Assembly: GCA_045111535.1 (NCBI GenBank)
Contig: JBGUGM010000194.1
Span: forward strand, 1 to 45,684
Reading direction: 5' to 3'
Length of the DNA stretch: 45,684 nt
Source: Bacteroidaceae bacterium
Lineage (GTDB): Bacteria > Bacteroidota > Bacteroidia > Bacteroidales > Bacteroidaceae
The position numbers and the translations under genes are program-made. The notes beneath the pieces were generated by a model. The model saw nothing but the letters and a program-made list of their open reading frames with translations. It had not been told where the DNA came from and ran no database searches. This document shows positions 1 to 45,684 of this stretch, piece after piece (the first letter of the stretch is position 1; the number at the start of each line of letters is the position of its first letter).

Positions 1-207
1 CTGGAGAAGGGTTTGCATGGCAGAGTGTTTGCCTCGTTTGTGGTGGAGAAGGACGGTTCGCTGAGTGACTTCAAAATCGTCAAATCTGTTGACCCCGACC
101 TTGACAAAGAGACATTGCGCCTTCTCAAGAGTATGCCCCGCTGGAGCCCCGGCACCATCAACGGGGAACCCGTCCGTGTGAAGTACACCGTGCCGGTGAC
201 ATACTAA
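1..207 (+). CDS. TonB-family C-terminal domain protein (5' end outside window)
   Basis: Frame 1 is open from base 1. The tail GLHGRVFASFVVEKDGSLSDFKIVKSVDPDLDKE...INGEPVRVKYTVPVTY looks like a TonB C-terminal domain. Stop at 205-207. Confidence 0.75.
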   Translation: MEKGLHGRVFASFVVEKDGSLSDFKIVKSVDPDLDKETLRLLKSMPRWSPGTINGEPVRVKYTVPVTY

Positions 208-234
208 CTTTCATCACTAAAAACTTGATCAACT

Positions 235-3200
235 ATGAACACCAAACACAAATTGCTAACCTTCCTGACGGCATTGGCTATGCTGATGCCTCTAAGTGCT
301 GTGGCAGATGGATACCAGCAAACATTAACAGTCGGATATAATTTTAATCCTCGCACAGAAACAATCTCTCTTACAAATGCTCCAAATAATCATGGAACAT
401 GTAGGGCCAGTTTTAATGTGTCAGGCGTCAGTGATATTGTAGAAGAGCATTTCAAAGATGGCACACTATACCTTAGAGGTCGTGCAACAATTTCAGATGT
501 GATTAATGCCTCATTTACAATTACATCGCTTTCGGAAACGGAGGGTGTTGGTTGGGATATGATATCTCTTACGATGGGATTAAAAGGAGATGAGTATTCT
601 AGTCGAAAGGAGGCCAAGGCGAAGCAATTAGTGAAAAGTGGGCTGCCAGGTGTTTCACTGAGTGCAAGTGTGAAAGAACTAGAACGTGGATGTGGGCAGA
701 AAACTAATCACACAGTGATATTAACAGTGGGTGGACGTACGGTGGATTCAAAGGAAACAGGTGTGGGAATGCCTAGTACCAGTGATTTCGCGTTCGAGGT
801 CTTTATGACGATAGATATTGATGACTATGAGGGCAAGGATGATAAGGCTGAAAATGAAGATGAGGCTGAAAATGAAGATCCTCCCATCCATGAGGAAGAC
901 AATGAGGCATCGGAAGAGAGTGGCACGATGAAGTTCCTGATTCCGATTGCTGTGGCAGTGGCGGTCGGTGGCGCTGTGGCAGGTGCAGCCGCAGGTGGTG
1001 TGGCAGCCTATCGCAGGAGGGCGAGGAAGAAGAAGGAGCGTGAGAGTCAGGGTCAGGAGGATGAGGACGGTGAGGAGGAGCAGGAGGAGGAGAAGGAGCC
1101 GGACGACCTGCGCATGGACTTGTACAAGGACTTTGGCGACACGCTGGTGGTGGGTGACGCTGCCCAGCAGGTGTGTGCCTGCATTGTCAGGATGCCCAAG
1201 AATGGCGCTGAGTTCACAGACGAGGGGCTGACCCGACAAATCCAAATCACCAGCGGGGACGACTATCTGGTGGTGGAGGATGGCGAGATTGTGAATGGCT
1301 GGAAGACGAGTTATGTCTATGCCCCCGAGATGGATTCCCCACCCGAGGAGGGCATCGTGAAATTCACCATCGCCAGTGCCGAAGGCTCCTACACGAACAA
1401 GATACACTTCAAGATTGTCAAGTATGAGGTGCTCTTCGGACAGGAGAACCTGACCATCCCTGCCCGTTGCGACATTGCCATGCGTCTCCCGTTCGCTGTT
1501 GTGGGCTTTGAGGGGGAGAAGGGTGTCACGGCGTACATCACGGAGAATGGCAAGGCGACAGAGGACTATTCGGTGGAGGTGGAATGGGATGACCAGGCGA
1601 AGCACTACTATGCCGTCATCCGTGACCAGTTGTTTGATCCCGAAAAGGATGAGGGCATCCCGGGCAAGTGGGTGACCTATCAACTGCATGTGGAGGCAGA
1701 AAACGACTGTGGCATGAAGGTGGAGGGTGCCCTGCCTGTGCTGCGCTTCTACATGGGTTTGACGCTTGAACTGAAGAGTCATGGCGATGTGGGTTGCTAC
1801 ATCACGGAGTATGACCCGATGAATCACCGCACCCATCTCAAGAATTGCTATAAGGTGAATGGCAAGGCGTTTATGCCTGAGGAGAACGAGGCGACGCTGG
1901 TGCTGTATGACTACGACTACTCCATCAACTCGCTGTTGAAGGTGGCTCCGGTGCCTCTGCCCAAGGATGGCTTTGTGGTGAAGGCGAAGGATGAGACCAA
2001 GCAGGAACTGGTGGATAAACTGGGATTCAGCATCGAGCCTCTGAATGACCAGACGAGTGTGGGACGCCTCTGCCTGATCCGATGCCTGAAGGGTATTCTC
2101 GATGCCCCCAACCGTATCGATGCCGAGGGTACGGTGAAGGTGAAATACAAGGGACCCAACGATGATGTGGAGAAAGTGCACTCGTGCACCTTCACGATGC
2201 GCCTGTGCTCGCAGAAGCGACGTGCCTTCCAAAACATGGAGGAATGGAATGCCGCGAGGAAGCGGGACCACCACGTTGCCGACCGCTTGCAGCACATCAT
2301 CGACAACATCGTTGCGCATGGTCAGATGGACCGTATGTTCCCATTGGCAAAGTTCACCCATATGCAACTGGAAGGCTATGATGAGGCTTTCGGCTATGAT
2401 GCCAGGAATGTTGCCCGCATCCAGCGCACTTATACAGACTTGCTGACTGGTGAGATAGGTGGTGTGGGTGATGACCTGCCACCAGAGGAGACGCTTTCTG
2501 ACGCGATGGGATGGTGGTATAACGCTTGGAAGCAAGTGGGTGACGATTTGGGAATATGTGGCCGCATTGTGGCAGGTGTCGGCACTTGGGGTATCTCGGA
2601 ACTTGTCTTCACGCCTATTGACTTTGTGGAAGAGATGCACGACTATGTCTATAACAAGAATGGCGACAGCGCATTGGACATGTTCTGGATTGGTGTCAAG
2701 AACGGAGCCTTCATCGTGTTGTCTGTTACTGGTACAGCAAGTACATTGAAGGCAAAGAACGTCACCCGCGCGGGGTTGAAGGAGGCTGTGGCAAATGCCA
2801 AGAAGGGCTTTGCGAAACCTTACAACACGCTGAAGGGATGGCTCTATCGGGATGCTTGCCAGAAGAGTGCCCAAGCAACTCAGAAGGCAGCCACGCTGAG
2901 TGAGATGCAACTGAAGGCTGCCAAGAATGCTCCGGTGATGGCTGGTGACTTGTGTCTTGACGAGGGAATGAAGGCTGGTCGTGCCCGTGGCATCGATAAG
3001 GTGAAGAGGCTTCGTGCCGCCATAGAATTGGAGAATGCGAACCCGTGCAAGGCGAACCGCATGTTGAAGAACCAGTTGGTGATGGAGGTGCAGGGTGACA
3101 AACAGGCGATGTATATCCTGAACACTGCCGGCGAGGGCTATGACGTTGTACGCGCGGAGTTCAATGGCTCGCTGAAGAAGGTGTACAACCAGGTGGATGA

Positions 3201-4008
3201 CTTGTGCAAGAAGGAATTCCAGAAGAAGTATCCTGGCAAGAAGATCATGATTGAGAACGCTTCTGCATCGAGTGCCGATGACCTGGTGCGAGGCAAGAAG
3301 GTGACCATGGACCGCGACACCACCTATTACTTTATGGAGGGTGACAAGAAGATTTACTTGCCTCAGGATGAGGTGGTGGAAATCTACAACCGCAACTTCT
3401 ACAAGGCGGCACGTCAACAGGTGACAGGTCAGTCGGTGCAGACAAGTGCGAGCAAGTCTGCACAGTATGAGAAATATGCCCGCAAGATGGACCAGACTGT
3501 GATTGAGGCTGTGGAGACACATCCTGAGAGTTATGGCAAGGACTGGAAGAAACTGGCTGACAAGTCCCTTCGTGGCGAGGCTCTGGACAATGCCACCAAG
3601 GTGGGTGACGCCATGACCTACAAAGGTGCTGAACGTTTCAAGGAAGCAGAGAAGATTCTTGCCGAAGCACGGAAGATGCCTGCAGGTGCGGAGAGACTGT
3701 ACCGCGAAGCAGATGCCGTGAACGAGTACATGGAGGGTTTGCGCCAGTTGGTCAAGCAATTCAACAACTATGTGAAGCCCTACGACATTGCCCGCTACAC
3801 CACCAACGGCACCAGCATGATTCCTCAGCATATGCGTGAAGCCGTGGATATGGCAAGCAGCATGTTCAAGAAGGGCTCAACTGTCTCGATAGACCAACTG
3901 CAGCGTGCTTTCCGTGCCATAGGCTATGACTTCTACCAGTTTGCTGACGACATGGGTGCCTGCATGAAGCGCATCTGTACCCCTAAATCGTGGGAGGTGG
4001 TGCACTAA
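235..4008 (+). CDS. Large membrane-anchored protein of unknown function (1257 aa)
   Basis: Uninterrupted 3.8-kb ORF with an N-terminal signal-like peptide (LTFLTALAMLMPLSAVA/DG). Next come a ~200-aa domain, the acidic linker DDYEGKDDKAENEDEAENEDPPIHEEDNEASEES, the TM helix FLIPIAVAVAVGGAVAGAAAGGVAAY followed by RRRARKKKERE, and ~950 further residues. I recognise no catalytic motif. Confidence 0.8.
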   Translation: MNTKHKLLTFLTALAMLMPLSAVADGYQQTLTVGYNFNPRTETISLTNAPNNHGTCRASFNVSGVSDIVEEHFKDGTLYLRGRATISDVINASFTITSLSETEGVGWDMISLTMGLKGDEYSSRKEAKAKQLVKSGLPGVSLSASVKELERGCGQKTNHTVILTVGGRTVDSKETGVGMPSTSDFAFEVFMTIDIDDYEGKDDKAENEDEAENEDPPIHEEDNEASEESGTMKFLIPIAVAVAVGGAVAGAAAGGVAAYRRRARKKKERESQGQEDEDGEEEQEEEKEPDDLRMDLYKDFGDTLVVGDAAQQVCACIVRMPKNGAEFTDEGLTRQIQITSGDDYLVVEDGEIVNGWKTSYVYAPEMDSPPEEGIVKFTIASAEGSYTNKIHFKIVKYEVLFGQENLTIPARCDIAMRLPFAVVGFEGEKGVTAYITENGKATEDYSVEVEWDDQAKHYYAVIRDQLFDPEKDEGIPGKWVTYQLHVEAENDCGMKVEGALPVLRFYMGLTLELKSHGDVGCYITEYDPMNHRTHLKNCYKVNGKAFMPEENEATLVLYDYDYSINSLLKVAPVPLPKDGFVVKAKDETKQELVDKLGFSIEPLNDQTSVGRLCLIRCLKGILDAPNRIDAEGTVKVKYKGPNDDVEKVHSCTFTMRLCSQKRRAFQNMEEWNAARKRDHHVADRLQHIIDNIVAHGQMDRMFPLAKFTHMQLEGYDEAFGYDARNVARIQRTYTDLLTGEIGGVGDDLPPEETLSDAMGWWYNAWKQVGDDLGICGRIVAGVGTWGISELVFTPIDFVEEMHDYVYNKNGDSALDMFWIGVKNGAFIVLSVTGTASTLKAKNVTRAGLKEAVANAKKGFAKPYNTLKGWLYRDACQKSAQATQKAATLSEMQLKAAKNAPVMAGDLCLDEGMKAGRARGIDKVKRLRAAIELENANPCKANRMLKNQLVMEVQGDKQAMYILNTAGEGYDVVRAEFNGSLKKVYNQVDDLCKKEFQKKYPGKKIMIENASASSADDLVRGKKVTMDRDTTYYFMEGDKKIYLPQDEVVEIYNRNFYKAARQQVTGQSVQTSASKSAQYEKYARKMDQTVIEAVETHPESYGKDWKKLADKSLRGEALDNATKVGDAMTYKGAERFKEAEKILAEARKMPAGAERLYREADAVNEYMEGLRQLVKQFNNYVKPYDIARYTTNGTSMIPQHMREAVDMASSMFKKGSTVSIDQLQRAFRAIGYDFYQFADDMGACMKRICTPKSWEVVH

Positions 4009-4053
4009 TGCGAAATAATTGCAGAAATGTTTGGTGGAATCATTAATTCTTCG

Positions 4054-4061
4054 TACCTTTG
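4054..4061 (+). promoter_or_regulatory. Bacteroidota -7 box (TAccTTTG), rimP-nusA-infB operon
   Basis: Matches TAnnTTTG within GTACCTTTGCAC, 127 nt upstream of the rimP ATG. Confidence 0.55.
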
Positions 4062-4075
4062 CACTCGAAATGAAT

Positions 4076-4097
4076 GAGGGGACTGAAAAGTTCCCTC
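4076..4097 (+). promoter_or_regulatory. Terminator-like hairpin in rimP leader / after upstream gene
   Basis: GAGGGGAC-TGAAAA-GTTCCCTC (one G-T pair) followed by TTTTCTTTG. Lies 15 nt downstream of the -7 box. Confidence 0.5.
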
Positions 4098-4187
4098 TTT
4101 TCTTTGTCAACTGCATGGCGGAGAAAGGGGGACCTTGTTCATTTTGCCACAATGGCTCGTGGCTGATTGTAAGTTTTTAATTATTGT

Positions 4188-4655
4188 ATGATTGACAAAA
4201 ACAAAGTGAAGGATTTGGCTCTCGAATGGTTGGAGGGCAAGGAGTATTTCTTGGTGGATGCTACGGTTGACGAGCAGAACAAAATCACGGTGGAGATTGA
4301 CCACAAGGATGGCGTGTGGATTGAGGACTGCTGTGAACTGAGCCGTTTCATCGAGGAACATTTCGACCGCGATGTGGAGGACTTCGAACTGGAGGTGGGC
4401 TCGGCTGGTATCGGGCAACCTTTCAAGGTGCTGCAGCAATACATCAACTCTGTCGGCTATGACGTGGAACTGATGACTGCTGAGGGCAAGAAGTTGGAGG
4501 GCTCGCTGAAGAGCGCTGACGAGAATGGCTTTGTGGTGACGGTGATCGAGAAGCAAAAGATAGAGGGGAAGAAGCGCCCACAGATGGTGGAGGTGGACAA
4601 GACCTTCGGCTATGGCGACGTGAAGTGGGTGAAGAATATCATTGATTTCAAATAG
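4188..4655 (+). CDS. rimP: Ribosome maturation factor RimP
   Basis: 155 aa, directly upstream of nusA-infB (conserved rimP-nusA-infB order). N-terminus KVKDLALEWLEGKEYFLVDATVDEQNKITVEID is RimP-like. Confidence 0.88.
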   Translation: MIDKNKVKDLALEWLEGKEYFLVDATVDEQNKITVEIDHKDGVWIEDCCELSRFIEEHFDRDVEDFELEVGSAGIGQPFKVLQQYINSVGYDVELMTAEGKKLEGSLKSADENGFVVTVIEKQKIEGKKRPQMVEVDKTFGYGDVKWVKNIIDFK

Positions 4656-4688
4656 ACGGACATTGAAACAACTAAAAAAACAATTATA

Positions 4689-5957
4689 ATGGCTACAAAA
4701 AAATTGACAGAACGTGTCAACTTGATAGACACTTTCAAGGACTTCAAGGAGACCAAGAACATTGACAGAACCACTTTGGTAAGTGTGATTGAGGATAGTT
4801 TCCGCAGCGTATTGCAGAAGACTTACGGTTCGGACGAGAACTTTGACGTGATCGTAAACCCTGACAAGGGTGACTTTGAGATTTACCGTAACCGTGTTGT
4901 GGTGGAAGATGGTGAGGTGCAAAACGAGAATGCGGAAATCAGCCTGTCAGAAGCTCAGCAGATTGACAAGGATTTCGAAGTGGGCGAAGAGGTGAGTGAG
5001 AAGGTGGAATTTGCCAAGTTTGGACGCCGCGCCATCCTAACTCTGCGCCAAACAATGGCAAGCAAGATTCTTGACCTCGAACATGATAACCTCTATAACA
5101 AATACGTGGACAAGGTGGGTCAGATTGTGAGTGGTGAGGTGTATCAGATTTGGAAGCGTGAGATGCTGCTGCTCGACGACGAGGGCAATGAACTGCTCTT
5201 GCCGAAGGGTGAGCAGATTCCTGGCGACTTCTTCCGCAAGGGTGAGACGGCTCGTGCCGTGGTGCTCCGTGTGGACAACCTGAACAACAATCCTAAGATT
5301 ATCCTTTCACGTACTTCTCCTGAGTTCCTGCGTCGTCTGCTGGAGCAGGAGGTGCCTGAAATCAATGATGGTCTCATCACGGTGCAGCGCATTGCCCGCA
5401 TCCCTGGTGAGAGGGCGAAGATTGCCGTGGAGAGTTACAACGAGCGCATTGACCCTGTGGGTGCCTGCGTGGGTGTGAAGGGTAGCCGTATTCATGGCAT
5501 CGTGCGCGAGTTGCACAACGAGAACATCGACGTCATCAACTATACGAGCAACATCAAGTTGTTCATTCAGCGTGCACTCAGCCCTGCCGCTGTGTCTTCC
5601 ATCACTCTCGACGAGGAGAAGAAGAAGGCAGAGGTGTATCTGCAGCCTGACCAGGTGAGCCTCGCCATCGGTAAGAATGGTGACAACATCAAGTTGGCAA
5701 GTATGCTGACGGGCTACACCATCGACGTGTTCCGCGAACTGGATGGTGACGAACCGAACGAGGAAGACATCTATCTGGATGAGTTCACTGACGAAATCGA
5801 GCCTTGGATCATCGATGCCATCAAGGGCATTGGTCTCGACACGGCAAAGGCTGTGCTGGGTGCTCCACGTGCGATGCTCGTCGAGAAGGCTGACCTCGAG
5901 GAGGACACTGTGGACGAGGTGATCCGCATTTTGAAGACAGAATTTGAAGAAGATTAA
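4689..5957 (+). CDS. nusA: Transcription termination/antitermination factor NusA
   Basis: 422 aa. S1 region (GQIVSGEVYQIWKREMLLLDD) and KH regions (ERAKIAVES...IDPVGACVGVKGSRI, AIGKNGDNIKLASMLTG), with conserved synteny. Confidence 0.97.
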   Translation: MATKKLTERVNLIDTFKDFKETKNIDRTTLVSVIEDSFRSVLQKTYGSDENFDVIVNPDKGDFEIYRNRVVVEDGEVQNENAEISLSEAQQIDKDFEVGEEVSEKVEFAKFGRRAILTLRQTMASKILDLEHDNLYNKYVDKVGQIVSGEVYQIWKREMLLLDDEGNELLLPKGEQIPGDFFRKGETARAVVLRVDNLNNNPKIILSRTSPEFLRRLLEQEVPEINDGLITVQRIARIPGERAKIAVESYNERIDPVGACVGVKGSRIHGIVRELHNENIDVINYTSNIKLFIQRALSPAAVSSITLDEEKKKAEVYLQPDQVSLAIGKNGDNIKLASMLTGYTIDVFRELDGDEPNEEDIYLDEFTDEIEPWIIDAIKGIGLDTAKAVLGAPRAMLVEKADLEEDTVDEVIRILKTEFEED

Positions 5958-5980
5958 TGTACAATTATAAATAGGTCTAT

Positions 5981-8851
5981 ATGGCAGTAAGACTGAATAA
6001 AGCATTAAAAGAACTGAATGTGGGAATCAACACCGTGGCTGAATTCCTGCAGAAGAAGGGTTTGGCGCTACAAGACGCGACGCCGAACGCTAAAATCACG
6101 GACGAGCAATATGCCATCCTTCAGAAGGAGTTCGGCGAGGACATGAAGCAGAACGCCGAGACGAAGCAGAAAATCCAGAACCAGAAGGTGAAGGAACAGC
6201 AGGAGAAGAAGGAGCGTCAGCAGGCTGCTCGTGTGGAAAAGGAACGCTTGGAGAAGGAACGCCTCGAGAAGGAAAAGGCAGCCAAGAAGCCCCAACTGAA
6301 AATCGTTGGCAACATCAACGACATGAAGAAGGAGGAACCCAAGCCGAAGAAGGAGGCGAAGGCTGAGTCCAAGCCCGCTGATGCTGCTCCGAAGGAGACG
6401 GCTCCTGTGGAGGAGGTGGAGAAGGAGGTTGCAAAGGCTCCCGCTGCACCTGTTGAGCAGACAGCAGAACCTGCACCTGCGGAGAATGGTGAGCAAGATG
6501 CTGAGCCCAAGGCAAAGAAGAAGGGCAAGCAGACTCCGGCTGACCGTCTGGAACAGGATGAGAATGGTGTCTATCACTTGGCTGCTCCTGTTGAGGCAGG
6601 TGTGCAGTTCAAGCAGGTGGGCTTCATCGACTTGTCGAGCCTGAACAGCAAGACGCGTCCTGACCGCAAGAGCAAGGCTGAGCGTAAAAAGGAACGCCAG
6701 CAGGCTCAGGGTGACGCTCAAGGTCAGGGCAATGGTCAGAAGAAGAAGCGTAACCGCATCAACAGCAACAAGGTTGACATTGATGCTGCTGCCAAGCAGA
6801 ACAATGGTCAGAACCAGCAGGGCAAGAAGCAGGGTGGCAAGCAAGGACAGAACAATGCCCAGCAGCAGAAGAACCAGCAGCAGGCTCAGCAACAGGGTTC
6901 TGGCAAAAAGAAGAACAAGAAGAAGCAGCCACCAAAGCCAGTGGAACTGACGGAGGAAGAGGTAGCAAAGCAGGTGAAGGAGACGTTGGCACGTCTCACT
7001 GCCAAGCAGGAGAAGAAGGGCGTGAAGTACCGCAAGGACAAGCGTCAGGCTATCCACGAGCGTATGGCTGAGGAGGAAATGGCTGAGAATGCAGAAAGCA
7101 AGGTGTTGAAGATTACAGAGTTCGTAACTGCCAACGAACTGGCGACGATGATGGACATTTCTGTGAATCAGGTCATTGCCACTTGTATGTCTATCGGTAT
7201 GATGGTGAGCATCAATCAGCGTCTGGATGCAGAGACCATCAACATCGTGGCGGAGGAGTTTGGCTTCACCACACAATATGTGTCTGGCGAGGTGTCTAAC
7301 GCCATCGAAGAAGTGGAAGATAAGGAGGAAGATCTCGAAAGACGTGCACCAATCATCACGGTGATGGGTCACGTTGACCACGGTAAGACTTCGCTCCTCG
7401 ACTATATCCGCAACACCAACGTGATTGCTGGTGAGGCGGGTGGTATCACACAGCACATCGGTGCCTACAAGGTGAAGTTGAAGGATGGTCGTAAGATCAC
7501 CTTCCTCGACACCCCTGGTCACGAGGCGTTCACCGCCATGCGTGCCCGTGGTGCCCAGGTGACAGATATCGCCATCATCATCATCGCTGCCGATGACGAT
7601 GTGATGCCTCAGACCAAGGAAGCCATTGCCCATGCACAGGCTGCGGGTGTGCCTATGGTCTTTGCCATCAACAAGATTGATAAGCCAGGTGCAAACCCTG
7701 ACAAGATCAAGGAACAACTCTCTGCCATGAACCTCTTGGTGGAGGAGTGGGGTGGTAAGTACCAGAGTCAGGACATCAGTGCCAAGAAGGGTATCGGTGT
7801 GGAAGACCTGATGGATAAGGTGCTGCTGGAGGCTGAGATGCTTGACCTCAAGGCAAATCCGAACCGCAAGGCGACAGGTAGCATCATCGAGTCCTCACTC
7901 GACAAGGGACGTGGCTATGTGGCTACGGTGCTGGTGCAGAACGGTACACTCCATCAGGGTGACATCGTGCTGGCTGGTACACACTATGGCCGCATCAAGG
8001 CGATGTTCAACGAGCGTGGTCAGCGCATCGAGAAGGCATTGCCTGCTGAGCCAGCGGTGATTCTCGGTCTGAACGGTGCTCCTACGGCAGGTGACACCTT
8101 CCATGTGATGGAGACTGAGCAGGAAGCCCGTGAAATCTGCAACAAGCGTGAGCAACTGAAGCGTGAGCAGGGACTCCGTACCCAGACACGTCTGACACTG
8201 GACGAGTTGGGACGCCGTATCGCACTGGGCGACTTCCAGGAACTCAACCTCGTGGTGAAGGGCGACGTGGACGGCTCTATCGAAGCACTCTCCGACTCAC
8301 TCATCAAACTCTCTACGGAGAAGATTCAGGTGAATGTCATCCACAAGGCTGTGGGACAGATCAGCGAGAACGATGTGGAGTTGGCACATGCTTCCGACAA
8401 CGTCATCATCATTGGTTTCCAAGTGCGTCCATCTGCTGCCGCCCGTCGTTTGGCAGAGCAGTATGGTGTGGACATTCGCCTCTACTCTATCATCTACGAT
8501 GCCATCGAGGAGGTGAAGGACGCCATGGAAGGCATGTTGGCTCCAACATTGAAGGAGGAGGTGACGGCTCAGGTGGATGTGCGTCAGGTATATCACATCA
8601 CGAAGGTGGGTACCGTGGCTGGTTGCTGGGTGACCGAAGGAAAGGTTCACCGCAACGACAAGGTGCGTGTGGTGCGCGATGGTATTGTGGTGCATACTGG
8701 CGAGATCCTTGCCCTGAAGCGTTTCAAGGACGACGTGAAGGAGGTGGGTCGCGACTTCGAGTGCGGTATCTCCATCGTCAACTACAACGACATCCGTGAG
8801 GGTGATGTGCTGGAAACTTACACCGAGGTGGAAGTGAAGGCTAAACTTTGA
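5981..8851 (+). CDS. infB: Translation initiation factor IF-2
   Basis: 956 aa. GTPase motifs [22 protein letters not shown] and NKID. Long K/E/Q-rich low-complexity N-terminal region. Confidence 0.97.
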
Positions 8852-8869
8852 TAATTGATAATTGATATA
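8849..8869 (+). repeat. Short heptamer array (TGATAAT TGATAAT TGATATA) at the infB stop
   Basis: Read directly from the sequence. The first unit contains the infB TGA stop, and the array fills most of the infB-cvpA spacer. Confidence 0.7.
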
Positions 8870-8873
8870 GGGT

Positions 8874-9437
8874 ATGGATATACTCATCTATATCGTGCTG
8901 ATTGTGGGCGCCATCGTGGGCTGGAAGCAGGGTGCCTTCAAGCAGGTGGCGAATTTCTTAGGTGTGGCGGTGGGTTTGCTCATCGCCGCCACACTCTACC
9001 ATCAGTTTGGTGACTTCTTGGCAGACAAGACGGGTGCCAGCATCGGCTTTGGAAGACTGATTGCCTTTGTGCTCATCGTCATCATCGTGCCTCTTGCCTT
9101 GGGATGGCTTGCCGCTTTCTTCACGGAGTTCTTCAAGAAACTCAAACTCAACTTCCTCAACCGCATCGTGGGTGCGTTGGTGGGAGTGGTTTGCTATGCC
9201 TTGATTCTCAGTGTGGCACTCAACCTCTTCGACTTCATTGCCAGCAATGCAGGCTTTAAGCCCCAGAAGTTGGGAGAGCGCTCGGAACTCTACTACCAGA
9301 TGAAGCATGCCACGCAGGTGGTCATCCCCGACATCCTGCTGGTAACTGACCCCACAGAGGTTGCCAATGGCTGTGAACCCAAGTATGGTCTGAAACCTGT
9401 GGTGGATAAAATCAACCCGTCGAAGCAGAAGGAATGA
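8874..9437 (+). CDS. CvpA-family membrane protein
   Basis: 187 aa with four hydrophobic helices. N-terminus [25 protein letters not shown] is typical of CvpA/colicin V production family. Overlaps sufB by 4 nt. Confidence 0.75.
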
Positions 9438-10915
9438 GCGAGAAGAACGAGAAAAAACAGGGTACGAACAGAACGAATGAGTTTGTACGCAGTGTGGCTG
9501 AGAAGAAGTATGAGTTTGGCTTCACCACTGACGTACACACCGAAATCATCGAGAAGGGATTGAACGAAGATGTGGTTCGCCTCATTTCTGAGAAGAAAGG
9601 CGAGCCCGAGTGGTTGTTGCAATTCCGCTTGGAGGCTTACCGCTATTGGCTCACACAGGTGCAACCCACTTGGGGACATGTGCATCTGCCAGAGATTGAC
9701 TATCAAGCCATCTCCTACTATGCCGACCCTACAGCCAAGAGCAAGAAGGGACCTCAGAGCGTGGAGGAGATTGACCCCGAACTGATGAAGACCTTCGACA
9801 AACTCGGTATTCCGCTGGAGGAACGTTTGGCACTCTCGGGCACTGCTGTGGATGCGGTGATGGACTCGGTGTCTGTCAAGACCACATTCAAGGAGAAACT
9901 CTCCGAAAAGGGCATCATCTTTTGCTCCATCAGCGAAGCCGTGAAGAATCATCCCGACCTCGTCAAGCAGTATCTGGGTAGTGTGGTGCCTCCCAAGGAC
10001 AACTATTTTGCTGCCCTCAACAGTGCTGTGTTCTCAGATGGCTCTTTCGTCTATATCCCCAAGAACACACGTTGCCCCATGGAACTCTCCACGTATTTCC
10101 GCATCAATGCAAGGAACACGGGACAGTTTGAGCGCACCCTCATCGTCTGTGACGAGGGTTCGTATGTTTCCTATCTGGAGGGATGCACGGCACCGATGCG
10201 TGATGAAAACCAGTTGCATGCTGCCATTGTTGAGATTGTGGTGATGGACAATGCCGAGGTGAAGTACTCGACCGTGCAGAACTGGTATCCAGGCGATGCA
10301 GAAGGGCGAGGTGGTGTGTTGAATCTCGTGACGAAACGTGGTGACTTGCGTGGGGTGAACAGCAAACTCTCGTGGACACAGGTGGAGACAGGTTCTGCCA
10401 TCACATGGAAATACCCTTCTTGTGTGTTGCGAGGTGACAATAGCCAAGCGGAGTTCTACAGCGTGGCTGTCACCAACCATCATCAGGAAGCAGACACGGG
10501 CACCAAGATGATTCATATCGGAAAGAACACCCGTTCCACCATCATCTCCAAGGGCATCTCGGCAGGGAAGTCGCAGAACTCCTATCGAGGACTTGTTAGG
10601 GTGGGTAAGCAAGCAGACGGAGCGCGTAACTACTCCTCGTGTGACTCCCTCTTGTTGGGCAGTCAATGTGGTGCGCACACCTTCCCCTATATGGACATCC
10701 ACAACAATACGGCTACCGTCGAGCATGAAGCCACCACTTCCAAAATCAATGAAGACCAACTTTTCTATTGCAATCAACGTGGCATCTCCACTGAGGAGGC
10801 TGTGGGGCTCATCGTGAACGGCTATGCCAAGGAAGTCATCAACAAACTTCCGATGGAGTTCGCTGTTGAGGCACAAAAACTTTTATCTGTATCACTTGAA
10901 GGAACTGTAGGATAA
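9434..10915 (+). CDS. sufB: Fe-S cluster assembly protein SufB
   Basis: 493 aa, first gene of a sufB-sufC-sufD order. Conserved C-terminal region [26 protein letters not shown]. Confidence 0.95.
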
Positions 10916-10916
10916 T

Positions 10917-11666
10917 ATGTTAGAAATCAAGAATCTTCACGCCAAAGTTGGCGACAAGGAAATACTCAAAGGTGTCAATCTGACCATTAACGACGGTGAG
11001 ATTCATGCCTTGATGGGCACCAACGGAGCGGGTAAATCGACGCTCTCCAATGTCATTGTAGGCAATCCTGCCTACGAGGTGACAGAGGGAACCATCACAT
11101 TCAATGGACAAGACCTCCTTGCGATGAGTCCAGAGGAACGTGCTCATGCTGGCATCTTCATGTCTTTTCAGGCTCCCATCGAGATTCCAGGGGTGAGCAT
11201 GACGAACTTTATGCGTGCGGCAGTCAATGCACGTCGTGAGGCACAGGGCAAGGAACCCCTCAAATCGACAGACTTCCTGAAGGTGATGCGTGAGAAGCGC
11301 AAACTCGTGGAGATTGACCAGAAACTGATGAACCGCTCTGTCAACGAAGGCTTCTCAGGTGGTGAGCGCAAACGCAATGAAATCTTCCAGATGGCGATGC
11401 TGGAGCCTACTTTCTGCATCCTCGACGAGACAGATTCAGGACTTGATGTGGATGCTCTTCGCATTGTGGCAGAAGGTTTTAATAAGTTGCGTAGTGAGGA
11501 GACCTCTGCCATTGTCATCACCCACTACCAGCGACTGCTCGACTACATCCGTCCAGACCTCGTCCATGTGCTCATTGATGGCAAGATTGTCAAGACAGGT
11601 ACGGCAGAACTCGCTCAGCAGATTGAGGAACAGGGATTCGACTGGATTAAAGAAGAACTGGCATGA
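10917..11666 (+). CDS. sufC: Fe-S cluster assembly ATPase SufC
   Basis: 249 aa. Walker A GTNGAGKST, signature FSGGERKR, Walker B ILDETDSGLD. Confidence 0.95.
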   Translation: MLEIKNLHAKVGDKEILKGVNLTINDGEIHALMGTNGAGKSTLSNVIVGNPAYEVTEGTITFNGQDLLAMSPEERAHAGIFMSFQAPIEIPGVSMTNFMRAAVNARREAQGKEPLKSTDFLKVMREKRKLVEIDQKLMNRSVNEGFSGGERKRNEIFQMAMLEPTFCILDETDSGLDVDALRIVAEGFNKLRSEETSAIVITHYQRLLDYIRPDLVHVLIDGKIVKTGTAELAQQIEEQGFDWIKEELA

Positions 11667-12880
11667 CGAGTGAGAAGCAGTACATAGAACTTTACCGTGA
11701 GGCTTCTGACCTCATCAAGAGCAAGAGTTGCGACGTGATGAATGCTGTGCGCGATGAGGCTTTTGCTGCATTCCAACAGGTGGGCTTCCCCTCCAGAAAA
11801 GTGGAGCGCTACAAATACACCGATGTGGATGCTGCCTTTGCTCCCAACTATGGCATTTCCCTCTCACCTCTCACGGTCAAGCCTTCCGCGTACATATATA
11901 ATATAAAGGATGCCCCCATTGATGTGACTCCCTACTATCATAAGATAGCCGATGCACAGGATGCCATCACGGCACTCAACACGGCTTTGGTGCATGATGC
12001 CCTGCTGGTGTATGTGCCCAAGAACCAACGTGTGGAAGACCCCATCGTGGTGGACAACTGGCTTCGAGGCACTGCTGCCACGATGATGAACCGACGCATC
12101 CTCATCGTGATGGAGCAGGGTAGTGATGCCACCATCATCATCAATGACCATGCTGCAGACAAGCAACGCTTCCTCACGACTCAAGTCATTGAGGTCTATT
12201 GTCACGACAATGCCCGTTTGGATCTTTATGAGATAGAAGAGACCACTCCTCTCTGTTCACGCTTCTGCAATGTCTATATCCACGAGGGACGTGACTGCTC
12301 GGTCAAGCACAACAGCATCACCCTCTTCAATGGACAGACACGCAACCTCTGTGATGTTTATCTGCGAGGCGAGAACTCCGAGGTGACCCTGAACGGATGT
12401 GCCATTGGTGGTGGGTCACAACGTATTGACAACAACACGCTGATTCGTCATGAAGTGCCTAACTGCACCTCAAACGAACTCTATAAGTATGTGGTGGATG
12501 ACAAGTCTGTTGGTGCTTTTGCGGGTAAGATTCTTGTGGAGAAAGATGCACAGAAGACCTCTTCGCAAGAAACCAATGCTAATCTCTGTGCCTCTTCCGA
12601 TGCACGAATGTACACCCAGCCCATGCTTGAAATCTATGCAGACGATGTCAAGTGTGCCCATGGCTCCACAGTGGGTGTGATGGATGAAGCAGCCCTCTTC
12701 TATATGCGTCAGCGTGGCATCCCTGAAGCAGAGGCACGCACCCTGCTCAAGAATGCTTTCATGGGACAGGTCATCGACCAGATCAAGTTCGAACCTCTGC
12801 GACAGAAACTCTATGTGAAGGTGGAGAAACGTTTCCGTGGCGAACTCGACAAGTGTGAGGACTGTCGTCTCTGTAAATAA
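11663..12880 (+). CDS. sufD: Fe-S cluster assembly protein SufD
   Basis: 405 aa with a 4-nt overlap with sufC. C-terminal beta-helix-like region with DVKCAHGSTVG...FYMRQRGI, shared with the SufB/D family. Confidence 0.9.
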   Translation: MTSEKQYIELYREASDLIKSKSCDVMNAVRDEAFAAFQQVGFPSRKVERYKYTDVDAAFAPNYGISLSPLTVKPSAYIYNIKDAPIDVTPYYHKIADAQDAITALNTALVHDALLVYVPKNQRVEDPIVVDNWLRGTAATMMNRRILIVMEQGSDATIIINDHAADKQRFLTTQVIEVYCHDNARLDLYEIEETTPLCSRFCNVYIHEGRDCSVKHNSITLFNGQTRNLCDVYLRGENSEVTLNGCAIGGGSQRIDNNTLIRHEVPNCTSNELYKYVVDDKSVGAFAGKILVEKDAQKTSSQETNANLCASSDARMYTQPMLEIYADDVKCAHGSTVGVMDEAALFYMRQRGIPEAEARTLLKNAFMGQVIDQIKFEPLRQKLYVKVEKRFRGELDKCEDCRLCK

Positions 12881-12883
12881 GAT

Positions 12884-13831
<948 letters not shown>

Positions 13832-13858
13832 CCCCTCAACTTTACCCTTTATCCACTC

Positions 13859-14479
13859 ATGCTTGAGATTCTCAACACCCTCGTTTCGCTTGACCTCTTC
13901 AAGGTGTTCTTTTGTTGTGACTTGGAGAAGTGTCATGGAGCCTGTTGCATAGAAGGTGATGCAGGTGCCCCTGTCACGATGGAAGAGGTAGGGCTCCTTG
14001 AGGAAGCCTACGAGGTAGTGCATGACGACCTCTCGCCAGAAGCCCAGCAGCAAATAGAAGCAGAGGGAGTGGTATATCCTGATAAGGATGGTGAGTTGGT
14101 GACTCAGATTATCCGAGGCAAGGATTGTGTGTTTGTGAAATATGCTTCTCTGGAAAATCCAGAGAATGCGGAATCTCCGGACAAATCTCTTTGTGCGTTT
14201 TGTGCCATTGATTCCGCTTATCGTTGTGGACGTTTTCATTGGCAGAAACCTATTTCTTGTGCCCTTTATCCCGTACGGCTTTCCAAGGTGGGGGGTGTGA
14301 CGGCAGTCAATGTCCATAAGTGGGATATCTGCCAACCGGCTCGTGATTTGGGCAAAAAACTCCAGTTGCCCGTCTATCAGTTCCTCAAGGAACCTCTCAT
14401 CCGACGCTTCGGACAAGCATGGTGGGATGAGTGCGATTTGGCATATAAAGAACTTAAGAAAGCGGGCTATTTGGACTAA
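13859..14479 (+). CDS. DUF3109-like Cys-rich protein
   Basis: 206 aa. N-terminus FFCCDLEKCHGACCIEGDAGAP resembles what I recall of the Bacteroidota DUF3109 family. This assignment is from memory only. Confidence 0.65.
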   Translation: MLEILNTLVSLDLFKVFFCCDLEKCHGACCIEGDAGAPVTMEEVGLLEEAYEVVHDDLSPEAQQQIEAEGVVYPDKDGELVTQIIRGKDCVFVKYASLENPENAESPDKSLCAFCAIDSAYRCGRFHWQKPISCALYPVRLSKVGGVTAVNVHKWDICQPARDLGKKLQLPVYQFLKEPLIRRFGQAWWDECDLAYKELKKAGYLD

Positions 14480-14568
14480 ACAGCCCTCAGAAAGCACGGA
14501 AAAATGAGAAAAAACAACATTTTTTCAAAAAAAAAGTGCTGAAAATGTTTTTTTACAAAAATTTATTA

Positions 14569-14576
14569 TAAATTTG
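14569..14576 (+). promoter_or_regulatory. -7 box (TAaaTTTG) upstream of zinc-ribbon/receiver genes
   Basis: TAnnTTTG match 97 nt upstream of the ATG at 14673. Confidence 0.45.
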
Positions 14577-14672
14577 CAACTTGACTGATGTACCCTAACC
14601 AAAATCAAACAGAGGAAAGGTGCTACAAACGACATTTGATAGTACAATAATCACTAAGTCGCACAAGAACAT

Positions 14673-16166
14673 ATGATAACGATCCAAAACAATGACGGTG
14701 ACAGGCGGGTGCTCCTGCTCGACAGTCCTTTTGCTCTCGATGAAAGTCCGGACTTTCCCGAGTACCTTTTTGATGTTATCTTCATTGCCAACGAATCAGT
14801 CGAGGAAACTAAAACAATCCTCAACAGCATCAACCCTGTCACTTCCACCAAGTGTTGCTATAAGCCATTCTTTGTGTCTGCCTCCCTCAAGGGAAAGATG
14901 GGCAACTACGATGAGATCATCGATGGCTATTCCGACAACTGGAATGACATGGATGTGCTCACTACCGTTGAAAACATTATCAATTACAACACTTTGATAG
15001 GTCTTGCGGCTACCGAAGACCCCATTGTCTCTTCCAACCAGTTCTTTATTCGCCTGACGCGTTATCTCATCTCGCGTAAGAAGACTGTGCTGGAGCCTAA
15101 ACTCGATGTGACTGCATCCACAGGTTATGCTATCCCGGTGTTCGACCTTTTCTATCGTTTGGGACAGTATGAACTCTCCGACTACTTCGTGTTCTTGCAG
15201 TCTATGGCAGAGAAGGGACTCTTCCGTGCCACCAAGTTCGTCAACAAGGTGTTCTTGTGTCCTACCTGCCTCCACTCTCATCTGCTCTATATCAAGACTT
15301 GTCCTAAGTGCGGGCAGTCATCCGTGCAGACAGAGGAGGTTATCCACCACTTCCGTTGCGCCAATGTGTCGCCTGAGCACACATACAACTTCGGAGGACA
15401 ACTCCGTTGCCCGAAGTGTCACAAGATTCTGCGTCACATCGGTATGGACTTTGACCGTCCAGCGGTTATCCACACTTGCAGCACCTGTGGTAATACATTT
15501 ATTGAACCAAAGTCGCAGACTCTCTGCACCAGTTGTCATGAACTGCACGATGCAGAGGAACTCATTCCACAGGATGTGAACGTATATGAGATTACTTCCG
15601 AAGGTAAGCAGAGCATCATCTCGCCCAACATCGGGTTCACCATCTACACGGAGTTCTACGACAACTATATCGAATACAACCGCTTTGTCAGTCGTATTCG
15701 TCTTTTGGCTGAGCAGAAATTCTCAGGCAACATCGAAGGTGACCTGCTCGTCGGTAAGATTTGGATTCTCAATGAAGAAGGTGAGACCATGCCAATCCGA
15801 CCAGAAGAGATTGAATTGGTTTGCCTCTACTTCCCGAATAACAAGGTATCTGCAGCCAACAACATCACCTACGTGGGCTCTGTCATCCGCGACATCAAGG
15901 GTGGCGACACCGAGGAGGAAATCATCAACTTCCAGGTGATGATGTCAGAAACCCTCCGTGCTTCTGTTTCTATCCTCAAGCCAGGCGAGACAATCTGCTA
16001 CAGTTACATGAAGTTGCAAGGCAACCAGTCCACTGTCAACGACTTCATCAAGGAAATGGACTATATATCGCCCACACCTGATGATACGGCACATGGCGGC
16101 AGCCACGACCAACCTGCCAAGCAAGAGGCACCAACTGCTGCTGGAGATGAAATAGAAGATATGTAA
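14673..16166 (+). CDS. Multi-zinc-ribbon protein (five CxxC pairs), possibly TackOD1-like output domain protein
   Basis: 497 aa. Central cluster CPTC-x13-CPKC ... CPKC-x22-CSTC-x14-CTSC. Flanking ~190-aa N-terminal and ~190-aa C-terminal regions have no motif I recognise. Confidence 0.6.
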   Translation: MITIQNNDGDRRVLLLDSPFALDESPDFPEYLFDVIFIANESVEETKTILNSINPVTSTKCCYKPFFVSASLKGKMGNYDEIIDGYSDNWNDMDVLTTVENIINYNTLIGLAATEDPIVSSNQFFIRLTRYLISRKKTVLEPKLDVTASTGYAIPVFDLFYRLGQYELSDYFVFLQSMAEKGLFRATKFVNKVFLCPTCLHSHLLYIKTCPKCGQSSVQTEEVIHHFRCANVSPEHTYNFGGQLRCPKCHKILRHIGMDFDRPAVIHTCSTCGNTFIEPKSQTLCTSCHELHDAEELIPQDVNVYEITSEGKQSIISPNIGFTIYTEFYDNYIEYNRFVSRIRLLAEQKFSGNIEGDLLVGKIWILNEEGETMPIRPEEIELVCLYFPNNKVSAANNITYVGSVIRDIKGGDTEEEIINFQVMMSETLRASVSILKPGETICYSYMKLQGNQSTVNDFIKEMDYISPTPDDTAHGGSHDQPAKQEAPTAAGDEIEDM

Positions 16167-16212
16167 TGACACTTTCTGAACTAAAATAAAAAACTAATAA
16201 AACCATACCGAT

Positions 16213-16638
16213 ATGAACAATTACATCACACCAGGAATCGACGTTGAAAGTCTATCCGTTCTTGTAGTGGATGACGTTCCATTGAACATCCTTCTTATCA
16301 AGAAGATGCTTTCACAGTACACATTTGAGATTCGTACCGCTAATGGTGGACAGGCTGCTCTTGACGCCATTGCGCAGAAAAAGCCCAACCTTGTGCTTCT
16401 TGACCTGATGATGCCAGGCATTGATGGCTTCGAAGTGATCCGTCGCCTCCGTGCAGACGATGCCACGAAAGATCTGCCCATCATCATCCTCTCGGCACTC
16501 AATTCCGAGCAGGACATCTCCAAGGGCTTCCAGTTGGGTGCGAATGACTTTATCAACAAGCCTATCATCATGGAGAAACTTCTCAGCAGTGTGACTACGC
16601 AGATTAACCTGCAGGCTGCTAAGAACGCTGCCGGATAA
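16213..16638 (+). CDS. Stand-alone response regulator receiver (CheY-like)
   Basis: 141 aa. Receiver hallmarks VLVVDD, LVLLDLMMPGIDG (phospho-acceptor Asp), IIILSA and FINKP. No output domain. Confidence 0.9.
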   Translation: MNNYITPGIDVESLSVLVVDDVPLNILLIKKMLSQYTFEIRTANGGQAALDAIAQKKPNLVLLDLMMPGIDGFEVIRRLRADDATKDLPIIILSALNSEQDISKGFQLGANDFINKPIIMEKLLSSVTTQINLQAAKNAAG

Positions 16639-16661
16639 GAAAGTATCGATTAAACAATAAT

Positions 16662-16688
16662 AAGGGGAAAGTGTGTCACTTTCCCCTT
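16662..16688. terminator. Bidirectional hairpin between receiver gene and hisS
   Basis: Perfect 12-bp stem AAGGGGAAAGTG / CACTTTCCCCTT with a 3-nt loop and T-rich flank, lying between convergent genes. Confidence 0.7.
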
Positions 16689-16709
16689 TCTTGCTTCTAT
16701 CCTTTTGAA

Positions 16710-18065
16710 CTACTTCAACGCGTCCACCAGTTCGTTCACCTTCACCATGCGTTGCTCTCCTGTCACCATGTTTTTCAGTGCCATCACACCCTCCTGCATC
16801 TCTGTCTCACCTGCCATTATCACGAATGGAATGCCCTTTGCATTCGCATAACTCATCTGTTTCTTCATCTTCACCGCATCAGGGTACATCTCTGCACTGA
16901 TGCCTGCTTGGCGCACTTGTGCCAGCACGGGCAGACAATAGTTTGTTTCTGCTTCGCCGAAGTTCACGAACAGCACTTGTGTGCCACCTACAGCCTCCTT
17001 CGGGTATAAATCCAACTGATTCAGCACATCGAAAATTCTATCTGCACCAAACGAAATGCCCACACCGCTCAGTCCTGGCATGCCGAAGATGCCCGTCAGG
17101 TTGTCATAGCGCCCACCACCTGTAATTGAGCCAATCTCCACATCCAGTGCCTTCACCTCAAAGATGGCACCTGTATAGTAGTTTAAGCCACGGGCCAGCG
17201 TCAAATCCAGTTCCACTTGATTATTCAAACCACCCAACTTCGAGAGGATGTACTCCATTTCCTCCACACCCTTCAAGCCCGTTTCGGAATCTTTCAACAC
17301 TTCCTTCATCGTTGCCAACTTCTCTGCATTCGAACCGCTCAACTGGATGATGGGTTGTAGTTTCGCAATCGCTTCCGTAGGGATGCCATCCTCAGCCAGT
17401 TCCGCATTCACGGCGTCCAGCCCAATCTTATCCAACTTGTCCATTGCCACGGTGATATCTACAATCTTCTCTGCTTGACCAATCATCTCTGCGATGCCCG
17501 TCAGAATCTTGCGATTATTCATCTTGATGCACACCCTTACGCCAAAGCGTGTGAATACCGTGTCGATAATCTGCATCAGTTCCACTTCGTTCAGTAACGA
17601 ATCGCTGCCCACCACATCCGCATCACACTGGTAGAACTCTCTGTATCTGCCTTTTTGAGGACGGTCAGCACGCCACACTGGCTGAATCTGGTAGCGCTTG
17701 AAAGGTAATGCCAGTTCCTCTCTGTGCTGCACCACATAACGTGCAAACGGCACCGTCAGGTCATAGCGCAACCCCTTCTCGCAGAACTTTGCTGCCAACT
17801 TGCCTGTACTCGTTGTTGCCACCTCCTCGGCAGTCATCCCATGCAGGAAGTCGCCTGAGTTCAGTATCTTGAAGAGCAGTTTGTCACCTTCCTCGCCATA
17901 CTTGCCCATCAATGTTGAGAGGTTCTCCATGGCGGGAGTTTCAATCTGCTGGAAGCCATACAATGCGTACACCTCCTTGATGGTGTTGAAAATATAATTG
18001 CGCTTCGCCATCTCCACAGGTGAGAAGTCGCGTGTTCCCTTAGGTATGCTTGGTTTCTGTGCCAT
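16710..18065 (-). CDS. hisS: Histidine--tRNA ligase
   Basis: 451 aa. Class II aaRS motifs ([23 protein letters not shown]) and a C-terminal anticodon-binding domain. Confidence 0.95.
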
Positions 18066-18166
18066 AATATGATATAGAATTTCAATAGGAATATATGGAT
18101 GGGTTTCTTAACAGCAACCGCGACATCCTTAAAAGGCGCCGCGGTTGTTTGTTCTTGGATATCCGA

Positions 18167-18436
18167 TTACTTGCGGAGACCAAGTTTCTTGATGATTGCA
18201 CGATAGCGCTCGATGTCCTTTCTCTTGAGGTAGGAGAGGAAACGACGACGCTGACCTACAAGTTGAACCAAGGCACGATTGGTAACGTGATCCTTGTGGT
18301 TTGCCTTCACGTGCTCAGTGAGGTGCTGAATACGGTAGGTGAGGAGTGCAATCTGGCTCTCGCAAGAACCAGTGTCAGTGGCAGATGCGCCATACTCGGC
18401 AAAAATCTCTGCCTTCTTTGCTGAATCTAAATACAT
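18167..18436 (-). CDS. rpsO: 30S ribosomal protein S15
   Basis: 89 aa from the ATG at 18436 (MYLDSAKKAEIF...QIALLTYRIQHLTEHVKANHKDHVTNRALVQLVGQRRRFLSYL). The track's upstream start at 18475 adds 13 non-conserved residues. Confidence 0.95.
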   Translation of the reverse strand: MYLDSAKKAEIFAEYGASATDTGSCESQIALLTYRIQHLTEHVKANHKDHVTNRALVQLVGQRRRFLSYLKRKDIERYRAIIKKLGLRK

Positions 18437-18524
18437 AGTTGTTTGTATATATATAATTAATAATGTGTTATACAACGCGCCATGATCTTTTCAGCCAGAT
18501 GGATGGCTCGTCGCAAATCGGGTG

Positions 18525-18532
18525 CAAAGGTA
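18525..18532 (-). promoter_or_regulatory. -7 box (TAccTTTG) for rpsO
   Basis: Reverse strand reads AAAAAGTTGTACCTTTGCACCCGATTT, 89 nt upstream of rpsO. Confidence 0.6.
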
Positions 18533-18575
18533 CAACTTTTTCATTGAATCTCACAAACATTTCATAAAAAAGTTG

Positions 18576-18583
18576 TAACTTTG
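18576..18583 (+). promoter_or_regulatory. -7 box (TAacTTTG) for typA
   Basis: AAAAAGTTGTAACTTTGCACCCGATTT, 23 nt upstream of the typA ATG. Confidence 0.6.
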
Positions 18584-18605
18584 CACCCGATTTCAATCAA
18601 TAAGT

Positions 18606-20411
18606 ATGCAGGATATTAGAAACATTGCGATTATTGCGCACGTTGACCACGGAAAAACGACGCTGGTCGATAAGATGTTGCTTGCCGGAAATCTTTTTCG
18701 TGAGAATCAGCAGACAGGCGACTTGATTTTGGATAACAATGAACTGGAAAGGGAACGTGGAATCACGATTCTTTCGAAGAATGTCTCCATCAATTATAAA
18801 GGTACGAAGATTAACGTCATCGACACGCCGGGACACTCGGACTTCGGTGGCGAGGTGGAGCGTGTCCTGAACATGGCTGACGGCTGCATCTTGTTGGTGG
18901 ATGCGTTTGAGGGTCCGATGCCCCAGACACGTTTTGTGCTGCAGAAGGCTTTGGAGATTGGTTTGAAGCCTGTGGTGGTGGTGAATAAGGTGGATAAGCC
19001 TAACTGCCGTCCTGAGGAAGTGTATGAGATGGTGTTTGACCTGATGTTCTCGTTGAACGCTACGGAGGAACAGTTGGATTTCCCTGTAGTGTATGGTTCG
19101 GCGAAGCAGGGTTGGATGGGTGCTGACTACAAGACCCCAACGAATGACATCACATATCTGCTGGATGTGATTCTTGACACGATTCCTGCCCCTGAGCAGT
19201 TGGAGGGTACGGCACAGATGCTGATTACGTCGTTGGATTATTCGACTTACACGGGTCGCATCGCAGTGGGTCGTGTGCATCGCGGCACGCTGAAAGCAGG
19301 TCAGAACATCACCATTGTGCATCGCGATGGCAGCAGTGAGAAGACGAAGATCAAGGAATTACATACGTTTGAGGGTATGGGACACAGAAGTGCCGAATCT
19401 GTGAGTTCGGGTGACATCTGTGCGGTGATTGGCTTGTCGAACTTTGAGATTGGTGATACGATTTGTGATTTTGAGGAACCAGAAGCGTTGCCTACCATCT
19501 TGATTGATGAGCCAACGATGTCGATGCTCTTCACCATCAATAATTCTCCTTTCTTCGGCAAGGAGGGTAAGTTCTGCACGAGCCGTCACATCGGTGATCG
19601 CTTGTACAAGGAACTGGAGAAGAATCTGGCATTGCGTGTGGAGACGAAGGAGGGTACGACAGACCAGTGGATTGTGAGTGGACGTGGTGTGTTGCACCTT
19701 TCAGTACTTATCGAGACGATGCGTCGTGAGGGTTATGAGTTGCAGGTGGGTCAGCCACAGGTCATTTTCAAGGAAATCAATGGTCAGAAGTGTGAACCTG
19801 TGGAGGAGTTGACCATCAATGTGCCTGAGGAGTTTGCCAGCAAGATGATTGACATGGTGACTCGCCGTAAGGGTGAGATGACGAGCATGGAGGCACAGGG
19901 TGAACGTGTGAACATCGAGTTTGAGATTCCTTCACGTGGCATTATCGGTTTGCGTACGAATGTGTTGACAGCAAGTCAGGGTGAAGCCATCATGGCACAC
20001 CGCTTCAAGAACTACCAGCCTTTCAAGGGTGAGTTGACACGTCGCACCAATGGCTCGCTCATAGCGATGGAGTCGGGTACGGCTTTCGCTTATGCCATTG
20101 ACCACTTGCAGGACAGAGGTAAGTTCTTCATTAATCCGCAGGACACGGTATATGCTGGTCAAGTAGTGGGTGAGCACGTGCATGAGATTGACTTGGTTAT
20201 CAATGTGACGAAGGCGAAGCAATTAACTAATGTACGCGCGAGTGGTACGGATGAGAAGGCGCACATCATTCCTCCTGTGGTGCTTTCATTGGAGGAGGCA
20301 TTGGAATACATCAAGGCTGATGAGTATGTAGAGGTGACCCCGAAGAGTATGCGCATCCGCAAGATCATCCTTGACCATCTGGAGAGAAAGCGTGCCAATC
20401 GTGAAGAGTGA
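18606..20411 (+). CDS. typA: Translational GTPase TypA/BipA
   Basis: 601 aa. AIIAHVDHGKTTLVD, DTPGHSDF, NKVD, with EF-G-like domain order. Confidence 0.95.
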   Translation: MQDIRNIAIIAHVDHGKTTLVDKMLLAGNLFRENQQTGDLILDNNELERERGITILSKNVSINYKGTKINVIDTPGHSDFGGEVERVLNMADGCILLVDAFEGPMPQTRFVLQKALEIGLKPVVVVNKVDKPNCRPEEVYEMVFDLMFSLNATEEQLDFPVVYGSAKQGWMGADYKTPTNDITYLLDVILDTIPAPEQLEGTAQMLITSLDYSTYTGRIAVGRVHRGTLKAGQNITIVHRDGSSEKTKIKELHTFEGMGHRSAESVSSGDICAVIGLSNFEIGDTICDFEEPEALPTILIDEPTMSMLFTINNSPFFGKEGKFCTSRHIGDRLYKELEKNLALRVETKEGTTDQWIVSGRGVLHLSVLIETMRREGYELQVGQPQVIFKEINGQKCEPVEELTINVPEEFASKMIDMVTRRKGEMTSMEAQGERVNIEFEIPSRGIIGLRTNVLTASQGEAIMAHRFKNYQPFKGELTRRTNGSLIAMESGTAFAYAIDHLQDRGKFFINPQDTVYAGQVVGEHVHEIDLVINVTKAKQLTNVRASGTDEKAHIIPPVVLSLEEALEYIKADEYVEVTPKSMRIRKIILDHLERKRANREE

Positions 20412-20534
20412 CTTTTGCAAAGCAGAGAGATAAAAACGGGTCTTTTTCGTGTTATTTCTGCACAAAAATATACTCCTTGTGCAATAAAAGTGCTTTTTAT
20501 GGGAATATTTTTGCAGAAATCAAAGAATTATTCC

Positions 20535-20542
20535 TACCTTTG
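20535..20542 (+). promoter_or_regulatory. -7 box (TAccTTTG) for acpP-fabF-rnc
   Basis: CCTACCTTTGCACC, 69 nt upstream of acpP. Confidence 0.6.
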
Positions 20543-20610
20543 CACCGCGAAACGTAAGAAAGTGACTATAAAAAGAAAATAATCCATTAACATTTTAAAC
20601 ACTTAAGATT

Positions 20611-20847
20611 ATGTCTGAAATTGAATCAAGAGTAAAATCTATCATCGTTGAGAAACTCAACGTTGACGAAGCAGAAGTAAAGCCAGAAGCAAGTTTCACT
20701 AACGACCTCGGTGCTGACTCACTCGACACTGTAGAACTCATCATGGAGTTCGAGAAGGCTTTCGGTATCAATATTCCTGACGATCAGGCTGAAAAGATCG
20801 CTACTGTTGGCGACGCTATCAAGTACATCGAGGATAACGCAAAATAA
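20611..20847 (+). CDS. acpP: Acyl carrier protein
   Basis: 78 aa. Phosphopantetheine attachment motif [16 protein letters not shown]. Confidence 0.96.
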
Positions 20848-20873
20848 TTAACGAGGCTAACCGCTAAGTAATT

Positions 20874-22136
20874 ATGGAATTAAAGAGAGTTGTTGTAACA
20901 GGTATTGGCGCACTGACTCCACTCGGCAACACGGCTGAGGAGTCTTGGGAGAACATCAAGGCTGGTAAGAGCGGCGCTGGTCCTATTACTCATTTCGACG
21001 CTTCACAGTTCAAGACTCAATTTGCATGCGAGGTGAAGGGTTTTGATTCGGCTGCTTACATTGACCGTAAGGAGAGCCGCAAGATGGACCTTTACACCCA
21101 GTATGCCCTTGCAGCAGCCAAGATGGCCATCGAAGATTCTGGTATGGACCTCGAGGCTGTTGACAAGAACGAAATCGGAGTTGTGCTCGGTGTAGGTATC
21201 GGAGGTATCAAAACTTTCGAGGAAGAGGCAGGCAACTATGCCATCAATGGTCCTCAACTCGGCCCTAAGTTCAATCCATTCTTCATCCCGAAGATGATTG
21301 CAGATATCGCTTCTGGTCATATCTCCATTCAGTACGGATTCCGTGGACCAAACTTCACAACAACTTCAGCCTGTGCATCTTCATCTAACGCACTTGCCGA
21401 TGCTTTCAACCTGATTCGTCTTGGCAAAGCCAATGCGATGGTGACAGGTGGAGCCGAGGCTGCCATTTTTGCATCGGGTGTGGGTGGTTTCAATGCCATG
21501 AAGGCACTGTCCACTCGCAACGAAGAGCCTGAAAAGGCTAGCCGTCCATTCAGCGCAAGCCGTGACGGTTTCGTGATGGGTGAGGGTGCAGGTATCCTGA
21601 TTCTTGAAGAGTTGGAGCACGCTAAAGCACGTGGTGCCAAGATTTATGCTGAGATGGTAGGTGCTGGTATGTCTGCCGACGCTTATCACATCACAGCCAC
21701 CCACCCAGAGGGTCTCGGTGCAAAACTCGTCATGGAGCGCGCATTGAAGGATGCTGGTTTGAAGCCTGAGGACATTGACTACATCAATGTACACGGCACT
21801 TCAACTCACGTGGGTGATATCTCTGAGGCGAAAGCCATCAAGGAGGTGTTTGGCGATGCTGCTTACAAACTTAACATCAGTTCAACAAAGTCTATGACGG
21901 GTCACCTTCTCGGTGCCGCTGGCGCTGTTGAAGCGATGATCAGCGTACTCGCTGTCAAGAATGACGTTGTACCTCCAACCATCAACCACGAGGCTGGTGA
22001 CGAAGATCCAGAGATTGACTACACGCTCAATTTCACCTTCAACAAGGCTCAGCAGCGTACCGTTCGTGCTGCCCTCAGCAACACCTTCGGTTTCGGTGGT
22101 CACAATGCAAGTGTCATATTCAAGAAGTATCAGTAA
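20874..22136 (+). CDS. fabF: Beta-ketoacyl-ACP synthase II
   Basis: 420 aa. Active-site region TTTSACASSS, plus HGTST and GFGGHN motifs. Follows acpP. Confidence 0.95.
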   Translation: MELKRVVVTGIGALTPLGNTAEESWENIKAGKSGAGPITHFDASQFKTQFACEVKGFDSAAYIDRKESRKMDLYTQYALAAAKMAIEDSGMDLEAVDKNEIGVVLGVGIGGIKTFEEEAGNYAINGPQLGPKFNPFFIPKMIADIASGHISIQYGFRGPNFTTTSACASSSNALADAFNLIRLGKANAMVTGGAEAAIFASGVGGFNAMKALSTRNEEPEKASRPFSASRDGFVMGEGAGILILEELEHAKARGAKIYAEMVGAGMSADAYHITATHPEGLGAKLVMERALKDAGLKPEDIDYINVHGTSTHVGDISEAKAIKEVFGDAAYKLNISSTKSMTGHLLGAAGAVEAMISVLAVKNDVVPPTINHEAGDEDPEIDYTLNFTFNKAQQRTVRAALSNTFGFGGHNASVIFKKYQ

Positions 22137-22178
22137 TCTTGGGGGCATCCGTTCCCAAGGACTTTTTACAAAGTTCCA

Positions 22179-22979
22179 GTGATTTCGGATATCTTAGATA
22201 AAATAAGGCTTCTTTTCGTTTCCGAGAAGAAGCCTTTTTTACGACTCAAGTCCATCCTTGGGTTTTATCCGCGTGACATCAGGCTCTATCGCTTAGCCCT
22301 GATGCACAAATCTATGGCATATCACGAACAGGATCATCACTTCATCAACAACGAACGTCTGGAGTTTCTGGGTGATGCCATGCTGGGTGCCATTGTTGCC
22401 GACATCCTCTACAAGCATTATGGCAACAAGCAGGAGGGTTTTCTCACCACTTTACGAAGCAAGATTGTGTGCCGCAATTCATTAAATAGGCTCTCGCATG
22501 AGTTGGGCTTGGACAAACTCATTCGTCATGCAGGTGCTGTTACGACAGGTCATAACAGTTTCATGAGCGGCAATGCTTTCGAAGCGTTTGTGGGGGCCAT
22601 TTACCTTGATAGAGGTTACAAATACTGCTATCGTTTCATTGAGAACCAGGTGTTTGAGAAACACCTCGACATAGAGGACATTGCCAGGCAGGAGAAGAAC
22701 TTCAAGAGTGCCTTAATAGAATGGTGCCAGAAGTATCAGTATCGATTTGAATTCCAACAGAAAGAGTCGCGTGATGACAAAAACACCCCCGTCTTCCATT
22801 CCAGTGTGTTTGTCGAGGGTATTTCATGCGGAACAGGTGATGGTTACAGCAAGAAGGAGAGTGACCAGAATGCTGCTAAACAGGCACTCAAACGCATCAA
22901 ACATGACAAGGATTTACAGAACGGCATTAAGGGGGCAAGAGGGAAATGTGGTAGTGAAAAAGTGAAGAGGGAAAAGTGA
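22179..22979 (+). CDS. rnc: Ribonuclease III
   Basis: 266 aa (GTG start). RNase III signature NERLEFLGDAML and a C-terminal dsRBD (KSALIEWCQ...SKKESDQNAAKQAL). Confidence 0.9.
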   Translation: MISDILDKIRLLFVSEKKPFLRLKSILGFYPRDIRLYRLALMHKSMAYHEQDHHFINNERLEFLGDAMLGAIVADILYKHYGNKQEGFLTTLRSKIVCRNSLNRLSHELGLDKLIRHAGAVTTGHNSFMSGNAFEAFVGAIYLDRGYKYCYRFIENQVFEKHLDIEDIARQEKNFKSALIEWCQKYQYRFEFQQKESRDDKNTPVFHSSVFVEGISCGTGDGYSKKESDQNAAKQALKRIKHDKDLQNGIKGARGKCGSEKVKREK

Positions 22980-22997
22980 AAAATCCTATCGTTGACG

Positions 22998-23032
22998 AAA
23001 TTATCAATTGTCAATTGTCAATTATCCATTAA
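22998..23032 (+). repeat. 35-bp heptamer module (AAATTAT CAATTGT CAATTGT CAATTAT CCATTAA)
   Basis: Read directly from the sequence. Ends 8 nt before the -7 box at 23040. Confidence 0.8.
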
Positions 23033-23039
23033 AAAGTTG

Positions 23040-23047
23040 TACCTTTG
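23040..23047 (+). promoter_or_regulatory. -7 box (TAccTTTG) for GH3-family gene
   Basis: AAAAAGTTGTACCTTTGCACC, 20 nt upstream of the ATG at 23067. Confidence 0.6.
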
Positions 23048-23066
23048 CACCTAAATTCACATTCTC

Positions 23067-24593
23067 ATGAACACAACGGGTTTTCTAAATAAGATTTATT
23101 TCTCTCGAAGACAGAAGCAGTTAGAGAAATATGCCACTCACGCAAAGGACTTGCAACTCAAGATTTTCCGTCACCTCATTCGTCAGGGACAGAAGACCGA
23201 ATGGGGCGAAATGCATCAATATGACCAAATCACCTCTTATGAGCAGTTCTGTCAGCAGGTGCCTGTGAACACGTATGAAGAGTTGAAGACGTACATCCAG
23301 AAGATGCGTGAGGGTCAGGCAGATATTCTTTGGCCAGGCGTGGTGCGTTGGTATGCTAAATCTTCTGGCACTACCAACGATAAAAGCAAGTTTATCCCTG
23401 TTAGTGGCGAAGGACTGAAGAATATCCATTATCGTGGTGGCATTGATAGCATTGTCAGTTATCTGCACATCAATCCTAAGAGTAAATTCTTCTCAGGCAA
23501 GAGCCTCATTCTTGGAGGTAGCCATTCGCCTAACCTCAATACACCCAACAGTCTAGTGGGTGACCTCAGTGCCATCCTCATTGAGAACATTCCTTCTGCT
23601 GCGAAGATTATCCGTGTGCCGAAGAAGAAGATTGCCCTGTTGAGCGACTTTGAGGAGAAGCGTGACAAGATAGCCCGTGCAGCGATGGACATGAACATCA
23701 CCAACATCAGTGGTGTGCCTTCATGGATGCTTAGTGTCCTGAATCGTGTGTTGGAATTGAAAGGTGTTGACCGCCTTGACGACGTGTGGCCCAATCTGGA
23801 GGTGTTCTTCCATGGCGGTGTGGCATTCACCCCTTATCGTGAGCAGTACAAGAACATCATTGGGCTGCCCAACATGCACTATATGGAGACTTACAATGCC
23901 AGTGAGGGCTTCTTTGGCTTGCAGAATGACCTCTCCGACCCCAATATGCTTTTGATGATTGACTATGGCATCTTCTACGAGTTTTGTGCAATGGAGAACC
24001 TTGATGAGAATGGTCGTCCTATTGACGAGAGCAAAATTGTGCCACTCTGGGAGGTGGAGCCTGGGGTCAACTACGCCATGATTATCAGCACCAATTGCGG
24101 ACTCTGGCGTTATCTCATTGGTGACACGGTGAAGTTCTCGCAGAAAGACCCTTACAAGTTCTGCATCACGGGACGTACCAAGCACTTCATCAACGCTTTT
24201 GGTGAGGAACTGATTGTTGATAATGCTGAGAAAGGACTCCTTCAGGCATGTGTGGCAACAGGTGCGCAGGTGAAGGACTACACAGTAGCCCCCATCTTCA
24301 TGGACAGCAATGCCAAGTGCCGTCACCAGTGGATGATTGAATTTGCCAAGGAACCTGCTTCTGTGAAAGAATTTGGCACGATTCTTGACCGCTCGCTTCA
24401 AGCCATCAATTCCGACTATGAAGCCAAGCGTCACAAAGACATCACCTTGCAACCCCTCGAAATTATCGTTGCCAAGCCAGGACTCTTCGATGAATGGCTC
24501 AAGAGCAAGGGTAAACTCGGTGGGCAACATAAGATACCACGCCTGAGCAACTCGCGTCAATGCATCGAGGAACTCATCCAGATGAATCAATGA
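23067..24593 (+). CDS. GH3 (auxin-responsive promoter) family acyl-adenylate-forming enzyme homologue
   Basis: 508 aa. WPGVVRWYAKSSGTTNDKSKFIPVS and the overall length match the bacterial GH3-family proteins common in Bacteroidota. This is not glycoside hydrolase family 3. Confidence 0.8.
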   Translation: MNTTGFLNKIYFSRRQKQLEKYATHAKDLQLKIFRHLIRQGQKTEWGEMHQYDQITSYEQFCQQVPVNTYEELKTYIQKMREGQADILWPGVVRWYAKSSGTTNDKSKFIPVSGEGLKNIHYRGGIDSIVSYLHINPKSKFFSGKSLILGGSHSPNLNTPNSLVGDLSAILIENIPSAAKIIRVPKKKIALLSDFEEKRDKIARAAMDMNITNISGVPSWMLSVLNRVLELKGVDRLDDVWPNLEVFFHGGVAFTPYREQYKNIIGLPNMHYMETYNASEGFFGLQNDLSDPNMLLMIDYGIFYEFCAMENLDENGRPIDESKIVPLWEVEPGVNYAMIISTNCGLWRYLIGDTVKFSQKDPYKFCITGRTKHFINAFGEELIVDNAEKGLLQACVATGAQVKDYTVAPIFMDSNAKCRHQWMIEFAKEPASVKEFGTILDRSLQAINSDYEAKRHKDITLQPLEIIVAKPGLFDEWLKSKGKLGGQHKIPRLSNSRQCIEELIQMNQ

Positions 24594-26626
24594 AACGTGT
24601 CTCATTTTATACTCTTCACATCTTGATAATAGCAGCATTCCTGCTGCTATTTTGGGCTTGTGCCCGCATCGGTTCTCCCGATGGTGGTCCCTACGACGAG
24701 ACACCTCCCAAGGTGGTGCATACTTCACCCAAGTTTGGTGCCACGAACGAAACGAATGTGAAGAGGATAACGATTGAGTTTGACGAGATTGTGAAAGTGG
24801 ACAACCCTTCAGAGAGGGTGGTCATCTCGCCTCCACAGATTCAGCAACCAGAGATTGAAGCCAACGGAAGACGCATCACCATCTCTCTGTTCGATTCCCT
24901 CCAATCCGACATGACTTACACCATCGACTTTGCTGATGCCATTGTCGATAACAACGAGGGCAACCCTTATGGAGACTATGCCTTCACCTTCTCTACGGGC
25001 GAGAAGGTGGACACCTTCCAAATGTCGGGTCATGTGTTGGATGCGGAGAATTTGGAGCCTATCAAGGGTATGCTCGTGGGACTTTATAAGATTGACAGTT
25101 TGCAGTCAACAGCAGATTCCCTCTTCCGTGCAAAGCCTTTTGAACGCATTTCCCGTACAGACAGTCGTGGACACTTTGTGGTTAAGGGGCTCTCAGAAGG
25201 GCAGTACCGTGCTTTTGCCCTTAAAGACCTCAACCAGAACTACATCTATGACCAGCGTGCCGAGATGATGGCATTCTCTGACCGCATCCTCAGCACGTCC
25301 AGTCGTCCCGACATCCGTCCTGATACGATTTGGCATGATAGCATCCACTACGATTCTATCGTCTATACCCCCTATACGCATTATTACCCTGATGACATCA
25401 TCTTGACAGCCTTCACGTCTGCCAAGCAAGACCGCCATCTGCTTAAGAGTGAACGTCCTATCCTTCAGCAGTTCTCTCTCTATTTCACAGCAGGTAGCGA
25501 CACCCTGCCACGTCTCACGGGACTTAATTTCAACAGCGAAGGGGCTTTTGTCATCGATGCCAGTCGCCACAACGACTCTATCGATTACTGGATTAGGGAC
25601 TCTCTCATCTACAATCTTGACACCCTGCAGGTGCAAATTGACTTCTTCGAGACAGACACCACAGGCAACTATTCCATCACTACGGACACTCTTCGTCTTG
25701 TGTCCAAACTCAGCAAGGAGCGTATTGCTCGTGACTTGCAGATGCGTATGGAGGAATGGGCAAAGGAATACAAGCAGCAATTGAAGGCAGAACGTCGTGC
25801 TGCAGAGCGGGCTGCGAGAGAGGAAGGACAAGAAGAAAGCAAACAAGAGAAGCGGAAGAAAAAGAAGGATGATGATGACATCGAGATACCACCATTGCCT
25901 GAGGAGTTTCTCACCTACAAGATGAGCAGCCTCACATCAATGGATCCTGACAAGAACATTGACTTCACTTTCGAAGAACCTCTCGATACCGTTGACCTCT
26001 CCAAAATCCACTTCAGTATGAAGTCGGACACCCTCTATGTGCCTGCCAAGTTCCTCTTCCGACAGGTGCCAGGAAAACTCAAAACCTATCGACTCTATGC
26101 TGAGTGGGAAGCGGACTCCACCTATCAAGTGGAGATAGATACAGGGGCATTCGTCAACATCTACGGCAAGCGTTGCGAAGCCATGAAGCGTTCCATCCGT
26201 ATGCGTTCCCTCGATTCCTATTCCACCCTCTTCGTGGTGTTACAGGGAGGTTGGAACGATGCTGTGGTACAATTGATGTCCAGTGCAGACAAGGTGGTTA
26301 AGACCATCAAGGCAACCAACGGACATGCTGACTTCTACTTCCTCACGCCAGGTACTTACTACTTGCGTATGTTCCGTGACCTCAATGGTAATGGCGAATG
26401 GGACACAGGCGACTATGACCAGTTCCTCCAACCTGAGCCCGTCTATTATTATCCTTCCGAACTCGCTCTCAAGGCACAATGGGAAATCACCCAAGACTGG
26501 AACCCCACCGCTCTTCTTTTGGCAAAGCAGAAGCCTCAGAAGATTACCAAGCAGAAGCCTGACAAGGAGAAGGCCATCAAGAGTCGGAACGCTGAACGTG
26601 CCCTCAAGAAGGGGATAAAAAATTAA
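24590..26626 (+). CDS. Ig-like domain lipoprotein
   Basis: 678 aa from the ATG at 24590 (ATGA overlap with the upstream stop). Lipobox LLLFWAC, then GSPDGGPYDETPPKVV, typical of Bacteroidota Ig-like (SbsA-type) lipoproteins. K/E-rich segment near residues 405-445. Confidence 0.7.
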   Translation: MKRVSFYTLHILIIAAFLLLFWACARIGSPDGGPYDETPPKVVHTSPKFGATNETNVKRITIEFDEIVKVDNPSERVVISPPQIQQPEIEANGRRITISLFDSLQSDMTYTIDFADAIVDNNEGNPYGDYAFTFSTGEKVDTFQMSGHVLDAENLEPIKGMLVGLYKIDSLQSTADSLFRAKPFERISRTDSRGHFVVKGLSEGQYRAFALKDLNQNYIYDQRAEMMAFSDRILSTSSRPDIRPDTIWHDSIHYDSIVYTPYTHYYPDDIILTAFTSAKQDRHLLKSERPILQQFSLYFTAGSDTLPRLTGLNFNSEGAFVIDASRHNDSIDYWIRDSLIYNLDTLQVQIDFFETDTTGNYSITTDTLRLVSKLSKERIARDLQMRMEEWAKEYKQQLKAERRAAERAAREEGQEESKQEKRKKKKDDDDIEIPPLPEEFLTYKMSSLTSMDPDKNIDFTFEEPLDTVDLSKIHFSMKSDTLYVPAKFLFRQVPGKLKTYRLYAEWEADSTYQVEIDTGAFVNIYGKRCEAMKRSIRMRSLDSYSTLFVVLQGGWNDAVVQLMSSADKVVKTIKATNGHADFYFLTPGTYYLRMFRDLNGNGEWDTGDYDQFLQPEPVYYYPSELALKAQWEITQDWNPTALLLAKQKPQKITKQKPDKEKAIKSRNAERALKKGIKN

Positions 26627-26696
26627 GAAGCGTGATCGCAACCACCCCAGCATCATCTCATGGAGTATTGGTAATGAAGTTATTGAGTGCAAGTAA
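26619..26696 (+). pseudogene. Relic fragment of a GH2 beta-galactosidase-type gene
   Basis: 25-codon open stretch translating KIKKRDRNHPSIISWSIGNEVIECK*. It contains the RDRNHPS(I/V)IxWSxGNE block around the GH2 acid/base Glu. Bounded by stops, with no start codon. Confidence 0.6.
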
Positions 26697-26718
26697 ATGA
26701 AAGTAAGAAAATAGAATA

Positions 26719-26744
26719 GGGCGGAACATATGAGTGTTCCGCCC
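26719..26744. terminator. Bidirectional hairpin between lipoprotein gene and tyrS
   Basis: 10-bp perfect stem GGGCGGAACA / TGTTCCGCCC with a 6-nt loop, followed by TTCTT. Lies between convergent genes. Confidence 0.7.
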
Positions 26745-26770
26745 TTCTTGATAGTATAAACTTTGAGTTA

Positions 26771-28066
26771 TTACTTAGCAATCACAAGGCTGTACTTCTT
26801 CTTACCCTGTTGCACGAGGAGGTACTTGCCATCGAGGAGATCTGCTGTGGTGAGCACTTGGTCAGGAGCAGTTGCCTTGTCCTTGTTGATGCTCACGCCA
26901 CCACCTTTGACGAGGGTCTTCACTTCACCCTTGCTGGGGAAGATCTGTGCAGCATCCACCGTTAGATCAGCGAGTTTCACACCTGCTTCGAAGAGACTCT
27001 TCTCCACTTCGAACTTAGGCACACCAGCAAAGACATCGAGCAGAGTCTGCTCATCGAGTTTCAGGAGGCTCTCCTTCGTGGATTTGCCGAAGAGGATGTT
27101 AGATGCCTCGACAGCCATATCGTAGTCCTCACGAGAGTGTACCATGACAGTCACTTCCTCTGCCAGTTTCTTCTGGAGCACACGACGACCAGGGTCTGTC
27201 TTGTGCTCAGCGATGATAGAATCAATCTCTTCCTTCTCCAACGATGTGAATATCTTGATGTATCGTTCGGCGTCCTCATCAGGCACATTGAGCCAGAACT
27301 GGTAGAACTGGTAGGGAGAGGTGCGGGTGCGGTCAAGCCACACGTTACCGCTCTCTGTCTTGCCGAACTTGCGACCATCACTCTTAGTGACGAGAGGGCA
27401 GGTGAGGGCAAAGCACTCATTGCCATTCATACGACGAATCAGTTCAGAACCAGTGGTGATGTTACCCCATTGATCGGCACCACCTAACTGCAACTTGCAA
27501 CCTTTATGTTCGTTGAGGTAGTAGAAATCGTAACCTTGCAGCAACTGGTAGGTGAACTCCGTGAAACTCAATCCGTCACGTGCCTCACCATTGAGACGCT
27601 TCTGCACAGACTCCTTTGCCATCATGTAGTTGACGGTGATGTGCTTACCGATGTCACGAACGAAGGCAAGGAACGTGAAGTCCTTCATCCAGTCGTAGTT
27701 GTTGACGAGTTCAGCACGGTTTGGCGCATCGCTCTCGAAATCAAGGAAATGAGAGAGTTGCTTCTTGATGCAGGCAACATTGTGGCGCAGGGTCTCTTCA
27801 TCGAGAAGGTTACGTTCCTGGCTCTTGCCTGAAGGGTCACCAATCATACCTGTGGCACCTCCGATGAGGGCGAGGGGCTTGTGACCGCAACGCTGGAAAT
27901 GACGGAGCATCATCACACCGCAGAGGTGTCCGATGTGGAGAGAGTCGGCAGTGGGGTCAATGCCGAGGTAAGCAGTCACCTGCTCCTTCTTGAGCAGTTC
28001 ATCCGTGCCGGGCATCATCTGGTGTATCATCCCACGCCATGTGAGTTCTTGTACGAAATCTTTCAT
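26771..28066 (-). CDS. tyrS: Tyrosine--tRNA ligase
   Basis: 431 aa. Class I motifs HIGH variant (SLHIGHL) and KFGKT (KMSKS-type), plus a C-terminal S4-like domain. Confidence 0.95.
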
Positions 28067-28109
28067 GTATGTAGTAGTTTTAGTTTTTTAGTTTTTACCT
28101 TTTGAAGTG

Positions 28110-28117
28110 CAAAGGTA
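28110..28117 (-). promoter_or_regulatory. -7 box (TAccTTTG) for tyrS
   Basis: Reverse strand reads GCACTACCTTTGCAC, 44 nt upstream of tyrS. Confidence 0.6.
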
Positions 28118-28242
28118 GTGCAAATCGAGCGAAGTACCAAATTTATTTGAGTATTTCCGAGATGCAGCCTACTTTCGGCGAAGCCAACTATACGATTCAG
28201 TGATTTTAAGTGAAAAAATTTTTGTTCGTCAAATATTTTCCA

Positions 28243-28250
28243 TATCTTTG
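28243..28250 (+). promoter_or_regulatory. -7 box (TAtcTTTG) for arabinofuranosidase gene
   Basis: TAnnTTTG match 41 nt upstream of the ATG at 28291. Confidence 0.5.
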
Positions 28251-28290
28251 TACCCAAATTTTCATAACCAATACAAAAACTTAGTAACTT

Positions 28291-30288
28291 ATGTCATTTA
28301 GAAACATCATGCAAGCCGTTGCGCTTGCAGCATTCTTGGGAGCACCGTTGACTGCTTCGGCTCAGAAGGTGAAGGCTCCCGCAGGTGGTAAGAAAATCAG
28401 TAAGGAACTCATCGGTATCTTCTTCGAGGACATCAGTTATTCTGCTGATGGTGGCCTCTATGCAGAGTTGATTGAGAATGGTTCGTTCGAGTACAATCCC
28501 AACGAGCGTGATGGTTGGGGACCTGGCACTTCTTGGAAGACGGCACGTCCTGGTCACTCTCTGGGTATGTTGGAGGTACGTATGGACAATCCCCTCAATG
28601 CCAACAACCCCACTTACATGCGTCTGCACACTGAGCGTGTGAAGGAATACTATGACTATGCAGGTTGGAAGGGCTTTGGCTTGGAGAATGATGGCTTTGA
28701 TGGCATCACTGTGAAGGCAGGTGCCAAGTATGATTTCTCTGTATTTTTCCGCAACTTTGGTGAAGCCAAGCAGGTACGTGTTGTGCTGGCTGCCCCTGGT
28801 GGTTGGGGTCAGAACCCCAAGGTGTTGGCAGAGACCACACTTAACGTGAGCGATACTTCTTGGAAGAAGTACGAGGCTACGCTGACTGCATCTGAGGACT
28901 GTGCCAATGGTATCTTGCAGGTGCTGGTGCTGAATCAGGGCGACTTGGATATTGATATGGTATCTCTCATGCCACAGGACACTTACAAGGGTCATGGTCT
29001 GCGTAAGGACTTGGCAGAGGCACTGGCAGGTCTGGAGCCTAAGTTCATGCGCTTCCCTGGTGGTTGCGTGGTACATGGTGGTGGTGACGGTTTCTGGGAC
29101 ACCTACCGTTGGAAGACTACCATTGGTCCTAAGGAGCAGCGTCGTGGTTTGAAGAACACATGGGGTTATCACCAGTCCATGGGTCTTGGTTACTATGAGT
29201 ACTTCCAGTTCTGCGAAGACCTCGGCATGGAGCCACTTCCTATCCTTCCTTGCGGTGTGAACTGTCAGGGTACGAATGGTGGTTGGAGCATGCGCACTCA
29301 GGCTCAGGACTTCGTGCCTATGAGTGAGATGGACGAGTGGGTGAGTGAAGCCCTTGACCTCATCGAGTGGGCAAATGGCGATCCTGCTACCAGCAAGTGG
29401 GCAAAGATGCGTGCAGACGCAGGCCACCCTGCTCCTTTCAACCTCAAGTATCTGGGTCTCGGTAACGAGGAGAAGATTACGAAGGAATTTGAAGAGCGTT
29501 TCAAGTATATATATGAACGTGTACGTGCGAAATATCCTAACATCGTGATTGTCGGCACAGCAGGTCCTGGTTCTCACAAGGGCAATCCTGACTTTGAGAA
29601 TGGCTGGAGAATCGCTGACGAGACAGGTGTGGACATCCTCGATGAGCACTACTACGAGCCTCGCAACTACTTCCTCGACAACCAGGCAAACTACGACAAC
29701 TACCCACGTGACCGCAAGACCAAGGTGTATCTCGGTGAGTATGCTGCCAAGGACAAGAAGTTGGCTGATGCCCTCTACGAGGGTCTTTACCTCTTGGGTG
29801 TTGAAAAGAATGGTGATGTGGTGGCTATGACCAGTTATGCACCTCTCTTCTGCAAGAAGAACCACGAGAGTTGGAACCCAGACCTCATCTACTTCGACAA
29901 TGAGAAAGTCATCCTCACTTGCAGTTACTACGTGCAGCAGATGTTTGGTACTACAGCCGGTGACTACTACTATGGCGATGTGGCTAAGTTCGAGGGTGGT
30001 GACAAGTATCAGGGCACTTCTGCTGTGCTCAACACCGAGAAGGGTGAACTCTACGTTAAACTCATCAATGCATCTGAGCAGGCAAAGACTGCTACGATTG
30101 ACCTGAGCAAGTTCAAGGTTCCTGCAGTGGCTCCTATGACCACCATCAGCAATGCATCCATTGAGGCAGAGAACAACTTCGACGCTCAGCCAGTGGTTCC
30201 TCAGACCAAGGACATCAAGATTTCCAAGAAGATGAACCTCACCGTTGAGCCTTATTCTGCTAACGTGATTCGTCTGAAAGTGAAATAA
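28291..30288 (+). CDS. Alpha-L-arabinofuranosidase (GH51-like), secreted
   Basis: 665 aa with a signal peptide (AAFLGAPLTASAQ). N-terminal GIFFEDISYSADGGLYAELIENGSFEY block, (beta/alpha)8 core with LGLGNEE, and a C-terminal beta-sandwich. Confidence 0.8.
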   Translation: MSFRNIMQAVALAAFLGAPLTASAQKVKAPAGGKKISKELIGIFFEDISYSADGGLYAELIENGSFEYNPNERDGWGPGTSWKTARPGHSLGMLEVRMDNPLNANNPTYMRLHTERVKEYYDYAGWKGFGLENDGFDGITVKAGAKYDFSVFFRNFGEAKQVRVVLAAPGGWGQNPKVLAETTLNVSDTSWKKYEATLTASEDCANGILQVLVLNQGDLDIDMVSLMPQDTYKGHGLRKDLAEALAGLEPKFMRFPGGCVVHGGGDGFWDTYRWKTTIGPKEQRRGLKNTWGYHQSMGLGYYEYFQFCEDLGMEPLPILPCGVNCQGTNGGWSMRTQAQDFVPMSEMDEWVSEALDLIEWANGDPATSKWAKMRADAGHPAPFNLKYLGLGNEEKITKEFEERFKYIYERVRAKYPNIVIVGTAGPGSHKGNPDFENGWRIADETGVDILDEHYYEPRNYFLDNQANYDNYPRDRKTKVYLGEYAAKDKKLADALYEGLYLLGVEKNGDVVAMTSYAPLFCKKNHESWNPDLIYFDNEKVILTCSYYVQQMFGTTAGDYYYGDVAKFEGGDKYQGTSAVLNTEKGELYVKLINASEQAKTATIDLSKFKVPAVAPMTTISNASIEAENNFDAQPVVPQTKDIKISKKMNLTVEPYSANVIRLKVK

Positions 30289-30306
30289 AGTGAAGTGAAA
30301 AAAGGG

Positions 30307-30342
30307 AAATGCACAATTGGCTTACGGGTCAATTGTGCATTT
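30307..30342 (+). terminator. Intrinsic terminator after arabinofuranosidase gene
   Basis: 13-bp perfect stem AAATGCACAATTG / CAATTGTGCATTT with a 10-nt loop, followed by a T-run. Confidence 0.8.
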
Positions 30343-30422
30343 TTTTATTTGTTTTGTGCATTTTTTTCATCTTTACCCTATTTTTTTCATCAAAATCTTT
30401 GTTAATCTCCGAAGAAAACCCG

Positions 30423-30430
30423 TATATTTG
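30423..30430 (+). promoter_or_regulatory. -7 box (TAtaTTTG) for sensor gene pair
   Basis: TAnnTTTG match 69 nt upstream of the TTG start at 30499. Confidence 0.45.
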
Positions 30431-30498
30431 CATTTCAAAACAGTTAAAAACAGAAGAAACCATCAACCTTTGATTGATTTTTGAAATTATAGAAGACC

Positions 30499-31986
30499 TT
30501 GACTCGATTTGTTCAATACATCCGTAGGACGCTCTCCACACGAATCAGTTTGTGGGTATTGCTGTCGGTGACCCTCCTTTTGGTGGTTGCCCTCGTGGTG
30601 ATGTTCCACTATTCCCACAATGCCATCGAGAAAGAGTCTTTGGCTAAGGCAGAGCAGATGCTGAACGGCAAGGTGAAGTACATCGAGAACCAGATGCACC
30701 GTCTGGAGGTGGCGACGAGGAATATGCACTGGAACGTGGAGCGCCACTTGGATGATCCCGATGCGATGGAAATCTATTGTTCGGAGATGGTCATGAACAA
30801 TCCGAACGTTGTGGGTTGTGCCATTGCCTTTGCACCGAATTTCTATCCAGAGAAGGGTGAGTTCTACACCACCTATGTTTATCGTGATGAAGAGGAGAGT
30901 GACTTCGTGATGATGACGCACGACCCGTTTGTCATTGAACCAGACCTTTATGCAGATGTACCTTATGTGGGTGTGAACTGGTACAACATTCCGATGAATG
31001 TGAACACCCTTTGCTGGGTGAGACCCCATGCTCCGAACGACACCATCAACTCAACCATTATCACGTGCTGTATGCCTATCCACGACAAGACAGGCAGGCC
31101 CGTGGGAGTCATAGCAACAGATGTGTCAGTGGAATGGTTGTCACGCACCATTCTCCGTGAACAGCCCTTCCCGAACTCCTATTGCATGATGCTGGGTGTG
31201 CAAGGCACCTACATCATTCACCCCGACAGCACCTACCTCTATCACAAGTTGGTGACTATAGAGACAGAGAAAGAGAAAGACCCAGAAGTGCATAAGATGG
31301 TGGAATCCATGCTGGCTGGTGAGGATGGTTGCCGTGCTGTGAATTTCGAGGGGAAAGACTGCTTTGTGCTCTACAAAGCCTTGAACAATGGACGTTGGAG
31401 TGCCTGCATGGTTTGTCCTGAGAGTGACATCTTCTCAGCCAACAAGCGTCAGCAAATCTACATGGTTCTCGTCACGTTGTTGGCTATCGGACTGATTGTC
31501 TGCTTCTGCTTCTACTTCGTCAAGAAGCAGTTAGACCCGCTGAACATGTTGGCAAACTCCGTAAAGCGCATCACTGACGGCAACTACAACACCCAGATAC
31601 CTTCCACCAACAGAGTGGACGAAGTCGGCATCCTGCAAAACAACTTCGGTGCGATGCAGACCTCCTTGTCACGTCATATCCAGAAAATCAGCAAACTGTC
31701 TGACGTTCTGCAAGAGCGCAACGAAGAACTGGCTGAAATCAATGCCCGTGTGAAGGAAGCAGACGACATGAAGATGAAACTCATCCATAAAATTGCCGAC
31801 AAGATGATTCTGCCTATCAAGGAAATTGATGGTGTGGTTGCCACTTTGGATGAGCAGCGTTCGAACCTGAAGAAGGAAGACCTTCAAACCATGTCCGAGC
31901 AGATGATGAGTAACACCAAGGCTGTCACAGATTTGTTAGACCAGATGTTGAACATCCCCAAGAAGAAAAAGAAGAAGACCTCATGA
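30499..31986 (+). CDS. Cache-HAMP-DHp sensor protein lacking a kinase catalytic (HATPase) domain
   Basis: 495 aa. TTG is the only start candidate after the in-frame stop at 30490. Order is TM1, periplasmic Cache-like domain, TM2, HAMP (DPLNMLANSVKRITDGNY...VDEVGILQNNFGAMQ), coiled coil and H-box-like KLIHKIADKMILPIKEI. It ends in PKKKKKKTS without N/G boxes. Confidence 0.7.
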   Translation: MTRFVQYIRRTLSTRISLWVLLSVTLLLVVALVVMFHYSHNAIEKESLAKAEQMLNGKVKYIENQMHRLEVATRNMHWNVERHLDDPDAMEIYCSEMVMNNPNVVGCAIAFAPNFYPEKGEFYTTYVYRDEEESDFVMMTHDPFVIEPDLYADVPYVGVNWYNIPMNVNTLCWVRPHAPNDTINSTIITCCMPIHDKTGRPVGVIATDVSVEWLSRTILREQPFPNSYCMMLGVQGTYIIHPDSTYLYHKLVTIETEKEKDPEVHKMVESMLAGEDGCRAVNFEGKDCFVLYKALNNGRWSACMVCPESDIFSANKRQQIYMVLVTLLAIGLIVCFCFYFVKKQLDPLNMLANSVKRITDGNYNTQIPSTNRVDEVGILQNNFGAMQTSLSRHIQKISKLSDVLQERNEELAEINARVKEADDMKMKLIHKIADKMILPIKEIDGVVATLDEQRSNLKKEDLQTMSEQMMSNTKAVTDLLDQMLNIPKKKKKKTS

Positions 31987-33890
31987 AAAGCCCCGTCTAT
32001 CATATTAACCGCTCCTTGTCGCTGAAACTCTGTCTCGGCATCCTGCTGTTTGTGGTTGTCGTGTTCGTGCTCAGTCTGGGATTCCTCTTCGAGCGTTCAC
32101 GACAGATGGTCAAGCAAGAGGCAATGGCATATACCGAGCACATGCTTGAGAACACTGCCCTGCGTGTGACGGACTACATCAATGAGGTGGAGACTGCCAC
32201 CAACAACATCGAGTGGTTGGTGATGTCGAATCTGCGTCCCGACTCCCTCTTCAACTATTCCCGTCGGGTGGTGGAACTCAACCCCCATGTGAATGGCTGT
32301 TCCATCACGATGGAGCCTAACTTCTTCCCACAATACGGGCGCAACTTCTCTGTCTATACGTTGAGAGACCGCGATTCGATTGAAACCGTTTTCGAGCCTC
32401 CCTACAACTACTACGGTAAGGAGTGGTACAAGACACCCCGTGAGAATGGTGAAGCCTGCTGGATAGATCCCTACAATGACTTTAACGAGGGCGCCCTGTC
32501 CTCTCCCGTCATGATTGCATCCTATTGCAAGCCTCTGAAGAATGAGGTAGGCGACTTCATCGGAGTCATCGCTACTGACCTCCCCATCACCGTGCTCTCC
32601 CAGGCTGTCTCAGCAGAGAAACCCTATCCTAATTCCTACTGCGTGTTGCTGGGTGAGAAGGGTGACTTCTTCGTGCATCCTGACCGCTTGAAACTCGTGA
32701 AGGAAAGCATCTATTCGACTGTGGATGCCAAGGAACATCCTGATGTCATTGCGTTGGGACATGAGATGACCTCAGGCAAGAAGGGCAATATGCAGGTCAA
32801 CATCAACGATGAACCTTGCATCGTGTTCTACCAGCCCCTGGAGCACACGAAATGGAGTATTGCCATTGTATGTCCTGAAAGCGATATCTCCGAGAGTTAC
32901 AACCGTCTGTTCTATATCCTCCTGCCACTGCTCATCATAGGTCTGTTGCTGATGCTCGTGGTCTGCTGGAAAATCATCAGCCACTTCATTCGTCCACTTG
33001 ACCAACTGGCACAGCAGTCACGCTACATCACCGCAGGACACTACGACAAGACACTCCCCAAGAGTGACCGTACCGATGTGGTGGGATATCTGCAGAACAG
33101 TTTCATCTCCATGCAGCAATCCATCAATGAGCACATCACCAACATACAGAAGGTGAATGAGGAGACAGAGAAGCGCAACACCGAACTCCTCACAGCCAAT
33201 CAACTCATCGAGGAAGCCGACCAGCGCAAGGCAAACTTCATCCATGAGGTGTCCCTCCAGATACGTACACCGCTCAACATCATTGCAGGCTTCATGCAGG
33301 TGTTGCGTGAGACTTTCAGTGTGTTGAGTGAAGAGGAGGTCGCAGGCTTCACCACAACGATGAAGCAAAACACCCTCACCATTTATCGAATGGCGCACAT
33401 GATATTCGATGTGTCACGAATGGATGAAAAAATCAAGGTGGATATGTCCAAGGAAGTGGATGTGATGTCTGTGATCCAGGAATCCATCAAGGTCTTTGAG
33501 GAGAAACAACCATATGATGTGATTCTGAACTTTACTTCATCCTTGCCCGATGGCCATACGGTTCACACCAATCGCCTCTATCTGTACAGGATTTTGCGTG
33601 AGTTGCTGATCAATGCCAAGAAATTCTCCATGGGGAATCCTGTCAACTTCTCAGTGGAAGAGGTCGGAGACAAACTTCGGTTCGTTGTCGAGGGTCATAG
33701 TGAAGGCATCAGCGAAGCAGATCGTGAACGTGTATTCGAACCATTCGTGAAACTGTCAAGTTTCACAGAAGGACTTGGATTGGGACTCGGATTGACTCGT
33801 CATCATGCTATCATGTTGGGTGGTAGCCTCGTGCTGGATCCTGATTACACCGAAGGAGCACGATTCATCTACGAGATGCCCAACAAGTAA
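31983..33890 (+). CDS. Sensor histidine kinase (Cache-HAMP-HisKA-HATPase)
   Basis: 635 aa with an ATGA overlap with the upstream gene. H-box ANFIHEVSLQIRTPLN, N-box ELLINAKKFS, G-boxes EGLGLGLGLTRHHAIMLGG. Confidence 0.9.
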   Translation: MKSPVYHINRSLSLKLCLGILLFVVVVFVLSLGFLFERSRQMVKQEAMAYTEHMLENTALRVTDYINEVETATNNIEWLVMSNLRPDSLFNYSRRVVELNPHVNGCSITMEPNFFPQYGRNFSVYTLRDRDSIETVFEPPYNYYGKEWYKTPRENGEACWIDPYNDFNEGALSSPVMIASYCKPLKNEVGDFIGVIATDLPITVLSQAVSAEKPYPNSYCVLLGEKGDFFVHPDRLKLVKESIYSTVDAKEHPDVIALGHEMTSGKKGNMQVNINDEPCIVFYQPLEHTKWSIAIVCPESDISESYNRLFYILLPLLIIGLLLMLVVCWKIISHFIRPLDQLAQQSRYITAGHYDKTLPKSDRTDVVGYLQNSFISMQQSINEHITNIQKVNEETEKRNTELLTANQLIEEADQRKANFIHEVSLQIRTPLNIIAGFMQVLRETFSVLSEEEVAGFTTTMKQNTLTIYRMAHMIFDVSRMDEKIKVDMSKEVDVMSVIQESIKVFEEKQPYDVILNFTSSLPDGHTVHTNRLYLYRILRELLINAKKFSMGNPVNFSVEEVGDKLRFVVEGHSEGISEADRERVFEPFVKLSSFTEGLGLGLGLTRHHAIMLGGSLVLDPDYTEGARFIYEMPNK

Positions 33891-33893
33891 CTC

Positions 33894-34895
33894 CTAACTT
33901 TTCTTATTCAGGAACTCTGCTACCCTGTTTCGTAGCAGTTGGTATGTGTCGCAATCCTTGAACTGAGTGTTGCGACGCAGCATTTGTGCCGGTTGGAACT
34001 GGCTGTGTGAATAGCACGACAATTCGTTGTTCATCTGCTGGCTATTGCCACGCGCCAGCATCTTGATGTCCTTTTCCCGTTCACGCCTCAAGATGGTGCA
34101 TACAGGCGTCAGGGCAGCATCCACCACATTCTCCATCAGGTGATGTCCCTGGATGAAGAGGTACGTGTTCTCCTTCCTCAGTCCCAACTCAGCCAACTCC
34201 ATCTTCAGCGGTGTCAGTTTTCCCTTCGCATCCTTCACATGCTGCTGCAACCACGCCAATTTGCGGTTCACCTGCCTGCGCACCCGTTCCAGGGCATCAA
34301 TAGGCTTGAACACATTCAGTTGCTCCACCGACACGATATTATTGAAATTGTTCAGAGGGAAATCGTTGAAGCGTCCACGCCGGTGCAGCCACACCATCCA
34401 TATAAACAACTCGTAGATGATTTCCGAGTACTGGCGCAGATACTCCTCAAAATTGAAGATGTCCCTGTCATTCAGCGTTGCCATCACACACACATTGTGC
34501 AGCGAAGGCGCATAGCACTGGTAACTCTCGATGGAATAGGCATACGTGTGAATCACGTAAGGATTGTCCAGCATCCTTTGCGACGAAGGTGTATGGCGTT
34601 GCAGCAGGTAATCCAAGTCCGCATCCACACACGCAATCATATAGCCACCCAACGACTCCCCAAGCCTGTTCATCAATGCCGTCTTCTTGCCCCTGTTCAG
34701 GTTGGTGCGCGAAGGCAGCATCACCTCAAACGCCGTGTTCTCATCCTCAAACTCGCTCAGCACACTCCTCCAGAAGAAGATATCATCATAACTCTCCACA
34801 TACACCACAATCTTCCGCTTGCGGTTCTTCGGACGCAAACGGTTCGCAGCCTCTATATAGGCAGAGGTGATGTTGGAGGTAAGGTGCCGCGACAT
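33894..34895 (-). CDS. DUF4435 / TOPRIM (OLD-family-like) protein
   Basis: 333 aa. KIVVYVESYDDIFFW (Toprim Glu context) and MIACVDADLDYLL (DxD). Its start lies 1 nt after the stop of the upstream ATPase gene. Confidence 0.75.
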   Translation of the reverse strand: MSRHLTSNITSAYIEAANRLRPKNRKRKIVVYVESYDDIFFWRSVLSEFEDENTAFEVMLPSRTNLNRGKKTALMNRLGESLGGYMIACVDADLDYLLQRHTPSSQRMLDNPYVIHTYAYSIESYQCYAPSLHNVCVMATLNDRDIFNFEEYLRQYSEIIYELFIWMVWLHRRGRFNDFPLNNFNNIVSVEQLNVFKPIDALERVRRQVNRKLAWLQQHVKDAKGKLTPLKMELAELGLRKENTYLFIQGHHLMENVVDAALTPVCTILRREREKDIKMLARGNSQQMNNELSCYSHSQFQPAQMLRRNTQFKDCDTYQLLRNRVAEFLNKKS

Positions 34896-34896
34896 A

Positions 34897-35754
34897 TTAG
34901 TTTGTTATCTCATTCACCTCCGTCACATTGCTCATCCACCCGTCCATGATGAGGGCAGGGGAGTGTGTGGAGAGGATGATTTGTGCATTCGGGTTCAGTT
35001 GACGGATCAGGTCAATGAGTCTTTGTTGCCAATCGATATGGAGGGAAATCTCGGGTTCATCCATCAGCAGGGCGTACGGTTCGCGGTTCTCCACCAGCAC
35101 CGTCAGCAAGATGGCAAGCATCTGCTTCTCACCGCTCGAGAGTTGGTAAGGGGTCAGCAGTTCTCCCTCCGTTGTCTGTTGTCCGTTGTCCGTTGTCTTT
35201 TGTATAAACTGAATCTCATTGCTCTTCCTGTCAATCTTCTTGTTCGTGTCGGCAAAGAGTTCGTCAATCATGTCCTGGAACTGCTTCTTTGGCGCACTCA
35301 CCTCCGCAGCCTTCAGCTGATCCTCGGGATCACCACTGGTGAGCAGTTCGATGATGCGGTTGCCGATGTTCACCTGATAGTCAAGGAATCGCTTCTGCAA
35401 TCGGTATATCTGCCAATCCAGTTCCGTCTTCACACGCGAATCCGACAGTTTCTCCAGCAAGTCGCTGTGCAGCAGAGGGCGGTCAAACGAGCGGATGACG
35501 TCAAACTTGATGTACGTCGCATCCTCAGGCATCAGTTTGATGGTCACCCCCTGTGGTGCATCCTTCGGCACAATCTCGTTGCGGTCTATCTCCGCCAGTG
35601 TCCTTGCCGAATGGTTGATGATGGTGCTCTTGCCCACACCATTGATGCCACTGAGGATGTTCACGTCAGGTTGGAGATTCCACACCACGTGCCTGCCACC
35701 CTTCCAAAGTGCCTTAATCTCTATGCTCTGGATGTAATCTGCTCTTTTTCTCAT
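34897..35754 (-). CDS. ABC/SMC-type ATPase (AAA_15/AAA_21-like)
   Basis: 285 aa from the ATG at 35754. N-terminus YIQSIEIKALWKGG...NILSGINGVGKST (Walker A), LSSGEKQ signature, LLMDEPEISLH Walker B, STHSP H-loop. Confidence 0.8.
   Translation of the reverse strand: MRKRADYIQSIEIKALWKGGRHVVWNLQPDVNILSGINGVGKSTIINHSARTLAEIDRNEIVPKDAPQGVTIKLMPEDATYIKFDVIRSFDRPLLHSDLLEKLSDSRVKTELDWQIYRLQKRFLDYQVNIGNRIIELLTSGDPEDQLKAAEVSAPKKQFQDMIDELFADTNKKIDRKSNEIQFIQKTTDNGQQTTEGELLTPYQLSSGEKQMLAILLTVLVENREPYALLMDEPEISLHIDWQQRLIDLIRQLNPNAQIILSTHSPALIMDGWMSNVTEVNEITN
35169..35203 (+). repeat. 35-bp heptamer module (CCGTTGT CTGTTGT CCGTTGT CCGTTGT CTTTTGT) inside the ATPase gene
   Basis: Read directly from the sequence. 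On the coding (-) strand it encodes QKTTDNGQQTTEG. Confidence 0.9.
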
Positions 35755-35773
35755 AACAAATACATTTTTATCA

Positions 35774-35983
35774 TTACCATAATTGGATGTCCGTGAAATC
35801 GAATTGATTCTCGAAGTCTTCGAAGTCATCGAAGTCGGTCATCATCGGAGCACGTCCACCACCAGTGCCGCCACCTTTATAGCCAACGTCACCTTCGATT
35901 TTATCTACAGTGCTGCCAACAAGGACACCCTGCATGTTCATTCCTATCACCTCCATCTGAGGCTTCATATATATCTTCTTCAT
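35774..35983 (-). CDS. Small hypothetical protein, Gly-rich centre and acidic/aromatic tail
   Basis: 69 aa: MKKIYMKPQMEVIGMNMQGVLVGSTVDKIEGDVGYKGGGTGGGRAPMMTDFDDFEDFENQFDFTDIQLW. Same strand as the ATPase gene and 19 nt upstream of it. No homology recognised. Confidence 0.5.
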   Translation of the reverse strand: MKKIYMKPQMEVIGMNMQGVLVGSTVDKIEGDVGYKGGGTGGGRAPMMTDFDDFEDFENQFDFTDIQLW

Positions 35984-35997
35984 AATCTTCTACTTTT

Positions 35998-36148
35998 AAC
36001 CACGAATTTTTTTGTTTTGAACACGAACCTTTAGCTCGGCGTAGCCAATTACACGAATTTAACGAATTTAGATGCTTTATTTATTCGTGTTTATTCGAGA
36101 GATTCGTGTTCGTTCTTCTCATTCGTTGAATTCGTTTTAATTCGTTGT
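35998..36148. repeat. ACGAAT-rich palindromic element, left copy
   Basis: ~150 bp with ACGAAT(T) words in the first half and ATTCGT words in the second. Contains the 34-bp core TTGAACACGAACCTTTAGCTCGGCGTAGCCAATT (36017-36050), which recurs as an exact reverse complement at 42388-42421. Confidence 0.85.
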
Positions 36149-36150
36149 TA

Positions 36151-39100
36151 TTATTTAATTACGATTTTTTTGCCGTTAAAGAGATACACACCCTTCGTGG
36201 CGGGCTTGCCGTTCAGTTTCAAACCGCTCAGCGTGTACCAACTGTCATCTGTCAACTGTCCACTGTCCACTGTCTCGATGTTCGTTTCCTCGTCTCCGAA
36301 GTCCACCACCATGTTCTTGATGCCTCCTTCTCCCAGACCTGAGTCAATGGCTTCGATGCCGCCCAAGAGTTGGAAGTAAGCACGAAAGCAGTTGAGGTAT
36401 GAGTAGTTCTTCGGGTAGAAGAGGTTTTCCCCGTCCATGAGCAGCACACTGGGCGCATCTTGTATGTATTCCCACAACGTGTATGTGCCATCGAAAGAGA
36501 TGAGGTCGGTAATCACCACAGGATTCAAGGTGGCGTTGAGCGTCACGTTCTTGAAAGTGGGCGCATACAAATCAGAGGCTAATTCTGGGTGTTCGTAATT
36601 GAATGCCACATAGGGATCAGGTTTTTCCCACTTGATCAGGTATGGTACACCTGCCTTCAGTTCCGTCTCGCTACCCTCCGTGAACTTCAGCGTCAGGGTG
36701 CCATTCTTCAGCGAGGCATCCTTCAGCGTCTTCACCTCCACGCCAGGACCATCCAAAGGACTGCCAGCCACCGTCACGTCGAATGGCAGGCAGAGGGTGT
36801 TCCACTTGCCATCCTTGTACAAGACACGGTCAGGGAACGAAGCATTCACCTTCTGTCCATTGTAGTTCGCCAGCGTGTTTTTGTTGCTGAGTCCATCATA
36901 GAAGAATACACATGTGACGGTTTCCGACTTGCCGAAGTTGAACAGCACATCCTTGTACTTGAGTGGGAGACCAGGGGAAAGCAATGTCATGCAGTAGTTC
37001 GCACCCAAGGAGGTGACACCTTCAAGTCGTTGCATGGTATAGGTGGGCTCATGTTCGCCATCTATACTTAGTTCAATCAATACCACATCTTGCTTCCCGT
37101 CACCATCAAAGTCATAAAACCTGGATAGTGTATAATCATCAGTTTCCTTAGGTTGGTTAGCATTCGGATCTTCTTCAGAGCCCTGAGTTTCTTCAGAGCC
37201 CTGAGTTTCATTATTCTCCTGAGGATGGTTCTCAACTCGCTCTATATCGACCAGATAACCCTCCCATTGGCTCATCAAACTTGCCATTTCTCTATTCATT
37301 ACCTTACCATCGAGGGCGACAGGGTCGTCACTGGTCAGGTTAAACACCAGTGTCTGCTGTGGTGCCATCTCCGCATCCACTGTCACTTTCTTGGCAGGCA
37401 TGATGAAGTAATGATTATATTCATCTTCCTCCACAATGGTCACATCCGTAGAAGTGAACTCACCCGTGAAGTACATGTTGGCAGGAATGACGTCTGGGTT
37501 CACGTCCACCCATACCTTTTCTCCTCTGAATGCCTCGCTAATCAGATTGGGTTTGTCGTTGAAGAAATCCACATAATCCTTCTCCCGTTCTCCGCTTTCG
37601 GCATCCACTTCCACGCCACTCTCCAAAGGATATGGATCCATATACGTAGCCGTCACCACCACATTGCCTTCAGGCATCATGAAGTAAAGGTCGCCATCCT
37701 CGTTCGTCTTGACCTCTAACGAAGTCTCTCCTTGCTTCACAGTCAGCACATCCACTGCCTGTCCTTCAGGCTCATCCACCCTCACGATGATGTCGTTTCC
37801 TGGCCACACCTTCCACACCTTGATGATGCTCGTTTCATCTTCATTTTCATCTTCCTCAGCCTTTCCTCCATCCACATAATAGAATGACATGTTGTCCTCA
37901 CCTGTCAGCGTGTACGCTACTGGTTCCACAGGGATGTCCGCGTAAGTGACAGTCACGGTCACATCGCCTGCAGGCATCGTGAATAGACCCGTACCATCCT
38001 CATATTGTATGCTCCGAACAAAAGTCTCACCCTGCATCACCGTCACCTCGTCGATTTCCTTTCCTGCTGGAATGGAGACTGTATAGGAAACCGTTGTTCC
38101 TGCGAGTGCCTGTGTGACCACCTCCTCTCCGATGCGGAAAGTGATGCCTTCCATGCCCGTCAAGGTGTAATTTTGTGAAAATGTGGTTGCCACCGTCACC
38201 GCACCCTCGGGCATCGTGAACGTGTAAACATCCTTGACATCATCGTATGTAAGCGCCACTTCAGTCTCGCCACACATAGCCGTCAACTCTTTCAGCGTGT
38301 TCCCTTCTGGTACATTCACCTTCATGGTGATGATGTCCTCGTTTCTCGCCTCCTTGACTTCTTTCCCTCCCAAATAGAAGGTTGCATAGTCACCTGTCAG
38401 GAGATGGATATGATAGTATTTCTTCAGAAGTCCACCTGCATCCGTGTGAGCAAACATCGCACCTTTTTTCTTCAAATCATTTGCATTACAATTTTCTATT
38501 TTCGTACCATACTCTCCTTCAAGGCTATTGCATCCATAAAACATGTCTTTTCCTCCCTTCTCAAGTCTTCTCCATCTCGTATCATCTACGAAGATGGACT
38601 TCAAATTGGAACAGCCTTCAAACATGCTATTCGTAGTGGCTGCTGTAGTTGTCTTACGGTTTTTGGGATAAGTATTATATAAATCTTTCAAGTCAAGGGT
38701 GGTCAGCGCACTACAATTCTTGAACATCATCTTCATGCTTGACACCATCGGGGCATCAAAACCACTCAGGTTAAGAGAGGTAAGCGCACTGCAATTTTCG
38801 AACATGCTATTGATGGCTAATGTCTTCGAACCATGAACTATGATGTTGCTTAGGTGAACTGTTTCCAAAGAACTACAATCAGAAAACATACTACTCATTT
38901 TTCGCAAACTCGGAAAATTCAGTTTACTTAGGTCAAATGTCTTCAAAGAACGACACCTAACAAACATGCCACCCATATTTGTCAAATTCGGAACATTGAT
39001 GCCGCTTAGGTCAACTGTTTCCAAAGAACTAATCGTTTTATTATCGACCGCAAACATGTTAACCATGTTTGTCAACACCGGAGCATCCAGTTTACTGAGG

Positions 39101-40029
39101 TTAACTGTTTTCAAAGAAGGACAATTATAAAACATCTTACTCATGTTCTTCACTTTCGGAGCCTCCATCCCACTCAGGTCAATCGTTGTTAGAGGTCTGT
39201 TTTTGTCGGAGAAGAAACTGGCAAGGCTTGACACATTCCCTGTATTGAATCCACTCATATCGATTTTTCTGAGCCCATTACAGCCTTTGAACAGATTTTT
39301 CATTTGTTTCAAATTCGTTGCATCAAATCCGCTCATCTTGAGAGTGTCTAAAGCACTACAGTCCTCAAACATGGAACTGATGTTAGTCACGTTTTTCGCA
39401 TCAAATTCACTCAAATCAAGTCCGGTTATTTTGCCACACCCCTTGAACATTTGTTTCATGTCCGTCACATTGGAAGTGTCGAAATTGCCCAAATCAAGAG
39501 TTGTTAGAGCGCTGCACCCCCAGAACATGCCACTCATATCCGTCACCTTTGAAGTGATGAAACCGCTCAAATCAAGGGAGTTGGAATTCAGAACGCTGCA
39601 ATCCTTGAACATTTGTTTCATGGACGTGACTTCATCGGTTTTCAGGTTTTTAATGCCTTCGATGCTTGTCAGTTTTTTAAACCCGTTAAACCAATCAATG
39701 CAGTAAATGGGTCGGGCAGCGCTGAATGAGTCCTCAAACACCACCTTGGTACAATCTTTTTTTGCGCTACTCCATGAGGCTTTATTTGTTGTTTTTACAC
39801 CTTGAGGATCAGCCTTATCCGGAATCCTCCATGCGTAGATGATATATCCATTGTGATTTTCGCTTTTCTGATGTGCCACATTGTCTCTAACAAAATACAA
39901 TGTGCTTTCAGTCTTGTTCCAGAGTACCCACGATGCCATTTCCTGTGCTCCTGCCGTCACCGACGCCAACATCACGAGCATCACCATGATTGCCCGCATA
40001 AAAAGACTTCTTTGTAATGTAGTATTCAT
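36151..40029 (-). CDS. BspA-type leucine-rich-repeat surface protein with T9SS C-terminal sorting domain
   Basis: 1292 aa from the ATG at 40029, with a signal peptide (MVMLVMLASVTAGAQ). About 14 repeats of ~25 aa (LDLSxFDxxNVTxMxxMFxxCSxL), then four ~85-aa repeats each ending in (F/I/M)MPxGxVTVxxT. C-terminal YTLSGLKLNGKPATKGVYLFNGKKIVIK is a T9SS CTD. Confidence 0.88.
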   Translation of the reverse strand: MNTTLQRSLFMRAIMVMLVMLASVTAGAQEMASWVLWNKTESTLYFVRDNVAHQKSENHNGYIIYAWRIPDKADPQGVKTTNKASWSSAKKDCTKVVFEDSFSAARPIYCIDWFNGFKKLTSIEGIKNLKTDEVTSMKQMFKDCSVLNSNSLDLSGFITSKVTDMSGMFWGCSALTTLDLGNFDTSNVTDMKQMFKGCGKITGLDLSEFDAKNVTNISSMFEDCSALDTLKMSGFDATNLKQMKNLFKGCNGLRKIDMSGFNTGNVSSLASFFSDKNRPLTTIDLSGMEAPKVKNMSKMFYNCPSLKTVNLSKLDAPVLTNMVNMFAVDNKTISSLETVDLSGINVPNLTNMGGMFVRCRSLKTFDLSKLNFPSLRKMSSMFSDCSSLETVHLSNIIVHGSKTLAINSMFENCSALTSLNLSGFDAPMVSSMKMMFKNCSALTTLDLKDLYNTYPKNRKTTTAATTNSMFEGCSNLKSIFVDDTRWRRLEKGGKDMFYGCNSLEGEYGTKIENCNANDLKKKGAMFAHTDAGGLLKKYYHIHLLTGDYATFYLGGKEVKEARNEDIITMKVNVPEGNTLKELTAMCGETEVALTYDDVKDVYTFTMPEGAVTVATTFSQNYTLTGMEGITFRIGEEVVTQALAGTTVSYTVSIPAGKEIDEVTVMQGETFVRSIQYEDGTGLFTMPAGDVTVTVTYADIPVEPVAYTLTGEDNMSFYYVDGGKAEEDENEDETSIIKVWKVWPGNDIIVRVDEPEGQAVDVLTVKQGETSLEVKTNEDGDLYFMMPEGNVVVTATYMDPYPLESGVEVDAESGEREKDYVDFFNDKPNLISEAFRGEKVWVDVNPDVIPANMYFTGEFTSTDVTIVEEDEYNHYFIMPAKKVTVDAEMAPQQTLVFNLTSDDPVALDGKVMNREMASLMSQWEGYLVDIERVENHPQENNETQGSEETQGSEEDPNANQPKETDDYTLSRFYDFDGDGKQDVVLIELSIDGEHEPTYTMQRLEGVTSLGANYCMTLLSPGLPLKYKDVLFNFGKSETVTCVFFYDGLSNKNTLANYNGQKVNASFPDRVLYKDGKWNTLCLPFDVTVAGSPLDGPGVEVKTLKDASLKNGTLTLKFTEGSETELKAGVPYLIKWEKPDPYVAFNYEHPELASDLYAPTFKNVTLNATLNPVVITDLISFDGTYTLWEYIQDAPSVLLMDGENLFYPKNYSYLNCFRAYFQLLGGIEAIDSGLGEGGIKNMVVDFGDEETNIETVDSGQLTDDSWYTLSGLKLNGKPATKGVYLFNGKKIVIK
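36239..36273 (+). repeat. 35-bp heptamer module (CAACTGT CATCTGT CAACTGT CCACTGT CCACTGT) inside the LRR protein gene
   Basis: Read directly from the sequence. On the coding (-) strand it encodes ETVDSGQLTDDS, immediately before the T9SS tail. Confidence 0.9.
37173..37208. repeat. Perfect 18-bp tandem duplication inside the LRR protein gene
   Basis: CTTCAGAGCCCTGAGTTT x2, encoding ETQGSE-ETQGSE in an acidic linker. Confidence 0.9.
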
Positions 40030-40070
40030 ATTCAATAGGTTGTAAAAGATTTTCTTTATAAATACGGGTA

Positions 40071-40078
40071 CAAAGTTA
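40071..40078 (-). promoter_or_regulatory. -7 box (TAacTTTG) for LRR surface protein gene
   Basis: Reverse strand reads CACTTATTCGTAACTTTGTACC, 42 nt upstream of the ATG at 40029. Confidence 0.55.
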
Positions 40079-40449
40079 CGAATAAGTGAGCAAAATACAA
40101 AATAATTTTACAATTATTTTTATTTTCGAACGCGAGTAACTTAGGTGAAGCCAATGTGGTGAAAACCGAGCGAAGCCAAAGTTGCGAATAAGTGAGGGTA
40201 TATATAAATATTTTTGAGATATGCAAGTTTGTTGCGTTTTTTCTGCTTTTTTGGTAACTGGTAACCATTTTCGGCTATTTTGACAGGTGTTTTACGTATG
40301 CGTTGGTGTCTTTACGGGCAACGCACGCGTGTCTTTGCGGGGGAGTCAAGCAAGTCTTTGTGAGGGTCTCAGACCAGAGGCTACGGGCAAGGCACGATAG
40401 GGTTATTTGCAGTGTCTCGTTCTTGATAAAGGCGGCGTTACCCCGAAAG

Positions 40450-40635
40450 CGGTTAAAAAGTAAAAAAGTAAAAAAGTAAAAAAGTCATTTTTTCTTTCAC
40501 GTGTACGCGCATAATAAATATATATATAATATATATAATAAATATATAAATAATATTTATTTACCGTACTCCCCCTATTAATAATCCCCCAAACCATGAT
40601 GTTTTTTACCTTTTTACTTTTTTACTTTTTTACCG
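40450..40635. repeat. 186-bp palindrome: (AAAAAAGT)4 arms around an AT-rich core
   Basis: The left arm CGGTTAAAAAGTAAAAAAGTAAAAAAGTAAAAAAGTC (40450-40486) is a near-perfect reverse complement of the right arm GTTTTTTACCTTTTTACTTTTTTACTTTTTTACCG (40601-40635). The 114-bp spacer includes ~50 bp of pure A/T (40511-40562). Confidence 0.9.
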
Positions 40636-40709
40636 TTCAACATTTTTTCAGGGGTTTGATTTCCTCATTTTTGGATGTTTTGGGCAATTTTGGGATATAC
40701 ATTGCAAAA

Positions 40710-40744
40710 AACTTCTAACTCCTAACTTCTAACTCCTAACTTTT
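40710..40744 (+). repeat. 35-bp heptamer module (AACTTCT AACTCCT AACTTCT AACTCCT AACTTTT)
   Basis: Read directly from the sequence. Ends 4 nt before the -7 box at 40748. A truncated version (AACAAGT AACTCCT AACTTTT) sits at 33882-33902. Confidence 0.9.
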
Positions 40745-40747
40745 CAT

Positions 40748-40755
40748 TAACTTTG
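40748..40755 (+). promoter_or_regulatory. -7 box (TAacTTTG) for PurF-like gene
   Basis: CATTAACTTTGCAG, 28 nt upstream of the ATG at 40783. Directly preceded by a heptamer array. Confidence 0.55.
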
Positions 40756-40782
40756 CAGTCGAATTCAAACGCATTACTACTT

Positions 40783-42270
40783 ATGGGAGGTTTTTTCGGG
40801 ACCGTATCAATGGAAAAATGTGCGGCAGACCTGTTCTATGGCACTGACTATCAGTCACACCTCGGTACAAGACGCGGAGGTATGGCTTCGTACAGCAAGG
40901 AGAAGGGTTTCTACCGCGCTATCCACAATCTTGAGAGCACTTATTTTCGTACACGCTTCGAGGCTGAACTGCCTAAGTTTGAAGGGGAGTCGGGCATCGG
41001 TATCATCAGTGACACGGATGCGCAGCCTATGCTCTTCAACAGCCATTTGGGGCGTTTTGCCATCGTGACTGTGGCGAAAATCAACAATATGGAGGAGATT
41101 GCCTCCAAACTGCTGGCTGAGAACATGTATCTGTCGGAGTTCTCGTCGGGCAAAATCAATCCGACGGAGTTGGTGGGCGTGCTGATTGTGCAGGGCAAGA
41201 CCTTTGTGGAGGGCATCGAGAATGTGTTCAAGACAGTGAAGGGCTCTTGCTCAATGCTGCTGCTGACGGAGGATGGCATCATCGCTGCCCGTGACGCTTG
41301 GGGACGCACCCCGATTGTGGTCGGACAGAAGGAGGGGGCAATGGCTGTGACGAGTGAGAACACAGCATTCCCGAACTTGGGTTATGAGACGACTTACTTC
41401 GTGGGTCCTGGCGAGATTGTGCGTCTGCGTGCCGATGGCATGGAGCAGTTGCGCAAGCCCAACAAGAAGATGCAGATTTGTTCGTTCCTCTGGATCTACT
41501 ACGGATTCCCCACTTCTTCGTACGAAGGCAAGACAGTGGAGGATGTGCGTTTCGAGACAGGTCGCGTGATGGGCGAGACAGACGATACGGAGGTAGATTG
41601 TGTGGGTGGCATCCCTGATTCGGGTATCGGCATGGCTGTGGGTTACAGCGCCGGCAGCAAGATTCCTTATCAGCGTGGCATCAGCAAATACACACCGACA
41701 TGGCCACGTTCGTTCATGCCACCAAGTCAAGCGGTGCGTAACCTCGTGGCGAAGATGAAACTCATCCCGAATAAGGATATGCTGCAGGGTAAGCGCTGCC
41801 TGTTCTGCGATGACTCTATCGTGCGCGGCACACAGTTGCGCGAGAACACGAAGGTGCTGAAGGAACTGGGTGCGAAGGAGGTGCACATGCGTATTGCCTG
41901 CCCACCGCTGATTTATGCTTGTCCTTTCGTGAACTTCTCTGCCAGCAAGTCAGAACTGGAACTCGTGACACGCCGTGTCATCAAGGACTTGGAGACGCAT
42001 TCACGCACTGCCACGATGTTGGCAGATGCACAGACGGCACAGAACGTGGAGGTGCCTGCTGAGCGCATCAAGGCATACGCCACCACGAATTCGCCTGAAT
42101 ACAAGGCCATGGTGGAGGAGATTGCCCGTCGCCTGAACCTCGACAGCCTCAAGTTCTCTTCACTCGAAACGATTGTGAAGGCTATTGGCTTGGAGAAGTG
42201 CCAGATCTGTACTCACTGCTTTGACGGCAGTTCGTTCCACTCGCTGGAAGAGGAAAACGTGAATGAATAA
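40783..42270 (+). CDS. Amidophosphoribosyltransferase-like protein (PurF paralogue lacking the N-terminal Cys)
   Basis: 495 aa from the ATG at 40783, which is 28 nt after a TAacTTTG box. Ntn-type GATase-like N-half begins MGGFFG instead of MCG. PRPP-binding loop CLFCDDSIVRGTQ. Cys-rich tail CQICTHC. Confidence 0.75.
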   Translation: MGGFFGTVSMEKCAADLFYGTDYQSHLGTRRGGMASYSKEKGFYRAIHNLESTYFRTRFEAELPKFEGESGIGIISDTDAQPMLFNSHLGRFAIVTVAKINNMEEIASKLLAENMYLSEFSSGKINPTELVGVLIVQGKTFVEGIENVFKTVKGSCSMLLLTEDGIIAARDAWGRTPIVVGQKEGAMAVTSENTAFPNLGYETTYFVGPGEIVRLRADGMEQLRKPNKKMQICSFLWIYYGFPTSSYEGKTVEDVRFETGRVMGETDDTEVDCVGGIPDSGIGMAVGYSAGSKIPYQRGISKYTPTWPRSFMPPSQAVRNLVAKMKLIPNKDMLQGKRCLFCDDSIVRGTQLRENTKVLKELGAKEVHMRIACPPLIYACPFVNFSASKSELELVTRRVIKDLETHSRTATMLADAQTAQNVEVPAERIKAYATTNSPEYKAMVEEIARRLNLDSLKFSSLETIVKAIGLEKCQICTHCFDGSSFHSLEEENVNE

Positions 42271-42271
42271 A

Positions 42272-42434
42272 AAACAACGAATTAAACGAATTACACGAAT
42301 TAAATAAAACTGCGGATAAATAGAAACGAACACGAATCACACGAATAGACACGAATAAAAAATCCGTTCAATTCGTTTAATTCGTGAAATTGGCTACGCC
42401 GAGCTAAAGGTTCGTGTTCAAAAAAATACGTGGT
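42272..42434. repeat. ACGAAT-rich palindromic element, right copy (inverted relative to 35998-36148)
   Basis: By hand alignment, its reverse complement matches the left copy over ~150 bp, apart from one ~15-bp indel. Exact 34-bp core at 42388-42421. Confidence 0.85.
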
Positions 42435-42437
42435 TTG

Positions 42438-43148
42438 TTAATCCAAGTGTTCTACTAAGTAGTCAATGACGCGTTCATTGGCTACTTTTAATGTTTCACA
42501 GGCATGGTGGAGGTTGCGTGAGAACTCCTCGAAAGTTTCGGCACCGCTGTCGCAGAGGTCGGTGACGGACTTGACAAAGAGGATGGGGATGTTGAACAGG
42601 GAGCAGACGAAGGCGACTGCGGCACCTTCCATATCTTTCAGTTGTCCCCCATGCTTTTCGATGATTTCAAGGTCACAGGGTTGCATGTCCAACGACGAGC
42701 CCGTTGTGACCTTGCCCATTTTCATGCCTAAGGCTTGAGCCAGTGCCTGACTTCCTTCCCAGACAGGATAGTTGCCGATGCCCTGTGTGCACCAAGCATC
42801 GTCGCCTGGTACACGGCGATCGTGGAACATCACCCCATTGCCGATAAACACTTCAGCAATGTCGGCACCATGCTTCTTGAAGCCACCACAAGTGCCTGAG
42901 TTCACCACGATGTCGGGGTGCAGACGTTGAATAGCACTCAGGGTTGCCACTGATGCCGCTTCACAACCAATCAGGTTGCTGTCATGCTGCATACCGTTCA
43001 GCACCACGTCGAGGGTGGCGCCATTCACTTCGCCTTCGTAAAGTTCGCAGGGAAGGGGAGCGAAGAATCCTTCCACCTGCTGGATGCCATACCGTTCAAT
43101 GAAGGGCTGTGCTTCTGCCTTCATCGCCACTACGTAACAAATTCGCAT
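42438..43148 (-). CDS. Nucleoside phosphorylase-superfamily protein, MTA/SAH nucleosidase-like
   Basis: 236 aa. MRICYVVAMKAEAQPF N-terminus, SGTCGG, and DMEGAAVAFVC motifs typical of PNP_UDP_1 / MtnN-like enzymes. Confidence 0.65.
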   Translation of the reverse strand: MRICYVVAMKAEAQPFIERYGIQQVEGFFAPLPCELYEGEVNGATLDVVLNGMQHDSNLIGCEAASVATLSAIQRLHPDIVVNSGTCGGFKKHGADIAEVFIGNGVMFHDRRVPGDDAWCTQGIGNYPVWEGSQALAQALGMKMGKVTTGSSLDMQPCDLEIIEKHGGQLKDMEGAAVAFVCSLFNIPILFVKSVTDLCDSGAETFEEFSRNLHHACETLKVANERVIDYLVEHLD

Positions 43149-43171
43149 AGTCGTTTCCGTTATATTGTTTG

Positions 43172-43179
43172 CAAAAGTA
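43172..43179 (-). promoter_or_regulatory. -7 box (TActTTTG) for nucleosidase-like gene
   Basis: Reverse strand reads TTGTACTTTTGCAA, 24 nt upstream of the ATG at 43148. Confidence 0.5.
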
Positions 43180-43184
43180 CAAAT

Positions 43185-43219
43185 TTTTCACTTTTCATTT
43201 TTCACTTTTCACTTTTTTT
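43185..43219 (+). repeat. 35-bp heptamer module (TTTTCAC TTTTCAT TTTTCAC TTTTCAC TTTTTTT)
   Basis: Read directly from the sequence. Ends 3 nt before the -7 box at 43222. Confidence 0.9.
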
Positions 43220-43221
43220 TG

Positions 43222-43229
43222 TACCTTTG
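43222..43229 (+). promoter_or_regulatory. -7 box (TAccTTTG) for GH3 glycosidase gene
   Basis: TTGTACCTTTGTGCC, 44 nt upstream of the ATG at 43273. Directly preceded by a heptamer array. Confidence 0.55.
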
Positions 43230-43272
43230 TGCCACCAAAAACCTAATTATTATCAATAATCAATATTCATCG

Positions 43273-45684
43273 ATGAAAAAACTATTCGCTATTTGCGTTT
43301 GTGCCATGCTCCTTGCAGCACCTGTTTGGGCACAAAAGAAGAGCGCCGTTTCGTTCGACTCTTACGAGTACGACTTCGGAAATGTCAATGCGGCAGAAGG
43401 CGCGATTTGTCACACATTCACATTCAAGAACAAGTCGAAGGCACCTGTTGCCATCGGCGAAGTAAAACCCAGTTGCGAGTGCATTCAGGCACAGTATCCC
43501 GAGGAGGCAGTGGCTCCAGGTCAGTCTGCTTCTGTATTGGTGGTGTTCAATCCAGCCAAGTCCATTGGTAAGAGTTTCCGCAGTGTGCAGTTGCTCGACA
43601 AGCAGGGCAACACCCTCGGTGCACTCTCCATCAAGGCTGTGGTGACTGAAGGACCTGCTCCACAGAAGTACCCTTATCAGAACACTGCCCTGTCTTACAC
43701 GGAGCGTGTGGAGAATCTGCTTTCTCTGCTCACTCCCGAGGAGAAGGTGGGTCTGATGATGAACAAGTCCATCTCAGTGGATCGTCTCGGCATTCCTTCC
43801 TACAACTGGTGGAGTGAGGCATGTCACGGTGTGCGTCAGGGTGACTACACGGTGTATCCTCAGCCTATCGGCATGGCTGCTGCCTTCAATCCTCAGCAGA
43901 TGTATGAAGTGTTCTCTACGGTGTCGGACGAGGCACGTGCCAACTGGAACCGCACCAACCACAATGACCCCAAACTCTTCAACGTGCCCATGGGTGTCAC
44001 TTACTATCCTGGCAACCCAGAGTTGACTTTCTGGTGCCCGAACGTGAACATCTTCCGTGACCCTCGTTGGGGACGTGGTCAGGAGACTTGCGGTGAAGAC
44101 CCCTACCTGAACGCTGTGCTGGGTGTGCAGACGGTGCTCGGTATGCAGGGCAACGACGACAAGTACCTCAAGACCCACGCTTGTGCCAAGCACTATGCTG
44201 TGCACAGCGGTCCAGAGCCCTTGCGTCACTCCTACAACGCTTCTGTGTCAATGCGTGACCTCTGGGAGACTTATCTCCCTGCCTTCAAGGCATTGGTGAA
44301 GAAGGGTAATGTGCGTGAGGTGATGTGTGCCTACAACCGTTATGAAGGCAAGCCTTGCTGCACCAGTGACCGTCTGTTGGTTGACATCCTCCGCAACAAG
44401 TGGGGCTACGATGCCATCGTGCTCACCGACTGTGATGCCATCAATAACTTCTACAACCGTGGTCAGCACGAGACACACGCAGGTCCACTGGAGGCTTCTG
44501 TGGATGCTGTGCTGAACGGTACTGACCTTGAGTGCGGTAAGGTGTTCATGGTGCTGACTGAGGCTTTGGAGAAAGGTCTCATTCAGGAGAGCACCCTCGA
44601 CTACCACCTCCGCAAGACCCTCTATGGACGTTTCGAGTTGGGTATGTTCGACCCTGCCGAGATGCTTCCTTGGGCAAATCTTGCTCCTGAGGTGATCAGC
44701 AGCGAAAGCAATAATGACCTTGCCACTCAGGCAGCCCGCGAGTCGATGGTGCTGCTCGAGAACAGCAAGGGCGTTCTTCCTCTTTCGAAAAACTTGAAGA
44801 AAATCGCTGTGTTAGGTCCTAACGCTGACGATGTGGAGTTGCTGAACGGTAACTATGGTGGCACTCCTACCAAGGCTCACCAGCACTCTCTCCTCGAGGG
44901 TATCAAGAATGCGCTGCCTAATACGGAGGTGTTCTACAAGAAGGCTTGTGAACTTTCTGACGGCTACACCACTATCCATCACTTGCAGGAGTTCAACGGT
45001 GGCAAGGGTATCATGGCTGAGTTCTTCAACAACAACAGCCTGAGCGGTAAGCCTGCTGTGACGAACTACTACAACGAACTGAACTTCTCCACTTTCGGTG
45101 CTTGGGGCTTTGCTCAGGGTGTCAGCAAGGACACGCTGTCTGTACGCCTCTCCGGTAAGTACAAGGCAACCTTCACAGGTGATATGCAATACACCCTCTC
45201 TACCGATAACGGCTATGTGCTCAAGGTGAACGGCAACGTCGTGGAAGAGGCACAAGGCGGTGGTGGTCGTGGTGGCTTCGGCTTCGGCTTTGGTCGTGGT
45301 GGTGCCAACTACAAGTCTTTCCCTGTGAAGGCAGGTGAGACTTACGACATCGTGATTGAGTATAAGCACGGCAATGGCAACTTCGCGATGCTGCGTGGTG
45401 ACATCTGCGAGCGCAAACTCATCGAGTTCGATGACCTCGCCAAGGAAGTGAGCGATGTGGATGCCATCATCATCATCGGTGGTATCTCTGCCCGTATGGA
45501 AGGTGAAGGTGGTGACAAGCAAGACATTGAACTGCCAGCAGTGCAGCAGCGTCTTGTCAAGGCAATGCACGCTACAGGCAAGCCTGTTGTGTTTGTGAAC
45601 TGCTCTGGTTCTGCCATCGCATTCGGTAGCGTGGAAGGCTCTTACGATGCTCTCCTCCAGGCATGGTATCCTGGTCAGGGTGGT
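43273..45684 (+). CDS. Glycoside hydrolase family 3 enzyme with N-terminal DUF1573-like domain and PA14 insert (3' end outside window)
   Basis: Not in the ORF track because it runs off the window; hand-translated from the ATG at 43273. Signal peptide, YDFGNVNAAEGAICHTFTFKNKSKAPVAIGEVKPSCEC (DUF1573-like), and GH3 blocks FRDPRWGRGQETCGEDP, KHYAVHSGPE and VLTDCDAI. PA14-like GIMAEFFNNNSLSGKP. Open to base 45684. Confidence 0.88.
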   Translation, partial: MKKLFAICVCAMLLAAPVWAQKKSAVSFDSYEYDFGNVNAAEGAICHTFTFKNKSKAPVAIGEVKPSCECIQAQYPEEAVAPGQSASVLVVFNPAKSIGKSFRSVQLLDKQGNTLGALSIKAVVTEGPAPQKYPYQNTALSYTERVENLLSLLTPEEKVGLMMNKSISVDRLGIPSYNWWSEACHGVRQGDYTVYPQPIGMAAAFNPQQMYEVFSTVSDEARANWNRTNHNDPKLFNVPMGVTYYPGNPELTFWCPNVNIFRDPRWGRGQETCGEDPYLNAVLGVQTVLGMQGNDDKYLKTHACAKHYAVHSGPEPLRHSYNASVSMRDLWETYLPAFKALVKKGNVREVMCAYNRYEGKPCCTSDRLLVDILRNKWGYDAIVLTDCDAINNFYNRGQHETHAGPLEASVDAVLNGTDLECGKVFMVLTEALEKGLIQESTLDYHLRKTLYGRFELGMFDPAEMLPWANLAPEVISSESNNDLATQAARESMVLLENSKGVLPLSKNLKKIAVLGPNADDVELLNGNYGGTPTKAHQHSLLEGIKNALPNTEVFYKKACELSDGYTTIHHLQEFNGGKGIMAEFFNNNSLSGKPAVTNYYNELNFSTFGAWGFAQGVSKDTLSVRLSGKYKATFTGDMQYTLSTDNGYVLKVNGNVVEEAQGGGGRGGFGFGFGRGGANYKSFPVKAGETYDIVIEYKHGNGNFAMLRGDICERKLIEFDDLAKEVSDVDAIIIIGGISARMEGEGGDKQDIELPAVQQRLVKAMHATGKPVVFVNCSGSAIAFGSVEGSYDALLQAWYPGQGG

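Follow-up and report, generated by a model that had tools for sequence, protein, structure and literature searches.

To our knowledge, what is understood of PARIS comes from a single satellite system of E. coli, and every characterised relative (PARIS, OLD, Gabija, Septu and AbiL) is a defence system. OLD nucleases and Gabija GajA follow the same logic of an ABC ATPase combined with a Toprim nuclease, in a single polypeptide with a Toprim_Old domain, and GajA needs the helicase GajB. Septu PtuA and the retron-associated PtuA share the ABC ATPase fold, in which the coiled coil is shortened, and the partner of PtuA is the HNH nuclease PtuB. The PARIS system itself, from a P4-like satellite of E. 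coli B185 (PDB 8UX9, 8V45-8V49), consists of an AAA_15/AAA_21 ATPase gene, ariA, followed by a gene for the DUF4435/Toprim nuclease AriB, which the ATPase restrains. Its action against phages is set off by anti-restriction proteins and involves tRNA cleavage. The coiled-coil four-helix bundle of E. coli AriA forms the CC interface, shapes the hexameric propeller and provides the binding site for the trigger Ocr (PMC10802264, PMC11464382). AriA also acts as antitoxin and chaperone for AriB (PMC10802264), in which the acidic residues E26, D30, D88, E90 and E122 make up the two-metal Toprim site (PMC11464382), and the Toprim core of AriB superposes on RNase M5 (PMC12409363).

The locus compared here lies in a window of 45,684 nucleotides, the whole stretch of DNA that was analysed, from a Bacteroidaceae bacterium (GCA_045111535.1, contig JBGUGM010000194.1). 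The pair described in the initial annotation is on the minus strand, with a gene for a 285-aa ABC ATPase (34897..35754), the stop of which lies one nucleotide before the start of a gene for a 333-aa DUF4435/Toprim nuclease (33894..34895). The ATPase gene comes first, as in E. coli PARIS, and the junction (34893..34899, minus strand) is TAA-T-ATG, in the context ...AAC TAA T ATG TCG.... The longest reading frame of the ATPase gene would encode 310 aa from an ATG at 35829, but it overlaps an upstream ORF of 69 aa, and homologues from 70 or more species start at the equivalent of M26 (MRKRADYIQSIEIK...), so that the 285-aa protein is the right call. Rfam and tRNA scans of the window were both empty.

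The two genes had been read as a combination of ABC ATPase and DUF4435/Toprim protein resembling PARIS, and the profile searches proposed for them (PF14491 for DUF4435, AAA_21/AAA_15 and the PADLOC models) gave significant matches for both proteins, which places the pair in the PARIS family. The ATPase matches the PADLOC AriA model PDLC04164 nearly end to end (E = 1.8e-55, model positions 4-251 of 253), as well as Pfam AAA_21 (1.2e-19, 71.9 bits) and AAA_15 (3.4e-17, 63.6 bits). The nuclease covers model positions 1-237 of 238 of Pfam DUF4435 (1.7e-48, 165.9 bits) and matches the PADLOC AriB models PDLC02983 (1.3e-58) and PDLC04165 (1.7e-36). The published MacSyFinder rule for PARIS asks for at least 27 bits to AAA_21 or at least 32 bits to AAA_15, and at least 27 bits to DUF4435, with both genes present (PMC9122126), and the pair passes it with 71.9, 63.6 and 165.9 bits, respectively. 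Adjacency, co-orientation, the ATPase-first order and co-evolution of the two genes are likewise those of PARIS. Among PDB sequences the AriA chain 8ux9_B is the top match of the ATPase (4.6e-13), and a Foldseek search with its AlphaFold2 model places AriA (8v46_A, E = 3.9e-10) first, with PtuA structures close behind.

This proximity of PtuA in the fold search, together with matches of the ATPase to profiles of PtuA (1.1e-23), mad3 (3.8e-19), AbiLi (2e-13) and GajA (1.3e-12), could suggest membership in a different ABC-ATPase defence family, such as Septu PtuAB, AbiL, Gabija/OLD or MADS, instead of PARIS. The AriA model leads all of these by over 30 orders of magnitude, its coverage is end to end, and the partner matches AriB models only, with no PtuB/HNH, AbiLii, GajB or MAD partner. 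In contrast to OLD and GajA, the ATPase and the DUF4435 nuclease are encoded by separate genes; no helicase gene neighbours them, and neither a methyltransferase nor other MADS genes are found nearby. Assignment to one of these families is thus very improbable. The pair is an uncharacterised, short-AriA and core-like variant of the known PARIS system, and that it forms a short-AriA subtype of the family, working as a two-gene module of sensor and effector, appears to us reasonably likely. A search of the literature on short AriA proteins, or on PARIS in Bacteroides and Prevotella, returned nothing relevant.

All motifs quoted in the initial annotation are located in the two proteins, and in the ATPase they are all shared with E. 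coli AriA. On the minus strand, the Walker A motif GINGVGKST with Lys42 (residues 36-44, 35623..35649) is invariant across 40 homologues, the ABC signature LSSGEKQ (residues 205-211, 35122..35142) aligns with that of E. coli AriA, and the Walker B and D-loop stretch LLMDEPEISLH with Asp232 and Glu233 (residues 229-239, 35038..35070) aligns with DEPEISLH of E. coli AriA. The signature, Walker B, the D-loop and the H-loop STHSP with His264 (residues 262-266, 34957..34971) are also invariant among homologues. What differs is the length of the protein, 285 aa against 464 aa in E. coli AriA, with about 160 residues of the coiled-coil/IS1-IS2 region missing. From Lys42 of Walker A to Ser206 of the signature there are 164 residues, compared to about 328 in E. 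coli AriA, so the earlier impression of an unusually short ATPase, with about 170 residues between these motifs, holds, and most of the coiled-coil insert is indeed absent. In the confident AlphaFold2 model (pLDDT 84.2, pTM 0.83) the sole remnant of the insert is a predicted hairpin of two helices, 111-138 and 143-166 (residues 111-166, 35257..35424, minus strand), where E. coli AriA has its four-helix bundle. With two helices left of the four in the bundle, this ATPase probably differs from E. coli PARIS in its oligomer and in the surface that binds the trigger, and hence in the trigger itself. The suggestion that the pair may be a minimal or divergent form of PARIS fits a short-AriA form with a reduced coiled coil. 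The hairpin is highly conserved and shows no sign of diversification, and helix 111-138 equals the ATPase core in conservation (mean majority frequencies of 0.83 and 0.82, respectively, in 70 species).

The nuclease contains, again on the minus strand, the Toprim acidic motif VYVESYDD with Glu34 and Asp38 (residues 31-38, 34782..34805), the DxD motif CVDADLD with Asp91 and Asp93 (residues 89-95, 34611..34631) and a third acidic element, SIESYQ, with Glu123 (34518..34535). The E-x3-D spacing of the first motif is that of E26/D30 in E. coli AriB, the spacing of the second that of D88/E90, and Glu123 is placed by spacing at about the position of E122. All five residues are unchanged among 18 close homologues and also across 10 highly diverse DUF4435 proteins, even where these align with 18-20% identity. 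E. coli AriB in the PDB was matched neither by phmmer with the window protein or with the Klebsiella plasmid homologue, nor by profiles of the 18 close homologues or including five proteobacterial plasmid DUF4435 proteins. Because these direct searches failed, it is by spacing and invariance, and not by direct alignment, that the five acidic residues would correspond to the metal-binding residues of E. coli AriB. Neither sequence nor fold confirms the relation to E. coli AriB directly, as the nuclease has diverged too far from it. Its AlphaFold2 model, built with 18 homologues, is poor (pLDDT 63, with the Toprim core at residues 62-144 below 50) and gave no Foldseek match at E <= 0.001, and is for this reason excluded as evidence. 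The positions of the AriB salt-bridge residues R28 and R31, as judged by spacing, appear to be unconserved and to be occupied by Tyr36 and Ile39.

The mechanism worked out for E. coli PARIS (PMC11464382, PMC10802264, PMC12409363) suggests by homology how the pair might work. The ATPase would form head-to-head dimers that sandwich ATP, on which the nuclease would dock and be held inactive. A cue would set off an ATP-dependent rearrangement and the release of the nuclease, which would then dimerise and cut RNA, most likely the anticodon stem-loops of tRNAs. As a result translation would halt and the infected cell would be sacrificed.

The surroundings of the pair are different from those of E. 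coli PARIS. PARIS usually resides on a satellite, a prophage, a plasmid or in a defence hotspot, a location that is not strictly defining for the system, while the pair in the window has a chromosomal location next to housekeeping genes and is inherited vertically. It had been described as lying between a sensor kinase gene and a gene for a T9SS surface protein. The kinase is present (dCache/HisKA/HATPase_c domains, 635 aa, 31983-33890), and the other neighbour is a DUF285/BspA-type LRR protein of 1294 aa (36151-40035), the putative T9SS sorting tail of which is confirmed by no profile. None of the 10 neighbouring proteins matches a PADLOC model and no defence or mobility genes are adjacent, in agreement with the view that there is no recognisable defence island. 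The term accessory pocket, on the other hand, does not fit the pair itself, given its conserved synteny, its housekeeping neighbours and a purifying selection as strong as that on tyrS; the accessory DNA is the LRR gene and the small ORF inserted beside the pair. This small upstream ORF was considered as a third component and rejected, as it has no family matches and stands next to the pair in only one of 80 species loci. A functional link to the adjacent sensor kinase was rejected as well: the genes are convergent, the kinase evolves much faster (70% identity, dN/dS 0.12-0.16), and in species further removed it does not accompany the pair.

At least 597 species genomes contain the pair, and it is preserved intact in hundreds of Bacteroidaceae species of the gut and the rumen. 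Orthologues from B. thetaiotaomicron or B. finegoldii include the DUF4435 proteins WP_072066365.1 and WP_022275889.1 and the ATPase WP_007751218.1. In about 78 of 80 species loci the ATPase gene immediately precedes the DUF4435 gene, in a lineage-conserved synteny beside tyrS, dxs, trkA, murF/alr, sodA and purF-like genes. The identities of the two proteins among homologues correlate (rho 0.91, n = 76), both genes co-diverge with tyrS and the purF-like gene, and their dN/dS of 0.03-0.09 is the same as for tyrS and below the values of the neighbouring sensor kinases. A presence test anchored on the purF-like gene can be read only at loci that have retained the synteny, and all 12 of these, belonging to one syntenic clade, contain the pair; in one locus (L111) an insert of six genes occupies the flank, and in more distant species the anchor is in a different context. 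The pair has long been resident in the chromosomes of Bacteroidaceae, where it is passed on vertically, and is not carried by a satellite, a prophage or an island. Such core-gene-like inheritance is unusual for a defence system.

The initial annotation had named core homologues without enrichment near defence genes as an outcome that would speak against an anti-phage module. For the genomic context this is largely what is seen. Since the context gives this picture, it is homology that points to a putative anti-phage role. The atypical context, the long-lived synteny, the lack of relatives in the phage collections searched (IMG/VR and GenBank phages), the largely missing Ocr-binding and hexamer region, the conserved hairpin, the apparently unconserved salt-bridge positions and the divergence of the nuclease from E. 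coli AriB count against the defence reading. The housekeeping neighbours, the conserved synteny, the lack of viral relatives and the conserved hairpin would fit a domesticated housekeeping or regulatory module, in which a PARIS-derived, ATPase-gated Toprim RNase has taken on a cellular role, e.g., a stress-triggered or maturational cleavage of stable RNA. The core-like distribution, the tyrS-like selection, the GC content of the pair, which matches the window (0.514 and 0.493, respectively), and the superposition of the AriB Toprim core on RNase M5 agree with domestication as well. Its clade-wide presence, however, is known from a single syntenic clade and not from the family as a whole, short-type pairs on small mobilisable plasmids of Proteobacteria fit selfish or defensive cargo, and the characterised relatives are all defence systems, so that we regard domestication as unlikely.

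A broader proposition would cover both a PARIS subtype and a domesticated module. In the Bacteroidaceae (Prevotella/Segatella, Paraprevotella and Bacteroides), a PARIS-derived, ATPase-gated Toprim RNase might have become fixed as a core pair. It could act in immunity, as a 'hard-wired' sensor that recognises a conserved cue of an invader, or else, once domesticated, regulate RNA of the host; in either role its ATPase would be a minimal one without the hexamer-forming, trigger-binding bundle. We put this forward tentatively and with more doubt than conviction. A natural minimal AriA without the bundle could help to tell the essential parts of the mechanism from the dispensable ones and to find out what else may serve as a trigger. 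The core-like inheritance raises the question whether an abortive-infection module can be a stable, species-wide component of dominant gut bacteria, which, if true, would matter for phage ecology as well as for phage therapy directed at Bacteroides and Prevotella. In practice the consequence is limited, since PADLOC and DefenseFinder would already call the pair PARIS.

Relatives of the short type occur outside the Bacteroidaceae. Pairs in which DUF4435 comes directly after a short ATPase of about 325-336 aa are encoded on mobilisable plasmids of 4-7 kb in Klebsiella, E. coli W and Acinetobacter and on a 41-kb plasmid of Psychrobacter, e.g., on K. pneumoniae pK708696-4 and E. coli W pRK2, with the same PADLOC models (PDLC04164/PDLC04165). 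Such carriage is typical of defence or addiction cargo. The pair might also be a chromosomally fixed toxin-antitoxin module, in which the ATPase would be only antitoxin and chaperone and the genes would persist because cells that lose the ATPase die, with no sensing of phages. The role of E. coli AriA, the tight ATPase-first order with its gap of 1 nt and the relatives on small plasmids, where addiction would be selected, are in line with this. Addiction alone, however, leaves unexplained why both genes are under strong purifying selection even between genera and why every ATP-hydrolysis motif is invariant, and chromosomal toxin-antitoxin loci usually decay or turn over. We therefore consider addiction quite improbable, and the short-AriA subtype of PARIS remains the preferred reading. 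In the direct comparison, made for the Klebsiella pair (the other plasmids share the gene layout by annotation), the ATPase is 29% identical over its full length (E = 4e-31), the nuclease reaches an hhalign probability of 98.3% and the best PADLOC models are the same. The plasmid pairs differ from the window pair in being carried on mobile plasmids of 4-41 kb and in sharing 18-29% identity with it, and their ATPases are about 40-50 residues longer than that of the window, with an extra insert after Walker A.

The pair comprises a nuclease gene of 333 aa (33894-34895, minus strand, as read from the ORF) and an ATPase gene of 285 aa (34897-35754, minus strand), the start of which was set from its homologues; the longest ORF would give an ATPase of 310 aa (34897-35829, minus strand). 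ATPase homologues in more than 70 species begin at the equivalent of Met26 (MK.AEYI.SIEIK), and the 310-aa start would run into an upstream ORF of 69 aa; therefore, the 285-aa protein is the right gene model. The two genes meet at the junction AAC-TAA-T-ATG. All motifs quoted in the initial annotation were found, with both ORFs on the minus strand: GINGVGKST (residues 36-44), LSSGEKQ (205-211), LLMDEPEISLH (229-239), and STHSP (262-266) in the ATPase, and VYVESYDD (31-38) and CVDADLD (89-95) in the nuclease.

The proposal of an ABC-ATPase with a DUF4435 partner, as in PARIS, is borne out by concordant Pfam, PADLOC, PDB sequence, and Foldseek matches. The ATPase matches AAA_21 (1.2e-19) and AAA_15 (3.4e-17) in Pfam and the PADLOC model AriA (PDLC04164, 1.8e-55, positions 4-251 of 253), far ahead of PtuA (1.1e-23), mad3 (3.8e-19), AbiLi (2e-13), and GajA (1.3e-12). 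The nuclease matches DUF4435 over its full length (1.7e-48, model positions 1-237 of 238) and, in PADLOC, AriB models only (PDLC02983, 1.3e-58; PDLC04165, 1.7e-36); NCBIfam holds no specific model for either protein. Among solved structures, the top sequence match of the ATPase is an E. coli AriA chain (8ux9_B, 4.6e-13), and a Foldseek search with its confident AlphaFold2 model (pLDDT 84.2, pTM 0.83) likewise returned AriA chains first (8v46_A, E 3.9e-10, TM 0.57), with PtuA chains close behind. The published PARIS detection rule asks for AAA_21 ≥27 or AAA_15 ≥32 and DUF4435 ≥27, with both genes required (PMC9122126), and the pair satisfies it. The two proteins are thus homologous to the PARIS components, with intact catalytic motifs, and their kind is already known, because existing tools would call the pair PARIS and the 253-position PADLOC AriA model fits end to end.

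The initial annotation had also described the ATPase as short, with little coiled-coil insert, and on this point the alignment, PHROG 7507, and the AlphaFold2 model agree. In the HMMER alignment, residues 27-50 pair with 24-47 of E. coli AriA (464 aa) and residues 163-270 with 322-430, therefore 112 residues separate Walker A from the C-terminal half, compared to 274 in AriA; PHROG 7507 (483 positions) agrees, with residues 154-284 at positions 330-465. In E. coli AriA this region forms a four-helix bundle, the "CC" interface that builds the hexamer and binds Ocr, while the docking site of AriB is the interface between head-to-head ATPases (PMC10802264; PMC11464382). The window ATPase, in contrast, is predicted to carry a single two-helix hairpin (helices 111-138 and 143-166). 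Since the four-helix bundle is absent, the propeller-shaped hexamer and the site for Ocr known from E. coli PARIS probably do not apply to this pair; two hairpins could nevertheless pair into a four-helix, CC-like interface and so give higher oligomers. ATPase lengths in 73 species loci cluster at 269-281 aa, and an exhaustive search of 1.84 billion representatives gave 261 ATPase clusters at E ≤ 1e-30, of which the 150 listed are mostly 270-350 aa long and few exceed 400 aa. Judged by these sequences, the short form is no peculiarity of this one locus. The ATP-binding and hydrolysis motifs are all invariant over 40 homologues. The first hairpin helix, which carries an invariant LDYQVN motif, is conserved like the catalytic core (mean majority frequency 0.83 vs. 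0.82 in 70 species), and in the same 70 species it is the loops around residues 50-70 and 186-197 that vary.

In the nuclease, E34, D38, D91, D93, and E123 are invariant in 18 homologues (62-85% identity) and remain so after the addition of five proteobacterial plasmid DUF4435 proteins (18-20% identity). By spacing, not by direct alignment, they correspond to E26, D30, D88, E90, and E122 of E. coli AriB; neither phmmer nor either of two profiles retrieved a PDB AriB chain. The salt-bridge residues R28 and R31 of E. coli AriB would by the same spacing correspond to Tyr36 and Ile39, and the details of the interface, as far as residue correspondence can tell, probably differ between the two systems. 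The AlphaFold prediction for the nuclease was of low quality and was set aside as evidence.

One genome per GTDB species was scanned for relatives of the nuclease, and at least 597 species genomes encode one. The best 80 of these are nearly all labeled Bacteroidaceae, Prevotellaceae, Paraprevotella, or Bacteroides, with few other names, and are mainly rumen, horse, and human-gut MAGs. Loci L035, L051, and L059, from species-representative MAGs under the names Roseburia sp., Acutalibacteraceae, and Clostridium sp., hold Bacteroidaceae-type pairs with 54-62% identity to the window nuclease and are probably mis-binned contigs. In the best 80 species loci, DUF4435 is immediately preceded by a short ATPase wherever enough of the contig is present. 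Nine of the more distant loci (L054:1206-1649 and eight others) share a conserved ORF of ~147 aa, without Pfam match, immediately ahead of the ATPase and in the same orientation; it may be a third gene peculiar to that lineage or a mere neighbor.

Around the pair, housekeeping genes form lineage-specific conserved blocks, with trkA, dxs, an SF1 helicase, DUF3109, and a TM2-domain protein confirmed by Pfam. From their translations, we take further neighbors to be murF/alr, asnB, sodA, a trpB-like gene, xerD with hpf, a pfkB-type kinase, and an aldolase; no integrases or defense genes were seen among the translated neighbors. The window clade shares the order purF-like gene, AriA, AriB, kinase, dCache protein, arabinofuranosidase, tyrS, which is kept in species with tyrS identity down to about 94-97%, and the pair is present in 12 of 12 metagenome loci anchored on the purF-like gene that have kept synteny and enough flank. 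Pair identity tracks flank identity (Spearman rho 0.72-0.88, n=13-14), and dN/dS is 0.03-0.09 for AriA and AriB, 0.02-0.06 for tyrS, and 0.04-0.07 for the purF-like gene; the two partners are obligately paired and co-diverge, under strong purifying selection and vertical inheritance. GC content is unremarkable (0.514 vs. 0.493 for the window), and no relative of the pair was found in IMG/VR or GenBank phages. From synteny, selection, and distribution it follows that the pair itself is not accessory, and the "accessory pocket" in which it had been placed is contradicted by its syntenic housekeeping neighbors, a dN/dS on par with tyrS, and the lack of relatives in these two viral collections. 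The accompanying view that no recognizable defense island surrounds it held, as none of ten neighboring window proteins matched PADLOC. Of the neighbors named in the initial annotation, the sensor kinase was recovered by profile search (dCache/HisKA/HATPase_c, 31983-33890, plus strand), but the T9SS tail of the 1294-aa DUF285/BspA-type LRR protein (36151-40035) was not confirmed by any profile. The kinase overlaps by 4 nt a tandem paralogue with dCache and HAMP but without kinase domains (30499-31986, plus strand). Both sensors evolve much faster than their neighbors (~64% and ~70% identity where tyrS has 96%; dN/dS 0.12-0.22, with an outlier of 0.40 from a poorly matched dCache match).

This core-like context is the chief argument against a simple defense reading. 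It lends some weight to a domesticated or regulatory role of the pair, which we nevertheless hold to be unlikely, and it keeps alive a plain addiction module, which appears more improbable still. As an uncharacterized short-AriA variant of the known PARIS kind, which is how we rate the pair, an ATPase dimer would sequester the nuclease, a cue would lead to its ATP-dependent release, and the nuclease dimer would then cut tRNA and arrest translation. The PARIS family itself is known; the searchable literature, in which DUF4435 is named by only 13 papers, yielded no description of the short-AriA architecture, of how it compares with the E. coli structures, or of its stable vertical transmission in Bacteroidaceae.

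Bacteroides orthologues are "MULTISPECIES" RefSeq proteins on at least 1000 contigs (B. finegoldii, B. thetaiotaomicron), lying in B. finegoldii between a DMT transporter and a mechanosensitive channel. The B. finegoldii "plasmid 41" (NZ_OY725943.1, 34.8 kb) resembles a piece of chromosome; it encodes alpha-2-macroglobulin, meaB, a TonB-dependent receptor, and a mechanosensitive channel, and carries no typing for replication or mobility. A tblastn search of plasmid sequences returned distant pairs of the same kind (21-25% identity), a short ATPase followed by DUF4435, on K. pneumoniae pK708696-4 (4.4 kb), E. coli W pRK2 (5.4 kb), and three further plasmids (L172-L174), including those of Acinetobacter and Psychrobacter (41 kb). 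Their ATPases have 325-336 aa (415 aa in A. baumannii). The small plasmids (4.4-7 kb) are mostly of ColE1 or MOB type and mobilizable, and the pair is nearly the sole cargo of the smallest. The Klebsiella ATPase aligns with the window ATPase over its full length at 29% identity (E 4e-31); for the Klebsiella nuclease, hhalign gives a probability of 98.3% against the window nuclease family, and the best PADLOC models are the same for both pairs. The short-AriA type thus occurs in two settings, as mobile cargo of proteobacterial plasmids and as a resident locus of Bacteroidaceae.

The variable spot of the locus, a site of differing insertions, lies between the purF-like gene and AriA (window 35755-40752; in related loci, L111:1-5700 and L009:4611-7149). 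It holds the LRR gene and a small ORF in the window, a phosphonate cluster (PEP-mutase/phosphonopyruvate-decarboxylase/glycosyltransferase) in L111, and other, unrelated genes in L009, L014, and L015. The small ORF (69 aa, 35774-35983, minus strand, 20 nt ahead of the ATPase start) begins MKKIYMKPQMEV, is rich in Gly in its middle part and acidic at its C-terminus, and matches nothing in Pfam, PADLOC, NCBIfam, or PHROGs; it occurs in only one of 80 species loci (L013, 100% identity) and travels with the LRR insertion, not with the pair. Two copies of a ~165-nt element (35990-36150, minus strand; 42270-42437, plus strand) flank in inverted orientation a 6.1-kb segment with the LRR and purF-like genes. 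Each copy contains ACGAAT arrays in both orientations at 9-10 nt spacing and an exact 36-nt core, AATTGGCTACGCCGAGCTAAAGGTTCGTGTTCAAAA, and the first folds stably as RNA (z -3.8). In total, ACGAAT is found 44 times, with 19.8 expected. The element could be REP/MITE-like or a bidirectional terminator, and two other loci (L093 and L094) also hold a copy at the second position.
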